Positions 1 through 64,000 of a stretch of 64,000 nucleotides of DNA are shown here, one piece after another (the stretch's first letter is position 1; each line of letters opens with the position of its first letter). Both the position numbers and the translations under genes were made by a program. The DNA is from Betaproteobacteria bacterium (lineage in GTDB: Bacteria; Pseudomonadota; Gammaproteobacteria; Burkholderiales; SG8-39), in assembly GCA_016177575.1 (NCBI GenBank), contig JACOVA010000103.1, positions 6,822 through 70,821 on the forward strand. Reading direction: 5' to 3'. The notes under the pieces are model-generated. The model saw only the letters and a list, made by a program, of their open reading frames with translations, did no database searches and was not told where the DNA came from.

Positions 1-741
1 GACCGCGCGCGCTACATCGCCGATCCGGCGTTCGTGCCGCAGCCGGTGGCGGGCCTGCTCGAGCCGGGCTATCTCGAGAGCCGCTCCGGCCAAATCGGCG
101 AGCGCTCGATGGGAAAGGCGGAGCCGGGGTCGCCGCGGCATGCGCTGCGCACGCTGGGCGAGGCGCCCGCCGCCGAGGCCGCGGGCACCAGCCACATCTC
201 GGTCGTGGACGCGCGCGGCGACGCAGTGGCGATGACGACGACCGTGGAGTACGCGTTCGGCAGCCGCATCCTGGTGCGGGGCTTTCTGCTCAACAACGAG
301 CTGACCGACTTCTCCTTCGTTGCCGAAGCCGGCGGCCGCCCGGTCGCCAACCGCGTCGAGGCGGGCAAGCGCCCGCGCAGCGCCATGTCGCCGAGCCTGG
401 TTTTCGCGCCCGACGGATCGCTGCAGGCTGCGCTCGGCTCCGCGGGCGGGGCGAGCATCATCTATTACGTCGCCAAGGCGCTGGTGGCGATGCTGGACTG
501 GGGAATGGACGCGCAGGGCGCGGCGGCGCTGGCCAATTTCGGCAGCCGCAACGGGCCGACCGAGATCGAGCGCGGCTCGGCCTACGAGGCGCTCGTGCCG
601 GCGCTGCGCGAGCGCGGCCATGCGGTGCTGATCCATGACCTCACCAGCGGCACTCAGGTGATCGAGCGCCACGCCGGCGGCTGGCGCGGCGGCGCCGACC
701 CGCGCCGCGAGGGGACGGCACGCGGCGAGGCTGCGGAATAG
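1..741 (+). CDS. ggt: gamma-glutamyltransferase, C-terminal part (5' end outside window)
   Basis: Frame 1 is open from base 1 (DRARYIADPAFVPQPVAGLL). It contains the nucleophile/autoprocessing region AAGTSHISVVDARGDAVAMTTT and GGT small-subunit motifs GFLLNNELTDFS and MSPSLVF. Stop at 739-741. Confidence 0.85.
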   Translation, partial: DRARYIADPAFVPQPVAGLLEPGYLESRSGQIGERSMGKAEPGSPRHALRTLGEAPAAEAAGTSHISVVDARGDAVAMTTTVEYAFGSRILVRGFLLNNELTDFSFVAEAGGRPVANRVEAGKRPRSAMSPSLVFAPDGSLQAALGSAGGASIIYYVAKALVAMLDWGMDAQGAAALANFGSRNGPTEIERGSAYEALVPALRERGHAVLIHDLTSGTQVIERHAGGWRGGADPRREGTARGEAAE

Positions 742-753
742 AATGCGCTCGCC

Positions 754-3700
754 ATGAAGCCCAGGCGCGCCTCGCTCGGCAAGACCTCGCGCCCGAGCCT
801 GTCCGGAATCCTGCCGCGCAAGCGGCTGTTCGCTCTGCTCGACGAGGCGCGCCAGCGCTCGGTGGTGTGGATCGCAGGGCCGCCGGGCTGCGGCAAGACG
901 ACCACGGTGGCGAGCTACCTCGACCACGCCGGCATCGACTGCCTCTGGTACCAGCTCGACGAGGGCGACGCCGATGTCGCCACGTTCTTCTACTACCTCG
1001 GCGTGGCCGCAGCGGAGCACGGCGGCGGCGGCGCGCCGCTGCCGCTGCTCACGCCCGAATACCATGCCGGGCTGGCGGTCTTCACGCGGCGCTACTTCCA
1101 GAGCCTGTACGCGCGGCTCAAGCCGCCGTTCGCGGTAGTCTTCGACGGCTACCACGACGTGCCCGCGTTCTCGCAGTTCCACCAGGTGATGCGCGACGCG
1201 CTCGCCGAACTGCCGCCCGAGGGATGCGCGATCGTCGCCAGCCGCGGCGACCCGCCGCCGGAAATGGCACGCCTGCGCGCCAGCCAGGCGCTCGCGGTGC
1301 TGGGCTGGGACGACCTGCGCCTGTCGCGCGAGGAAACCGACTCGATCGCCCGGCAGCGCCGCCCCGACCTGGCGCCCGACGCGCTCGCGCAGCTCTACGC
1401 CAAGACGCAGGGCTGGGCCGCGGGGCTGGTGCTGATGCTGGAGCAGGCGAAGATGTCGGGCTCGATCGCCGACCCGCCCGAGCAGTCGACCAACCAGCTG
1501 GTGTTCGACTACCTCGCGGGCGAGATCTTCCAGAAGACCGACGCCAGCACCCAGGAGTTGCTGCTGCGCACCGCGTTCCTGGCGCACATGACCGCGGGCA
1601 TGGCGGAGGGATTGACGGGCGACGCGCGCGCCGGCCGCATCCTCGCCGAGCTGCATCGCAACAACTACTTCGTTGCGCTGCGCCAGGCGCGCCCCGAGTC
1701 GGTGTACCAGTACCATCCGATGTTCCGCGAATTCCTGCTTGCGCGCATCCAGGACACGCACCCCAAGGAGCGGCGCCGCCAGCTGCAGAAGGCCGCAGCA
1801 GCGGCGATGGAAGCGGCGGGCCAGATCGAGGAAGCGGTCGCCCTCTACCGCGAAAGCCACGACTGGGACGAGATGGCGCGCCTCGTCATGGCGCATGCCG
1901 AGGCGATGCTCGCGCAGGGCCGCGGCGAGACACTGGCGCGCTGGGCCGAGGACCTGCCGCCGGAAGTGCGCGACCAGCACCCCTGGATCGAGTACTGGGC
2001 GGCGGCGAGCCAGGCCCAGCTCGCGCCACGCGAGGGCCGCGTCCGCTACGAGAAGGCGTTCGAGCTGTTTCGCGCGCGCACCCCCGCCGATCTCACCGGG
2101 ATGGTGCTCGCCGCCTCCGGCGCGATGGATGCGATCCTCTACGAGCTCGACGATTTCTCGCTGCTCGAGCGCTGGATCGCCGTGGTCGACGAGGCGGAGA
2201 CGAGCGGCGTCAAGTACCCCTCGCCGGCGGTCGAGGCGCGCGTCGCCTGCAGCATGGTGTTCTCGCTCACCCTGCGCCAGCCGCACCGGCGCGACCTGCA
2301 GCGCTGGGTCGAGCGCGCGCTCGGGCGCGCGCGCGAGGTCGCCGACCCGAACCTGAAGATGTTCGTGGGGCTGCTGTGCTCGCTGACGCTGATGTGGACC
2401 GGGGTCTACGGCAAGGCGCTCGCGCTGATCGAGGCGATGCGCCGCATCACCGCCGAGCCCGGGGTCACGCCGTTCTCGCTCATCACGCTAAAGAACGTCG
2501 AGGCGATGTACGGCATGCTCATTGCCGACCGCGAGCTCTGCCTCAAGGCGGTGGAGGAGGGCCTGCGGATCGCGCGCACCGCGGGCGTGCACACATGGAG
2601 CTTCCAGCTGCTCGTGTACGGCTACGGCGGCGCTCTGGGCGCGCAGCAGCTGGAGCTCGCTGCAGGCTACGCCAAGCAGCTCGAGCCGCAAGCCGCGCGC
2701 GCCGGCCGCCTCGACCAGTGCCTCTACCATCATTTCCAGGCGTGGGAAGCGATGCTGCGCAAGGACCTGATGCGCGCGCTGCAGCAGGAGCGCGTCGCGC
2801 TCAGGATGGCGGTAGAGGTCGGCTGCCCCTACTTCGAGGTTCTGTGCCGGCTTGCGCTCGCCGAAGCGCTCGCCGAGTGCGGCGATGAACGCAAGTGCAT
2901 CGCGCACCTGCAGCAGCTGCGAAGAATCGTCGAGGGCATCGACAACCGGCATCTCGAGTTCACCTGCCTGGTCGGCTTCGGCCGGCTCGCCCTCGAGCAC
3001 GGTCGCCAGCGGCCCGGTCTCGCCGCGCTGCGCCGCGGCCTCGCGCTCGGCCGCGAGTACGCATACGCGCACTTCCTGTGGTGGCGGCCCGATGCCATGG
3101 CGCGCGTATGCGCGCAGGCCCTCGAGGCGGGGATCGAGCCCGAGTTCGTGAAGAGCCTGGTCAAGCGCCGCGCGCTCGCCCCCGAGCAGCCGCCGCTGCT
3201 GGTGAAGGACTGGCCGTGGAGCTTTCGCGTGCGCACCATGGGAACCTTCGGCGTTCTCAGGCACGACGCGCCTCTCGTCAGCGCCGGCAAGGCGCAGCGC
3301 CGGCCGCTCGAGATGCTCAAGGTGCTGATCGCCTGCGGCGGCGATCGCGTGAGCGAGGACCGCGTCACCGGAGCGCTGTGGCCGCGCATCGACGGCGATT
3401 CGGCGCACCGCTCGTTCAACAGCACCCTGCACCGGCTGCGGAAGCTCCTCGGGGAGGATCGCGCGGTGCTGCTGCACGAAGGCAAGGTGACGCTCGACCG
3501 GCGCTTCTTCTGGGTGGACGCCTGGGCCTTCGACGAGCTGGTCGGCCAGATCGAGGCCGCCTTCGCGCGCGCCCGGCCGGACCTGGACGCCGAGCGGGTG
3601 CAGAGCTTTTCGGCGCGCCTGCTCGATCTGTACCGCGGCCCCTTCCTTGCCGCCGATGCCGACGAGGCCTGGCAGCTCGAGCGGCGCGAGCGCATGCGCA

Positions 3701-3840
3701 GCCGGTTCGTGCGCGCCATGCTCGCCATCGGCCGCTGGTGGGAGCAGTCCGGCCTGCCGGAGCGCGCGAGCGATTTCTACGAAAAGTGCTTTGAGGCCGA
3801 CCACTTGGCGCGCCCCGGCCAGCCTTTAAGCAATAAGTAA
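754..3840 (+). CDS. large MalT-like AAA/STAND NTPase regulator with C-terminal OmpR-type winged helix + BTAD domain
   Basis: 1028 aa. Walker A is IAGPPGCGKTT near the N-terminus, followed by a long helical/TPR-like middle. The last ~210 aa (nt 3211-3837) read FRVRTMGTFGVLRHD...RRPLEMLKVLIACGG...STLHRLRKLLG...LYRGPFLAD, typical of Trans_reg_C + BTAD (SARP-type). Confidence 0.8.
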   Translation: MKPRRASLGKTSRPSLSGILPRKRLFALLDEARQRSVVWIAGPPGCGKTTTVASYLDHAGIDCLWYQLDEGDADVATFFYYLGVAAAEHGGGGAPLPLLTPEYHAGLAVFTRRYFQSLYARLKPPFAVVFDGYHDVPAFSQFHQVMRDALAELPPEGCAIVASRGDPPPEMARLRASQALAVLGWDDLRLSREETDSIARQRRPDLAPDALAQLYAKTQGWAAGLVLMLEQAKMSGSIADPPEQSTNQLVFDYLAGEIFQKTDASTQELLLRTAFLAHMTAGMAEGLTGDARAGRILAELHRNNYFVALRQARPESVYQYHPMFREFLLARIQDTHPKERRRQLQKAAAAAMEAAGQIEEAVALYRESHDWDEMARLVMAHAEAMLAQGRGETLARWAEDLPPEVRDQHPWIEYWAAASQAQLAPREGRVRYEKAFELFRARTPADLTGMVLAASGAMDAILYELDDFSLLERWIAVVDEAETSGVKYPSPAVEARVACSMVFSLTLRQPHRRDLQRWVERALGRAREVADPNLKMFVGLLCSLTLMWTGVYGKALALIEAMRRITAEPGVTPFSLITLKNVEAMYGMLIADRELCLKAVEEGLRIARTAGVHTWSFQLLVYGYGGALGAQQLELAAGYAKQLEPQAARAGRLDQCLYHHFQAWEAMLRKDLMRALQQERVALRMAVEVGCPYFEVLCRLALAEALAECGDERKCIAHLQQLRRIVEGIDNRHLEFTCLVGFGRLALEHGRQRPGLAALRRGLALGREYAYAHFLWWRPDAMARVCAQALEAGIEPEFVKSLVKRRALAPEQPPLLVKDWPWSFRVRTMGTFGVLRHDAPLVSAGKAQRRPLEMLKVLIACGGDRVSEDRVTGALWPRIDGDSAHRSFNSTLHRLRKLLGEDRAVLLHEGKVTLDRRFFWVDAWAFDELVGQIEAAFARARPDLDAERVQSFSARLLDLYRGPFLAADADEAWQLERRERMRSRFVRAMLAIGRWWEQSGLPERASDFYEKCFEADHLARPGQPLSNK

Positions 3841-3929
3841 GCGACCCGTAAGCGGACTTTGCGGGTCCGGCTCCGATCATGGCCCCAGCAGGCGAGGCAA
3901 CCAGCCTGCAAACGTGAAAGGAGAGAACC

Positions 3930-4382
3930 ATGAAAGCGAACAAAAAGCTCATCGCAGCGCTGTCGGTCGCCACGCTGGCGCTCGCGGGCTGCTACGTCGT
4001 TCCCGCGGTCGGCCCCGACGGGCGACCCGTCTACCACGCTTATCCGATTCCGCCGGGGTCGCCGGCCCCCGGACCCTACCCGGTGGTGCTGACCGCGCGC
4101 CTGTATCCGGCCAACGACCTCGCCACGCAGACCGGCGTGGTCACCGGCAGCGTGACCAACATGATGACCGGCAAGGGGCGCTTTCAGCTGAACTATCGCG
4201 GCGAAACCCTCACCGGAGAGGCGACGCGCGTGAACGGCGATGCGCGGCGCGGTGTGGCGAGCGCATACGGCTCGGGCGGCGCTTACATGAGCTGCGAATA
4301 CCAGATGAACACGCCGCAGCAGGGCGCCGGCATCTGCACCTTCTCCGACGGCGCGAAGTACCAGGTGCACATCGGCAGCTGA
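3930..4382 (+). CDS. hypothetical lipoprotein
   Basis: 150 aa. Strong SD (aaaggagag) 6 nt upstream of the ATG. Signal peptide with lipobox MKANKKLIAALSVATLALAG|C. High GC3 coding pattern. No family recognised. Confidence 0.7.
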   Translation: MKANKKLIAALSVATLALAGCYVVPAVGPDGRPVYHAYPIPPGSPAPGPYPVVLTARLYPANDLATQTGVVTGSVTNMMTGKGRFQLNYRGETLTGEATRVNGDARRGVASAYGSGGAYMSCEYQMNTPQQGAGICTFSDGAKYQVHIGS

Positions 4383-4385
4383 GCC

Positions 4386-4499
4386 ATGTGGCAGTGCCTG
4401 CTTGTCGTGTGCGCCTTGGTGCCTGCGATCGGGCTGCAGGGTTGCGGTGCATCGCCCGAGCGCGGCGGAGCCGCAGGCGGTCGTCCGCAGCTCGAGTGA
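4386..4499 (+). CDS. possible 37-aa mini-lipoprotein (below ORF-track size cutoff)
   Basis: ATG lies 4 nt after the upstream stop. Translation is MWQCLLVVCALVPAIGLQG|CGASPERGGAAGGRPQLE, a hydrophobic leader plus a lipobox-like LQGC. Read by eye. No homology evidence. Confidence 0.3.
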   Translation: MWQCLLVVCALVPAIGLQGCGASPERGGAAGGRPQLE

Positions 4500-4639
4500 C
4501 AACGGGGGCAAAGGCGTGGGTTGCCGCGGCACGGGCGCGCGCGAGCACGAGGAGGCCACGCCGCCCTCGGTGGAGGCCTGTCGGAACGACGCACCGGCGT
4601 CTGAGTACGCGGATTCTGTCCCTCGGGTAATAAAGTAAC

Positions 4640-5434
4640 GTGAACGAACAGGGAGAAGCCAGGGAGCCCATGACTGCCGATCTTCGCTCGTCCGTTTCCT
4701 TCAAGTCGCTGCAGAACGTGCGCATTGTCAACGCCGAGGACGTCGCCAAGCCGCGCCCGCGAACGGTGCTGCCGCCCAACCGAACGCCGGTGAGCGCCCC
4801 GCTCGCACTCGTGCTCGTGACGCAGTTAGCTGCATGCCAGGCGATGCAGACCACCGATGCGCCCGAGCCGCCGCTCCGGAACGCTGTATCGCTGATCCGC
4901 ACATCAGGCGGCGGGGCGCAAGTTCCGCTCAAGGTCGCGCCCGGATTGATTTCCGTCGAAGTCGAAGTGACTTGGTCGAACGGCGCGCAGGACAAGACTC
5001 CGCTCGGGCTGGATGCCCCGCTAGGGTCGGATCTTCTGGTGCTCGCATACGAACGTAGCCACGGCGTTCGCCCCGCAACGATCAAGCTCTCGCGACCCGC
5101 GCCGTCGCGTGCTTCGTCGTCGCTGTGGGCGGATGCTTTGACCTACTGCGGATATTGTTTCGCGGCCGTGATCTTGACCGCGCCACTCTGGCTATCGATC
5201 AGGGCTTTGGCGAATCGTCCAGGCATCAGACCTTCCCCAGACTGCTGTTTCGTCTGGGTCGAGGACACGAACACGGGTGAGATCGTCGCCGGAAACTCTC
5301 CCTGGCGGCAGATTGCCATTCCGGCGAACACAGCCCGGACGGAGCCCGAGGTTCCGTCGGACACAGGTGAGGATCTGGTGAACTGTATGTCCGGAGGTAT
5401 GCGGAAATGGGTGTATCAGTCGCGATGCGATTGA
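4640..5434 (+). CDS. hypothetical protein, possible lipoprotein/membrane protein (start uncertain)
   Basis: 264-aa ORF with third-position GC bias in this frame. Internal lipobox-like APLALVLVTQLAA|C and a later hydrophobic helix LTYCGYCFAAVILTAPLWLSI. GC is lower than the surroundings. Alternative starts are the ATG at ~4670 or an internal GTG before VLPPNR. Confidence 0.45.
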   Translation: MNEQGEAREPMTADLRSSVSFKSLQNVRIVNAEDVAKPRPRTVLPPNRTPVSAPLALVLVTQLAACQAMQTTDAPEPPLRNAVSLIRTSGGGAQVPLKVAPGLISVEVEVTWSNGAQDKTPLGLDAPLGSDLLVLAYERSHGVRPATIKLSRPAPSRASSSLWADALTYCGYCFAAVILTAPLWLSIRALANRPGIRPSPDCCFVWVEDTNTGEIVAGNSPWRQIAIPANTARTEPEVPSDTGEDLVNCMSGGMRKWVYQSRCD

Positions 5435-5535
5435 TTGTCATCCGTCATCTGCGCGTGTTACCGCGGGCGGCGCTGATCACGGCGACGCACCGTTCGGGAG
5501 GCAGAGCGACGTCGATCCGCTCATCACCACCACGA

Positions 5536-6444
5536 TCATTTCATCTGCACCGGGTGGCCGCCGAAGCTCGCGCGCATGGTGGCGAGGAGCCTCCTCGCGT
5601 AGTCGGAGCCGCCCTGGCTGGAGAAGCGCGCCATCAGGGCCATGGTGATCACCGGCGCGGGCACGCCGAGCTCCACCGACTCGAGCGCCGTCCAGCGGCC
5701 TTCGCCGGAATCGGCCACCACCGGCGCGACGCTCTCGAGGTCCTCGTCCTGCTTGAGGATTTCCGCGCACAGGTCGAGCAGCCAGGAGCGCACCAGGCTG
5801 CCGTGGCGCCAGGTCTCGGCGAGCCGCCCGGGGTCGAACTCGAATTCCTTGCGCGCCGCGAGCAGGGCGAAGCCCTCGGCGAGCGCCTGCATCATGCCGT
5901 ACTCGATGCCGTTGTGGATCATCTTGGCGAAGTGCCCGGCGCCGCTCGGGCCGCAGTGCAGCCAGCCGGTCTCGGGCGCGGGGGCGAGGATGCGCGCAAA
6001 GGGCTCGAAGATCTCGACCGACCTGGGCGTGCCGCCGAGCATCAGGCAATAGCCGTGCGCGAGGCCGTGCACCCCGCCGGAGACGCCGGCGTCGATGTAG
6101 CGCAGCCCGCGCTGCGAGAGCTCGAGCGCGCGCGCCATCGAGTCGCGGTAGAAGGCGTTGCCGCCGTCGACCAGCGTGTCGCCCGCCGAAAGCAGCGGCA
6201 AGAGCTCCCTCAGCGCGTCCTCGGTCGGCGCGCCCGCCGGCAGCATGAGCAGGATCACGCGCTCCCCGGCGAGCTGCGCCGCGAGGGCGGCGTAGCCCTC
6301 GACGCACTCCACGCCGGCTTCGTCCGCGAGCGCCTCGCGCGCTGTCTTGTCGTGGTCGCAGGCGATCACGCGCGCGCCGCCGCGCGCGAGCCGCCGCGCC
6401 ATGCCGGCGCCCATCCTGCCCATGCCGACGATTCCCAGTTCCAT
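5536..6444 (-). CDS. 6-phosphogluconate dehydrogenase (decarboxylating)-like, short YqeC/Gnd-like form
   Basis: 302 aa. N-terminal Rossmann motif MELGIVGMGRMGAGMARRL. The C-terminal half is typical of 6PGDH (GAGHFAKMIHNGIEYGMMQA). Confidence 0.85.
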   Translation of the reverse strand: MELGIVGMGRMGAGMARRLARGGARVIACDHDKTAREALADEAGVECVEGYAALAAQLAGERVILLMLPAGAPTEDALRELLPLLSAGDTLVDGGNAFYRDSMARALELSQRGLRYIDAGVSGGVHGLAHGYCLMLGGTPRSVEIFEPFARILAPAPETGWLHCGPSGAGHFAKMIHNGIEYGMMQALAEGFALLAARKEFEFDPGRLAETWRHGSLVRSWLLDLCAEILKQDEDLESVAPVVADSGEGRWTALESVELGVPAPVITMALMARFSSQGGSDYARRLLATMRASFGGHPVQMK

Positions 6445-6490
6445 TTGCGGTCCTCCGGTGCAGGGCCATTCTATAGTCGCCGCGACGCCG

Positions 6491-7408
6491 TCATCGGCCC
6501 CGCGCGATCGCTGCGGCGAGCCGCTCGCCCGGCGCGAGCCGGGGCAGGCCGCGCAGCCAGGTCAGCTGGCGCTTGGCGAGCTGGCGCGTGGCGGCGATGG
6601 CGCGCTCGCGCATCTGCGCCTCGCTCGCTCTGCCCTCGAGGAATTCCCAGGCCTGACGGTAGCTGACCGCGCGCATGCTCGGCAGGTCGGCGCTGAGCGC
6701 GTAGCGCGCGCGCAGAGCGCGCAGCTCTTCGACCAGGCCGCGCTCGAGCATCGCCTCGAAGCGGGCCTCGATGCGGGCGTGCAGCTCGGCGCGGTCGCTC
6801 GGCAGGATCGAATACGCCTTGAGCTCGAAAGGCAGGGGCGCCCTGGCGGCTCCCAGCAGCGCCGAGAGCGGCCTGCCGGTGATGCGATAGACCTCGAGCG
6901 CGCGCTGGATGCGCTGCGCGTCGTTGAGCTGCAGGCGCGCCGCGGACTTCGGATCCACCCGCGCCAGCTCGGCGTGCATGGTCGGCCAGCCCCGTCGGGT
7001 TGCCTCGCGGTCGATCTGTGCGCGGAGCTTCGGGTTCGCCGCCGGCAGCTCGTCCAGCCCCTGCGCGAGCGCGCGGTAGTAGAGCATGCTCCCGCCGACC
7101 AGGAGCGGAACGTTCTGCCTCGAAAAAATTCCCTCGATCGCCTGCAGCGCGTCGCGCCGGAAACGTCCTGCGGAGTAGCGCTCGGTCGGGTCGGCAATGT
7201 CGATGAGGTGGTGCGGAACTGAGGCGCGCTCGGCGGCCGAGGGCTTGGCGGTGCCGATGTCCATGCCGCGGTAGACCTGAGCCGAGTCGACGCTCACGAT
7301 CTCGATCGCACGCGTGCCCGAGAACTGCGCGGCGAGCTGCATCGCCAGGCGCGACTTGCCGCTCGCGGTGGGACCGAGCAGCGCGAAAGCGACCTGCTTC
7401 GTCGCCAT
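6491..7408 (-). CDS. miaA: tRNA dimethylallyltransferase
   Basis: 305 aa. P-loop [17 protein letters not shown], then [19 protein letters not shown] and [10 protein letters not shown] motifs. Confidence 0.93.
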
Positions 7409-7415
7409 CGAACCC

Positions 7416-8168
7416 CTATCTGCCTCCGCTCACGTCCAGGATCGCGCCGGTGGAGTACGAAGCTTCGTCCGAGAGCAGCCACAGGATCGCGCGCGCCACT
7501 TCCTCGGGCTCGCCGCCGCGCTGCATCGGAATGGCGTCGCGCAGCCGCTCGATGCGGTTCGGCTCGCCGCCACTGGCGTGGATCCCGGTGTGCACGAAGC
7601 CCGGGCGCACGGCGTTGACGCGGATGCCGTCCGCGGCGAGCTCCCTGGCGAGGCCGACGGTCATGGTGTCGATCGCGCCCTTCGAGGCCGCGTAGTCGAC
7701 GTACTCGCCGGGGGAGCCGAGCCGCGCCGCGGCCGAGGAGACGTTGACGATCGCGCCGCCCGCGCCGCCGTGCCGGGTCGACATGCGCCGGATCGCCTCG
7801 CGCGCGCACAGCAGCGCGCCGACGACGTTGGTCGCGAACATGCGCTGCAGGCGCGGCGCCTCCATGGCCTCGACGCGCGCCTGCCGGTCGACGACTCCGG
7901 CGTTGTTGACCAGCGCCGTAACCCGGCCCAGCTCCCGGTCGCTGGTCTCGAACAGCCGCACCACGTCGGCTTCGGAGGAAACGTCGCCCTGCACCGCGAC
8001 CGCCTTGCCGCCGCTCTTGACGATGGATTCGACTATCGTTTCAGATTTGTCTTTGGACTGAAGAAAATTGATGCAAACGGCATAACCCCGTTGCGCACCG
8101 AGGATCGCCGTGGCAGCGCCGATGCCGCGCGCGCCGCCGGTGACGATCATCACGCCGGGTTGTTTCAT
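7416..8168 (-). CDS. short-chain dehydrogenase/reductase (SDR)
   Basis: C-terminal 250 aa of the 706-aa track ORF, starting [21 protein letters not shown] (TGxxxGIG) with catalytic YAASKGA (YxxxK). Its ATG overlaps the mutL stop (ATGA). Confidence 0.88.
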
Positions 8169-9931
8169 CGCCCCCGCATGAACAGCCGGTCGAGGTCGGC
8201 CATCGTCAGCTGATACCAGGTCGGGCGGCCGTGGTTGCAGCTGCCGGCGCGCTCGGTGGCCTCCATCTCGCGCAGCAGTGCGTTCATCTCGCTGGCGCTC
8301 AGCGCGCGGTTGGCGCGCACCGCGGCGTGGCAGGCCATGGTGGCGAGCAGCTCGTTCTGGCGCGCCTGCAGCGCCTCGCTCGCGCCGTACTCGCGGATCT
8401 CGCGCAGCACGTCGCGCGTCAGGCCCACGATGTCGCCGCCGGCGAGCAGCGCGGGCGCGGCGCGCACCGCGAGCTCGTTCGGCCCGCCGGCGCTCAGCTC
8501 GAAGCCGAGGCGTTCGAGCGCCTCGCGGCTCTCCTCGGCGAGCGCGACCTCGAGCGCCTCGGCCCGGAACGCGGCCGGCACCAGCAGCTGCTGGCGCTCG
8601 ACGCGGCCGGCGTCGAGGTTGCCCTTCAGCTTTTCGTACACGATGCGCTCGTGCGCGGCGTGCATGTCGACGAGCACCAGCCCGGCTTCGTTCTGCGCCA
8701 GGATGTACACTCCGTGCAGCTGAGCGAGGGCGAAGCCGAGCGGCGGCGACGGCTCGCTCGCGGGCAGCGCGGCGGGCTGCGCGCTCGGAAGGACGGCGGA
8801 CCCGGCCGCCGCGGCCATGAACGACTGATAGGCGGCGGCGGGCTGCGCCATCTGCAGGCTCTGCTGCGCGCCCGCGGCCGGGAACCTCACGTAGGACACC
8901 GGAGCCTCGGCGGCGGCGGGCGAGAGGACGCGCTTGAGGGCGTGCAGCGCGAACTGGTGCACGCCGCTCGCGTCGCGGAAGCGCACCTCGATCTTTGCCG
9001 GGTGGACGTTCACGTCCACGCCGCGCGGATCGAGCTCGAGGAACAGCAGATAGGCGGGCTGGCGCTCGCCGTGCAGGGTGTCGCGGTAGGCCTCGCGCAC
9101 CGCGTGCGCGAGCATGCGGTCGCGCACGAAGCGCCCGTTCACGTACAGATACTGCGCGTCGGCGCGCGCGCGCGCCGCCTGCGGCGCCCCGGCGAGCCCG
9201 TGCAGGCGCAGCGCCCCGGCGCGCGCCTCGACCGGAAAGCCGGCCTCGAGCAGCCCGCCGCCGAGCAGCGCCGCGGCGCGCTCGGCCAGCATCTGGCGCT
9301 GCAGGTGCAGCGAGACCCGGCCGTTGTGCCTGAGCACGAACGCGCAATCCGGGCGCGCCAGCGCGAGGCGCCGGAAAACCTCCTCGCAATGCCCGAACTC
9401 GGTCTGCTCGGTGCGCAGGAACTTGCGGCGCGCAGGGGTGTTGAAATAGAGGTCCTCGACCATGACCGTGGTGCCCGGCGCGCGCGCCGCCGGCTCGACC
9501 TCGCCGATGTGCGCGCCCTCGGCGCCGATCTTCCACGCATGCGGCGAGCTTGCCACGCCGCGAGCGGCGTCCTTCACTCGCGAGGCGATCGTGAGCCGCG
9601 CTACCGATGCGATCGAGGCGAGCGCCTCGCCGCGAAAGCCCATCGTCGCCACGCCCTGCAGGTCCTCGAGCGTGCGGATCTTGCTGGTGGCGTGGCGCGC
9701 GAGCGCGAGCGGCAGGTCGTCGCGCTCAAGCCCCGCGCCGTCGTCGTCGACCTGCACGCGCCGCATGCCGCCCTGATCGAGCGTCACCTGGATCTCCTGC
9801 GCGCCGGCGTCGAGCGCGTTCTCGAGCAGCTCCTTGAGCACCGAGGCGGGCCGCTCGACCACTTCGCCCGCCGCGATCTGGCTGATCAGCAGCTCGGGCA
9901 GGATGCGGATCGCAGCGCTGCGCTCGCTCAT
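8165..9931 (-). CDS. mutL: DNA mismatch repair endonuclease MutL
   Basis: Starts at internal [43 protein letters not shown] (GHKL ATPase motifs). C-terminal ...[24 protein letters not shown]. The upstream 130 codons of the track ORF are not MutL-like. Confidence 0.92.
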
Positions 9932-9955
9932 GCGCGGAGTATATAGAATCCGGGC

Positions 9956-10606
9956 ATGGAACTTCTCGCCGCGGCGTGGGAAATCGTGCTGCATCTGGAC
10001 GTGCATCTCGCCGAGTTCGTCGCCGCGCACGGCGCGTGGGTGTATGCACTGCTGTTCGTCATCGTTTTCATCGAGACCGGACTGGTGATCTGGCCGTTCC
10101 TGCCCGGCGACTCGCTGCTGTTCGTCACCGGAACGCTCGCCGCCGCGGGCGGCATGGATCTTTCGCTGGTCATGGCGGTGCTGGTGTGCGCGGCGCTTGC
10201 AGGCGACAACTGCAACTACTGGATCGGGCGCTGGGTCGGGCCGCGCGTGTTCCACTATGAGAAATCGCGCTGGTTCAACCCCGGGCATCTGGCGCGCGCG
10301 CACGCCTTCTACGAGCGTCACGGCGGCAAGACCATCATCCTCGCGCGCTTCCTGCCGATCGTGCGCACCTACGTGCCCTTTGTCGCCGGCATCGGCGCCA
10401 TGCCCTACGCGCGCTACATCGGCTGGTGCGTCGTGGGCGCGCTCGCCTGGGTCGGGTCGCTGTGCACGGCGGGATACTTCTTCGGCAACATCCCGGCGGT
10501 GAAGAACAACCTCACCGCGGTGATCGTGCTGATCGTGCTGATCTCGATTTCGCCCGGCCTGTACGCCTGGCTGAGGACGCGCTCAGTCCGTCAGCGCCAC
10601 GGCTGA
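9956..10606 (+). CDS. dedA: DedA family membrane protein
   Basis: 216 aa, multi-pass. Characteristic [12 protein letters not shown] and [25 protein letters not shown]. Confidence 0.88.
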
Positions 10607-11947
10607 GGCCGGCGGCGAGCCGGTGAGGGGGCTTTGCGGCCGCGGCGGATGCTTGGCGAGATAGCGCTTGATCCCGCCCAGGATGGCGCGCGCGAGCTGG
10701 TCCTGGTAGTCCTCGTCGTTGAGGCGCTTCTCCTCCTCCGGATTGGAGATGAACGCCGTTTCCACCAGGATCGACGGCACGTCGGGCGCCTTGAGCACCG
10801 CGAAGCCCGCCTGCTCGACGCGCGCCTTGTGCAGGGTGTTGACCTGGCCGAGCTCGCCGAGCACCGCGTTGCCGAGGCGCAGGCTCTGGTCGATGGTCGC
10901 GGTCTGCGAGAGGTCGAGCAGGGTCTGCGCCAGGTAGCGGTCCTTGACGTCGAGGCTCACGCCGCCGACCAGGTCGGCTTCGTTTTCCTTGCGTGCCAGC
11001 CAGCGCGCCGCCTCCGAGGTCGCGCGCCGCTCGGAGAGCGCGAACACGCTCGAGCCGCGCGCGTGCGGGCGGATGAAGGCGTCGGCATGCACCGAGACGA
11101 ACAGGTCGGCCTTGACGCGCCGCGCCTTGTCGACGCGCATCTGCAGCGGCAGGTAGTAGTCGCCGTCGCGCGTCAGCAGCGCGCGCATCTCGGGCTCGGC
11201 GTCGACGAGCGCCTTGAGGCGCTTGGCGATGGTGAGTGTGATGTCCTTTTCGCGCGAGCCGAGCCGGCCGAGCGCGCCCGGGTCCTCGCCGCCATGCCCG
11301 GCGTCGATCACGATGGTCGCCAGGCGCGCCACTTTCGGCTTCTCTGCGGGCGAAGCTTCCCCCGCCTTGGGCAGCTTGCCGTCGGCTTCGATCAGCGCCG
11401 CGAGCGGATCGGGCGGCACCACCGGGTAGAGGTCGAGCACCAGGCGGTGGCCGTAATCGGCGATCGGCTTGAGGGTGAAGACCTGCGGCTTGACCTCGGT
11501 CTTTAGGTCGAGCACCAGCCGCACCACGCCCGGCCGGTTGCGCGCCACGCGCAGCTTGTCGATGTAGGGATCGCCGGTGGCGACCTTGCCGTCCAGCTCC
11601 GCGAGCGCGGCGCCGAGCTCGACGCCCTCCAGGTCGAGCACCAGGCGCTCGGGGCTTTTCACCGCGAACACCGTGAACTTGAGCTCGGACCTCGATTCGA
11701 GGGTAACGCGCGTGTAGTCGCGCGCGGGCCAGATGCGAGTGGAAGTGATCTGCGCTTGCGCAGAGGCGACCTGCGCCTGCGCCCAGGCCGCGCTCAGCAG
11801 GAGCGCCAGCGCCGCAAGGCCGCAGCGAGCCAGGCTTCGCCCGGCGGCGAATGCGCCTCGAGCGCTGCCGCGCGCCCCGCGTCCTGGTAGCTGAGGCTCA
11901 GATCGAGGTCCGGTGGCGCAAGCAGGTCCCCGGCCCGCTCGGGCCAT
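10583..11947 (-). CDS. amiC: N-acetylmuramoyl-L-alanine amidase (AmiC-type, AMIN + Amidase_3), start uncertain
   Basis: AMIN-like ITSTRIWPARDYTRVTLES, catalytic domain TIVIDAGHGGEDPGA...ADLFVSVHADA...VLVETAFISN. The first in-frame ATG after the tsaE region is at 11947, which overlaps tsaE by ~154 nt. The signal-like core is GLAALALLLSAAWAQA. Confidence 0.85.
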   Translation of the reverse strand: MARAGRGPACATGPRSEPQLPGRGARGSARGAFAAGRSLARCGLAALALLLSAAWAQAQVASAQAQITSTRIWPARDYTRVTLESRSELKFTVFAVKSPERLVLDLEGVELGAALAELDGKVATGDPYIDKLRVARNRPGVVRLVLDLKTEVKPQVFTLKPIADYGHRLVLDLYPVVPPDPLAALIEADGKLPKAGEASPAEKPKVARLATIVIDAGHGGEDPGALGRLGSREKDITLTIAKRLKALVDAEPEMRALLTRDGDYYLPLQMRVDKARRVKADLFVSVHADAFIRPHARGSSVFALSERRATSEAARWLARKENEADLVGGVSLDVKDRYLAQTLLDLSQTATIDQSLRLGNAVLGELGQVNTLHKARVEQAGFAVLKAPDVPSILVETAFISNPEEEKRLNDEDYQDQLARAILGGIKRYLAKHPPRPQSPLTGSPPASAVALTD

Positions 11948-12267
11948 TCCACGACGCAGAGCGATTCCGCGTTGAAGTATTCGCGGAACCCGGAGCTCAG
12001 CCATTCCGCTTGATCGTTGAACCGATAAAAATCAAAGTGATATAAGTTTAATCTCGAAAGGCTATAAGGTTCAACCAGCGTGTAGCTGGGGCTCTTGACG
12101 CGCCCTGCATGGCCCAGCGCATGCAGCAACCCCCTGACGACAGTGGTTTTTCCCGAGCCGAGCTCGCCGTGCAGGTGCAGCACCAGGCCATTGCCGGCCC
12201 CGGCCGCCAGCGCCTCGCCCAACCGCAGGGTGTCGGCCTCGGCGGGCAATCTAATATGTTGCGGCAT
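11794..12267 (-). CDS. tsaE: tRNA t6A37 threonylcarbamoyladenosine biosynthesis ATPase TsaE
   Basis: MPQHIRLPAEADTLRLGEAL...LHGELGSGKTTVVRGLLHALG...VKSPSYTLVEPY...LYHFDFYR. It aligns from the first residues with E. coli TsaE (from memory), which favours the ATG at 12267 over the upstream ATG at 12291. Confidence 0.88.
   Translation of the reverse strand: MPQHIRLPAEADTLRLGEALAAGAGNGLVLHLHGELGSGKTTVVRGLLHALGHAGRVKSPSYTLVEPYSLSRLNLYHFDFYRFNDQAEWLSSGFREYFNAESLCVVEWPERAGDLLAPPDLDLSLSYQDAGRAAALEAHSPPGEAWLAAALRRWRSC
12045..12074 (-). promoter_or_regulatory. candidate internal promoter for amiC inside the tsaE coding sequence
   Basis: Minus strand: TTGAAC - 18 nt - TAAACT within a 33%-GC patch of tsaE, about 90-100 nt upstream of the amiC ATG at 11947. 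Confidence 0.3.
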
Positions 12268-13309
12268 GGATGGGCTTGCGGCTCGTATCAAGGCCTGGGG
12301 CGCCGAGCTCGGCTTCCAGGCGGTGGGGATCGCCGACGCCGACCTGGCGGCCGCGGAGCCGCGCCTCGCCGCCTGGATCGCGATGGGATGGCACGGCGAG
12401 ATGGATTATATGGCGCGCCACGGCACGCTCCGCGCGCGCCCGGCCGAGCTGCTGCCGGGGACGCTGCGCGTGATCTCCTGCCGCATGGACTATCTGCCGC
12501 AGCGCCCCGGGCCGGTCGCTCAGGAGCTCGAGGATCGCTCGCGCGCCTACGTGGCGCGCTACGCGCGCGGGCGCGACTACCACAAGCTGATGCGCAGCCG
12601 GCTGCAGCGCCTGTGCGACCGCATCGAGGCCGAGACCGGGCCGTTCCGCTACCGCGCCTTCGCCGACTCGGCGCCGGTGATGGAGGTCGAGCTCGCCGCG
12701 CGCGCCGGCATCGGCTGGCGCGGCAAGCACACGCTGCTATTGGACCGGGAGGGGTCGTGGTTTTTTCTGGGTGAGATTTTGTGCGATCTTGCGCTGGAAA
12801 CAGATTCAGGAGCAACAGATCGATGCGGTACCTGTGAGCGGTGCATCGACGTCTGTCCGACGCGCGCCATCGTCGGGCCGTACCGGCTCGATGCGCGGCG
12901 CTGCATCTCCTATCTCACCATCGAGCACAAGAGCGCGATCCCGCTGGAGCTGCGCGCGCTGATCGGCAACCGCGTCTACGGCTGCGACGATTGCCAGCTG
13001 GTATGCCCCTGGAACGGGTTCGCCCGCCTTTCGCCCGAAGACGATTTCAAGGCGAGAAGCGGCCTCGACCGGGCAAGCCTCGTCGAGCTCTTCGGCTGGA
13101 GCGAGAGCGAGTTCGACGCGCGCATGCGCGGCTCGCCGATCCGGCGCATCGGCTATGAACGATGGCTGCGCAACCTCGCCGTAGGCTTGGGCAATGCGCC
13201 TTCCTCGCCCGAGGTTGTTTCCGTCCTGAGAGCAAGAGCAAATGACCCCTCGCCGCTCGTGCGTGAGCATGTCCGGTGGGCGTTGGATCGTCATGGCGTG
13301 GCAGCCTGA
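12266..13309 (+). CDS. queG: epoxyqueuosine reductase
   Basis: Internal start MDGLAARIKAWGAELGFQAVGIADADL. WHGEMDYMARHG and two 4Fe-4S motifs (CGTCERCIDVCPT, CDDCQLVCPWN). Confidence 0.9.
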   Translation: MDGLAARIKAWGAELGFQAVGIADADLAAAEPRLAAWIAMGWHGEMDYMARHGTLRARPAELLPGTLRVISCRMDYLPQRPGPVAQELEDRSRAYVARYARGRDYHKLMRSRLQRLCDRIEAETGPFRYRAFADSAPVMEVELAARAGIGWRGKHTLLLDREGSWFFLGEILCDLALETDSGATDRCGTCERCIDVCPTRAIVGPYRLDARRCISYLTIEHKSAIPLELRALIGNRVYGCDDCQLVCPWNGFARLSPEDDFKARSGLDRASLVELFGWSESEFDARMRGSPIRRIGYERWLRNLAVGLGNAPSSPEVVSVLRARANDPSPLVREHVRWALDRHGVAA

Positions 13310-14174
13310 CCGCCTGCTGCCGGGCTTCGAGTCGCTCGAGCTCGCGTTTGCCGACGACTACGACGGGCGCGTGGTGGCGACGCTGGTGCGGCTGCCGGCG
13401 CCGCAGGCGCCGCGCGGCGCGGTGCTCTACGTGCACGGCTTCATCGACTACTTCTTCCAGCGCCACATGGCCGAGCGCTTCGCCGCCGAGGGCTACGCGT
13501 TCCATGCGCTCGACCTGCGCAAGCACGGCCGCTCGCTGCTTGCGCACCAGCACCCGTGCTTCTGCAGCGACATTGCGGAGTATTTCGCTGACCTCACGGC
13601 CGCCCTCGCCGAGATCGGCGAGCCCGTCCTGCTCGCCGGCCATTCGACCGGCGGCCTCGTGGTTTCCCTGTACAGGAAATTCGGCGACCGGCGCGACCAG
13701 GTGCGCTCGCTGTGGCTGAACAGCCCGTTTTTCGATTGGCGCGAAGGCCGCCGCGCACAGCTCGGAATCGCTTGCCTGCTCGGGAAGTTCTTTCCGTTCA
13801 TGAACAACCCCAGGGCCGTATTGCCGGCATACGTGAGGAGCCTGCACCGGCAGTGGGGCGGCGAGTGGGAGTTCGACCTGAAGCTCAAGCCCCTCATGGG
13901 ATTCCCGGCCTACTTCGGCTGGGTGCGCGCGATCTTCGCGGCGCACGCGCAGGCGCATGCCGGCCTCGGGCTCGACTGCCCGGTGCTGGCGACGCATTCC
14001 GACGAGGCCGACATCATCCTCGACTGGCGCAGCATCGCGCGCTGGTCGCGCACGCTCGGCGGCAACGTGAGCGTGCTCGCTTTTCCCGGCGCGCTGCACG
14101 ACCTGGTGCTCTCGCGCGCCGAGATCCGCGACAGCGTGTTCAGCCAGCTTTTCGCCTGGGCGGCACGAGCCTGA
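13293..14174 (+). CDS. alpha/beta hydrolase (lysophospholipase/monoacylglycerol-lipase-like)
   Basis: VLYVHGFIDYFF (oxyanion region), nucleophile elbow LAGHSTGG, C-terminal GALHDL. Start placed at MAWQPDRLLPGF. The track ORF begins at 13242. Confidence 0.8.
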   Translation: MAWQPDRLLPGFESLELAFADDYDGRVVATLVRLPAPQAPRGAVLYVHGFIDYFFQRHMAERFAAEGYAFHALDLRKHGRSLLAHQHPCFCSDIAEYFADLTAALAEIGEPVLLAGHSTGGLVVSLYRKFGDRRDQVRSLWLNSPFFDWREGRRAQLGIACLLGKFFPFMNNPRAVLPAYVRSLHRQWGGEWEFDLKLKPLMGFPAYFGWVRAIFAAHAQAHAGLGLDCPVLATHSDEADIILDWRSIARWSRTLGGNVSVLAFPGALHDLVLSRAEIRDSVFSQLFAWAARA

Positions 14175-14514
14175 GGGTGGCGAGCGTCGCCGCGGCCCAG
14201 GCGCTGTAGAGCGCGGCGAAGACCCACTCGGGCGCGTGGTAGTAGAGCAGCCGATACACCCAGCGGCCGACGAAGGACTCGGGGCGCGCGCCGCCGCGCA
14301 GCAGGTCCTCCCAGACCGTCAGCGGGCAGGCGTAGCCGAGCAGCGCTTCCGCGGCCACGTACACGATCGCGCCGAGATGCAGGAAGCGGAACCAGGGATT
14401 GCGCACCCAGCCCCAGTCCGCCGCCGCGCCGATCCAGACCAGCAGCAATCCGCCGACGATGAAGACGACGACCAGGAAATGGACGACGAGGAGCGCATCG
14501 GCGGCGAGTCGCAC
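14140..14514 (-). CDS. DUF2784-family small membrane protein
   Basis: 124 aa. MRLAADALLVVHFLVVVFIVGG...WFRFLHLGAIVYVAAEALLGYACPLTVWE matches my memory of DUF2784. Confidence 0.7.
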   Translation of the reverse strand: MRLAADALLVVHFLVVVFIVGGLLLVWIGAAADWGWVRNPWFRFLHLGAIVYVAAEALLGYACPLTVWEDLLRGGARPESFVGRWVYRLLYYHAPEWVFAALYSAWAAATLATLRLVPPRRKAG

Positions 14515-14529
14515 GCCGCTATTGTGCGC

Positions 14530-15375
14530 CTAGCCCTTTTGCCTGGGCCTCGCCGGGTCGGCGATCCATTCGCTCCAGGAGCCGACGTAGACGCGCGCGC
14601 CCGCCAAGCCCGCGATCTCCATCGCCAGCGCGTTGTGGCAGGCGGCGACGCCGGATCCGCAGTAGTGCACGACTTTCTCGGGATTGCCCTTGCCAAGAAT
14701 TGATTCGAATTCGGTGCGCAAGGAGGCCGGATCCTTGAAAGTCCCGTCGGGCCTCAGGTTGTCATTGTTGAACCGGTTCAAGGCGCCCGGAATGCGGCCC
14801 GCGACGGGGTCGATCGGTTCTTGCTCGCCGCGAAAGCGCGCCGGCGCACGCGCATCCAGGAGCAGAAGGCCTGCGGGTTGCGCTTGAACGGTTTCGACCT
14901 TGATGGAAATCCCTTGAATGTTTCCGGCGTACGGGGTCGCCGGATATTCCGGCACCGCTGCGGTGACGGGCCTTCCCTCGGCCAGCCACCTCGCCAGTCC
15001 CCCATCCAGCACGGCGACGGATTGGTGGCCGATCCAGCGCAGCATCCACCACAGGCGCGCCGCGAAGGCGCCGGGACCGGCGTCGTAGCAGACGATCGGA
15101 TCGGCAGGATGGATGCCGCTTGCTTGCAGAAACTTTCTGAAATCCCCGGCCGGCGGGAGCGGGTGCCTGCCGTTGCGCCCCGTCTTCGGCGCCGAGAGGT
15201 CGCGATCGAGATGCGCGAAGAGCGCGCCGGGAATGTGCGCCTTGCGGTACTCCGCGAGGCCCCAGGCGGGCCGCGCGAGGTCGTGGCGGCAATCGAACAC
15301 GCGCCATTCGGCATGGCGCGCGAGCTGCTCGCCCGTGACGAGCGTCCTTACAGCTTCAGTTCGCGCCGCACCCAT
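14530..15375 (-). CDS. sseA: 3-mercaptopyruvate/thiosulfate sulfurtransferase (tandem rhodanese)
   Basis: C-terminal 281 aa of the 579-aa track ORF. Two rhodanese domains and the active-site loop VVHYCGSGVAACHNALA. The ATG at 15375 overlaps the upstream gene by 28 nt. Confidence 0.85.
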   Translation of the reverse strand: MGAARTEAVRTLVTGEQLARHAEWRVFDCRHDLARPAWGLAEYRKAHIPGALFAHLDRDLSAPKTGRNGRHPLPPAGDFRKFLQASGIHPADPIVCYDAGPGAFAARLWWMLRWIGHQSVAVLDGGLARWLAEGRPVTAAVPEYPATPYAGNIQGISIKVETVQAQPAGLLLLDARAPARFRGEQEPIDPVAGRIPGALNRFNNDNLRPDGTFKDPASLRTEFESILGKGNPEKVVHYCGSGVAACHNALAMEIAGLAGARVYVGSWSEWIADPARPRQKG

Positions 15376-16445
15376 TCGTGGAAATGGACCATGGCGTCTT
15401 CCATCGGCGACTGGTAGGGGCCGGCGTCGTCCAGCCCCTGCTGCCAGAGCGCCCTGCGGCCGCGGTCGATGCGCCGGCAGATCTCGTCGTCCTCGAGCGC
15501 GGTCTCGGCGTAGGCCGCTTGCTGCGCGGCGACGAACTCCCTCTCGAAGAGCGCGATCTCCTCCGGGTAGTAGAACTCGACCACGTTGGTGGTCAGCCCC
15601 GGCGAGCGCGGAATCAGGTTGGAGACGACGAGCACGTTCGGATACCACTCCAGGGTCAGGCCGGGATAGTAGGTGGCCCAGAGCGCGCCGTATTTCGGCT
15701 CCCTGCCGTCGAGCTGCCTGAGGCAGGCTTCCTGCCACTTGCGGTACACCGGCGTGCCGGGGGCGGCGAGGCCGTTCTTCGCCGGCACGACCTGCACCGA
15801 AGTGCGCTCGCCGTACTCGACGTGGAAGCGGTTGCAGTCGGCGAAGTTGCCCAGGCCCGGGTGGTAGAAATCGACGTGGTAGACCTCGAGGTAGACCTCG
15901 ATGAAGGTCTTCCAGTTGCAGGCGTAGTCGGTGATCTCGACGCGGTCGAGCACATAGCCCGAGAAGTCGAAGTCCGGTCCGCGCACGAGGCCGGCGAGAT
16001 CCTCGCGCGCGGCGCGCGGCCCGGCGAACAGCAGCCCGTTCCAGCTCGCGAGCGGCGTCGAAGCCAGCTTCACGCACGGGTTCTCGGCAAACTGCGGCGC
16101 GCCCAGCAGCTCGCCGCGCAGGTCGTAGGTCCAGCGGTGCAGCGGGCAGACGATGTTGTCTAGCCGGCCGCGACCCTCGAGCATGATCGACTGGCGGTGG
16201 CGGCAGACGTTGGACAGCAGCTGCACGCCGCCGGAATTCCTCACCAGCACCTTGGCGTGGTCCAACCATGCCAGCGTCTGATAGTCGCCGGTCGCGGGCA
16301 CCATCAGCTCGTGCCCGATGTAGTTCGAACCGGCGTCGAACAGGAGCGCTTTCTCGCGCGCGAAGATCGCCGCATCGGCATACCAGCCGACCGGGAGCTG
16401 GCAGCGGGCCGGCCGCAGACGGGGCAGTGAAGCGATGTGGGACAT
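15348..16445 (-). CDS. Rieske [2Fe-2S] aromatic-ring-hydroxylating oxygenase alpha-subunit-like protein
   Basis: Starts at MSHIASLPRLRP. Rieske motif CRHRQSIM...CPLHRWTY, then a mononuclear-iron region EVYLEVYHVDFYHPG. Confidence 0.82.
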   Translation of the reverse strand: MSHIASLPRLRPARCQLPVGWYADAAIFAREKALLFDAGSNYIGHELMVPATGDYQTLAWLDHAKVLVRNSGGVQLLSNVCRHRQSIMLEGRGRLDNIVCPLHRWTYDLRGELLGAPQFAENPCVKLASTPLASWNGLLFAGPRAAREDLAGLVRGPDFDFSGYVLDRVEITDYACNWKTFIEVYLEVYHVDFYHPGLGNFADCNRFHVEYGERTSVQVVPAKNGLAAPGTPVYRKWQEACLRQLDGREPKYGALWATYYPGLTLEWYPNVLVVSNLIPRSPGLTTNVVEFYYPEEIALFEREFVAAQQAAYAETALEDDEICRRIDRGRRALWQQGLDDAGPYQSPMEDAMVHFHEWVRRELKL

Positions 16446-16499
16446 TGAGGCCGTGCTGCGTAAGTGCTTAAAAGCGCGGCATTTTACATGAACGCGGGT

Positions 16500-16528
16500 T
16501 TGACCCGCCAGCCTCTGTCGGCTAATGT
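16500..16528 (+). promoter_or_regulatory. candidate sigma70 promoter for xseB-ispA-dxs
   Basis: TTGACC - 17 nt - TAATGT, read by eye in the 97-nt Rieske/xseB intergenic region. The -10 ends 13 nt before the xseB ATG. Confidence 0.35.
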
Positions 16529-16541
16529 GGCAGCCCCCCGG

Positions 16542-16793
16542 ATGAGCAAGACCGCCAAACCCGCCGCAGAGCCCTCGTTCGAGAAGGCGCTCGCCGAGCT
16601 CGAGAAAATCGTCGCGCAGATGGAGAGCGGCGGATTGTCGCTCGAGCAGTCGCTGGCGGCGCACAAGCGCGGGCTCGAGCTCGCCCGGCAGTGCCGCGAG
16701 CGCCTCGAGGCGGCGCAGCAGCAGGTGCGGGTGCTCGAAGGCGAGGTGCTCAAGCCGCTTGCGGCAGCATCCGATGCAGGCGAGCGCGACTGA
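16542..16793 (+). CDS. xseB: exodeoxyribonuclease VII small subunit
   Basis: MSKTAKPAAEPSFEKALAELEKIVAQMESGGLSLEQSLAAHKRGLELARQC is a classic XseB. Gene order xseB-ispA-dxs. Confidence 0.9.
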   Translation: MSKTAKPAAEPSFEKALAELEKIVAQMESGGLSLEQSLAAHKRGLELARQCRERLEAAQQQVRVLEGEVLKPLAAASDAGERD

Positions 16794-17670
16794 GGCCGAT
16801 TTCGCCGCCTGGATGGGGGCCACCCAGGGGCGCGTCGAGGCGGCGCTGGCGCGCTGCCTGCCCGGCGCGCAGCACTCGCCGGCGCGGCTGCACGCGGCGA
16901 TGCGCTACGCCGTGCTCGAGGGCGGCAAGCGGGTGCGGCCGCTGCTCACCTTCGCCGCCGGAGAGCTGGTCGGCGCCGAGGCGCGGCGGCTGGAGAGCGC
17001 CGCCGCGGCGGTCGAGCTGATCCACGCCTACTCGTTGGTGCACGACGACATGCCATGCATGGACGACGACGTGCTGCGCCGTGGCAAGCCGACCGTGCAC
17101 GTCGAGTACGACCAGGCGACCGCGCTGCTGGTCGGCGACGCGCTGCAGACGCTCGCCTTCCAGCTGCTCGCCGAGCAGCCGCTCGCCGACGATCCGCGGC
17201 TGCAGCTGGAGATGGTGCGCACGCTCGCGCTCGCCGCCGGCTCGCGCGGCATGGCGGGCGGGCAGGCGATCGATCTCGAGTCGACCGGCAAGACGCTGTC
17301 GCAGACCGAGCTCGAATTCATGCACCTGCGCAAGACCGGCGCGCTGATCAGCGCGGCGGTGAAGCTGGGCGCGCTGTGCGCCGGCGCGTGCCCGGCGGCG
17401 CTGGAGCAGTACGCGCACCGCGTCGGCCTCGCGTTCCAGGTGGTCGACGACGTGCTCGACGCGGAGGCGAGCACCGCCACGCTCGGCAAGACCGCCGGCA
17501 AGGATTCGAGGCAGGGCAAGCCCACCTACGTCTCGGCGATGGGCATCGCGCATGCGAGGCACCTCGCCGACGAGCTGCGGCGCGGCGCGCACGCCGCGCT
17601 GGCGGCGCTCGACGAGCGCGCGCTGCGCCTGCGCCAGCTCGCCGACTTCATCGTTCTGAGAAAATTCTAG
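16774..17670 (+). CDS. ispA: (2E,6E)-farnesyl diphosphate synthase
   Basis: FARM motif [20 protein letters not shown] and SARM motif FQVVDDVLD. The start overlaps the xseB 3' end (alternative ATG at 16759). Confidence 0.92.
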
Positions 17671-17719
17671 GATGAGCACGCTCACCGGCGAGCTCGCTTC
17701 CGAGGGCTACAATCCGTCG

Positions 17720-19561
17720 ATGTACGAGCTGCTGAAGACGATCGACGATCCGGCGGCGCTGCGCAAGCTCGATCGCCGGCAGCTGCATCAGCTCGCCGAC
17801 GAGCTGCGCGCCTTCGTGCTCGATTCGGTGTCGAAAACCGGCGGCCACCTGTCCTCCAACCTGGGCACGGTGGAGCTGGCCATTGCGCTTCACTACGTGT
17901 TCGAGACGCCGGAGGACCGCATCGTCTGGGACGTCGGCCACCAGACCTACCCGCACAAGATCCTCACCGGACGGCGCGAGCAGATGGGGCGGCTGCGCAT
18001 GATCGACGGCATCTCCGGCTTCCCGCGGCGCAGCGAATCGAAATACGACACCTTCGGCACCGCGCATTCGTCGACTTCGATCTCGGCGGCCCTTGGCATG
18101 GCGGTTTCCGCCAAGCTGAAGAATGAGAAGCGGCACTGCGTCGCCGTCATCGGCGACGGCGCGATGTCCGCCGGCATGGCGTTCGAGGCGCTCAACAATG
18201 CCGGCGCCATGGATGTCGACCTGCTGGTGATCCTGAACGACAACGAGATGTCGATCTCGCCGCCGGTGGGCGCGCTGACCAATTACCTGGCGCGGCTGCT
18301 CTCGGGACGCATGTACACGACCGCGAAGCGCGCGAGCGAGCACATCCTCAAGCGCGTCCCCGCGATGCTCGAGCTTGCGCGCCGCGCCGAGGAGCACGTC
18401 AAGGGCATGGTGACGCCGGGCACCCTGTTCGAGGAATTCGGCTTCAACTACATCGGGCCGATCGACGGCCACGACCTCGACACGCTGATCGCGACGCTCG
18501 CCAACATCAGGAAGCTGCGCGGGCCGCAGTTCCTGCACGTGGTGACGAGAAAGGGCCAGGGCTACAAGCTCGCCGAGGAGGACCCGATCGCCTACCACGG
18601 ACCCGGCAGGTTCGATCCCGCCGAGGGCATCAAGAAAGCGGGCGGGGGCGGCAAGCCGACCTACAGCCAGGTTTTCGGCGACTGGCTGTGCGACATGGCG
18701 CGCGCCGACGAGCGCCTGGTCGCGATCACGCCGGCGATGCGCGAGGGCTCGGGGATGGTGCGCTTCTCGGAGGAGTTCCCCGAGCGCTACTTCGACGTCG
18801 CGATCGCCGAGCAGCACGCCGTCACCTTCGCCGCGGGGCTCGCCTGCGAGGGCCTGAAGCCGGTGGTGGCGATCTACTCCACCTTCCTGCAGCGCGGCTA
18901 CGATCAGGTGATCCACGACGTGGCGGTGCAGAACCTGCCGGTGCTGTTCGCCCTGGACCGGGGGGGCCTGGTGGGCGGCGACGGCCAGACGCACAACGGG
19001 GCGTTCGACTACGCCTACCTGCGCACCGTGCCGAACTTCGTCGTCATGGCACCGGCCGACGAGAACGAGTGCCGGCAGATGCTCTACACGGGCTTTCAGC
19101 TGAACCGCCCGGCCGCGGTGAGGTATCCGCGGGGGACTGGAGTAGGAAAGGAAATCGAAAAGGAAATGAGGTCGATACCGGTCGGCAAAGGCGAGATCAG
19201 GAGAGAAGGCAGGAAGATCGCGATGCTCGCTTTCGGCTCGATGCTCAAGCCCGCGCTCGAGGCCGGCGCAGCGCTCGGCGCCACGGTCGCCAACATGCGC
19301 TTCGTCAAGCCGCTCGACGGCGAGCTCGTGCAGCGGCTCGCCGCGACCCACGAGCTGATCGTCACGGTGGAAGAGCACCAGATCATGGGCGGGGCGGGCA
19401 GCGCGGTGCTCGAGGCTCTTTCGAGCGCGAGCGTGCGCGTGCTGCTGCTAGGCCTGCCGGACCGCTTCGTCGAGCACGGCGACCCGGCGAGGCTGCTCGC
19501 CTCCGTGGGCCTGGACGCCGCCGGTATTCAGCAGGCGGTGCGAAACGTAATACCCGAGTAA
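17720..19561 (+). CDS. dxs: 1-deoxy-D-xylulose-5-phosphate synthase
   Basis: [17 protein letters not shown]...[21 protein letters not shown]...[16 protein letters not shown], then TPP motif [15 protein letters not shown]. An upstream in-frame ATG at 17672 is possible. Homologues I recall begin at the M-x-x-LL-x-I-D-P position. Confidence 0.93.
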
Positions 19562-19586
19562 ATCACTCGGGAGTTATAATGGCGGC

Positions 19587-20390
19587 ATGAAGGCCAAGGA
19601 CCTGCACAACATCCCCGACGTCCAGAGCGCGCCCGATTCGCGCAAGCTGGCGATCGACCAGGTCGGGGTCAAGGCGATCCGCCACCCGGTCCGGATCATG
19701 GAGCGCACCGGCGGGGTGCAGCACACCATCGCCAGCTTCAACATGTACGTCGGCCTGCCGCACCATTTCAAGGGCACGCACATGTCGCGCTTCGTCGAGA
19801 TCCTGAGCGCGCAGGAGCGCGAGCTCACGGTCGAGAGCTTCAAGAACATGCTGCGCCAGATGGTCGAGCGCCTGGAGGCCGAGGAAGGACGCATCGAGAT
19901 GAGCTTCCCGTACTTCATCGAGAAGCGGGCGCCGGTCTCGGGCGTGAAGAGCCTGATGGACTACGAGATCACCTTCGCCGGCGAGGCGCGCGAGGGCAAG
20001 CAGAGCTTCTCGATGAAGGTGCTGGTGCCGGTGACCAGCCTGTGCCCGTGCTCGAAGAAGATCTCCGAGCGCGGCGCGCACAACCAGCGCTCGCACGTCA
20101 CCGTCACCGCGCACACCAGCGACTTCGTGTGGATCGAGGAGATCGTCGACATCGTCGAGAAGCAGGCCTCGAGCGAGCTCTACGGCCTGCTCAAGCGGCC
20201 GGACGAGAAGCACGTCACCGAGCGCGCCTACGACAACCCGAAGTTCGTCGAGGACATGGTGCGCGACGTTGCCGCGATCCTCAACCTCGACGAGCGCATC
20301 ACCGGCTACGTGGTCGAGTCGGAGAATTTCGAATCGATCCACAACCACAGCGCCTACGCCCTGATCGAGAAAGACAAGCGGCTACGGTAA
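19587..20390 (+). CDS. folE2: GTP cyclohydrolase FolE2 (type IB)
   Basis: 267 aa. [25 protein letters not shown]...HMSRFVE...[19 protein letters not shown] are FolE2/MptA hallmarks. Confidence 0.9.
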
Positions 20391-20470
20391 AAAGCGTTTT
20401 CGCTTTCCTTTCGGGAATTCTTCTTACGGAAGGCGTCCAAGCTCAGGACTGGGCGGCCCTGCGCGCGCGC

Positions 20471-21106
20471 ATGGTACTCGAGATCGAGGCCATGTACGCC
20501 GAGACGCGCGCCGAGACCGGCCTCGCTGCGATGTCGCCGCGCGTGCGCGCGGCAATGGCGAAGGTCGAGCGCCACCGGCTGATTCCGGCGGCGCAGCTCG
20601 GACTCGCCTACCGCAACCACCCGCTGCCGATCGGGCAGGGGCAGACGGTGTCGCAGCCCTACATCGTCGCCATATCGACCGACCTGATCGCGCCGCAGCC
20701 GCAGCACGCCGTGCTCGAAATCGGCACCGGCTCCGGCTACCAGGCGGCGGTGCTGGCGGAAATTGTCCAGCGCGTCTACTCGATGGAGATTATTGAATCT
20801 CTCGCTTTGACTGCAAAAAAGAATCTTGCCGAACTTCAGTACAGGAACATCGACATCAAGGTCGGCGACGGCTACCAGGGCTGGCCGGAGAAGGCGCCTT
20901 TCGACGGCATCATCGTCACCGCCGCCGCGCCGCGCGTGCCGCAGGCGCTCGTCGAGCAGCTGCGGCCCGGCGGCCGCATGGTGATCCCGGTCGGCGCCGC
21001 CGGCGGCAGCCAGGAGCTGCTGCTGATCACCAAGGGCGCGGACGGCAGGGTGCAGCAGAAGAGCGTGCTGGCGGTGCGCTTCGTGCCGCTCGTGCCCGGC
21101 AAATAG
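20471..21106 (+). CDS. pcm: protein-L-isoaspartate O-methyltransferase
   Basis: GQGQTVSQPYIVA, SAM motif VLEIGTGSGYQAAVLA, FDGIIVTAAA. The only canonical start in this frame after the folE2 stop is the ATG at 20471. Confidence 0.9.
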   Translation: MVLEIEAMYAETRAETGLAAMSPRVRAAMAKVERHRLIPAAQLGLAYRNHPLPIGQGQTVSQPYIVAISTDLIAPQPQHAVLEIGTGSGYQAAVLAEIVQRVYSMEIIESLALTAKKNLAELQYRNIDIKVGDGYQGWPEKAPFDGIIVTAAAPRVPQALVEQLRPGGRMVIPVGAAGGSQELLLITKGADGRVQQKSVLAVRFVPLVPGK

Positions 21107-21109
21107 AAA

Positions 21110-21757
21110 TCAGTAGCGGCGGATCAGCGTCATGCGGTCGCCTTCGCGCCGCATCTCGACGCGGTTGAGGAAGCTCATGCCGAGCAGGGCGACGCCGAGG
21201 CCCTTCTCGATCACCACGCCCTCGACGTTGTTCAGCTCGATGCCGCCGACGCGCACGGTATCGAAGCGGACCCGGTAGGCGGGCGTCGGGCCCGCCGCGG
21301 TCTGCGCGATGCCGACCGCTCCCCCGCGGTAGTCGAGCCCGAGGCGCGCGGCATCGCGCGCGGGCAGCGCGATCACGGTGGCGCCGGTGTCGACCAGGAA
21401 GCGCACCGCGCCGCCGTTGATCGCGCCGTCAACGGCGAAATGGCCGCCGGCGCCGGCGGCGAGCGTCGCGCTCTGCCGATCGGCGCCCACCGAACCGCTG
21501 CTCCAGGTCTGGCCGCGCAGCAGCACCCTGCGCTTGCCTTCGACCTCGATCGTGGCGCGGTCCTTCTCGACCGCGATCAGCGTCACGCCGCCGAAGCTCT
21601 GCCCGACCTTGACCGTCTTGGGCGCGCCGGCATCGATCGACAGGATGGCGGCTTTGGTGTCGAAGGTGCCGAGCAGGGAAACGTCGGCGGCCGCGGCCCC
21701 CGCGCCGGCGAGCGCGAGCAGGAAGAGGAGCGTAAGCGCAATAGAATGTCGGATCAT
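21110..21757 (-). CDS. retropepsin-like (clan AA, TIGR02281-type) aspartic protease, secreted/membrane anchored
   Basis: Signal/anchor [24 protein letters not shown]. Catalytic motif FLVDTGATVIALP. Confidence 0.8.
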   Translation of the reverse strand: MIRHSIALTLLFLLALAGAGAAAADVSLLGTFDTKAAILSIDAGAPKTVKVGQSFGGVTLIAVEKDRATIEVEGKRRVLLRGQTWSSGSVGADRQSATLAAGAGGHFAVDGAINGGAVRFLVDTGATVIALPARDAARLGLDYRGGAVGIAQTAAGPTPAYRVRFDTVRVGGIELNNVEGVVIEKGLGVALLGMSFLNRVEMRREGDRMTLIRRY

Positions 21758-22472
21758 GAAGCCCGTCGCGATCTTCAGGCATGCGCGCAGCGAGGGACCG
21801 GCCTATTTTGCCACTTACCTCGAGCGCCGGGCGATTCCGTGGCAGCTGATCGCCCTCGACGAGGGCCGCGCGGTGCCGCGCGACGTGCGCAAGTTCTCCG
21901 GCCTCGCGTTCATGGGCGGGCCGATGAGCGTCAACGACGACGAGCTGCCGTGGATCGGTCCCGCGCTCGAGCTGGTGCGCGAGGCGGTGCGCAAGGACCT
22001 CCCCATGATCGGCCATTGCCTCGGCGGGCAGCTGATGTCCAAGGCGCTGGGCGGAGAGGTGGGCCGCAGCCGCGTCAAGGAGATCGGCTGGGGCGGGGTC
22101 GAGGTCGCGGACAACGGCGTGGCGCGCGCCTGGTTCGGGTCGCTCGCGGCGTTCGAGTCCTTCCACTGGCACGGCGAGACCTTCAGCATCCCGCCGGGCG
22201 CGACGCGCGTGCTCGGCAACGCGCACTGCGAGAACCAGGCGTTCGCGCTCGGCAAGCATCTGGGCATGCAATGCCACGTCGAGATGACCGAGCAGCTGAT
22301 CCGGTCCTGGCTGAAGGGCGGCGCCGACGAGATCGAGAAGTCGAAGAGCTCGCCGGGAGTGCAGTCTGCGGCGAAGATCGAGAACAAGCTCAAGGACCGC
22401 GTCGCCGCGCTCCACAAGGTGGCGGACCGGATCTACGACCGCTGGACCGAGGGCCTCAGTCGCGGAAGTTGA
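21756..22472 (+). CDS. class I glutamine amidotransferase-like protein
   Basis: Starts [22 protein letters not shown]. Nucleophile elbow [10 protein letters not shown], later HWHGETF. The upstream part of the track ORF is antisense to the protease gene. Confidence 0.85.
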
Positions 22473-22941
22473 TGAACTGGAGCGGGGTATCCGTGACCGA
22501 TTTGCGCACCAGCTGGATCGCCGCCTGCAGCTCGTCCTTCTTCGCGCCCGCGACGCGCACCGCGTCGCCCTGGATCGAAGCCGCGACCTTGAGCTTCGCG
22601 TCCTTGATCAGCTTCTGGATCTGCTTGCCCCTGTCCACCGCGATGCCGACCTTGACGGTGATCGGGCGCTTGACCTTGTCGCCCGAAATCTTCTCGACCG
22701 CTCCCGGCTCGAGGCAGCGCACGTCGACGTTGCGCTTCGCCAGCCGGCCGCGCAGCACGTCGGTCACCTGCCCGAGCTTGAACTCGTCGTCGGCGAACAC
22801 GGTGAGCACGAGCTCGCTCTGCTCGATGCGCGCGTCCGAGCCCTTGAAGTCGAAGCGGTTCGTGATCTCCCTGTTGGCCTGCTCGACCGCGTTCTTCACC
22901 TCCTGACGGTCGACCTGGGAAACGATGTCGAAGGAGGGCAT
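22456..22941 (-). CDS. yajQ: YajQ family cyclic-di-GMP/nucleotide-binding protein (UPF0234)
   Basis: [35 protein letters not shown]... 161 aa, canonical YajQ. Confidence 0.9.
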
Positions 22942-22946
22942 CTGCG

Positions 22947-25040
<2,094 letters not shown>

Positions 25041-25042
25041 CC

Positions 25043-25082
25043 TTGCCGGTGCAAGTCCGAGTGTGTAGGATCATGTGTAGGA
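25043..25082 (+). promoter_or_regulatory. candidate vapBC promoter with direct-repeat operator
   Basis: TTGCCG - 17 nt - TAGGAT. TGTGTAGGA occurs twice (25062-25070 and 25074-25082, 12-nt register) and overlaps the -10. TGTGT...ACACA inverted arms flank the SD. Confidence 0.4.
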
Positions 25083-25092
25083 GATCACACAC

Positions 25093-25293
25093 ATGGCGAC
25101 CAACCTGTCCCTGGACCCGAAGCTGATCGAGCGCGCCGTGGAGGTAAGCGGTGAGCGGACCAAGAAGGCCGCGGTCACCCGCGCCCTGGAAGAGTTCATC
25201 GCGCGCCGCAGGCAGAAGCGCCTGGCCGAGCTGATGGGCAAGCTCGAATGGGATAAGTCCTTCGACTACAAGGCCGAGCGCTCGCGCGGGTGA
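25093..25293 (+). CDS. vapB: type II antitoxin, VapB-like
   Basis: 66 aa. MATNLSLDPKLIERAVEVSGERTKKAAVTRALEEFI. SD aggag is 9 nt upstream. The stop overlaps the PIN gene start (GTGA). Confidence 0.8.
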   Translation: MATNLSLDPKLIERAVEVSGERTKKAAVTRALEEFIARRRQKRLAELMGKLEWDKSFDYKAERSRG

Positions 25294-25712
25294 GCCTGCT
25301 CGTCGATACGAGCGTCTGGTCGCTCGCGTTCCGCCGTGATGCGCCTCCGGCCGGGCCGGAAGTCCAGGCGCTGCGCCGTGCTCTGGAGGGCGGCGAGATC
25401 GTGGTGACTACGGGCCTCGTTCTGCAGGAACTGCTCCACGGATTCGCCGGCCCGCGCGCGCGAAAGGGCATCATCGAGCGGTTTGCGGCCCTGCCGCTGC
25501 TCGTTGCCGACCGGCAGGACCATATCGACGCCGCAGACCTGCGAAACCGCTGCCGGCGTGCAGGGACTCAGATCGGTACTATCGACGCGCTGATCGCGCA
25601 GCTGTGCCTCCGCCACGGGCTGACGCTGCTCACGACCGATAAAGACTTCGATCTGGTGGCGGTTCACTGCCCGCTCCGCGTCTGGCGACACGGCATGGGC
25701 GAAACATCCTGA
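25290..25712 (+). CDS. vapC: type II toxin, PIN-domain ribonuclease VapC
   Basis: 140 aa. LLVDTSVWS (first acidic residue), TIDALIAQLCL, LLTTDKDF are typical PIN motifs. Confidence 0.82.
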   Translation: MSLLVDTSVWSLAFRRDAPPAGPEVQALRRALEGGEIVVTTGLVLQELLHGFAGPRARKGIIERFAALPLLVADRQDHIDAADLRNRCRRAGTQIGTIDALIAQLCLRHGLTLLTTDKDFDLVAVHCPLRVWRHGMGETS

Positions 25713-25716
25713 GGCG

Positions 25717-26643
25717 CTAGCGTCCTTTCACCTTTCCCAGCAAGAGGAACTCCATCAGCGCCTTCTGGGTGTGCAGCCGGTTCTCGGCTTCCTCCCAGAT
25801 CACGCTCTGACTGCCGTCGATCACCTCTTTTGCGACTTCCTCGCCGCGGTGCGCGGGCAGGCAGTGCATGAAGAGCGCGTCCTTGCGCGCCGCTTTCATC
25901 ATCGCCGCGTCCACCTGCCAGTCCTCGAAGTCCCTCTGGCGCGTCTCGTTCTCGGACTCGAAGCCCATCGAGGTCCAGACGTCGGTGGTGACCAGGTGCG
26001 CGCCTTTCGCCGCCTGCATGGGATCGGCGAAGGATTCGCTGTTTTTTGTCTTCCTGTCAGGCTCTTTTTCATAACCCGGCGGAGTGGACACATTCAGCTT
26101 GAAATCGAAGATCTCCGCCGCCTGCAGCCAGGTGTTGCAGACGTTGTTCGAGTCGCCGATCCAGGCCACGGTTTTGCCCTTGATGGCACCGCGCTGCTCG
26201 ATGAAGGTGAACACGTCGGCGAGAATCTGGCACGGGTGGTACTCGTTGGTGAGGCCGTTGATCACCGGCACGCGCGAGTTGTGCGCGAACCGCTCGATGA
26301 TCGACTGCTCGAAGGTGCGGATCATGACCAGGTCGCACATGCGCGAGATCACCTGCGCCGCATCCTCCACCGGCTCGCCGCGGCCGAGCTGCGAGTCGCG
26401 CGTGAACAGGTAGATCGCGGCGCCGCCGAGCTGGTGCATGCCGGCCTCGAACGACAGGCGCGTGCGCGTCGAGGGTTTCTCGAAGATCATCGCCAGCGTG
26501 CGGTCCTCGAGCGGCCAGTAGCGCCGGTAGCGCTTGAAGCGGTCCTTGATCCAGCGCGTGCGCGCGAACAGGTGCTCGTACTCGGCGCGCGAGAAGTCCG
26601 TGAACTGCAGAAAATGCCGCACCGGGCGCCTGGCAGCCTGCAC
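25717..26643 (-). CDS. argF: ornithine carbamoyltransferase
   Basis: FEKPSTRTRLSFE, carbamoyl-phosphate site, HPCQILAD, HCLPAHRGEEV. 308 aa. Confidence 0.93.
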   Translation of the reverse strand: MQAARRPVRHFLQFTDFSRAEYEHLFARTRWIKDRFKRYRRYWPLEDRTLAMIFEKPSTRTRLSFEAGMHQLGGAAIYLFTRDSQLGRGEPVEDAAQVISRMCDLVMIRTFEQSIIERFAHNSRVPVINGLTNEYHPCQILADVFTFIEQRGAIKGKTVAWIGDSNNVCNTWLQAAEIFDFKLNVSTPPGYEKEPDRKTKNSESFADPMQAAKGAHLVTTDVWTSMGFESENETRQRDFEDWQVDAAMMKAARKDALFMHCLPAHRGEEVAKEVIDGSQSVIWEEAENRLHTQKALMEFLLLGKVKGR

Positions 26644-26650
26644 GACAGCC

Positions 26651-27862
26651 TCAGCGCGCCGCGGCGGCCCTGGGTTGCGCGGCTCCCTGCGCGAGAAAAG
26701 CCTTCACCACCGGTACCAGGCGCTCCACCAGCTCGCGGCCCTCGGCCTCGCCGATGACGAGCGCCGGAAGGATCCGGATCACGTTGTCGGCGGTGACGTT
26801 GAGCACCAGCCCGGCCTCGAGCGCGCGCCCAACCAGCTCGCCGCAAGGCCGGTCGAGCTCGATGCCGATCATCAATCCCATGCCGCGTATCTCGGTCACG
26901 CCGGCGACGCCCTGCAGCGCCGCCGCCAGGCCGCCGCGGATCGCGTCGCCCACGCTGACCGCGTTGGCGAGCAGGTTCTCCTCCTTTATCGTGTCGAGCG
27001 TCGTCACGACCGCGGTCATGGCGAGCGGGTTGCCGCCGAAGGTCGAGCCGTGGTTGCCGGGCTTGAACACGCCCCTCCCCCGCCCGCCGACCACGCAGGC
27101 GCCGACCGGGACGCCCGAGCCGAGGCCCTTGGCGAGCGGCACCACGTCGGGCAGGAAACCGGCGTGCTGGTAGACGAACCATTTGCCGCTGCGCCCGAGG
27201 CCGCACTGCACCTCGTCGGACATGAACAGCCACTGGTTGGCGTCGCAGATCTCCTTCAGGCCGCGCAGGTATTCCAGGCGCGAGACGTTGATGCCGCCTT
27301 CGCCCTGGATCGGCTCGATGAACACCGCGACCACGTTCTTGTTGTGCGTGGCGACCTGGCGCACCGCCTCGAGGTCGTTCAGCGGCACGCGCACGAATCC
27401 CTGCACCAGCGGCTCGAAGCCGGCCTGCACCTTGCGGCTGCCGGTGGCCGACAGCGTCGCGAGCGAGCGCCCGTGGAAGGCCTTCTCCATGACGATGATC
27501 GCCGGCTCGTGCACGCCACGGTCGTGGCCGTACTTGCGCGCGACCTTGATCGCCGCCTCGTTCGCTTCCAGCCCCGAGTTGCAGAAGAACACCTCGTCCA
27601 GGCCGGTGATCCCGGCGACGCGATCGGCGGCCGCCTCCTGCAGCGGGACCTGGAACAGGTTGGAGGTATGAATGATTCTCCCGATCTGCTCCGAGAGCGC
27701 GCGCACCAGGCGCGGATGGTTGTGGCCGAGCGTGTTCACCGCGATGCCCGCGAGCGCATCGAGGTACTTCCTGCCGGCCTCGTCCCACAGCCAGATCCCC
27801 TGGCCGCGCACGAACGCGACCGGCTGGCGGGCGTAGGTGTTCATCACGTGGCTCATGCGCAC
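26651..27862 (-). CDS. argD: acetylornithine (succinylornithine-type) aminotransferase
   Basis: 403 aa, class III PLP aminotransferase. FFCNSGLEANEAAIK, DEVQCGLGRSGK, FKPGNHGSTFGGNPLA. Upstream of argF in the same orientation. Confidence 0.92.
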   Translation of the reverse strand: MRMSHVMNTYARQPVAFVRGQGIWLWDEAGRKYLDALAGIAVNTLGHNHPRLVRALSEQIGRIIHTSNLFQVPLQEAAADRVAGITGLDEVFFCNSGLEANEAAIKVARKYGHDRGVHEPAIIVMEKAFHGRSLATLSATGSRKVQAGFEPLVQGFVRVPLNDLEAVRQVATHNKNVVAVFIEPIQGEGGINVSRLEYLRGLKEICDANQWLFMSDEVQCGLGRSGKWFVYQHAGFLPDVVPLAKGLGSGVPVGACVVGGRGRGVFKPGNHGSTFGGNPLAMTAVVTTLDTIKEENLLANAVSVGDAIRGGLAAALQGVAGVTEIRGMGLMIGIELDRPCGELVGRALEAGLVLNVTADNVIRILPALVIGEAEGRELVERLVPVVKAFLAQGAAQPRAAAAR

Positions 27863-27972
27863 ACCCCCAAATGCAAAACGGCGGTCGCCGAACCGCCGTT
27901 TGAGGAATGCTATCAGGGCTTTGGCGTCTTGTGTAGAGTTGTCGGCTGGTTCACCGACCGGAGGGGGCGGGG

Positions 27973-30900
27973 TTGAACTGCGCCAAGTGCGGTCACGGTA
28001 ATGCCGCTGACGCCAGGTTCTGCGGGCAGTGCGGCACGCGGCTGGTGGCGGCGTGCCCGTCGTGCGGAGCCGCCAATCCGCCCGGCAACCGGTTTTGCGG
28101 CGCCTGCGGCGCGCCGCTCGGGACGTCTGCGCCGCAGCACGAAACCCCTAGCCCGACGCCGCCGCGTCATCTCGCGGAACGAATCCTGCAATCGCGCCAT
28201 GCGCTGGAAGGCGAGCGCAAGCAGGTCACCGTGCTCTTCGCCGACATGAAGGGCTCGATGGAGCTGCTCGCCGACCGCGACCCGGAAGAGGCGCGGAAGC
28301 TGCTCGACCCGGTGCTCGAGCGCATGATGGCCGCAGTGCACCACTACGAGGGAACGGTCAACCAGGTGATGGGCGACGGGATCATGGCGCTGTTCGGTGC
28401 GCCGCTCGCCCACGAGGACCACGCCGTGCGTGCCTGCTTTGCGGCGTTGCGCATGCAGGAGGCGGTCCGGCGCTACACGGAGGACGTCCGCGCGAAACAC
28501 GGCGTCGAAATTCAGATCCGGGTGGGTCTGAACTCAGGCGAAGTGGTGGTGCGCTCGATCGGCAGCGACCTGCGCATGGACTACACGGCGGTGGGCCAGA
28601 CCACGCACCTTGCGGCGCGCATGGAGCAGCTCGCGACCCCGGGAACGATCCGGGTCACCTCGGGCACGCTAGCGCTCGCCGAGGGCTACATCGCGGTGCG
28701 GTCGATCGGCCCGGTCCCGGTGAAAGGTCTGGCGCAGCCGGTCGAGGTCTACGAGCTCACCGGCGCGGGCACGGCGAGAACGCGCTTGCAAGTGGCGCGT
28801 GCGCGCGGACTCACCCGCTTCGTCGGTCGCGACATGGAAATGGACCAGCTGCGCCGCGCCAGCGAAAACGCGCGCGCCGGGCGTGGGCAGGTGATCGCCG
28901 TGGTGGGCGAGCCGGGCGTCGGCAAATCGCGGCTGTACTACGAGTTCCTGCAGTCGCACCACGCGCGCGAGTTCCTGGTGCTCGAGTCCGGGTCGGTGTC
29001 CTACGGCAAGGCGACGCCGTTCCTGCCGCTCGCGGACCTGCTGCGCAGCTATTTCAGGATCGACGCGCACGACGACGTGCGCGGCATCCGCGTCAAGGTC
29101 ACCGGCGGGCTTCTGACGCTCGACGAATCGCTCAAGGACGCGGTGCCCGTGGCGCTGTGGCTGCTCGATGCGCTGCCCGAGGAGAGCCCATTCCTTGCCC
29201 TCGAGCCCGCGGAGCGCCGCCGGCAGACATTCGCAGCGGTAAAGCGCATCCTGCTGCGCGAGAACGAAGCCCGCCCCCTGATTCTCGTATTCGAGGACCT
29301 ACACTGGATCGACGGTGAAACGCAGGCATTTCTCGACGGGCTGATCGACAGTGTGCCGGCCGCTCGCGTGCTGCTCGCGGTCAACTATCGTCCGGAGTAT
29401 CGCCACGGCTGGGGCAACCGGACCTACTACCACCAGCTGCGCGTCGACCCGCTCCCGCCCGAGAGCGCCGAAGACCTGCTCGCCGGGCTGCTCGGCGCCG
29501 ACCCGAGCGTGGCCGCCCTCAAGCCGCTGCTGATCGCGCGCACCGAAGGCCGGCCGCTGTTTCTCGAGGAGAGCGTGCGCATGCTGGTGGAAACCGGCGC
29601 GCTCGCCGGCGAGCGCGGCGCCTACCGCCTGGTGCGCGCGCCCGAGGCGCTGCAGGTGCCGGCGACGGTGCAGGCGATCCTCGCGTCGCGCATCGACCGG
29701 CTCGAGCCGGAGGACAAGCGCCTGCTGCAGGCCGCAGCGGTCGTCGGCACGCACGTGCCCTTCGCGGTGCTGCAGGCGATCGTGGAGGCCGGCGAGGACG
29801 AATTGCGCCGCAGCCTCGCGCGGCTGCAGACCGCGGAATTCATGTACGAGGCGCGGCTCTTCCCCGAGCTCGAGTATGCCTTCAAGCACGCGCTCACCCA
29901 CGAGGTCGCCTACGGCAGCGTGCTGCAGGAGCGGCGCCAGCAGCTGCACCGCGCGGCGGTCGAGGCGATCGAGCGTATCTACGCCGACCGTATCGCCGAG
30001 CAGATCGAGCGCCTCGCGCACCACGCCGTAAACGCCGGCGTGCAGCCGAAGGCGGCGCGCTACCTCAGGGAAGCCGGCGCGAAGGCGGTCGGCCGCTCGG
30101 CGAGCCGCGACGCAAGGGGGTACTTCGAGCAGGCGCTCGCGCTGCTGCGCGAGATGCCGCCTTCGCCGGAAGCGCTGCGCGAGGAGCTGGAAACGCTCAT
30201 CGCGTACGGACCCGCGCTGATGGAGCTGAAGAGCCCGGCGTCGCCGGAGGTCGAGACCCTGTACCGTCGCGCGCTCGAGCTGGTGGAGCAGCTCGGCGTC
30301 GAATCGCGCCGCTTCACGGCGCTGTGGGGCCTCTGGTACATGCACTTCAACCGCGGGCACCACGAGGTGGCGCGCGATGCGGGCGAGAAGCTGCTCGACC
30401 TCGCGCGCCGCGGCGACGACTCGGGGCTGCTGCTCGAGGCGCACCATGCCCTCTGGCCTACGCTGTCGGGCATGGGCCAGCCGCTGCGTGCGATCCTGCA
30501 CGCCGAGCAGGGCGTTGCCCTTTACGACCGCGAGCGACATGCCGGCTACACCCACCTCTATGCCGGCCACGATCCTGGCGCTTGCTGCCGCTACCACCTC
30601 TCCCTGCTGCGCTGGCTCGCCGGCTACCCGGAGCGCGCGCTTCGCGAGCTGAAAGAGGCCTTCCGGCTGGCAGAGGAGCTGAAGCATCCCTTGACCACGG
30701 TGATCACGCTGTGGTTCGCGGCCTGGCTCCACCACCAGCGCGGCGAGCGCGAGCTTTCCCTCGCGAGCTGCGAAAAGCTGCTGGAGCTGGCGAAGGCGCA
30801 CGGCTTCGCTAGATGGTCGGCGGATACCAACACGGTGCACCTCGCGACGCGCACCGAGCGTCTTGACAGCGGGATGCTGGCCGAGTGCCGCAAGCAACTG

Positions 30901-31329
30901 GAGGCGGTGCCGTCGGCGACGTGGCGCAAGGTCGCCTGCCATTGCACGATCGCCGGGCTTTGCGCGCAGCAGGGCCTGGCCGCCGAGGGGCTGCAGGTCC
31001 TGCATTCGATTCCCGAGGAGAACCGCCGCATGTTTGTCGCCCCTGAATTTCGCCGCATCGAAGGGGAGCTGCTTCTGAAGCAGGACAATCCGGCGCGGAG
31101 CGATGCGGAGCGTTGCTTCAACGACGCGATCGAGCTCGCCCACAGCCGAAGCGAGAAATCGCTCGAGCTGCGCGCAGCGACCAGCCTCGCGCGGCTGCTC
31201 GCTTCGCAGGGCCGGCGCGACGAGGCGCGCGGCGCCCTCGAGCCGGTCTATGGCTGGTTCACCGAGGGGTTCGGCACCGCAGATTTGAAGTCAGCGCGCG
31301 CGCTGCTTGACGAGCTCGGCGCGGTTTAG
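27973..31329 (+). CDS. multidomain signalling protein: double zinc ribbon + class III nucleotidyl cyclase + AAA (STAND) ATPase + TPR-like C-terminal region
   Basis: 1118 aa. N-terminal CxxC pairs (CAKCGHGN..CGQCG..CPSCG..CGACG). Cyclase core KQVTVLFADMKGS...QVMGDGIMALFG...YTAVGQTTHLAARME. Walker A VVGEPGVGKSRL and Walker B LILVFEDLHWIDGET. Long helical repeat tail. Confidence 0.85.
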   Translation: MNCAKCGHGNAADARFCGQCGTRLVAACPSCGAANPPGNRFCGACGAPLGTSAPQHETPSPTPPRHLAERILQSRHALEGERKQVTVLFADMKGSMELLADRDPEEARKLLDPVLERMMAAVHHYEGTVNQVMGDGIMALFGAPLAHEDHAVRACFAALRMQEAVRRYTEDVRAKHGVEIQIRVGLNSGEVVVRSIGSDLRMDYTAVGQTTHLAARMEQLATPGTIRVTSGTLALAEGYIAVRSIGPVPVKGLAQPVEVYELTGAGTARTRLQVARARGLTRFVGRDMEMDQLRRASENARAGRGQVIAVVGEPGVGKSRLYYEFLQSHHAREFLVLESGSVSYGKATPFLPLADLLRSYFRIDAHDDVRGIRVKVTGGLLTLDESLKDAVPVALWLLDALPEESPFLALEPAERRRQTFAAVKRILLRENEARPLILVFEDLHWIDGETQAFLDGLIDSVPAARVLLAVNYRPEYRHGWGNRTYYHQLRVDPLPPESAEDLLAGLLGADPSVAALKPLLIARTEGRPLFLEESVRMLVETGALAGERGAYRLVRAPEALQVPATVQAILASRIDRLEPEDKRLLQAAAVVGTHVPFAVLQAIVEAGEDELRRSLARLQTAEFMYEARLFPELEYAFKHALTHEVAYGSVLQERRQQLHRAAVEAIERIYADRIAEQIERLAHHAVNAGVQPKAARYLREAGAKAVGRSASRDARGYFEQALALLREMPPSPEALREELETLIAYGPALMELKSPASPEVETLYRRALELVEQLGVESRRFTALWGLWYMHFNRGHHEVARDAGEKLLDLARRGDDSGLLLEAHHALWPTLSGMGQPLRAILHAEQGVALYDRERHAGYTHLYAGHDPGACCRYHLSLLRWLAGYPERALRELKEAFRLAEELKHPLTTVITLWFAAWLHHQRGERELSLASCEKLLELAKAHGFARWSADTNTVHLATRTERLDSGMLAECRKQLEAVPSATWRKVACHCTIAGLCAQQGLAAEGLQVLHSIPEENRRMFVAPEFRRIEGELLLKQDNPARSDAERCFNDAIELAHSRSEKSLELRAATSLARLLASQGRRDEARGALEPVYGWFTEGFGTADLKSARALLDELGAV

Positions 31330-33308
31330 CCGATTCGCTTCAGAGATTTTTCCTCGGCGGGTCTGAGTACCCGCACGCAGGGCTGGTAGCCCTCGAACAC
31401 GACGCCGTGCAGCTCGGTGCGCTTCTGCGAGCGCAGCAGGCCGGCGAGGTACTCGGCGATGCGCGGCGTGATCACCTGGCCCGGCACCAGCACCGGGATG
31501 CCGGGCGGGTAGGGCACGATGCCGTCGGCGCAGACGCGGTGCGACAGGCCGCGATTGACGCGCTCCTTGTCGTCGAGCACCGGCACCAGCTCGCCGCCGC
31601 AGTAGTAGGCGTCGCGCGGCAGGAAGCGCAGCCGCGTGAAGGCGGGGATCTCGGGCGTGCGCACCAGGCGCCGCGCCGGCCTGCCCTCGCGCGCCAGGCG
31701 CATGAGCGCGTCGTACAGGCGCGACACCTTGGAGCGCGTGGTGCCGATGGTGAGAAGGAGCGTGAGCGTGTTGAACGTGCTCTTCTCGACCTGGATGTTG
31801 AAGCGGTCGAAGAGCTCGCGCTGCAGCTCCTCCACGGTGTAGCCGCAGCCGGAGATATCGATTGTGACCTTGGTGGGGTCGAGCCGGATCCCGTCTTTTT
31901 TTGTTTCTTCAGGTAACAAATCTTCCAAGTCGAGCACGCGAAAGGCCCGCGTCGAGTTGATCAGCTTCCTGATCTCGAGAGCCAGCTCCAACGTGCGCTT
32001 GAGCAGCTTGTAGCCCTCCATCACCGCCTGCTTGCGCGCCACGTCGAGGCTCGCGATCAGGCCGTACTGCGGCGAGGTCGAGGTGTGCATGTTGAAGTTC
32101 TCGCGGAACAGGTGCTCGTTGAAGGCCGGGTCGTTGACGTGGATCATCGATGCCTGCGAGAAGGCCGACAGCACCTTGTGCGTCGACTGGGTCGCGTAGT
32201 CCGCGCCCGACTCGAGCGCGGTGGGCCGGAACTCGGGGTGGAAGCGCGCGAAGCCGTACCAGGCCTCGTCGACGATGACCTTCATCCCCTTCGCGTGTGC
32301 CGCCTGCACGATCGGCGCGAGGTCGTAGCGCAGGCCGTCGTAGGTGCAGGAGGTGAGGATGAGCGCCTGCGCGTCCGGATGTTTTCTTATTTCATTGAGA
32401 AGTATTTTTTTCGGCACCGGGCCGTAAAGCCCGTACTTCCTGTTCAGCGCCGAATCCAGATAGACGGGATGGGCGCCGGAGAGCACCACGCCGTGGTGCA
32501 CGCTCTTGTGGCAGTTGCGGTCGAGCAGCAGTTTCTCGCCCGGCGCGAGCAGGGTCTGGAAGATCACCTTGTTCGCGGTCGAGGTGCCGTTGGTGGCGAA
32601 GAAGGTGCGCCGCGCGCCGAACGCCTTGGCCGCCATCTGCTGCGCCTCCGCGATCACGCCGCGCGGCTCCATGAGCGAGTCGAGCATCGGCACCGACACC
32701 GAAAGGTCGGCGTCGAACACGTGCTCGCCCATGAACTCGTAGAAATCGTTCACCCAGGGGCTGCCGCGCAGCGACTCGCCCGAGGAGTGGCCGGGCGTAT
32801 GCCACTGGTCCTTCGCCATCCAGACGTAGTTCTTCAGCTGGTCGGTGAACGGCGTGCGCGCCTTCTCCTGGATCTGCGCGTTGAGGATGCGGTAGATGCC
32901 GCGGTAGTCGCCCTCCTCGCGGTAGAAGTAGCCGTCGACCGCCTCGGTGAACAGGGCATCGACCACGTCGTCCTCCTTCTCCTGCGCGATCAGGATGTAG
33001 ACGTTGAGCTCGGGCCGCAGGCGCGTGATGCGCTGCACCAGCTCGAGCGCCGACATCTGCAGCTTCTTCCTGCCGTTGCGCTTGCGCGAGCCCGGAAGCG
33101 AATACAGCTTGTCGTCCGCGAGCACCGCCTGCAGGTCGCCGTCGGCCTCGATCGCCGCGAGCGCCTCGCGCGCGGTGGCGACCCCGCCGAAGACGATGCC
33201 GAGCGGGTTGTCGAGCGAGCGCGCGGCGGCATTCAAGCCCTTGACCAGCTCGCGCAGCACGAGCGGGTCATCTTCGACCACCAGGATCCGGCTCACGGGC
33301 TTGGTCAT
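31326..33308 (-). CDS. Orn/Lys/Arg decarboxylase family (fold type I PLP) with N-terminal CheY-like domain
   Basis: 660 aa. N-terminal ILVVEDDPLVLREL, major domain HTPGHS...NGTSTANK, PLP-lysine region ATQSTHKVLSAFSQASMIHV. Its stop overlaps the convergent cyclase gene stop. Confidence 0.85.
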   Translation of the reverse strand: MTKPVSRILVVEDDPLVLRELVKGLNAAARSLDNPLGIVFGGVATAREALAAIEADGDLQAVLADDKLYSLPGSRKRNGRKKLQMSALELVQRITRLRPELNVYILIAQEKEDDVVDALFTEAVDGYFYREEGDYRGIYRILNAQIQEKARTPFTDQLKNYVWMAKDQWHTPGHSSGESLRGSPWVNDFYEFMGEHVFDADLSVSVPMLDSLMEPRGVIAEAQQMAAKAFGARRTFFATNGTSTANKVIFQTLLAPGEKLLLDRNCHKSVHHGVVLSGAHPVYLDSALNRKYGLYGPVPKKILLNEIRKHPDAQALILTSCTYDGLRYDLAPIVQAAHAKGMKVIVDEAWYGFARFHPEFRPTALESGADYATQSTHKVLSAFSQASMIHVNDPAFNEHLFRENFNMHTSTSPQYGLIASLDVARKQAVMEGYKLLKRTLELALEIRKLINSTRAFRVLDLEDLLPEETKKDGIRLDPTKVTIDISGCGYTVEELQRELFDRFNIQVEKSTFNTLTLLLTIGTTRSKVSRLYDALMRLAREGRPARRLVRTPEIPAFTRLRFLPRDAYYCGGELVPVLDDKERVNRGLSHRVCADGIVPYPPGIPVLVPGQVITPRIAEYLAGLLRSQKRTELHGVVFEGYQPCVRVLRPAEEKSLKRIG

Positions 33309-33331
33309 GCGGGGGCTCAGTATAATTCCGC

Positions 33332-33673
33332 ATGCCCGAGTCGGCGGTCGAAGGGGTGGTGGTCGAGTTCGTGATCCAGGGCCTCACCCCGGACGGCAAG
33401 CCTTTCCGGCCGAGCGACTGGGCGGAGCGGCTGTGCGGCATCATGGCCGCGTTCGGCGGCGACCACCGCATGCAGTACTCGCCTTACGTGCATCCGGTGA
33501 CCGCGTCGGGGGTGCGTTGCGTGGTGGTCGACGTGCGGCTCGAGGAAGTTGAGCCGATGGCCTACCGTTTCCTGCTCAGTTTCGCCAAGGACAACGAGCT
33601 CAAGACGCGCGACGGGCGCGTCGCCGAGCGCAGCGAGCTCGCCAAGCTGCAGCGGGCCGGTGACACGGCCTAG
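33332..33673 (+). CDS. DUF3579-family protein
   Basis: 113 aa. VEFVIQGLTPDGKPFRPSDWAERLCG...YSPYVHPV...VVVD matches my recollection of DUF3579, commonly next to rpsT in betaproteobacteria. Confidence 0.7.
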   Translation: MPESAVEGVVVEFVIQGLTPDGKPFRPSDWAERLCGIMAAFGGDHRMQYSPYVHPVTASGVRCVVVDVRLEEVEPMAYRFLLSFAKDNELKTRDGRVAERSELAKLQRAGDTA

Positions 33674-33698
33674 ACCGGGAGAGGCCCTGCCTTCCCTC

Positions 33699-33962
33699 CT
33701 AGGACATCGCCTTGATGGCGTGCGCGAGGCGGCTCTTGTGGCGCGCGGCCGCATTGGGGTGCAGCACGCCTTTCGCCGCGACGCGGTCGATCACCGCCTG
33801 CGAGCGCGCGAGCGCGGCGGCGGCGAGCTTCTTGTCGCCCGAGGCGATGGCCTTCTTGACATCCTTGATGGCGCCGCGCGCGGCGGTGCGCAGGCTGACG
33901 TTGTGGCTGCGGCGCTTGAGTGCCTGGCGGGCGCGCTTGCGGGCGGACTTGATGTTTGCCAT
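33699..33962 (-). CDS. rpsT: 30S ribosomal protein S20
   Basis: MANIKSARKRARQALKRRSHNVSLRT..., 87 aa. The track ORF has a 16-codon N-terminal extension that I discard. Confidence 0.93.
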   Translation of the reverse strand: MANIKSARKRARQALKRRSHNVSLRTAARGAIKDVKKAIASGDKKLAAAALARSQAVIDRVAAKGVLHPNAAARHKSRLAHAIKAMS

Positions 33963-34024
33963 TGAGGGACGGAGTCGAAAAAGGGGGCGAATTCTAGCAT
34001 GAACCTGCACGAGGGAGCTGGAGA

Positions 34025-35560
34025 TTGAACCTGCTGCGGGCGCTGGCGACCGTAAGCAGCCTGACGCTGCTGTCGAGGATTCTCGGCTATGCGCGCGATT
34101 TCTTCATCGCCCGCGTGTTCGGGGCGGGGCTCGCCACCGACGCCTTCTTCGTCGCCTTCCGTATCCCGAACCTGCTGCGGCGCCTGTTCGGCGAAGGCGC
34201 GTTCTCGCAGGCCTTCGTGCCGATCCTCTCGGAGTACCGCAACCGGCAGACGCCCGAGGAGACGCGCACGCTGGTCGACTGCGTCTCGACGCTCCTGTTC
34301 GTCGCCCTGCTTGTCACCGCCGCGCTGGGCGTGATCGCCGCGCCGCTCGTGATCTGGCTGTCGGCGCCCGGCTTCGCCGCCGATGCGCACAAGTTCGACC
34401 TCACCGTGGCGCTGCTGCGCATCACCTTCCCTTACATCATCTTCATCTCGCTGGTGGCGCTGGCGGCGGGGATCCTGAACACCTGGAGCCGGTTCGCGGT
34501 GCCGGCGTTCACGCCGGTGCTGCTCAACGTCTCCTTCATCGTCGCCGCGGTGTTCTTCGCCGAGCGCTTCGACCCGCCGGTGCTGGCGCTCGCCTGGGCG
34601 GTGTTCGCGGGCGGCGTGCTGCAGCTCGCGCTGCAGCTGCCGTTCCTGGCCCGGATCGGCATGCTGCCGCGCTGGCGCCTGAACCTGAAGCATGCGGGCG
34701 TCGCGCGCGTGCTCAAGCTGATGGCGCCGGCGGTGTTCGGCGTCTCGGTGAGCCAGGTGTCGCTCCTGATCAACACCATCTTCGCCTCGTTCCTGGTCAC
34801 CGGCAGCGTGTCGTGGCTCTATTACGCCGACCGGCTGATGGAGTTCCCGGCCGGCGTGCTGGGGGCGGCGCTCGGCACGATCCTGCTGCCAAGCCTGTCG
34901 AAGTTCCATGCCGGCGGCGCGCCCGAGGAGTACAGCCGCCTGCTGGACTGGGGCCTGCGCGTCACGCTGCTGCTGGCGCTGCCCGCAGCGGCGGCGCTCG
35001 CCGTGCTGGCGCTGCCCCTGATCGCGACCTTGTTCCATTACGGGCGCTTCAGCGCCGAGGACGCATGGATGACGCGCCAGGCGCTGGTCGCCTACAGCCT
35101 GGGCCTGGTCGGCATGATCCTGGTGAAGATCCTCGCGCCCGGCTTCTACGCCAGGCAGAACGTGGTCACGCCGCTGAAGATCGGCCTCGCCACGCTCGCC
35201 GCGACCCAGGCGATGAATCTCGCCTTCATCGGCCCGCTCAAGCACGCCGGCCTGGCGCTCGCGATCGGGCTGGGGGCCTGCCTGAACGCCTATCTTCTGT
35301 TGCTGTTTCTGAGGAAGCAGCAGATCTATTCGCCGCTGCCCGGATGGACCGCGTTCGCGCTCAAGATCGCGCTGGCGGTCGGCGCCATGGCGGCGGCGCT
35401 CTGGCTGGCGATGGGCCCCGCCGAGCACTGGCTGCGCGCGGGCTGGCAGTGGAAGGTGTCGATGCTGGCGGGACTTGTGCTCCTCGGCGGCGCGGCGTAC
35501 GGTGCCTGCCTGTACCTGCTGGGCTTTCGCGTGAGCCATTTTTCGAAGAGGGTGCAATAG
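34025..35560 (+). CDS. murJ: lipid II flippase MurJ (MviN)
   Basis: TTG start. [62 protein letters not shown]. 511 aa, polytopic. Confidence 0.92.
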
Positions 35561-35573
35561 GGGCGCCGAGCCG

Positions 35574-36425
35574 GTGGCCGCGCTCGACCATTTCTGCGAG
35601 CTCCTGTCGCGCGACGACGACAGGATCGAGCTCGCGCGCGCCTGCCTGCAGATCGCCGAGGACGCCTATCCGGCGCTCGACGTCGACGGCTACGTCGGCG
35701 AGATCGAGCGCTTCGCGAAGCGGCTGCGCGCGCGGCTGGCGCACGACGCGGCCGCCGAGGACCGCGTGGTGGCGCTGAACGAGTTCCTGTTCGACGACCT
35801 CGGCTTCAGCGGCAACACGGACAATTACTACGATCCGCGCAACTCCTATCTCAACGAGGTGCTCGACCGCCGCACCGGCATACCGATCACGCTCTCGGTG
35901 CTGTACATGGAGATCGGGCGCCGCGTCGGCCTGCAGTTCGAGGGCGTGTCGTTTCCGGGACATTTCCTGGTGCGCCTGCGGCTGCGGGGCGGCATGCTGG
36001 TGCTCGACCCGTTCTCGGGCGGAACGCCGCAGTCGGAGGACGAGCTGCGCGAGCGCCTGAAGCGCGTCATCCCGCGCGGCGCGACCGGCGGCATTCCGGT
36101 CGCCAGCCTGCCGCTCGACCAGTTCCTCGAGCCGGCGAGCAACCGCCAGATCCTGGCGCGCGTGCTGCGCAACCTGAAGGGGGTCTACCGCGAAGCCGAC
36201 AAGCCCGAGCGCCTGCTCGAAGTGCTGAACCGGATGATCATCGTGGCGCCCGACTCGGCCGGCGAGCTGCGCGACCGCGGCCTGGTGTACCAGCGGCTGG
36301 AGTGCTGGCGGCCGGCGCTCAAGGACCTGGCCGACTACCTCGAGCGCGAGCCCGACGCCTCGGACGTCGACGAGGTGCGCGCCAAGATGATGGACCTGTC
36401 AATGCGCTGCGCGCGCCTCAACTGA
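35574..36425 (+). CDS. SirB1/YchA-like transglutaminase-like + TPR protein (UPF0162)
   Basis: 283 aa. NYYDPRNSYLNEVLDRRTGIPITLSVLYMEIGRRVGL..GVSFPGHFLVR is the hallmark. C-terminal TPR-like region. Confidence 0.78.
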   Translation: MAALDHFCELLSRDDDRIELARACLQIAEDAYPALDVDGYVGEIERFAKRLRARLAHDAAAEDRVVALNEFLFDDLGFSGNTDNYYDPRNSYLNEVLDRRTGIPITLSVLYMEIGRRVGLQFEGVSFPGHFLVRLRLRGGMLVLDPFSGGTPQSEDELRERLKRVIPRGATGGIPVASLPLDQFLEPASNRQILARVLRNLKGVYREADKPERLLEVLNRMIIVAPDSAGELRDRGLVYQRLECWRPALKDLADYLEREPDASDVDEVRAKMMDLSMRCARLN

Positions 36426-36944
36426 ATTGACGATTCCCGCCTTGGCGCGTAGCTCGAGAGCGCGCTTCTGCACCGCCTCGTGCAGCCTGGGCTTGTAGCC
36501 GAGCGCGAAAAAGACTTCCGCGGCAAGGAAGATCGGCGCCACGAAGACCTGGAAGAAATTGTCCACCAGGGCTGGCTTGCGGCCCTCGAACACGTGGCCG
36601 ATCAGCTGCAGCACCCAGCCGCCGCCGAAGAACACGAGAAACCATACCGCCCCGACCGTGATCGGCTGCACCGCGATCTGGTCGGCGAAGTAGAGCAGCA
36701 GGCCGTTGATCGCCAGCATCGCGAGCGCGAGCGGCACGTCGAGCATGAAATACCAGACCATCACCACCGCGGCGAGCAGCAGCGCCGCGCTGAGCGTAAC
36801 GCCGCCCAGGTCGACGCGCAGCCAGCCGAGGGCGATGAAGAGGCCAAAGATGATCGCCGGCACGCCGATGAAGTGGGTCAGCTTGTTGCGGCTGTCCTGG
36901 TGGTAGGCCGCGTAGAAGGACATCTGCTCTTCGAGTGATTTCAC
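36399..36944 (-). CDS. DUF962 (Mpo1-like) membrane protein
   Basis: 181 aa. FYAAYHQDSRNKLTHFIGVPAIIFG, HVFEGRKPALVDNFFQ. Confidence 0.75.
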   Translation of the reverse strand: MKSLEEQMSFYAAYHQDSRNKLTHFIGVPAIIFGLFIALGWLRVDLGGVTLSAALLLAAVVMVWYFMLDVPLALAMLAINGLLLYFADQIAVQPITVGAVWFLVFFGGGWVLQLIGHVFEGRKPALVDNFFQVFVAPIFLAAEVFFALGYKPRLHEAVQKRALELRAKAGIVNSVEARAAH

Positions 36945-37006
36945 GCCTGCCCTCCGTGTCGCATCGCAGCAAAAATCCGCTACAATTCATCATTTTACAC
37001 GCGCCG

Positions 37007-37936
37007 ATGCAGGTCACGCACGGGACCATCAAGCCGGGGGGCGGCCCCGTGGCGCTCACCATCGGCAACTTCGACGGCGTGCACCTCGGCCACCGCGCAA
37101 TGCTCGCGCGGCTGGTCGCGAAGGCGCGCGAGCTGAAACTGCCGTCGTGCGCGCTCACCTTCGAGCCGCACCCGCGCGAGTTTTTCGCGCCGGACGCGGC
37201 GCCGGCGCGGCTGACGCGGCTGCGCGAGAAGCTGGAGCTGATCGCCGAGGCGGGCGTGCAGCGCGTGCACGTGCTGCGCTTCGACGCGCGCCTGGCCGCG
37301 GTTTCCGCCGCCGGTTTCGTGCACGAGGTGCTGGCGCAGGGGCTGGGCGCGCGCTGGCTGCTGGTGGGGCGCGATTTCCGCTTCGGCGCGAAGCGCGCGG
37401 GCGATTTCGCCCTGCTGGCAGAGGCGGCGCCGCGCCACGGCTTCGCGCTCGAAGCGATGCCCGACGTGCGGCACGCCGGGGAGCGGGTGTCGAGCTCCGC
37501 GGTGCGCGCCGCGCTCGCCGCGGGCGACCTGGCGGGCGCCGCGCGCCTGCTCGGGCGCGCGTACATGATGAGCGGGCGCGTCGCGCACGGCGAGAAGCTC
37601 GGCCGTGCGCTCGGTTATCCGACCGCCAACATCGTCCTGCGCAGGCGGCCGCCGCTGGCGGGAATCTTCGCGGTCGAGGCCGAGCTGGAAGAAACGCACA
37701 GCGTGCTGCGCGGGGTGGCCAGCGTCGGCCGGCGGCCGACGGTGAAGGAAAACGCGCCGCCGCTGCTGGAAGTGCACCTGCTCGACTGGCAGGGCGAGCT
37801 CTACGGCCGCCACCTGCGGGTGAGGTTCCTCGGCAAGCTGCGCGACGAGGAGAAATTCGACGGGCTCGACGCGCTGCGTTCGGCGATCGGGCAGGATGTG
37901 GGACAGGCGAGGGAATACTTCGAGAGCAATGGCTGA
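37007..37936 (+). CDS. ribF: bifunctional riboflavin kinase / FMN adenylyltransferase
   Basis: Starts [50 protein letters not shown]-terminal kinase domain. Confidence 0.92.
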
Positions 37937-40727
37937 TTACAAGAGCACGCTGAATCTTCCCGACACGCCGTTTCCGATGCGCGGCGACCTCGCCAGGCGC
38001 GAGCCGCAATGGGTGCGGGAGTGGCAGGACAAGGGCGTCTACCGGCGCCTGCGCGCGATCGCACGCGGGCGCCCGCGCTTCGTGCTGCACGACGGCCCGC
38101 CCTACGCCAACGGCGACATCCACATCGGCACCGCGGTCAACAAGATCCTCAAGGACATCGTGGTCAAGTCGAAGACCATGGCCGGGTTCGACGCGCCCTA
38201 TGTGCCGGGCTGGGACTGCCACGGCATGCCGATCGAGGTGCAGATCGAGAAGAAGCACGGCAAGAACCTGCCGGTCGCGGAGACCCTGCGCCTGTGCCGC
38301 GCCTTCGCCGAGAAGCAGATCGCGCGGCAGAAGAAGGATTTCCAGCGCCTCGGCGTGCTCGGCGAGTGGGACGACCCGTACCTGACCATGGCGTTCCGCA
38401 ACGAGGCCGACGAGATCCGCGCCCTCGGCCAGCTGCTGCAGAAGGGGTACGTCTACCGCGGCCTCAAGCCCGTCAACTGGTGCTTCGACTGCGGCTCGGC
38501 GCTTGCCGAGGCCGAGATCGAGTACGAGGACAGGAAGGACCCCGCCATCGATGTTGCTTTCGAGCTGCTGGATCAAGATCGCGCAAAGCTCGCGCGCGCG
38601 TTCGCCCTGGACGAGCTGCCCAGGGGGCCGATTCTCGCGGTCATCTGGACCACCACGCCCTGGACGATCCCGGCAAACCAGGCCCTGAATGTGCACCCGG
38701 AGTTTCTGTATTCGCTAGTCGAGACGGAGCGCGGAAACCTGATTCTGGCGCACGACCTGAAAGAGGCATGCCTGGCGCGCTACGGCTTGAAGCGCCGGGA
38801 TCCGGCGAGCAAATCTGATCATAGTTCTCCTGGAAAAAATCTCGAAAACCTGAGATTCAGGCATCCGTTCTACGAGCGCTCCGCGCCGGTCTACCTCGGC
38901 GACTACGTGACGCTCGAGACCGGCACCGGCATCGTGCACTCATCGCCCGCCTACGGCGTGGAGGACTTCGACTCGTGCCGCCGCCACGGCATGAAGGACA
39001 GCGAGATCCTGACCCCGGTCCTGGGCGACGGCAGGTTCGCCGCCTCGCTGCCGCTCTTCGGCGGCATGTCGATCTGGGATGCCAATGCGAGGATCGTCAA
39101 GACGCTCGGGGAAAAAGGCGCCCTGCTCGCGGTCGACTGGAAGTTCGCGCACAGCTACATGCACTGCTGGCGGCACAAGACGCCGGTGATCCTGCGCGCG
39201 ACCACCCAGTGGTTCGCCGCCATGGACAAGGCGGTGAATTCCGGGGAAACGCTGCGCCAGAGCGCGCTGCGCGGCATCGCGCGGACGCAGTTCTTCCCCG
39301 CCTGGGGCCAGGCGCGGCTGCAGGGCATGATCGCCAACCGGCCCGACTGGACGCTCTCGCGCCAGCGCCAGTGGGGCGTGCCGATGCCGTTCTTCCTGCA
39401 CCGCGAGACGGGCGCGCTGCACCCGCGCACGGCCGAGCTGCTCGAGCAGGTGGCGAAGCGCGTCGAAAAGGAAGGCATCGAAGCCTGGCAGAACATCACC
39501 GCAGAAGAGCTTTTGGGTTCTGAAAGTTCTTCTTATGAAAAAAGCAAAGACACGCTGGACGTCTGGTTCGACTCCGGCTCGACCCACTTCACGGTGCTGA
39601 AGGGCTCGCACGCCGCGCAGACCGCGTTTCCCGCCGACCTCTACCTGGAGGGGTCGGACCAGCACCGCGGCTGGTTCCACAGCTCGCTCCTCGTGTCCTG
39701 CATGATGAACGGCGCGCCGCCCTACAAGGGCCTGCTGACGCACGGCTTCGTCATCGATCTCGAGGGCCGCAAGATGTCGAAGTCGAAGGGCAACACCATG
39801 GCGCCGCAGGAGATCGCCGGCACGCTGGGCGCCGAGATCCTGCGCCTGTGGGTCGCGAGCGGCGACTTCTCGGGCGAGCTGACGATCTCGAGCGAGATCC
39901 TGAAGCGCGTGGTCGAGAGCTACCGCCGCGTGCGCAACACGCTCAGGTTCCTGCTCGCCAATACCTCGGATTTCGACGTCGCCAGGAACGCCGTGCCGGT
40001 CGCCGCGATGGCGGAGATCGACCGCTACGTGCTCGCGCTGATGGCGCGCGAGCAGCAGGCGATGGCGGACGACTACGCGCGCTACCAGTTCCATCTCGTG
40101 GCGCAGCGGCTGCAGACTTTCTGCTCCGAGGACCTGGGCGCGTTCTATCTCGACATCCTCAAGGACCGCCTCTATACCTGCGGCGCCGGCTCGCCCGCGC
40201 GGCGCTCGGCGCAGACCGCGCTCTGGCACATCACCGCGAGCCTGGCGCGGCTGATGGCGCCGATCCTGTCGTTTACCGCCGAGGAAGTGTGGAGCGCCTT
40301 CGCCGGCAAGCCGGAGGAGAGCGTGTTTTTCCACACCTGGCACGAGCTGCCGCGCGACCCCGACGCGCCGCGGCTGCTGGCGAAGTGGGCCCGGCTGCGC
40401 GAGCTGCGCGCGCCGGTGAGAAAGTCGATCGAGGAGCTGCGCGTCGCCGGCAAGGTGGGCTCCTCGCTGCAGGCCGAAGTCGATCTCAGGCTGAACGGCG
40501 CCGATTACGAATTGCTTGCCGCCTTCGGCGAGGATCTCAAGTTCGTGCTGCTCACCTCCGCGGCGCGCGTCGAGAATGCGAGCGAGCGCGAGATCCGGGT
40601 CACGCCCAGCAGCCACCCCAAATGCGAGCGCTGCTGGCATTACCGCGCAGACGTAAACGGCGAGGGACTGTGCGGGCGCTGCGAGAGCAACCTGCACGGG
40701 GCGGGCGAACCGCGCCGTTATGCCTAG
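37929..40727 (+). CDS. ileS: isoleucine--tRNA ligase
   Basis: [25 protein letters not shown] motif [20 protein letters not shown] motif [11 protein letters not shown]-terminal Zn motif CERCWHY...CGRC. Overlaps ribF by 8 nt. Confidence 0.95.
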
Positions 40728-41211
40728 GACGGCCATCTGGTTCGCGGTCGCTTTCGCGGTCGTGGTTCTCGACCGGCTCAGCAAGATCTGGATCCTCGAA
40801 GCGTTCCGGCCCGGCGAAGCGCTCGCGGTCAGCGGGTTTTTCAATCTGGTGCTGGTGTTCAACAAAGGCGCGGCTTTCAGCTTCCTCGCCGCCGCGCCGG
40901 GCTGGCAGACGCCGCTTTTCGTCGCCATCGCCGTTGCGGCCTCTCTTCTTATTGGTTTTCTTCTTTATAGGAACCCAGGTAAAACCCTGTTCTGTATCGG
41001 CTTGGCCCTGATCCTCGGCGGCGCGCTCGGCAACCTGTGGGACCGGCTGCAATGGGGCCACGTGGTCGACTTCCTCGACTTCCACGCCGCGGGCTGGCAC
41101 TGGCCGGCGTTCAACGTCGCCGATTCGGCGATCACGGTCGGCGCCGCGATGCTGATCGTGGAGAGCTTCCTGCACCGCGAGGGGAACGGCCGCCGTGAAA
41201 AGCGGGCCTGA
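40720..41211 (+). CDS. lspA: lipoprotein signal peptidase (signal peptidase II)
   Basis: 163 aa. [42 protein letters not shown]. Confidence 0.92.
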
Positions 41212-41737
41212 GAACGGCCTCGCGCTGCTGCTCAGGGCGCTTGCCTTCGCCGCGCACAAGCATCGCGATCAGCGCCGCAAGGACGCCGAGGCCTCGCCCT
41301 ACATCAATCATCCGATCGCGCTCGCCGAGGTGCTAGCCGGCGAGGGCGGAGTCGCCGATGTCGAGGTGCTCGCCGCGGCGTTGCTGCACGACACCATCGA
41401 GGACACGGCCACCACGGGTGAGGAGCTGCGCGCGCAGTTCGGCCGGCGCATCGCGGCCATGGTCGAGGAGGTGACCGACGACAAGGCGCTCGCCAAGGCC
41501 GAGCGCAAGCGCCTGCAGATCGAGCACGCGGCCGAGCTGAGCGCGGGCGCGAAGCTGGTCAAGCTGGCTGACAAGATCTGCAACCTGCGCGACGTCGCGG
41601 AGCGCCCGCCGGCGAAGTGGGATCTCGAGCGCCGGCGCGAGTACTTCGACTGGGCCAGGCAGGTGATCGACCGGCTGCGCGGCACGCACCCCGGGCTGGA
41701 AGCGGCCTTCGATGCCGCCTACGAACGCAAACCCTGA
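41195..41737 (+). CDS. HD-domain small alarmone hydrolase, Mesh1/SpoT-hydrolase-like
   Basis: 180 aa. [29 protein letters not shown]...LLHDTIEDT...VEEVTDDK...[16 protein letters not shown]-only, with no synthetase, TGS or ACT domain. Confidence 0.8.
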
Positions 41738-41756
41738 ACAGGGGATAATCGCGGCC

Positions 41757-42698
41757 ATGGACGTCCTGCTTGCCAATCCGCGCGGCTTCTGCGCCGGGGT
41801 CGAGCGCGCGATCGAGATCGTCGAGCGCGCGCTCGAGCGCCACGGCGCGCCGATCTACGTGCGGCACGAGATCGTGCACAACAAGTACGTGGTCGAGGAC
41901 CTGAGGCAGAAAGGCGCGGTGTTCGTCGAGGAGCTCGACCAGGTGCCGCCGGGCAGCACGGTGATCTTCTCGGCGCACGGCGTGTCGAAGGCGGTGCGCA
42001 GCGAGGCGGAGGCGCGGGGACTCAAGGTGTTCGACGCCACCTGCCCGCTGGTCACCAAGGTGCACATGGAGGTCGCGAAAATGCTGCGCGACGGCTTCCA
42101 GATCGTGATGATCGGGCACCGCGGGCATCCCGAGTCCGAGGGCACCATGGGTCAGGCCGCGAGCGGCATGCACCTGGTGGAGACGGTCGCAGACGTCGAG
42201 CGGCTCGCGGTCGACGCGGCGCAGAAGCTCGCCTACGTGACGCAGACCACGCTTTCGGTCGACGACGCGGCGCAGATCGTCGCCGCGCTCAGGCGCCGCT
42301 TCCCGCACATCCGCGGCCCGAAGCAGGACGACATCTGCTACGCGACCCAGAACCGCCAAGACGCGGTCAAGTTCATGGCCCCGCGCTGCGACGTGGTGAT
42401 CGTCGTGGGCTCGCCCAACAGCTCGAACTCCAACCGGCTGCGCGAAGTGGCGCAGAACATGGGCGTCGAGGCCTACATGGTCGACAGCGCCGCCGACCTG
42501 AAAGCCGAGTGGCTCGCGGACAGGCCGCGCGTCGGCGTCACCGCGGGGGCGTCGGCGCCGGAGGTGCTGGTGAACGCGCTGATCGAGCGCCTGATGGAGC
42601 TCGGCGCCAGCAGCGTGCGGCCGCTCGAGGGCGCCGCCGAGCACGTCGTGTTCACGCTGCCGCGCGAGCTGGCCCGCCGGCAGCGGGAAAAAGCGTGA
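41757..42698 (+). CDS. ispH: 4-hydroxy-3-methylbut-2-enyl diphosphate reductase
   Basis: [48 protein letters not shown]. Confidence 0.93.
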
Positions 42699-42707
42699 CC
42701 GAATCCA

Positions 42708-42728
42708 CGCCGCGGCGCGTCCGCGGCG
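42708..42728 (+). terminator. GC-rich hairpin after ispH (possible terminator, no U-tract)
   Basis: cgccgcgg-cgcgt-ccgcggcg: perfect 8-bp stem, 5-nt loop, 10 nt after the ispH stop. No T-run follows. Confidence 0.3.
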
Positions 42729-42815
42729 CCGTTCGTCCGCGCAATCCCGCATTCCGTCGGGAGGGTATTCAGCCGCGACACTCACCGTTGTTATAGTCAC
42801 CCAGGGGAGAACTCC

Positions 42816-43286
42816 ATGAAGTGCGCAGAAGCGTTGGTCGATCCGCGGACCGCAGTTCGCAGGGCGCGCGGATTCACGCTCATCGAGCTCATGATCGTGA
42901 TCGCGGTGCTGGGGGCGATCATCGCCGCCGCCATCCCGTCCTATCGGCAATACAACATGCGCGCCAACCGCTCGGCGGCGGCGCAGGTCATGCTCAACGT
43001 CCAGAACCGCGAGGAGGCGTACCTGCTGGATGCGCGCGCCTACACCGACGTGCTCGGACCGAGCGGGCTCAACATCATCCAGGACGGCTGGACCTGCTCG
43101 AACACCCCGGCCACGGGCTGCAGCAACAACTTCTATACAGTCACCGTCGCGGTGGTCACCGGCACGCCGCCCACTTACACGGTCACCGCGACCCCGATCG
43201 CCGGCAAGTACCAGGTGGACGACGGCAATCTCACGCTGACGAGCAGCGGCACGCGCTCGCGCAGCGCCGGCGACGGCAAGTGGTAG
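42816..43286 (+). CDS. pilE: type IV minor pilin PilE-like
   Basis: Prepilin leader ending RG|FTLIELMIVIAVLGAIIAAAIPSYRQYNMRANRSAA. The C-terminus YTVTATPIAGKYQVDDGNLTLTSSGTRS parallels P. aeruginosa PilE (from memory). Confidence 0.8.
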   Translation: MKCAEALVDPRTAVRRARGFTLIELMIVIAVLGAIIAAAIPSYRQYNMRANRSAAAQVMLNVQNREEAYLLDARAYTDVLGPSGLNIIQDGWTCSNTPATGCSNNFYTVTVAVVTGTPPTYTVTATPIAGKYQVDDGNLTLTSSGTRSRSAGDGKW

Positions 43287-43290
43287 CGGC

Positions 43291-43815
43291 GTGAGCTTCG
43301 CCCGCAGCCGGCGCGGTTTCACGATCATCGAGCTGATGGTGACGCTCGCGATCGTGGCCGTGCTGGCGATGGCCGCCCTGCCGTCGATGCGCGACCTGGT
43401 GACGAGCAACCGCATGAAGACGCTCTCGCTCGACATCTACACCAGCCTGACGCTCGCGCGCAGCGAGGCGATCAAGCGCAACACCGGCAACATCTCGATG
43501 GTCGAGAAAACCGGCGGCTGGCAGAACGGCTGGACGGTATGCGTCGACGCCGACGCGAACGGCGCCTGCGACGGCGGCGAGATCGTGCTGATCGAGAACG
43601 ATCCCGTCGACCCCTCGCTCTCGCTCACCAACACGGGCGGCAGCATCGTCACCTACGGCCGCGACGGCAGGCTCTCGTCGGCGGCGGCGTCGTTCCGGAT
43701 CATCGCCGGCGCCAACAACGCCGCGGTGCCGATGCGCTGCGTGGAAGTGAACGTGAGCGGGCGGCCTGCGACCCGCGCCGACACCAACGCCACCGACAGC
43801 GACGGATGCAACTGA
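43291..43815 (+). CDS. fimT: GspH/FimT-family minor pilin
   Basis: GTG start. SRRG|FTIIELMVTLAIVAVLAMAALPSMRDLVTSNRMKT..LARSEAIKRN, typical of FimT/FimU. Confidence 0.82.
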   Translation: MSFARSRRGFTIIELMVTLAIVAVLAMAALPSMRDLVTSNRMKTLSLDIYTSLTLARSEAIKRNTGNISMVEKTGGWQNGWTVCVDADANGACDGGEIVLIENDPVDPSLSLTNTGGSIVTYGRDGRLSSAAASFRIIAGANNAAVPMRCVEVNVSGRPATRADTNATDSDGCN

Positions 43816-44444
43816 TGAGGCGCCCGATGCGAGCCCTGCAGGCGAGCCGCGGCTTCAGCCTGATCGAAGTGCTGGTGGCGATCGTCGTCGTCGTGGTAGG
43901 GCTGCTCGGGCTCGCCGGCATGCAGGCGCGCGCCCAGCTGGCGGAGTTCGAGTCCTACCAGCGCGCCCAGGCGCTGGTGCTGCTCTACGACATGATGGAC
44001 CGCATCAACAACAACAAGGCGACCGCCTCCTGCTTCGCAGCCACCACTTCGAGCACGTTCTACGGCGACGCAGGCAACCCGCCGACGCTGTCCTGCAGCG
44101 TCAGCAGCCCGGCCAACAATTCCCTCGCGGTCGGCTCGATGACGCAGTGGCACAACCTGCTGCAGGGCTCCGCCGAGCTGAAAGGGGCCAGTGCCACGCA
44201 GGTCGGCGCGATGATCGGCGCGCGCGGCTGCGTCACCTACGACGTCGCCACCGAGTACATCAACGCGACGACCGGCGTCAACATCGGCGGCACCGGCGAA
44301 TACACCGTCGCGGTCTCCTGGCAGGGGATGGCCGATACCTTCGCGCCGACCAAGACCTGCGGCGGAGCGGCGCAGTACGGCAGCGAAACCAAGCGCCGCA
44401 CCGTGTGGGCGACCATGCGCATCGCGACCCTGGTCGCGCAGTAG
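43815..44444 (+). CDS. pilV: type IV pilus modification protein PilV
   Basis: SRG|FSLIEVLVAIVVVVVGLLGLAGMQARAQ. The ATG overlaps the fimT stop (TGATG). Alternative ATG at 43806. Confidence 0.82.
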   Translation: MRRPMRALQASRGFSLIEVLVAIVVVVVGLLGLAGMQARAQLAEFESYQRAQALVLLYDMMDRINNNKATASCFAATTSSTFYGDAGNPPTLSCSVSSPANNSLAVGSMTQWHNLLQGSAELKGASATQVGAMIGARGCVTYDVATEYINATTGVNIGGTGEYTVAVSWQGMADTFAPTKTCGGAAQYGSETKRRTVWATMRIATLVAQ

Positions 44445-44451
44445 GCGGACG

Positions 44452-45603
44452 ATGAAGACCACCTGCATGCAACGCACCCCGCAAGCCGAGCGCGGCTTCT
44501 CGCTCATCGAGCTGATGACCGCGATCACGATCGGGCTGCTGATCCTGGTCGGCCTGACCTCGGTGTTCGTCAACTCGAGCAATGCGAACCGCGAAATGAA
44601 GAACACCGCCGAGCAGATCGAGAGCGGGCGCTACGCGATCGAGTTCCTGACGCAGGACATCCGGCACGCTGGCTACTACGGCGAGCTCACGACGCTGCCT
44701 GCCGTGCCCGCCAGCGCGCCCGATCCCTGCGCCGCGCCGACGGCGGGCACCGTGAGCAACACCGTCAATCCGGGTCTCACGCTGCCGCTGCAGCGGATTT
44801 CCTCCGCCAGCATCCCCACCGGCTGCGCGTCGCTGCTCACCGCCGCCAACCTCGCGCCCAACAGCGACATCGTGGTGGTGCGCCGCGCCGACACCACCAT
44901 GCTGCCCGTGACGAGCGCCACCACCGCGACGGTCACCACCGGTACGGTGTACATCCAGACCAGCGCGGACACCGCGGAAATCCAGTATGGGGCTGGCGGC
45001 ACCGTCGACAGCACGCAGAAGGCGAGCGGCGCCGCGACGGCTCTGTTCCGCCGCGACTTCACGGTGGCCGCGACCGGAACGCCGCCGCAGTTCCCGATCA
45101 TCGCCGCGGGAATCCGCAAGTACCGGACCCACATCTACTTCGTCGCGCCCTGCAGCGTGCCCAATGGCGGCGGCAGCCTGTGCACCGGCAGCAGCGACGA
45201 CCTGGGCAACCCGATTCCGACCCTGAAGCGGCTCGAGTTCACCGATGGCGGCAGCGGCGCCTTCAGCATCGTGCCGATCGTCGAAGGCATCGAGGCGATC
45301 CGGATCGAATACGGCGTCGACAGCTCGCCCTCGACCGCCGATCCCGGCACCGGCCTGGTGGGCGACGGCATACCAGAGAGCTACAGCAATGCGCCCAGCC
45401 TCGCCGACATGGGCAACACGGTCGCGGCGCGGATCTATGTCCTGGCGCGCAACACTTCGCCGACCCGGGGCTACGTCGACGACAAGGCCTTCGTCATGGG
45501 CTCCCTCACCACGGTCGCGACCGGCGACCCCTACAAGCGCCACGTGTACGGCGGCGAGACGCGCATCGTCAACCAGGCCGGCCGCAGGGAGATCCCGCAG
45601 TGA
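44452..45603 (+). CDS. pilW: type IV pilus assembly protein PilW
   Basis: ERG|FSLIELMTAITIGLLILVGLTSVFVNSS, 383 aa. Position after pilV. Confidence 0.82.
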   Translation: MKTTCMQRTPQAERGFSLIELMTAITIGLLILVGLTSVFVNSSNANREMKNTAEQIESGRYAIEFLTQDIRHAGYYGELTTLPAVPASAPDPCAAPTAGTVSNTVNPGLTLPLQRISSASIPTGCASLLTAANLAPNSDIVVVRRADTTMLPVTSATTATVTTGTVYIQTSADTAEIQYGAGGTVDSTQKASGAATALFRRDFTVAATGTPPQFPIIAAGIRKYRTHIYFVAPCSVPNGGGSLCTGSSDDLGNPIPTLKRLEFTDGGSGAFSIVPIVEGIEAIRIEYGVDSSPSTADPGTGLVGDGIPESYSNAPSLADMGNTVAARIYVLARNTSPTRGYVDDKAFVMGSLTTVATGDPYKRHVYGGETRIVNQAGRREIPQ

Positions 45604-46133
45604 ACGCCAATTCCGTCATCAGGCGGGCGCAGCGGCAGCGCGGCGTCACGCTGCTGGTCTCGCTCATCATGCTGATCGTGCTGACCCTGTTCACGATCAC
45701 GGCGATCCGGACCGGCAACATCGGCTTCAAGATCGTCGGCAACCAGCAGGCGCAGAAGCTGATGGAGGCGGCCGCGCAGCAGGCGGTCGAGCAGGTGATC
45801 AGCAACCTCGCCAACTTCGACCCGACCGCTGTGATCGCGCCTTCGGCCACGGCGGCGCAGCGCGTCTGCGTCAACGCCAGCGCGGGCGACCCGCCGGTCG
45901 CGATTCCGCCCGCCACCTGCACCTCGGGCACCCAGGTGGACGTGTCGCCGGTGCGCTGCATCGCCACCAAGCGCTCGCAGTACGACTCGCTCACGCAGGC
46001 GATGGCGACCTACGACAACGTCTGGGAGATCGTCGCCACGGTGACCGATACGTTCTCGGGCGCCAAGGCGACCTACCACCAGGGGGTCAAGATCCGGATG
46101 CTGTCCAATTCCTGTCCGGGGCTGTCGACCTGA
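45600..46133 (+). CDS. pilX: type IV pilus minor pilin PilX-like
   Basis: The GTG overlaps the pilW stop (GTGA). NANSVIRRAQRQRGVTLLVSLIMLIVLTLFTITAIR (PilX_N-type hydrophobic N-terminus). Position before pilY1. Confidence 0.75.
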   Translation: MNANSVIRRAQRQRGVTLLVSLIMLIVLTLFTITAIRTGNIGFKIVGNQQAQKLMEAAAQQAVEQVISNLANFDPTAVIAPSATAAQRVCVNASAGDPPVAIPPATCTSGTQVDVSPVRCIATKRSQYDSLTQAMATYDNVWEIVATVTDTFSGAKATYHQGVKIRMLSNSCPGLST

Positions 46134-46149
46134 TTTCGGAGCCAGAGCC

Positions 46150-49100
46150 ATGAAACGTGGATTCTCCAGACTGCTGCTCGCCGCTGCGCTCGCGGGCTTC
46201 TGCGCGACGCCGTTCGCCGTGTTCGACCCGGTGAACGACGACACCGACCTGTTCCGCAACAACCCGAACATCCCCTCGGAGCGGCCCAACGTCCTCATCA
46301 TCCTCGACAACACCGCCAACTGGAGCTCGGGCGGCAAGTTCGCGAACGAGAAGACCGCCCTCGTCGACACGGTCGCCGCGCTCGACAGCTCGTTCAACGT
46401 CGGCATGATGGTGATGGGGCAGGGCGGCAACTGCCGCACCGCCAACGTGGACGGCGGCTACGTGCGCTTCGGCGTGCGCCAGATGACCGCGGCCAACAAG
46501 GCCGGCCTCACCAGCCTGGTGAACGGCTTCACCGACGCTTCCTGCGGCAACGACCTGGTCGGCGACCAGGGCAGCTCGGCGACCGGCGCGCAGGCGATGC
46601 ACGAGGCCTACCTCTATTTCGCGGGCCTCACCTCGCGCTCCGGCATCAGGCAGGTCAAGCGCGATTTCACGAGCAACCCGAATAACACGGTTGCGGGGTC
46701 GCTGCCGGACAATCCGCTCTCGAGCAGCTCGGCGACCGTCTATGCCCCCGCGATCGCCGAAGCCTGCCAGAAGAGCTACATCATCTTCATCAGCAACGGG
46801 CCGTTCGACAACGGCGACGACGCGCCCTCGGCCCAGCTGTACGCGGGCGCGAGCGGCCTGGTGCCGGGCGCGACCCCGATCAGCCTGAGCCCGAGCGGCT
46901 CGGAGTCCAACTGGTCGGACGAGTACGCGTTCTACCTCGCCAATACGGGCGTCAATGTGCTCGGCAGCAACCAGAAGATCTTCACCTACACCCTCGACGT
47001 CGACCCGGTAACCACCGGCCAGGGGCCGGCCCACACCGCGCTACTGAAAAGCATGGCGCAGCAGGGCAAGGGCAAGTACTTCGGCGTCACCAGCGCCAAT
47101 TCCGGGACGGCGATCGTGGATGCGCTGCTCTCGATCTTCAGCGAAATCCAGGCGGTGAACAGCGTGTTCGCCGCCTCCACCCTGCCGGTCAGCGTCAACG
47201 TGCGCGGCACCAACCTGAACCAGCTCTACATCGGCGTGTTCCGCCCCGACTCCGCCGACAGGCCGCGCTGGCTCGGCAACCTCAAGGCCTACCAGCTGAA
47301 GAAGGACCCGTCCACCGGCGTGGTGTTCACGGTGGACTCGAACCTCGACCCCGCGATCAACAGCACCACCGGCTTCATCACCGCTTCGGCGATAAGCTTC
47401 TGGACCGACCCGGCGCTGCCGAACGCAACCTACTGGAACTTCCGGCCTTCCTCGGTGAACGGCGTGGGCGGCGACTCCGACAGCCCGGACGGCGACTTGG
47501 TGGAAAAGGGCGGTGCGGCGCAACAGCTGCGCGCGCGCTATTTCGCCGCCGGCATCAACGCGGTGTCGCCGGACCCGTATCGCCCGCTCTACACCTGCAC
47601 CCAGGGGCCGGCCTACCCGGTCTGCAACACGACTTACTCGGCCACTCCGAGCCTGCTGTCGGCGACGCCGTTCGAAGACGCCAACAGCGACATCGACGCG
47701 GGCTCGCTCGCCATTGACGCGCGCGCCGTCACCCCGCTCACCGCATCCCAGGTCAAGCCGATCACGACGCTCAGCGACACGAGGGCGGTGACGCTTGACA
47801 ACACGACGGGTGTGGTGTTCTCGCCCTATTTGATTTCCACCAACAGCGAGGAAAAGAGCGAATTCTCGCTTAATAACGCGCGCACGGTATCCATTAGCAG
47901 CATCAGCAACGGCGCAGTGTCGAACTCTGCGACGTTCACCAAGCAGGGCACCAAGAACCGTGGCACGCTGGCCGGCCACGGCCTGGGCGTCGGGCAGACC
48001 ATCGTCGTCACCGGGACCACCAGCTTCAACACGTCCGGGACCACGATTACCAACGCGACTTCGAGCACCTTCGACTACGGAACCTTCGGCGGCAGCGGCA
48101 ACCCGTCGGAAACGGGCACCGTGACCACGAGCAACATCGTGGTGTTGGTCAACGCGCCGAACCATGGTTTTGCGGACGGCCAGAGCGTGACCATCGCGGG
48201 CGTGACGCCTGCGGCGTTCAACGGCTCGAAGACGATCACCAGGATCGACGACCACAACTTCAGCTTCTCGCACACGGTGTCCACGGGACCGACCGGGACG
48301 ACCATGACGGCGAGCGCGGCGAGCACTGTCGTGACCGCGACGTGGAACGGGGCGGTCGGGACTGCGCCGCTCGGCTACGTCGCCGGGCAGCCGGTCACGG
48401 TCAATAACGCGAACCCCACCACCTACAACGGCACCTACACGGTGCTCTCCAACCCTGCGCCCACGGCGACTACCTTCGCCTACCAGACAACGAGCGCGAT
48501 AACGACGCCGAATTCCAGCACCTCCGTATCCGTGACGACCAGCGGCGCGACGGCAAGCGCATTTTTCTATTCGCCTGGCGTCAACCCGGGTTTCGTCGAC
48601 GGCAATACGGTGTTCATCTCCGGCGCCAGCCCGGCGGGCTTCAACGGCACATTCACGATCTCGAACGTGATCGACTACTCGGTTTCCGCCCTGTTTGGCT
48701 GCCCCTGCCCGGACTACTACAGCTTCGACTACACGGTGCCGACGGGGCTCGGCTTCTTCGCCAGCCAGGCAAGCGGCACGATCCCGATCCAGGTCGCCGG
48801 CGCGACCTCGTCCGTCGTCACGGCGACGCTCGCCAACCACGGCTTCAGTGCATTGGATTCGATCACGATTTCGGGCGCGTCGCCCGTAGATCACAATGGC
48901 AGCTGGAGCGTCGCTGCAGTCGTCGACGCCAATACTTTCCAGTACTCGACCGCCATCGCGCTGGACGCGCCGAGCGGCACCCCGGCCGTGCGCTTCACGA
49001 GCAATCCGCGCGCCTACGCGACGATCACGGGCCACGGCTATGGCGCGACGGGCACCAGCCTCGACCCGTTCATCGTCGCCGGTGCGCTGCCGGCCGGCTA

Positions 49101-51378
49101 CAACGGCACGTTCACGGGAGCGAGCGCGGCGAGGGTGGAAGACACCAACACGGTGAGCTATCCGCTGGCCTCGGCACCGGGAACCTTCGATGCCTCGCAG
49201 ACGATGACCGCGACCACGAATAGCACGACCGCGGTCGGCACCTCCGCCGCGCACGGCTTCGCGGTGGGCGGCAGCATCACCATCTCGGGCGCTGCGCCCT
49301 CCGATTTCAACGGCGCGAAGACGGTGGTCTCGGTGCCGAACGCGGACACCTTCACCTACACCCTGAGCAGCGCGCAGGGCGCGGCGACCGGCACCATCAC
49401 GGCCGTGTCGGCGGGCGGCGCGGGCGCGAGCGAGCGCACCAACGTCATCAACTGGATCCGCGGCGAGGACAACTACGAGGACGAGAACTCGAACTCCTCG
49501 TTCGGCGACACGCGCGCCTCGATGCACGGCGACGTGCTGCATTCGCGCCCGGCCGTGGTCAACTACAACCGCCGCGCGCTGACCGATCCGCCCAACGCCG
49601 ACAACGACGTCTACATCTTCTACGGCGGCAACGACGGCGTGTTCCGCGCCATCAAGGGCGGCTTCGGCAGCACCACCGGCGACCCGGCGATGGGCGTCGA
49701 GGTCTGGGGCTTCGTCGCCAAGGAGCATTTCTCGAGCCTGAAGCGCCTGCGCCTCAATTCGCCCGCCATCAGCAGCACCTACAAGAAGCCCTATTTCTTC
49801 GACGGGCCGATGGGCACCTACACGCTCGACACGAACGCCGACGGCCAGCTCATCGCCACGGACGGCGACAAGGTGTACATCTACCTCACCATGCGGCGCG
49901 GCGGGCGCGCGATCTACGCGCTCGATGTGAGCGATCCGCTGGTGCCGAAGCTGCTCTGGCGCAAGGGCTGCCCGAGCCTGAGCACCAATCCCGCCGACAT
50001 CGACGCCACGACCGGCTGCGACCTGGGCTGGGGCGAGCTCGGCCAGACCTGGTCGGAGCCGAAGGTGGTGTCGATCAATGCGAGCAGTGACCCGGTGCTG
50101 ATCTTCGGCGCCGGCTACGACTCGCTGGTCGAGGACCTCGATCCCGTGACGGTCACCTCCAGCACCGCGTCGGCCGTGGTCGCGGGCGGCACGACCTTCA
50201 CGCGCAGCATGGGTCGCGGGCTCTACGTCGTCAACGCGCAGACCGGCGCCATCATCTGGCAGGCCTCCGGGCACGCGCGCGCCGACAGCAGCACCCATCC
50301 CTACAAGGTGGTGGCGGGAATGGATTACTCGATCCCCTCCGACGTCGCCGTGGTGGTCGGCGATCCTACGCTGAAGCCGTTCCGCGCCTATGTCGGCGAC
50401 ACCGGCGGACAGTTCTGGCGCTTCGACTTCGGCGACGCCTCCCCGGCCAACTGGACGGTGGTCAAGCTCGCCTCGATCGGCGACCCCACGACCACCGCCT
50501 CCATCGAGGACCCGAGAGTGTCGCCACAGACGACGCCGGCAACGATGGTGACGGTGATACCCGGGCTGCGCAAGTTCCTGTTCCCGCCCGATGTCATCGG
50601 CGCGACTGGATTCGACATGGTGATCGCCGGCACGGGCGACCGCGAGCATCCGTTCGATGCCGTGATCACCAACCGCGTCTACGCCTTCAAGGACAAGGTG
50701 CAGACGACCACGCCGCCGGTCGATGGCTCGTCGGTGCCCCTGCAGGCCACGATCACCGAGGGCACCGGCGACGGCAATCCGCTGCTCGACGTCACCTCCA
50801 ACTGCATCCAGGTGCCGGCCAACTGCACCGGCACCGCGCCGCAGCTAGCTGGCGGCGGCCTCACGGCCTCGCAGAACACCGCCAAGGCGCTGACTGAATC
50901 GACCAACTACGGCTGGTACCTGACCCTCGCCGGGGGCGAGAAGCAGGTCGGCGGCACGCTCGCCGCCGGTACCGGGTCGGTCGTGTTCGGCACCAACCAG
51001 CCCTCGGCGAGCGCGGGCGGCGGCGCCTGCAGCCCGAACCTCGGCGTGGCGCGGCAGTACTCGGTGAACTTCGAGAACGGCACCGCGTTCGAGGGTACGA
51101 GCGTCTCGACCGTCTACGCGGGCGGCGGCTACCTGCCTTCGCCGGTGCTGGTCTATGTCGGCCTTGGGGGAACGACCGGCACCGGCTCGGGCACCACCGG
51201 CGGCGTGCCGGTCGGCGGCACGGTCAGCGGCGGACAGCTCGGCATTGGCGCGGGCGCCTCGCTCGGCGGCGGCAACGATCCGACCGGCGTGGTCTGCTAC
51301 GGCGCGTCGTGCGCGCTGGCGCCGGGCAAGCAGCTCTACTCGCGGCTGCGCAAGTTCTGGTACAAGGAAATCGACTGA
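46150..51378 (+). CDS. pilY1: giant PilY1-type type IV pilus tip adhesin (vWA-like N-domain, 7-module repeat insert, PilY1/PilC beta-propeller C-domain)
   Basis: 1742 aa. Signal peptide MKRGFSRLLLAAALAGFCATPFA. vWA-like region PNVLIILDNTANWS...YIIFISNG. C-terminal PilY1 hallmarks HGDVLHSRPAVVNY, IFYGGNDGVFRAI, EVWGFV, RAIYALDVSDP, GQTWSEP, IFGAGYD, YVGDTGGQFWRFDF, GTGDREHP, RVYAFKD. Confidence 0.88.
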   Translation: MKRGFSRLLLAAALAGFCATPFAVFDPVNDDTDLFRNNPNIPSERPNVLIILDNTANWSSGGKFANEKTALVDTVAALDSSFNVGMMVMGQGGNCRTANVDGGYVRFGVRQMTAANKAGLTSLVNGFTDASCGNDLVGDQGSSATGAQAMHEAYLYFAGLTSRSGIRQVKRDFTSNPNNTVAGSLPDNPLSSSSATVYAPAIAEACQKSYIIFISNGPFDNGDDAPSAQLYAGASGLVPGATPISLSPSGSESNWSDEYAFYLANTGVNVLGSNQKIFTYTLDVDPVTTGQGPAHTALLKSMAQQGKGKYFGVTSANSGTAIVDALLSIFSEIQAVNSVFAASTLPVSVNVRGTNLNQLYIGVFRPDSADRPRWLGNLKAYQLKKDPSTGVVFTVDSNLDPAINSTTGFITASAISFWTDPALPNATYWNFRPSSVNGVGGDSDSPDGDLVEKGGAAQQLRARYFAAGINAVSPDPYRPLYTCTQGPAYPVCNTTYSATPSLLSATPFEDANSDIDAGSLAIDARAVTPLTASQVKPITTLSDTRAVTLDNTTGVVFSPYLISTNSEEKSEFSLNNARTVSISSISNGAVSNSATFTKQGTKNRGTLAGHGLGVGQTIVVTGTTSFNTSGTTITNATSSTFDYGTFGGSGNPSETGTVTTSNIVVLVNAPNHGFADGQSVTIAGVTPAAFNGSKTITRIDDHNFSFSHTVSTGPTGTTMTASAASTVVTATWNGAVGTAPLGYVAGQPVTVNNANPTTYNGTYTVLSNPAPTATTFAYQTTSAITTPNSSTSVSVTTSGATASAFFYSPGVNPGFVDGNTVFISGASPAGFNGTFTISNVIDYSVSALFGCPCPDYYSFDYTVPTGLGFFASQASGTIPIQVAGATSSVVTATLANHGFSALDSITISGASPVDHNGSWSVAAVVDANTFQYSTAIALDAPSGTPAVRFTSNPRAYATITGHGYGATGTSLDPFIVAGALPAGYNGTFTGASAARVEDTNTVSYPLASAPGTFDASQTMTATTNSTTAVGTSAAHGFAVGGSITISGAAPSDFNGAKTVVSVPNADTFTYTLSSAQGAATGTITAVSAGGAGASERTNVINWIRGEDNYEDENSNSSFGDTRASMHGDVLHSRPAVVNYNRRALTDPPNADNDVYIFYGGNDGVFRAIKGGFGSTTGDPAMGVEVWGFVAKEHFSSLKRLRLNSPAISSTYKKPYFFDGPMGTYTLDTNADGQLIATDGDKVYIYLTMRRGGRAIYALDVSDPLVPKLLWRKGCPSLSTNPADIDATTGCDLGWGELGQTWSEPKVVSINASSDPVLIFGAGYDSLVEDLDPVTVTSSTASAVVAGGTTFTRSMGRGLYVVNAQTGAIIWQASGHARADSSTHPYKVVAGMDYSIPSDVAVVVGDPTLKPFRAYVGDTGGQFWRFDFGDASPANWTVVKLASIGDPTTTASIEDPRVSPQTTPATMVTVIPGLRKFLFPPDVIGATGFDMVIAGTGDREHPFDAVITNRVYAFKDKVQTTTPPVDGSSVPLQATITEGTGDGNPLLDVTSNCIQVPANCTGTAPQLAGGGLTASQNTAKALTESTNYGWYLTLAGGEKQVGGTLAAGTGSVVFGTNQPSASAGGGACSPNLGVARQYSVNFENGTAFEGTSVSTVYAGGGYLPSPVLVYVGLGGTTGTGSGTTGGVPVGGTVSGGQLGIGAGASLGGGNDPTGVVCYGASCALAPGKQLYSRLRKFWYKEID
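47902..49419 (+). repeat. seven tandem degenerate 65-85 aa protein modules inside pilY1 (aa ~585-1090)
   Basis: Recurring pattern hGF-x-x-G-x-x-[VI]-x-[IV]-x-G-[AV]-x-P-x-x-[FY]NG-x-[FWY/K]-[TS]-[IV]...[TN]-F-x-[FY]. Examples: NHGFADGQSVTIAGVTPAAFNGSKTITRIDDHNFSF; PGFVDGNTVFISGASPAGFNGTFTISNV; NHGFSALDSITISGASPVDHNGSWSVAAVVDANTFQY; AHGFAVGGSITISGAAPSDFNGAKTVVSVPNADTFTY. The repeats are visible at protein level only, not as DNA repeats. Confidence 0.8.
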
Positions 51379-51410
51379 GGCGCCCGCGCCCCGGTCCCGG
51401 GAGATAGGCC

Positions 51411-51662
51411 ATGAGAATCGCGTTGCTCGCACTGATTGCATTTTTCGCCGGGCCCGCGGCCGCGCAAGGGTCCGGCTCCTGCACGTTCGTCTACAATGTG
51501 TACGCGAAGCGGGTCGAATCGAGATGCCAGGGTATTCCCGCTGCACCGCTGGGAAGCCGGGAACGTCGGGCGCTTGCCACCGGCAAAGTGAAATCCTGCG
51601 TGGTCGAGGTGATCCGGGTCGATGCCAAGCGGGTGAAGGCCCAGCAGCCGGTCTGCCAGTAG
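51411..51662 (+). CDS. small secreted Cys-containing protein, unknown function
   Basis: 83 aa. SD gggaga ~8 nt upstream. Signal peptide MRIALLALIAFFAGPAAA|QG. Four Cys in the mature part. Same strand, 32 nt after pilY1. Confidence 0.55.
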   Translation: MRIALLALIAFFAGPAAAQGSGSCTFVYNVYAKRVESRCQGIPAAPLGSRERRALATGKVKSCVVEVIRVDAKRVKAQQPVCQ

Positions 51663-51675
51663 CGCCGAGCCGCAA

Positions 51676-52338
51676 GTGGATGCCGCCATGGCGGGGCCTG
51701 CGCCCTGGGAGCGCCTTGCCATCGCGCTCGCGATTTCGGCGAGCGCGCACCTTGCGCTGCTTGCGAACGCCCCGTTCGTGCCCGGCCTGAGCGAGGCGGC
51801 GCTGTTTGCCGGGCGGCCGCTGACGGCACGCATCGCCGCGGCGCCGGCCGATTCGGCGCCGCAGATCCCGGAGCCGGAGTCGCAGCAGCAGCGGCAGCCC
51901 GAGCCGCTGCCGCAGACCCCGCCCGAGGCCGCTGCCGAGCCGTCGCGCGCCGAGGCGCAGGCGAGCGCCGCGGGCTTGCCCGCGCCGGAGATCTTCTACC
52001 GCGGCAGCGAGGTCGACGAGCGCGCGGTCGCGACCAACACCCCGGACATCGAGTATCCCGAGCGCGCGTTCGCCGCTGGCACCTCCGGCACGGTCAGGCT
52101 GCGGCTCGTGATCGACCACCGCGGGGTGCTGCGCGAGGCGAGCGTGCTGGCGGCGGCGCCAGCGGGAGTATTCGAGGAGGCGGCGCTCAAGGCGGCGCGC
52201 TCGCTGAGATTCAGGCCGGCGATACGCAACGGCGTCGCGGTCGGCAGCATCAAGCTGATCGAAGTGCCCTTCGATCCGGACTGCATGCGCACCGGCAGCT
52301 GCATCCCGGAGGCGGGCGGCGCGAAGGCGAAGCCCTGA
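51676..52338 (+). CDS. TonB C-terminal domain protein (energy transducer TonB-like)
   Basis: N-terminal anchor LAIALAISASAHLALL, Pro/Glu/Gln-rich spacer, TonB-C domain IEYPERAFAAGTSGTVRLRLVIDHRGVLREASVL...FEEAALKAARSLRFRPA. GTG start at 51676, or ATG at 51688. Confidence 0.78.
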   Translation: MDAAMAGPAPWERLAIALAISASAHLALLANAPFVPGLSEAALFAGRPLTARIAAAPADSAPQIPEPESQQQRQPEPLPQTPPEAAAEPSRAEAQASAAGLPAPEIFYRGSEVDERAVATNTPDIEYPERAFAAGTSGTVRLRLVIDHRGVLREASVLAAAPAGVFEEAALKAARSLRFRPAIRNGVAVGSIKLIEVPFDPDCMRTGSCIPEAGGAKAKP

Positions 52339-52388
52339 GCCGCCGGGCGGGCGGCGTATAATGCCGCCCCTCAAGCTGCGCATGGCCC

Positions 52389-52464
<76 letters not shown>

Positions 52465-52483
52465 CCCAGCATACGAAAACGAT

Positions 52484-52864
52484 ATGGCTGCAAGAATTCT
52501 GGTGGTGGACGACGACGACAGTCTGCGCGAGCTCCTGCGCATGCACCTCGTCTCGGCCGGCTATGAAGTGAGCACCGCCGCCGACGGCATCAGCGCCGGC
52601 TACCTGGTGCTGAAGAGCCTGCCCGACCTGATCCTCTCGGACGTCAGCATGCCCCACATGGACGGCTTCGAGTTCGTCGCCGCGCTCAAGGCCGACAAGA
52701 CGCTGCCCGACATCCCGGTGATCTTCCTCACCTCGGTGGAGGAGGGCGAGCATCGCGGCAAGGAGCTGGGCGCGGTCGGCTACCTGACCAAGCCGGTGCG
52801 CGCCGACCGGTTGCTCGAGCTCGTCGCGCGCCACGTCCCCGGCGGCGCGATCCCGATCGGATAA
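52484..52864 (+). CDS. single-domain response regulator (CheY-like receiver)
   Basis: 126 aa. ILVVDDDDSLRELL, phospho-acceptor context DLILSDVSMPHMDGFEF, PVIFLTS, GYLTKP. Confidence 0.88.
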   Translation: MAARILVVDDDDSLRELLRMHLVSAGYEVSTAADGISAGYLVLKSLPDLILSDVSMPHMDGFEFVAALKADKTLPDIPVIFLTSVEEGEHRGKELGAVGYLTKPVRADRLLELVARHVPGGAIPIG

Positions 52865-52918
52865 AAAACAGGGACAGACCACGTTTTCCTCTAGGAAAAC
52901 GTGGTCTGTCCCTGTTTT
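52865..52918. terminator. bidirectional intrinsic terminator, perfect 25-bp stem
   Basis: aaaacagggacagaccacgttttcc-tcta-ggaaaacgtggtctgtccctgtttt. The A-run on one side and T-run on the other give a U-tract in both orientations. It lies exactly between the convergent receiver gene and the SPOR gene. Confidence 0.75.
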
Positions 52919-52919
52919 G

Positions 52920-53570
52920 TTACTGGCAGTCGCGCAGCTCGGTGCCCGGAAAGCCCTGGGCGAGATCCCTCAGCTTCGCCTGCAGCGGCGCGTCGGCGCC
53001 GCGCACCTGGAACCACAGCTTGGCGACCTGCGCCTCGCGCTCGCCGGTCTGCGCGCTGCGGACCCCCTTCGCCCGCAACGTTTCGAGGCGGCTTTGGGCG
53101 GCTTCTTCGGTGCGGAACACGCCGAGCGAGATCGCCCAGCGCATGCTGCCTTCCTCCTGGACGACGAAGAAATCGCCGACGCCGAGCGCCTTGAGCTCGG
53201 CGGTCTTCTTCAGCGCCGCCGGCCGGCTGCCCTGCGGCGGGATGAAGACCCACCACCCCGCGGTCTCCTCGGTGCGCCGCTGCGCCAGCCGTGCGCCGAG
53301 CGCAAGCGGCTGCAGCGCCTGCTCGGCGCGCGGCGCCTCCGCCAGCGCGAAGCCGCCCCATTCGGTGCAGCCTTTCGGCGGCGGTTCCGCACCGCCCTTG
53401 CGGGCCGGCAGCCCGGCCAGCTCCTGGCCGCTCAGGATGCGGATCTTCTCCGGGCTGATCTGGCGGCCGAGCGGCTCGCGGTCCGATGCGCTCTCGGGCG
53501 CGGCGTAATAGCGCGACCAGGCATACAGCGCCAGGTTCGCCGCCAGCAGCAGCAGGAAGAACGCCCTCAT
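52920..53570 (-). CDS. SPOR domain-containing protein
   Basis: Start placed at MRAFFLLLLAANLALYAW (membrane anchor), overlapping the coaX stop. C-terminal SPOR-like WAISLGVFRTEEAAQSRLETLRAKGV. The track ORF extends to 53654. Confidence 0.75.
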   Translation of the reverse strand: MRAFFLLLLAANLALYAWSRYYAAPESASDREPLGRQISPEKIRILSGQELAGLPARKGGAEPPPKGCTEWGGFALAEAPRAEQALQPLALGARLAQRRTEETAGWWVFIPPQGSRPAALKKTAELKALGVGDFFVVQEEGSMRWAISLGVFRTEEAAQSRLETLRAKGVRSAQTGEREAQVAKLWFQVRGADAPLQAKLRDLAQGFPGTELRDCQ

Positions 53571-54337
53571 GAGGAAGCCGGGGTTCGCGCCGAAGACCTG
53601 GCGAGCGCGATGCGCGCCAGGCCCTCGAGAACCAGGTTCTCCACGTACCGGCACGGCAGGTCGAGCTGCTCGATGAGCGCCTTGCCCCCGCCCCCCGACA
53701 CCAGGCAGCGGCTGTCGCTGCCGATTGCGCGGTACATGCGCTCGACGGCGCCCGCCTGCGCGTGGCGGCAGCCGGTTTCGATCGCATCAAGCGTATTGCG
53801 CGGCGTCTTCACGAAGCTGCCATCCTGCAGCGGCAGGCGTCCGGTGTGCTCGTGCAGCACGAAGCGCATCAGGTCGACCCCCGGCAGGATGACGCCGCCG
53901 AGGAATTCGCCGCCGCCCGAGAGCGCGTCGGCGGTGGTCGCGGTCCCGGCGTTGACCACCAGGCAGCTGCGGCCCGGCTCGAGCGCGCGCGCCGCGATCA
54001 GCGAGGCCCAGCGGTCGGGGCCGAGCTGCTCCGGGCGATGGTAGCGGTTCTTCACGCCGCACAGCTCGCGCTCGCCCTTCACCCACAGCGGCTCGGCATC
54101 GAAAATGCTGAGCCAGTTGACGAGCAGCTGGTGCGCGCCCTCGCCCGCGACATTCGAGATCACGATGCGCGACGGATTCTCGTGCGTCGCGGAGAACGGG
54201 TTGATGTGGTCGCTCGTGGCAGCGAACTCGATCAGCGACACCGTGGCGATGCTCGACCAGTGGCCGCTGCCGCGCCTGCCGGCGACATACCAGCCCCACT
54301 TGACGCGCGAATTGCCGGCGTCGATCGCCAGGATCAC
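53567..54337 (-). CDS. coaX: type III pantothenate kinase
   Basis: MILAIDAGNSRVKWG..., NAGTATT, 256 aa. Overlaps the birA stop by 4 nt. Confidence 0.9.
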   Translation of the reverse strand: MILAIDAGNSRVKWGWYVAGRRGSGHWSSIATVSLIEFAATSDHINPFSATHENPSRIVISNVAGEGAHQLLVNWLSIFDAEPLWVKGERELCGVKNRYHRPEQLGPDRWASLIAARALEPGRSCLVVNAGTATTADALSGGGEFLGGVILPGVDLMRFVLHEHTGRLPLQDGSFVKTPRNTLDAIETGCRHAQAGAVERMYRAIGSDSRCLVSGGGGKALIEQLDLPCRYVENLVLEGLARIALARSSARTPASS

Positions 54338-55122
54338 GCGGCCCGGGCCCGCGGCGCGCGCGCCGCTCGTGCAGAAACGACGCGGCCGCTCGACACTTCC
54401 CTGGTCCCGGAACGGGTGCGCAGGCGCAGAGCCCCGTCAGGTGCCACGCCGTCCGCGAATCCGCTCACGCTATGGCCGTCGTCAAGGCGTACGCGCAGCC
54501 GCTGGCCTTCGTGCGCGTGCAGCGCACGCCAGTCGTCGACGAACCCGGGCAGCCCCGAGCGCTCGAAGGCCTCGAGCGCCCGCAGCACCTCGCGCGCGAC
54601 CGCCGCGATCACGGCGTTGCGCGCCGGGGCGGGCCGCAGCAGCGCCTCGAGCGAGATCGCGCGGCGGCGCAGCCGCGCGCCCTGCGCGGGCCGGCGACGG
54701 CAGTTGATGCCGATGCCGACCACCACGCTGGTCGCGGATCCCTGCTGCCGCGTTTCGATCAGGATTCCGCCCAGCTTGGCCTCGCCGACCAGCAGATCGT
54801 TCGGCCACTTGAGCGCCACCGCGCCGGCGCCGAGGGCGCGCAGCGCGCGCGCCGCGGCCACCCCGACCGCGAGCGAAAGCCCGGAGAGCCGCCGCGCAGC
54901 GCAGCGCATGCGGCGCAGGATCGAGAACGTCGCCCCCGCGCCGGGCGCGGAATGCCACTTGCGGCCGCGCCTGCCGCGGCCGCCGGTCTGGACTTCGGCC
55001 GCGAGCAGCACGGGATGCGCCGCATCTTCCGCGAGCAGGACGGCGTTGGTGGACGTGCAGCGCTCGAGCACCCGGATTTCAAGCCCGGGAACGGAAATCT
55101 GCGCTTGGTCGAGCCGGTCCAT
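54334..55122 (-). CDS. birA: biotin--[acetyl-CoA-carboxylase] ligase (group I, no N-terminal HTH)
   Basis: GGRGRRGRKWHS, KWPNDLLVGEAKLGGILIE. 262 aa with no DNA-binding N-domain. Confidence 0.88.
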   Translation of the reverse strand: MDRLDQAQISVPGLEIRVLERCTSTNAVLLAEDAAHPVLLAAEVQTGGRGRRGRKWHSAPGAGATFSILRRMRCAARRLSGLSLAVGVAAARALRALGAGAVALKWPNDLLVGEAKLGGILIETRQQGSATSVVVGIGINCRRRPAQGARLRRRAISLEALLRPAPARNAVIAAVAREVLRALEAFERSGLPGFVDDWRALHAHEGQRLRVRLDDGHSVSGFADGVAPDGALRLRTRSGTREVSSGRVVSARAARAPRARAA

Positions 55123-55131
55123 GGATCGATT

Positions 55132-56751
55132 CTACGTTGAAGCAAAAGCAAAGCCGCGCCCCGGGGCGGCATCGAACAGCGCGCGCGTGTATTCGTGCCG
55201 GGGACGCAGGAACACCTCTTCGGCGGCGCCATACTCGACGATGCGGCCGCGCTGCATCACGGCGACGTGGTCGCACACCTGGGCGGCGACGCGCAGGTCG
55301 TGCGTGATGAACAGCATCGCCAGGTCGAGCCGGGTGCGGATCTCCTCGAGCAGCTGCAGCACCTGCGCCTGCACCGAGACGTCGAGCGCCGACACCGCCT
55401 CGTCAGCGACCAGCAGCTCGGGCTCCATCGCCAGCGCGCGCGCGATGCAGATGCGCTGGCGCTGGCCGCCGGAGAACTGGTGCGGGTAGCGCGCGAGCGC
55501 CTGCGCGTCCATACGCACCAGCTCCATCAGGCGGCGCGCGCGCTCCAGCGCCTCGCGGCGCGGCACGCCGTAATTGAGCGGCCCCTCGATGATCGCCTCG
55601 CCGACCGTGCGCCGCGGATTGAGCGAGCGGTACGGGTCCTGGAACACGATCTGCACGCGGCGCCGCAGCGGCCGCAGCGTGCGCGCCGGCATGCGCGCGA
55701 TATCGACGCCGCCGAGCCGGATCTGGCCGCCGCTCGGTTCGACCAGGCGCACGATGCAGCGCGCGACCGTCGACTTGCCCGAGCCGGATTCGCCGACGAT
55801 GCCGAGCGTCTGGCCGCGGCGCACCTCGAGCGTGACGTCCTGTGCCGCGCGCACCTCGCGCCGCGGCCCGAGCCAGCGGCGCTCGGCGTAGGTCTTGCAG
55901 AGCTCGCGGGTCTCGAGCACCAGCGGCGCATCCTGCAGCGCGGGGCGCGCGTGCGGCCGCATCTTCGGAGTCAGCGTCGGCACCGAGCCGATCAGCATGC
56001 GGGTGTATTCGTGCCGCGGCCGCTTCAGCACCTCGTCGCGCGGCCCGAGCTCGACCAGCTCGCCCAGGCGCAGCACCGCGACGCGGTGGGCGATCTCGGC
56101 GACGACGCCGAAATCGTGCGTGATGAACAGCACCCCGGTGCCATGTCTTTTTTGCAGTTCAAGAATCAAAGTCAGAATCTGCGACTGAGTCGTGACGTCG
56201 AGCGCGGTGGTCGGCTCGTCGGCGATCAGCAGCGCCGGATCGAGCACCAGCGCCATGGCGATCATGATGCGCTGGCGCTGGCCGCCGGAGAGCTGGTGCG
56301 GGTAGGAGGCGATCATGCGCTGCGGATCGGGCAGCGCCACCTCGCGCACGATGTCGAGGATTTTCCTTTTTCTTTCAGGCAAGCGCATTTCGCTGTGGAA
56401 GCGCAGCACCTCCTCGATCTGGTCGCCGCAGGTCATGACCGGGTTGAGCGCGGTCATCGGCTCCTGGAAGATCATCGACATGCGCGTGGTGCGCAGCTGG
56501 CGCAGCCTTGCTTCCGGCACGCGGGAGATGTTCTCGTCCATGAGCGAGATCGTGCCCGCGCGAATCGGCAGACTGGCGGGCAGCAGGCCCATCACGCTCT
56601 GCGCGATCACCGATTTGCCCGAGCCCGACTCGCCGACCAGGCAGACGATCTCGCCGCGCTCGACCGTGAGGGAGACGCGCGAGGCCGCCTCGGGCCGCTC
56701 GGCGCCGGCGGGCAGGCCGATCGTCAATCCGCTCAATGCCAGAACGCTCAT
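55132..56751 (-). CDS. ABC transporter ATP-binding protein with duplicated ATPase domains (GsiA/DppDF-fusion-like)
   Basis: 539 aa from [11 protein letters not shown]. Two Walker A motifs ([18 protein letters not shown]), two signature motifs LSGGQRQR, two Walker B motifs ([24 protein letters not shown]). The ATG overlaps the permease stop (ATGA). Confidence 0.9.
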
Positions 56752-57605
56752 ACCCGCTTGGCCATCTTCGGATCGAGCGTGTCGCGCAGCCCGTCGCCGA
56801 GGATGTTGACCGCGAGCACGGTCGCGGCGAGGAACACGCCCGGAAAGAAGATGTTGTGCGGATAGTCGTTGAACTGCGCGCGGCCCTCGGCCATGACGTT
56901 GCCCCAGGTCGGGATGTCGGGCGGCAGGCCGACGCCGAGGAAGGACAGGATCGCCTCGACCAGGATCGAGAAGGCGCAGATGTAGGTCGCCTGCACCACC
57001 AGCGGCGCGATGCAGTTCGGCAGGATGTGGCCGAACATGATCTTGCGCGTCGGCGTGCCGAGCGCGATCGCCGCCTCGACGTAGGGCTCCTCGCGGATCG
57101 TGAGCACGAGCGAGCGCACCAGGCGCGTGACGCGCGGAATCTCGGGAATCGCGATCGCGACCACCACCGTGGCGAGGCTGCCACGCCACATCGCCACCAG
57201 CGCGATCGCGACCAGGATCGCCGGGATCGCCATCAGGCCGTCCATGAAGCGCATCAGCAGGCCGTCCAGCCAGCGCAGGTAGCCGCTCGCCAGGCCGCAC
57301 ACGATGCCGATCGAGAGCGCGAGCAGCGCGCACAGGATGCCGACCAGCAGCGACACGCGCGTGCCGTAGATCACCCGGCTGTAGACGTCGCGGCCGAAGG
57401 AGTCCGAGCCCATGAGAAAGACGTGCTTCATGGTCTCGCCGTCCAGGTCGGTGATCTCGCCCGCCTCGCCCGGGCGCAGGTCCCGGCTGGCGGCGTCGAA
57501 CAGCGTCGGATCGACCGTCCCCAGCCACGGCGCGGCGAGGGCGATCAGCACCAGGGCGGCGAGGGCGCCGCCGCCGATGCGTACCGACCAGTTGCCCAGG
57601 ATCAT
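56748..57605 (-). CDS. ABC peptide/nickel-type transporter permease (DppC/GsiD-like)
   Basis: 285 aa from MILGNWSVRIGG. HVFLMGSDSFGRDVYSRVIYG and the EAA-loop region EPYVEAAIALGTPTRKIMFGHILPN. Confidence 0.88.
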   Translation of the reverse strand: MILGNWSVRIGGGALAALVLIALAAPWLGTVDPTLFDAASRDLRPGEAGEITDLDGETMKHVFLMGSDSFGRDVYSRVIYGTRVSLLVGILCALLALSIGIVCGLASGYLRWLDGLLMRFMDGLMAIPAILVAIALVAMWRGSLATVVVAIAIPEIPRVTRLVRSLVLTIREEPYVEAAIALGTPTRKIMFGHILPNCIAPLVVQATYICAFSILVEAILSFLGVGLPPDIPTWGNVMAEGRAQFNDYPHNIFFPGVFLAATVLAVNILGDGLRDTLDPKMAKRV

Positions 57606-57610
57606 GTTCG

Positions 57611-58552
57611 TCAGTAGCGGATGCGCGGGTCGAGGAACACGTACGAGAGGTCGATCAGGAAGTTGATCAGCACGTAAGCGAAGGAGAAGAACAGGATCAC
57701 GCCCTGGATGGTCGGGAAGTCGCGCGCCAGCACCGCGTCCACGGTGAGCCGGCCCAGCCCCGGGATCGCGTAGACGGATTCGGTGACCACCACGCCGCCG
57801 ATCAGCAGCGCGATGCCGATGCCGATCACGGTCACGATGGGAACCGCGGCGTTGGCGAGCGCATGGTGGACCAGCACGCGGATCTCGGGCAGGCCCTTGG
57901 CGCGCGCGGTGCGGATGTAGTCCTCGCCCAGCGCCTCCAGCACCGAGGCGCGCGTCACCCGGGCGATCAGCGCGATGTAGATCACCGACAGCGTGACCGA
58001 GGGCAGAACCAGGTGGCGCAGGAAGGTCCAGAAGCCGTCGCCGATGCGCTGGTAGCCCTGCACCGGCAACAGCCCCAGCCTGAGCGAGACGACGTAGATC
58101 AGGATGTAGGCGAGCACGAACACCGGCACCGAGAAGCCGAGCACCGACAAACCCATGAGCGCGCGGTCGAACCAGCCGCCGAAACGCCACGCGGCGAGCA
58201 CGCCGAGCGGCACCGCGACCGCGACCGCGATCAGGATGGTGAGCGTGGAGAGCGCGAGCGTGGGCTCGAGGCGCTGGCCGATCAGCGTCGCCACCTTGGT
58301 CTTGTAGTAGAACGACTCGCCCAGGTCGCCCTGCAGGACGTTGCCGATCCAGATGCCGAACTGTGCCAGGATCGGGCGGTCGAGGCCGAGCCCGGTGCGG
58401 ATGCGCGCGATCTGCTCGGTCGAGGCCGCGTCGCCGGCCAGGATCGCCGCCGGGTCGCCCGGCGCCAGGCGCAGCACCAGGAACACCAGCACCGCGACGA
58501 TCAGCAGCACCGGGACGGTCGCGGCGATGCGGCGCAGGATGAAGGTCAGCAT
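57611..58552 (-). CDS. ABC peptide/nickel-type transporter permease (DppB/GsiC-like)
   Basis: MLTFILRRIAATVPVLLIVAVLVFLVLRLAPGDP is the canonical DppB N-terminus. EDYIRTARAKGL EAA loop. Confidence 0.9.
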   Translation of the reverse strand: MLTFILRRIAATVPVLLIVAVLVFLVLRLAPGDPAAILAGDAASTEQIARIRTGLGLDRPILAQFGIWIGNVLQGDLGESFYYKTKVATLIGQRLEPTLALSTLTILIAVAVAVPLGVLAAWRFGGWFDRALMGLSVLGFSVPVFVLAYILIYVVSLRLGLLPVQGYQRIGDGFWTFLRHLVLPSVTLSVIYIALIARVTRASVLEALGEDYIRTARAKGLPEIRVLVHHALANAAVPIVTVIGIGIALLIGGVVVTESVYAIPGLGRLTVDAVLARDFPTIQGVILFFSFAYVLINFLIDLSYVFLDPRIRY

Positions 58553-58554
58553 GC

Positions 58555-58580
58555 AAAAAAACGGCCCCGCTCAGGGGCCG
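58555..58580 (-). terminator. intra-operon intrinsic terminator/attenuator between binding-protein and permease genes
   Basis: Minus strand reads CGGCCCC-tgagc-GGGGCCG followed by TTTTTTT. The U-tract ends 2 nt before the permease ATG. Confidence 0.6.
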
Positions 58581-58598
58581 TCGCCATTTGACACGTCG

Positions 58599-58616
58599 TC
58601 CCCGCGCAAGCGGGGA
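58599..58616 (-). other. GC-rich hairpin with 4-nt loop just 3' of the binding-protein gene
   Basis: tccccgc-gcaa-gcgggga (7-bp stem) begins 5 nt after the stop at 58621-58623. No U-tract. Possible mRNA-stabilising stem-loop. Confidence 0.4.
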
Positions 58617-58620
58617 GCCA

Positions 58621-60186
58621 TCAGTTCTTCTTCAAGTTCCAGTAGAAATTACCGGTCTGGCGGAAATGCCCGCTGATGTTCTTGCGCGCCGCGAGCGGCG
58701 CGTCGAACTCCCCGAGCGGCACGTGGGTCGCGACTTCGAACGCCCGCGCCTGGATCGCCTCGGCGAGCTTCTTTCTCTTCGCCGCGTCGGTCTCGCGCAT
58801 GAACTGGCTCTTCAGCTCGACGATCTTGTCGTCCTTGCCCCAGCCGAACCAGCCCGAGGCCTCGCCGCGCGTGTCGAGCGCCGCGTTGGCGATCGGGTTC
58901 CAGATGTCCGGCCCCTGCCAGGCGGTGAGGAACATGTTCCAGCCGCCCTTGTCGGGCGGATCCTTCTTGGCGCGCCGGCCGACCAGGGTCTGCCAGTCCA
59001 TCGCCTGCAGGTCCACCTTGAAGCCCGCCTGCCTGAGCAGCTGCGCGGCGACGTCGGGCAGCTTGTCGATTGCCGCCAGATCGGTCGGCTTCATCAGCAC
59101 CACCGGCGTGCCGTCGTAGCCCGAGGCCTTGAGCAGCGCCTGCGCCTTTTTCATGTTCGACTTCGCCTGGATGTCGCTGCCCGCGCTGCTCGCGTAGGGC
59201 GTGCCGCAGGTAAACATCGAGGGGCACTTCTTGTAGAGCTCCTTCACGCCCACCTGCGCGCGCAGGAACGGCTCCTGCGCGAACGCCGCCATCGCGGCCT
59301 GGCGCACCTGCGGGTTGTCGAAGGGCTTGTGCAGGTGGTTGAAGCGCGCCATGTACTGCAGCGGCACCGGGCTGTAGTTGTAGACGACGATGTTCGGGTC
59401 CTTCTTCAGCCCCGGTATGAGCGGGAAGGAGGGCTGCTCGACGATGTCCACCTCGCCCTTCTGCAGCGCGTTGACCTGCGCCTGCGCGTCGCGCAGCGCG
59501 AGGTTCCACTCGACGCGGTCGACGTACACGCGCTTGCCGCCCGCCGAGCCCGAGGGCGGCTCCTTGCGCGGCACGTACTTGGCGTTCTTCGCGTACACCG
59601 CCTTGTCGCCGGGCTTGAACTCCTCTTTTACGAAGACGTAGGGGCCCGAGCCGATGTGCTCCTCGATCTGCTTGAAGGCGTCGGTCTCGGCGATGCGCTT
59701 CGGCATGATGAAGGGCACGTTGGAGGAGGGCTTGCCGAGCGCCTCCAGCACGAAGCCGCAGGGCTCCTTGAGCGAGATGCGGAAGGAGTCGGCCCCGGTC
59801 GCCTCCATCTTGTCGACGAAGCCCATCATGGCGACGCCCATGGCGTCGCGCTTGCCCCAGCGCGCGAGCGACGCGACCACGTCCTCGCCCGTCACCGGCT
59901 TGCCGTCGTGGAACGCGAGGCCCTTGCGCAGCGTGAAGTCCCAGGTCTTCTTGTCGGCGGACAGCTTCCAGCTCTCCACCATCTGCGGCTTGATCTGGCT
60001 CTTCTCGTCGGTGCCGAACAGGGTGTCGTAGATCATGTAGCCGTGGTTGCGGCTCATGTAGGCGGTGGTCCAGATCGGGTCGAGGATGCTCAGGTTCGAG
60101 TGCGGCACCACGCGCAGCACTTTGTCTTGAGCATTTGCGGCGCCGAACGCCGCTGCGAACATCAGCAAGGAAATCAGCTTACGCAT
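58621..60186 (-). CDS. ABC transporter substrate-binding protein, family 5 (peptide/glutathione/nickel type)
   Basis: 521 aa. Signal peptide MRKLISLLMFAAAFGAANA. SBP_bac_5-like sequence throughout. Heads the permease/ATPase operon. Confidence 0.88.
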   Translation of the reverse strand: MRKLISLLMFAAAFGAANAQDKVLRVVPHSNLSILDPIWTTAYMSRNHGYMIYDTLFGTDEKSQIKPQMVESWKLSADKKTWDFTLRKGLAFHDGKPVTGEDVVASLARWGKRDAMGVAMMGFVDKMEATGADSFRISLKEPCGFVLEALGKPSSNVPFIMPKRIAETDAFKQIEEHIGSGPYVFVKEEFKPGDKAVYAKNAKYVPRKEPPSGSAGGKRVYVDRVEWNLALRDAQAQVNALQKGEVDIVEQPSFPLIPGLKKDPNIVVYNYSPVPLQYMARFNHLHKPFDNPQVRQAAMAAFAQEPFLRAQVGVKELYKKCPSMFTCGTPYASSAGSDIQAKSNMKKAQALLKASGYDGTPVVLMKPTDLAAIDKLPDVAAQLLRQAGFKVDLQAMDWQTLVGRRAKKDPPDKGGWNMFLTAWQGPDIWNPIANAALDTRGEASGWFGWGKDDKIVELKSQFMRETDAAKRKKLAEAIQARAFEVATHVPLGEFDAPLAARKNISGHFRQTGNFYWNLKKN

Positions 60187-60231
60187 GAGAAAATCCCTTC
60201 AGAGAAACATCCCAAAACAGGGTATCAGGGC

Positions 60232-61737
60232 ATGGCACGTATCGCAATCGGCGGCATGCAGCACGAGACCAACACCTTTGCGCCCTCGAAGGCCGACTAC
60301 CCGGCCTTCGAGGCGGGTGGCGGCTGGCCCGGCGTGCAATACGGCGCGTCGCTGTTCGGCGCGGTCGAGGGCGCCAACATCCCTGCCGCGGGCGCGATCG
60401 CGGCGTTGCGCGCGGCCGGGCACGAGCTCGCCGCCACCGCCTGGGCCGCGGCCAGCCCCTCGGCGCAGGTCACCACGGACGCCTTCGAACGCATCGTCGG
60501 ACAGATGATTTCTCAATTGAAAAGGCAGCTTCCGGTCGAGGGCGTGTATCTCGATCTTCACGGCGCGATGGTGACCGAGGCGCACGAGGACGGCGAGGGC
60601 GAGGTCCTGCGCCGCGTGCGCGAGACGGTGGGCCCGGGCGTGCCGATCGCCGCGAGCCTCGACCTGCACGCCAACGTCACGCGCGCGATGTTCGAGCGCG
60701 CCGACGCGCTGGTCGCCTACCGCACCTATCCGCACGTCGACATGGCCGAGACCGGTGCGCGCGCCGCAGCGCTCCTGCAGGCGATGCTGAAGCGGGGCGA
60801 GCGCCCGGCGAAGGCCATGCGCACGCTCGACTACCTCACGGGAATTCCCTCGCAGTGCTCCTTCATCGAGCCTTGCAGGGGAATTTATTCGAGCTTGCGG
60901 GCCTTGGAAGCAATCCAGGGTGCTTCGCTTTCGTTCACCCCTGGATTCCCAATGGCGGATTTTCCGGATTGCGGAATGGCGGTTTTTGGCTATGGTTTTG
61001 ATCGGGACTTGATTTCCAGAGCGGTAAGAGAATTGCATGGACAGGTATCCGACGCGGAAAAGGACTTCGCCCTGGAGTTGCACGCGCCCGGCGACGCGGT
61101 GCGGCGCGCGCGCCTGCGTGGCGAGCCCGGCGCACCGGTGGTGCTCGCCGATACGCAGGACAATCCCGGCGCAGGCGGCAACGGCGACACGACCGGGCTG
61201 CTCGCGGAGCTGGTGAAGCAGGACGCGAGCGATGCCGTTCTTGGCCTTCTCATCGATCCCGGCTCGGCGAAGCGCGCGCACGAAGCGGGTCAGGGCAGGA
61301 CGCTGCCCTTTTCCCTCGGTGGCTTGTCCCGCATCCCCGGCGATTTCCCGTTCTGCGGCGAATTCAGCGTCGAGCAGCTGGGCGAGGGCAGGTTCACCTG
61401 CACCGGCCCCATGTTCAAGGGCTTTCGCATGAACCTCGGGCCGATGGCGCTGCTGCGCAGCAGGTCGGCGCCGGGCGTGCGCGTCGCCCTTGCCTCGCGC
61501 AAATGCCAGGCCGCCGACCAGGAGATGTTGCGCCACCTCGGCGTCGAGCCGCGCCGCTGCCGCATCGTCGCGCTCAAGAGCTCGGTGCACTTCCGTGCCG
61601 ACTTCGAGCCGATCGCGAGCGAGGTGCTGGTGGTGAAGTCCCCCGGCCCTGCGCTCGCCGACCCCTCCGAGTTCAAGTGGACCAGGCTGCGCAAGGGCGT
61701 GCGCCTGCGCCCGCTCGGACCCGCCTATCGCGGCTAG
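60232..61737 (+). CDS. M81 family metallopeptidase (MlrC-like)
   Basis: Starts MARIAIGGMQHETNTFAP (characteristic MlrC N-terminus), LDLHGAMV, DTQDNPGAGG. The 548 upstream codons of the track ORF are antisense to the binding-protein gene. Confidence 0.82.
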   Translation: MARIAIGGMQHETNTFAPSKADYPAFEAGGGWPGVQYGASLFGAVEGANIPAAGAIAALRAAGHELAATAWAAASPSAQVTTDAFERIVGQMISQLKRQLPVEGVYLDLHGAMVTEAHEDGEGEVLRRVRETVGPGVPIAASLDLHANVTRAMFERADALVAYRTYPHVDMAETGARAAALLQAMLKRGERPAKAMRTLDYLTGIPSQCSFIEPCRGIYSSLRALEAIQGASLSFTPGFPMADFPDCGMAVFGYGFDRDLISRAVRELHGQVSDAEKDFALELHAPGDAVRRARLRGEPGAPVVLADTQDNPGAGGNGDTTGLLAELVKQDASDAVLGLLIDPGSAKRAHEAGQGRTLPFSLGGLSRIPGDFPFCGEFSVEQLGEGRFTCTGPMFKGFRMNLGPMALLRSRSAPGVRVALASRKCQAADQEMLRHLGVEPRRCRIVALKSSVHFRADFEPIASEVLVVKSPGPALADPSEFKWTRLRKGVRLRPLGPAYRG

Positions 61738-62069
61738 CGCTGCGCCATGAAGCGCCGGAAGGCGTCGATTGCTTCGATGTGGAGCTTGCTGCTCCCAGGC
61801 GCCGCGCGCAGGCTCACCTGGTATTGGCCGTCCTGCGCGCACGACTCGGAGGTCGAAAGCATGTTGGCGGGCACCTGCGCCCATTGCAGGGACGCCCAAT
61901 GCGGCAGCAAGCGCGCGATGTCCTGCGCGTTCAGTTCCTTGCCGTGAAAAGTCGCGAACACCGGGTCAGCCGTGAAATCGGCTCTGCGTATCAGGATGAC
62001 CCAGTCCTCCTCGGACCGCCTGACTTCCAGCCCGGCGAAGCCGGTCAACGCCGTCGCAATCCCGACCAA
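61734..62069 (-). CDS. hypothetical protein (111 aa)
   Basis: TTG start preceded by purine-rich gggggaaggg. Third-position GC bias is consistent with coding. Its stop overlaps the convergent MlrC-like stop on CTAG. No family recognised. Confidence 0.5.
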   Translation of the reverse strand: MVGIATALTGFAGLEVRRSEEDWVILIRRADFTADPVFATFHGKELNAQDIARLLPHWASLQWAQVPANMLSTSESCAQDGQYQVSLRAAPGSSKLHIEAIDAFRRFMAQR

Positions 62070-62118
62070 ATCCCTTCCCCCTGAGCCGCAGCATGCTAGG
62101 GGATTGAATCTCCTGCGT

Positions 62119-62134
62119 TTTGATCTAGATCAAA
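62119..62134. promoter_or_regulatory. perfect 16-bp palindrome TTTGATCTAGATCAAA (candidate operator)
   Basis: Read directly from the sequence. It lies in a low-GC 91-nt spacer, ~50-65 nt upstream of the TTG start of the 111-aa ORF and 27 nt downstream of the amidase stop. It contains two GATC sites. Confidence 0.5.
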
Positions 62135-62160
62135 TGCAGCCCTCGCCGTTCTGCTAGGCG

Positions 62161-63564
62161 TCAGAGGGGATCCGGCCACGCGCGCTGCGCCGGACGCAGC
62201 TGCTCGAGCGCGCGCGACAGGCGCAGCACGCCCAGATCGTCGAAGCGCCTGCCGATCAGCTGCACGCCGATCGGCAGCCCGTCGGCGCTGTAGGTCCAGT
62301 TGAGCGAGGCCGCCGGTTGCTCCGACATGTTGTAGGGCACCGTGAAGGCGATGTGCGGCAGCGCGTTGTGCGGGTCGTTCCCCGGGCAGGCGAGCTCGGC
62401 CTCGTAGGGCAGGATCGGCGAGGTGGGCGAGATCACGTAGTCGTAGGGCAGGCAGGCTCTCGTCGTCACCTCGCGCAACTCGACATAGCTCGCGTAGGCG
62501 GCCATGACGTCGCGCCCGCTGAAGCCTCGCGCGCGCCAGGTGCACCACTCGGCGATGAAGGGCAGCACCTTGGCCTGCTTCGCGGGCGACAACTGCATGA
62601 AGTCGTTGTGCGAGCGGGCTTCGAAGAACCGCGCCATGCCGTCGAGCAGCTCCGGGGTGAGGAAGGACGGCATCTCCTCCACCTGAGCGCCTGCGGAGGC
62701 GAGCGCCCCGGCCGCGGCCGCGGCCGCCGCGCGCACCTCGGGATGCACCGGCAGCCCGGCCTTCATGTCGGGCAGGAAGCCGATTCTCAGCGTTTTGAAC
62801 TCGATTTTCTTTTCGCTTCCTCCGCGAAAATCGATTTCCTCGAAGGGCAAGCTCATGAAATCGCGTGCGTCCGGTTTAGCAAGCATGCTCATGAGCGCGG
62901 CGCTGGCCGCCACCGAGCGCGTCATCGGGCCGGCGACGCGCCCGAGGTAGGGCGGGTGGATCGGCACGCGGCCGAGGCTCGGCTTGAGCGCATAGACTCC
63001 GCAATGCGTCGCCGGCAGGCGCAGCGACCCGCCGATATCGGTGCCGAGATGCAGCGGCGCGTATCCGGCCGCCGCCGCCGCGCCGGCCCCCGAGCTCGAC
63101 CCCGAGGTGTTGCGGTCGAGCCGCCAGGGGTTGCGCGTGACGCCGTGGACGCTCGACAGCCCGGAGGACAGCATGCCGAAGTCGGGCATGGTGGTCTTGC
63201 CGAGCAGCACGCAGCCCGCCTCGCGCAGCCTGGCCGCCGGAGGGCAATCCGCCGGCTGCGGCGGCGCATCCTCGTTGGCGCGCGTGCCGATCGGCGCCGG
63301 GTCGCCCTTGGTGTAGAGATTTTCCTTGAGCGTCGCCGGCACGCCGTCGAGGGGCGACAGCGGCTGCCCGGCGCGCCAACGGGCCTCGGCTGCGCGCGCC
63401 GCGAGGAGCGCTCCCTCGCGATCGAGGCGGTACATCGCATTGAGGCGCGGCTCGCAGGCGGCAACGCGGTCCAGGCAGGCGCGCACGACTTCCACGGGCG
63501 AAAGCGCGCCGCTCGCGTATTGCGCTGCCGCCTCGAGGGCGGAAAGCTCGTGCAGCGCGGCCAT
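62161..63564 (-). CDS. amidase (amidase-signature family, GatA-like)
   Basis: MAALHELSALEAAAQYASGALSPVEVV is a typical AS-family N-terminus. Signature GSSSGAGAAAAAGYAPLHLGTDIGGSLRLPA. Upstream in-frame ATGs exist at 63591 and 63600. Confidence 0.85.
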   Translation of the reverse strand: MAALHELSALEAAAQYASGALSPVEVVRACLDRVAACEPRLNAMYRLDREGALLAARAAEARWRAGQPLSPLDGVPATLKENLYTKGDPAPIGTRANEDAPPQPADCPPAARLREAGCVLLGKTTMPDFGMLSSGLSSVHGVTRNPWRLDRNTSGSSSGAGAAAAAGYAPLHLGTDIGGSLRLPATHCGVYALKPSLGRVPIHPPYLGRVAGPMTRSVAASAALMSMLAKPDARDFMSLPFEEIDFRGGSEKKIEFKTLRIGFLPDMKAGLPVHPEVRAAAAAAAGALASAGAQVEEMPSFLTPELLDGMARFFEARSHNDFMQLSPAKQAKVLPFIAEWCTWRARGFSGRDVMAAYASYVELREVTTRACLPYDYVISPTSPILPYEAELACPGNDPHNALPHIAFTVPYNMSEQPAASLNWTYSADGLPIGVQLIGRRFDDLGVLRLSRALEQLRPAQRAWPDPL

Positions 63565-63589
63565 CGCGGCATCATACAATGCGCCTCTC

Positions 63590-64000
63590 ATGCGTCGCAT
63601 CGTAATTGCGATTCTGTTTGCTGCGCTCGGCAGCGGCGCGGCGCGCGCGCAGACAGAGATTCGCCTCTGGCATTCGCTCGGCGGCGCGCTCGGCGACGTC
63701 CTCGACAGCCTGGTGCAGCGTTTCAACGACACGCAGAAGCAATTCTGGGTGGTTGCGACGCACAAGGGCAGCTACGAGGACACGATGATCGGCGCGCTCG
63801 CCGCGCAGCGCGCCGGCAACGGGCCGCATCTGGTGCAGGTCTACGAGGTCGGCACCGCGCACATGATGGCCGCGCGCAGCGCCTTCCGGCCGCTCTGGCA
63901 GGTGGCGGGCGAAAACTCCGAGCGCATCGAGGCGAAATCGTTTCTGCCGGCGGTCGCCAGCTACTTCTCGGACGATGCCGGGCGGCTGCTCGCGCTGCCG
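63590..64000 (+). CDS. ugpB: sn-glycerol-3-phosphate-type ABC substrate-binding protein (UgpB-like), 5' part; runs out of window
   Basis: Not in the ORF track because it has no stop in the window. My own translation from the ATG at 63590: MRRIVIAILFAALGSGAARAQTEIRLWHSLGGALGDVLDSLVQRFNDTQKQFWVVATHKGSYEDTM. This gives a signal peptide plus a UgpB-like N-terminus. Confidence 0.7.
   Translation, partial: MRRIVIAILFAALGSGAARAQTEIRLWHSLGGALGDVLDSLVQRFNDTQKQFWVVATHKGSYEDTMIGALAAQRAGNGPHLVQVYEVGTAHMMAARSAFRPLWQVAGENSERIEAKSFLPAVASYFSDDAGRLLALP

Follow-up and report, generated by a model that had tools for sequence, protein, structure and literature searches.

PilY1, found at the tip of type IV pili, is the adhesin and a proposed mechanosensor there, and how the variable part of the protein sets pilus adhesion and force sensing is a question on which the locus presented here bears. 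In a stretch of DNA of 64,000 nucleotides from a Betaproteobacteria bacterium (hereafter the window), a 1742-aa ORF (46150..51378, plus strand) at the end of a fimT/U-pilV-pilW-pilX-pilY1 operon carries a long additional segment. A preliminary description, made from the sequence alone, read this as a new PilY1 architecture, in which seven FCCH-like mini-barrel modules stand between a vWA domain and the beta-propeller. Is the protein a PilY1, is the segment truly an insert of repeated modules, and what might such an array do at a pilus tip?

A PilY1 protein with an insert

Judged by its operon context and by a family profile, the product of the ORF is PilY1, in agreement with the preliminary description. 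GspH, N_methyl and PilW domains are found across the four ORFs at the head of the operon, and the ORF in the PilX position, which has no Pfam match, ends 16 nt before pilY1 (Table 1). Orthologues of the gene bear the JGI name "Tfp pilus tip-associated adhesin PilY1". The propeller is homologous to the PilY1 C-terminal domain, a profile of 46 family members matching PDB 3HX6 with an E-value of 2.3e-15. On its own sequence alone, the protein scores 24.1 bits (E 2e-5) against T4P_PilY1 (PF05567), under the gathering threshold (GA) of 28.1, and matches NCBIfam T4_PilC_Neiss with an E-value of 6e-4; a PDB search with the single C-terminal domain sequence returned nothing, 3HX6 being reached by the family profile only. 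Within the propeller, a candidate calcium-binding loop has D1227 and D1240 nearly invariant in the 46 family members. The loop may correspond to the EF-hand-like motif of PilY1.

Table 1. Features of the pilY1 region, in positions of the window
Feature	Positions	Strand	Basis or remark
Pilin-like gene, head of cluster	42816..43286	+	Pfam N_methyl 33.2 bits (N-terminal methylation motif), ComP_DUS 47.5 bits
FimT/FimU-type minor pilin	43291..43815	+	Pfam GspH 63.2 bits, N_methyl 34 bits
PilV-position minor pilin	43815..44444	+	Pfam N_methyl 26.6 bits, weak Tt1218-like match, gene order
PilW minor pilin	44452..45603	+	Pfam PilW 55.6 bits, N_methyl 24.3 bits
PilX-position ORF, 177 aa	45600..46133	+	Gene order and hydrophobic N-terminal segment only
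pilY1, stop codon included	46150..51378	+	ORF; JGI orthologue names; profile match to 3HX6
Probable signal peptide, MKRGFSRLLLAAALAGFCATPFAVF	46150..46224	+	Reading of the sequence
N-terminal head domain, aa 26-530, vWA-like at best	46225..47739	+	Kept in insert-less relatives
Proximal insert part, aa 531-595, Ser/Thr-rich beta-hairpin region leading to the array	47740..47934	+	Missing from L057 and L079
Module R1, aa 596-660, most degenerate	47935..48129	+	Leave-one-out HMM 15.7 bits, shuffle maximum 8.5
Module R2, aa 661-725	48130..48324	+	Leave-one-out 41.0 bits; sub-threshold E1_FCCH match
Module R3, aa 726-797	48325..48540	+	Leave-one-out 36.4 bits
Module R4, aa 798-885	48541..48804	+	Leave-one-out 38.2 bits
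Module R5, aa 886-952	48805..49005	+	Leave-one-out 56.3 bits; End_beta_barrel E 0.0014
Module R6, aa 953-1023	49006..49218	+	Leave-one-out 40.9 bits
Module R7, aa 1024-1088, best conserved, adjoins propeller	49219..49413	+	Leave-one-out 56.2 bits
C-terminal PilY1 beta-propeller domain, aa 1089-1742	49414..51375	+	Pfam T4P_PilY1 sub-threshold; family profile against 3HX6
Candidate calcium-binding loop D-T-N-A-D-G-x6-D-G-D, aa 1227-1240	49828..49869	+	Located in the sequence

The head is possibly vWA-like, which is a softer reading than the vWA domain first described: weak Pfam VWA (PF00092) matches occur in six of 35 orthologous N-terminal domains (best E 1.1e-4), but the head of this PilY1 has no Pfam match, to VWA or otherwise. 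Single-sequence and profile searches of the PDB with the N-terminal domain likewise gave no match, to a vWA structure or any other. The head does have a degenerate version of the MIDAS motif (DxSxS...T...D), D53-N-T55-A-N57, of which D53 and N57 are invariant among orthologues.

That the extra segment lies between this domain and the propeller is borne out by insert-less relatives (1052-1121 aa), which align contiguously to aa 1-530 and 1083-1687 on either side of it, as do, for example, L057 (1052 aa) and L079. By these alignments the array is a true insert of ~550 aa (about aa 531-1082). Its first part (aa 531-595) is 35% Ser+Thr and is modelled as long strands with pLDDT >90.

Seven diverged modules

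The remainder (aa 596-1088) consists of seven diverged repeats, each 62-88 aa long, that follow directly on one another with 0-6 residues between modules; the segment 47902-49419, where seven tandem units had been proposed, maps to aa 585-1090. When an HMM built from six of the units was made to score the seventh, with 500 composition-preserving shuffles as controls, R1 scored 15.7 bits and R2-R7 36-56 bits, compared with 5-13 bits for the best shuffles (z 9.5-32), a significant internal-repeat signal. A second HMM, made from the repeats of orthologues only and excluding those of this protein, found exactly seven modules in the pilY1 ORF (E 8.5e-8 to 1.5e-23); all other frames of the 64-kb window were free of them. 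The consensus that all modules were said to share is present in its strict form in four of the seven; R5 and R6 depart from it and R1 is degenerate, which makes the original wording slightly overstated.

Charged residues (D/E/K/R) are scarce in the array, at 5.7% against about 15%, and Ser/Thr are frequent, at 29% against 18%; the arrays of 113 orthologues have the same bias. Its only two Cys residues both fall in a lineage-specific additional loop of R4, which has a C-P-C motif (aa 846-857; the gap fraction among orthologues over aa 851-900 is 0.31), and the modules show neither stabilising disulfides nor an isopeptide-type signature.

At the DNA level the repeats are dissimilar, as the preliminary description had noted. 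Tandem Repeats Finder reported no array of period near 200 nt, and the only direct repeats are stretches of <=72 nt at the conserved HGF...FNG motif, 60-78% identical to one another. A recent duplication or an assembly artefact is ruled out by this lack of a DNA-level tandem repeat together with the presence of the same seven modules, identically placed, in orthologues that are only 40% identical, and the array can rightly be called old and maintained.

A small barrel of the FCCH and endosialidase kind

To what family of folds do the modules belong? By sequence and predicted structure, they are small beta-barrels of the FCCH or endosialidase-barrel kind (End_beta_barrel / E1_FCCH superfamily). 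The AlphaFold model of the array (551 residues; family alignment of 46 rows) is all-beta and made of confidently modelled small barrels, with a mean pLDDT of 87.9 but a pTM of only 0.53, and the model of R7 alone has a pLDDT of 85.9. Of the six junctions in the array model, four each consist of one continuous strand (aa 720-732, 793-807, 881-893, and 1020-1031).

Foldseek searches with the whole array were mostly uninformative, with low TM scores, and the single-module model was used instead. Among solved structures, R7 comes nearest to the beta-barrel domain of phage endosialidases (TM 0.66-0.70, 27-30% identity), both for 4hiz (TM 0.66-0.69, 28-30% identity, probability 1.00) and for 3gvk_A (TM 0.70, rmsd 2.4 A over 63 columns, probability 1.00). 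The phi92 endosialidase 4hiz is also reached by sequence, with E-values of 0.0016 for R7 and 1.9e-4 for the family profile. The single module is less close to the FCCH domain of the E1 enzymes UBA1 and UBA6 (TM 0.41-0.53, probability 0.25-0.54); the whole array gave local matches to E1 FCCH (probability 0.94-0.99). The FCCH likeness first described thus stands for the kind of barrel, whereas the nearest solved structure is that of the endosialidases. A direct sequence link to eukaryotic E1 was rejected, the profile search of PDB sequences having returned endosialidases only, and no E1, up to an E-value of 10.

Both Pfam families are matched, although below their gathering thresholds. E1_FCCH (PF16190; GA 29.5) scores 18.3 bits with the whole protein and 23.8 bits with the insert alone, matching one of the seven modules (R2, aa 662-711), and End_beta_barrel (PF12195; GA 35) scores 19-20 bits (19.8 with the insert) and matches two of the seven (best E 8.4e-5). 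Many PilY1 orthologues have precomputed PF16190 or PF12195 matches, and other proteins found with the module profile pass the E1_FCCH threshold at the very residues that this profile matches (102 bits in protein P0122, 61.8 in P0121, and 61.2 in P0129).

A profile search (E down to 1e-263) shows module arrays of 3-19 copies across 7,911 cluster representatives, and some of these proteins also have PA14, GLEYA, Lamin-tail, CotH, or Ig-like domains. The suggestion that the module also turns up in phage tail and host-recognition proteins is supported: phage tail fibre, baseplate, and tailspike proteins match its fold (TM 0.7-0.8, 30-40% identity), and PHROG virion structural families match it with E-values of 4e-19 to 3e-5.

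Distribution and conservation

The seven-module PilY1 is found in >110 protein clusters and in dozens of MAGs from Burkholderiales/Betaproteobacteria, Gammaproteobacteria, and Magnetococcales, which rules out a feature unique to the source genome. A survey of relatives indicates that module number is lineage-specific within this PilY1 subfamily, being 0, about 5, or 7. The number is fixed at seven in a large clade, arrays of about five modules characterise a sister group, and insert-less forms, for example in the lineage of CP070643.1, belong to the same subfamily; the neighbour-joining tree is indicative only. Column identity among orthologues is 25-48% in the array and 55-74% in the flanking domains, making the array the least conserved part of the protein. 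Even so, repeat i finds its best match in repeat i of the orthologue in 198 of 462 cases, as against 66 expected by chance, and this partial positional identity hints at module-specific roles.

Our literature searches on PilY1 with FCCH modules or a tandem-repeat stalk found no description or test of such a protein. The seven-module PilY1 is common in uncultured bacteria and undescribed in the literature found, and the newness claimed for the architecture holds for the literature, but not for metagenome-derived genomes, where it is widespread and often already covered by precomputed domain matches.

A possible role for the array

What, then, might seven barrels do between a head and a propeller? 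We propose that the insert is a stalk, a reading to which we give about an even chance. Published pilus-tip models join the propeller to the minor-pilin complex through PilX (PMC13190605), and the propeller of the present protein would dock in the same way. The array would then hold the head 15-20 nm past the pilus tip on a thin, charge-poor, Ser/Thr-rich rod, this reach being an estimate from typical domain size and the array model having a pTM of 0.53. The long surface of such a rod may in addition make weak multivalent contacts with polysaccharides. What the data show are the repeats, their fold, where the insert begins and ends, the constancy of module number, and the distribution; the rod geometry, the reach, its alignment with the pilus, and any binding are what we infer. 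The short gaps between modules and the continuous strands modelled at the junctions argue for a stiff rod rather than for beads on flexible linkers. Against a stalk stand the copy number, which is fixed at seven throughout a large clade although free variation would be expected of a pure spacer, and the partial positional identity of the repeats. The fixed number seven also brings to mind a closed ring, which is unlikely given the roughly five modules of the sister group and the straight strands that are modelled as running across the junctions.

The endosialidase barrel is reportedly a lectin-like, sialic-acid-binding domain, and this would favour ligand binding over a stalk. The modules may be mainly ligand-binding, seven lectin-like barrels giving multivalent affinity for polysaccharide (own or foreign EPS, a host or prey surface, or particulate organic matter) in the manner of phage tail fibres and tailspikes, a possibility that we regard as real but doubtful. 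It is consistent with the endosialidase barrels being the best relatives by both structure and sequence, with the frequency of the module in phage receptor-binding and virion proteins, with its co-occurrence with carbohydrate-binding PA14 and GLEYA in giant bacterial proteins, and with the positional identity that the repeats partly keep across orthologues. The conserved residues (HGF, G, V/I, G..P..FNG, F.Y), however, look like those of a core and its turns and are common to the intracellular E1 FCCH, surface positions are poorly conserved among orthologues, and the array offers few charged or aromatic surface candidates.

The position of the array in the line of force from head to propeller also allows for a mechanical element, in series between a surface-bound head and a retracting pilus, that, by unfolding or stiffening when loaded, would buffer or tune the force on a mechanosensitive head. 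Tandem Ig repeats buffer or tune force in other adhesins, the modules here are tandem small beta domains without linkers, and the vWA domain of Pseudomonas aeruginosa PilY1 has reportedly been proposed as a force sensor. We nevertheless consider this role improbable, given the lack of stabilising disulfides (the only Cys pair is that of the R4 loop) and of any isopeptide-type signature, and given the insert-less relatives in the same subfamily, whose existence makes the array dispensable for core PilY1 function.

That the array is merely a tolerated neutral expansion from a phage or adhesin gene, harmless and so kept, would accord with the forms having no insert or about five modules and with its low conservation, but is very improbable in view of seven in-frame, confidently foldable modules that keep their position in >110 clusters from three groups of bacteria, at identities as low as 40%, of the conserved compositional bias, and of the lack of any DNA repeat to drive recent growth.

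A more far-reaching proposal, which we consider rather unlikely, is that, in a large clade of environmental Proteobacteria, PilY1 took over a receptor-binding module of the phage type and fixed it as a seven-unit rod, the rod being the actual adhesin or force-bearing element of the tip. If so, the array would set what the pilus binds (polysaccharide) and how tension is transferred to the head, and these proteins would form a modular class of pilus tip of their own, with reach and specificity tuned by module number (0, 5, or 7).

The general picture is unchanged: PilY1 is already known as a modular protein, and many adhesins have stalks of tandem beta domains. What the array adds is a third, widespread solution outside the propeller, beside vWFA and DUF4114, and its natural variants with 0, about 5, and 7 modules provide a ready-made comparison for reach, multivalent glycan binding, and in-series mechanics.

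Comparison with known systems

The P. aeruginosa PilY1 (PA4554, 3HX6) and the PilC proteins of Neisseria and Kingella share with the present protein their operon position after fimU-pilV-pilW-pilX and a homologous propeller, together with a variable N-terminal domain that is possibly vWA-like. Characterised PilY1 and PilC proteins are not known to have any domain between head and propeller, and only vWFA and DUF4114 are recognised outside the propeller in a 2026 survey (PMC13190605). The protein here differs in its length of 1742 aa, in its ~550-aa module array, and in a propeller too diverged to reach the PF05567 threshold by its own sequence. In Myxococcus xanthus, according to that survey, PilY1.1 and PilY1.2 have an added N-terminal DUF4114 and, as here, the propeller is kept while the rest is varied, presumably changing tip adhesion (PMC13190605); unlike the array, DUF4114 is non-tandem and does not lie between head and propeller.

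With the phage endosialidases (K1F endoNF 1V0E/3GVK, phi92 4HIZ; PF12195), the PilY1 module shares both the fold and the motif HG[LF]xxGDxVxF...G...V..V...D.FT. There, the barrel is present as a single copy inside the propeller of a tailspike sialidase, whereas here seven tandem copies are found in a pilus protein. The FCCH of eukaryotic E1 (UBA1, UBA6; PF16190) has in common with the modules the HGF..G..V motif and a small beta-barrel fold, and PF16190 already takes in bacterial and phage modules that pass its threshold; in E1, it is a single intracellular domain of an enzyme, unlike the tandem array of PilY1. Siphovirus tail tube proteins have an FCCH decoration domain that faces outward (PMC13576161). 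Giant bacterial surface proteins (P0121, P0122) and phage virion proteins (PHROG 9998, 701, 5838) come closer to the present case, having the same module in tandem, extracellular or exposed on the virion, and accompanied by adhesin-type domains. None of these carriers is a pilus component, unlike PilY1, whose array links pilus tips with the module repertoire of phage tail fibres.

Results

The 1742-aa protein encoded by pilY1 is a PilY1. Its C-terminal 653 aa match Pfam T4P_PilY1 at 24.1 bits (below the gathering threshold, GA, of 28.1), a profile from 46 family members matches the C-terminal structure of P. aeruginosa PilY1 (3HX6) with an E of 2.3e-15, and orthologues carry the JGI name 'Tfp pilus tip-associated adhesin PilY1'. 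The gene closes a minor-pilin cluster, with ileS-lspA-...-ispH upstream and a TonB_C protein, tRNA-Thr and a response regulator 3' of pilY1. As the tRNA gene sits just past the TonB_C ORF, the cluster is flanked by ispH and a tRNA gene. The first pilin-like gene matches Pfam ComP_DUS, the family named for the minor pilin that serves Neisseria as receptor for its DNA-uptake sequence; Pfam annotation of the neighbouring ORFs found no pilE-like gene 3' of pilY1, and for the PilX-position ORF nothing in Pfam came up at E up to 0.1. An antisense ORF across pilY1 (47041-50649, minus strand, 1202 aa) is Arg/Gly/Ala-rich and was rejected as a high-GC artefact, there being no support for a real gene. 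GC is 0.65-0.67 over 46000-49000 (the 5' half of pilY1 and the array) and 0.69-0.73 in flanking genes, which could reflect Ser/Thr-rich composition or foreign origin.

Features of the pilin cluster and of the PilY1 protein
Feature	Window position	Strand	Residues (aa)	Remarks
Pilin-like gene	42816-43286	+		First in cluster; Pfam N_methyl and ComP_DUS (47.5 bits)
FimT/FimU-type minor pilin				Second in cluster; GspH domain
PilV-position pilin				Third in cluster
PilW				Fourth in cluster
PilX-position ORF	45600-46133	+		177 aa; hydrophobic N-terminus; 16 nt upstream of pilY1
pilY1	46150..51378	+		Single ORF, 1742 aa
Range in preliminary description	47902-49419		585-1090	Wholly inside pilY1
Lead-in before R1	47740-47934		531-595	Long beta-hairpins in model, pLDDT above 90
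Module R1			596-660	Most degenerate
Module R2			661-725	
Module R3			726-797	
Module R4			798-885	
C-P-C segment of R4 loop	48685-48720		846-857	C-P-C motif
Module R5			886-952	
Module R6			953-1023	
Module R7			1024-1088	
TonB_C-domain ORF	51676-52338			After pilY1
tRNA-Thr (anticodon CGT)	52389-52464	+		Just 3' of TonB_C-domain ORF

The array consists of seven consecutive units, as first described, with the common pattern ..T.T(A)..HGF..G..VTI.GA.P..FNG..T......D.TF.Y. When a six-unit HMM was used to score the seventh, R1 reached 15.7 bits and R2-R7 36-56 bits, against 5-13 bits for the top-scoring of 500 sequences with these residues shuffled. An HMM made solely from other organisms' repeats recovered all seven modules (E 8.5e-8 to 1.5e-23) and, with every frame of the 64-kb window searched, matched nothing else. 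The strict consensus originally given for every unit fits four of seven, R1 being degenerate and R5 and R6 deviating. A search of the window found no DNA-level tandem repeat in the array, only stretches of up to 72 nt at 60-78% identity over the motif, in agreement with the earlier claim that the array is old. An additional loop of ~20 aa in R4, bearing a C-P-C motif (SALFGCPCPDYY), holds the sole cysteines of the array; many orthologues lack this loop (gap fraction 0.31).

Natural variants place the boundaries of the insert. A scan with one genome per species gave 420 loci encoding relatives, 79 of which were fetched. The long form, with 484-618 aa between N-domain and propeller and seven modules, accounts for 49 of 58 complete genes; a mid form has 395-453 aa and about five modules (for example L065-L068, L071, L073, L076, L078), and a third form (1052-1121 aa) has 35 aa or less and no modules (for example L056, L057, L064, L069, L074, L075, L079). 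In L057 (chromosome CP070643.1), where pilY1 lies in an operon of the same kind, the blocks matching window aa 1-530 (48.6% identity) and 1083-1687 (44%) abut, so the insert, which lies between N-domain and propeller as originally proposed, spans aa ~531-1082. It comprises the modules and a 65-aa Ser/Thr-rich beta-hairpin lead-in, which is confidently folded in the model, belongs to the insert because L057 is without it, and shows a short ~10-aa periodicity ('V.SL.N') in the orthologue consensus. In a rough neighbour-joining tree of N and C domains, seven-module proteins form one large clade, throughout which the count is constant; five-module and insert-less PilY1 fall outside that clade, and a single insert-less protein branches from among the five-module ones. 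One module-profile match (P0126, 1020 aa) has six to seven modules from residue ~31, then a PilY1 propeller (T4P_PilY1, 38 bits), and no N-terminal head, so that it represents a truncated gene call or else a head-less form.

The N-terminal domain had been called vWA. Pfam and PDB sequence searches with the window domain gave no match, while 6 of 35 orthologous N-domains have weak Pfam VWA matches (best E 1.1e-4) and a beta-strand precedes D53-N-T-A-N57 at the expected MIDAS position. On this sequence evidence, 'vWA-like' is a plausible but tentative label.

The modules had also been likened to the FCCH domain of E1, which holds at the superfamily level. Pfam E1_FCCH matches R2 (23.8 bits, GA 29.5) and End_beta_barrel matches R5 and R7 (19-20 bits, GA 35), all below threshold, and sequence searches reached solved structures only among phage endosialidases: phi92 (4HIZ) was matched by the insert at E 0.0016 and by the family profile at 1.9e-4, and K1F endoNF by the R7 profile at E 0.057. 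For aa 560-1110, AlphaFold2 (given an orthologue alignment) predicts an all-beta chain of small barrels (mean pLDDT 87.9, pTM 0.53) and, for R7 alone, a barrel of five strands that makes a short turn at P..FNG (pLDDT 85.9, pTM 0.69). Against the PDB (Foldseek, single-module model, query-normalised TM), the endosialidase beta-barrel domain scored TM 0.66-0.69 in 4hiz (28-30% identity) and 0.70 in 3gvk_A (27%; rmsd 2.4 A over 63 columns), V1/F1-ATPase N-terminal barrels about 0.6 (5-15%), the P22 coat I-domain 0.52 (21%) and the E1 FCCH domains of UBA1 and UBA6 0.41-0.53 (12-18%). Thus, the nearest solved relative is the endosialidase barrel, on which the domain assignment should be centred, and eukaryotic E1 FCCH is more distant. 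The suggested occurrence in phage proteins was borne out by predicted viral structures (TM 0.7-0.8, 30-40% identity; tail fibres, baseplate J, tip attachment protein J, tail sheath decorations, tailspikes) and by PHROG virion structural protein families (E 4e-19 to 3e-5 with the insert).

Searching 1.84 billion cluster representatives with the module profile (E up to 1e-3) returned 7,911 proteins, typically 200-6,500 aa long and with 3-19 copies, some sampled carriers also having PA14, GLEYA, Lamin-tail, CotH or Ig-like domains. Sampled carriers exceed the threshold of Pfam E1_FCCH (61-102 bits) just where the module profile matches them, so the module is the branch of Pfam's E1_FCCH family that bacteria and phages carry; the window modules miss the curated thresholds through divergence.

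The best 120 protein clusters are 1587-1818 aa long at ~100% coverage, one fragment excepted; the closest relative among the matches listed has 79% identity, and an exact-sequence look-up in the public collections searched gave no identical protein. Carriers are almost all MAGs, from Burkholderiales and other Betaproteobacteria, Gammaproteobacteria and Magnetococcales. Seven MAG records with this proteobacterial PilY1 (L013, L021, L028, L039, L041, L065, L073) are labelled Streptomycetaceae, Enterobacteriaceae or Bordetella parapertussis, and these labels look unreliable.

Discussion

What might the role of the array be? Published tip-complex models have the propeller of PilY1 docked on minor pilins via strand complementation with PilX, and in them the N-terminal part faces outward and adheres, in P. 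aeruginosa also sensing force. The insert would then sit in series (pilus - array - head). It is probably an extracellular stalk, which fits better than a flexible tether or globular domain because modules abut (0-6 residues between neighbours), at four of six junctions the model has an unbroken strand passing between barrels, the composition is charge-poor (5.7% vs about 15%) and Ser/Thr-rich (29% vs 18%; both biases recur in 113 orthologues), and conservation is below that of head and propeller. Fully extended, seven ~65-residue barrels would add roughly 15-20 nm, an estimate from typical domain size.

A pure spacer does not account for the constant count of seven, nor for the partly kept positional identity of repeats (the best match fell on the diagonal in 198 of 462 cases, with 66 expected). 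The main rival is a stalk making weak multivalent glycan contacts along its length, a serious possibility because the nearest relatives are the endosialidase barrel, described as a lectin-like domain of tailspikes, and modules exposed on phages and adhesins. A mechanical role under pilus retraction load is possible. That the array is a neutral passenger is unlikely given its conservation.

The architecture is new to the literature, as the preliminary description held, but not to sequence databases: of the best 120 clusters, 114 have 6-7 modules by an HMM derived from the window, and about half come with precomputed PF16190 and/or PF12195 annotation. Our literature search found no paper pairing 'PilY1' with 'FCCH', and FCCH, barrels and tandem repeats go unmentioned in the available part of a PilY1 survey (PMC13190605), according to which vWFA and DUF4114 are the only domains so far identified apart from the propeller. 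Hence the architecture is common in nature and visible to automated annotation, yet undescribed. Its significance would rise should the array prove a ligand-binding or force-bearing element of the pilus tip. The top Foldseek match of the whole-array model (aa 560-1110) is Chlamydomonas flagellar membrane glycoprotein FMG1B (PDB 9gos; E 1.9e-5, TM 0.09), loosely alike in also being a surface protein of many small beta domains; the seven-module PilY1 is itself a variant, so far undescribed, of a known protein that is notorious for its modularity.
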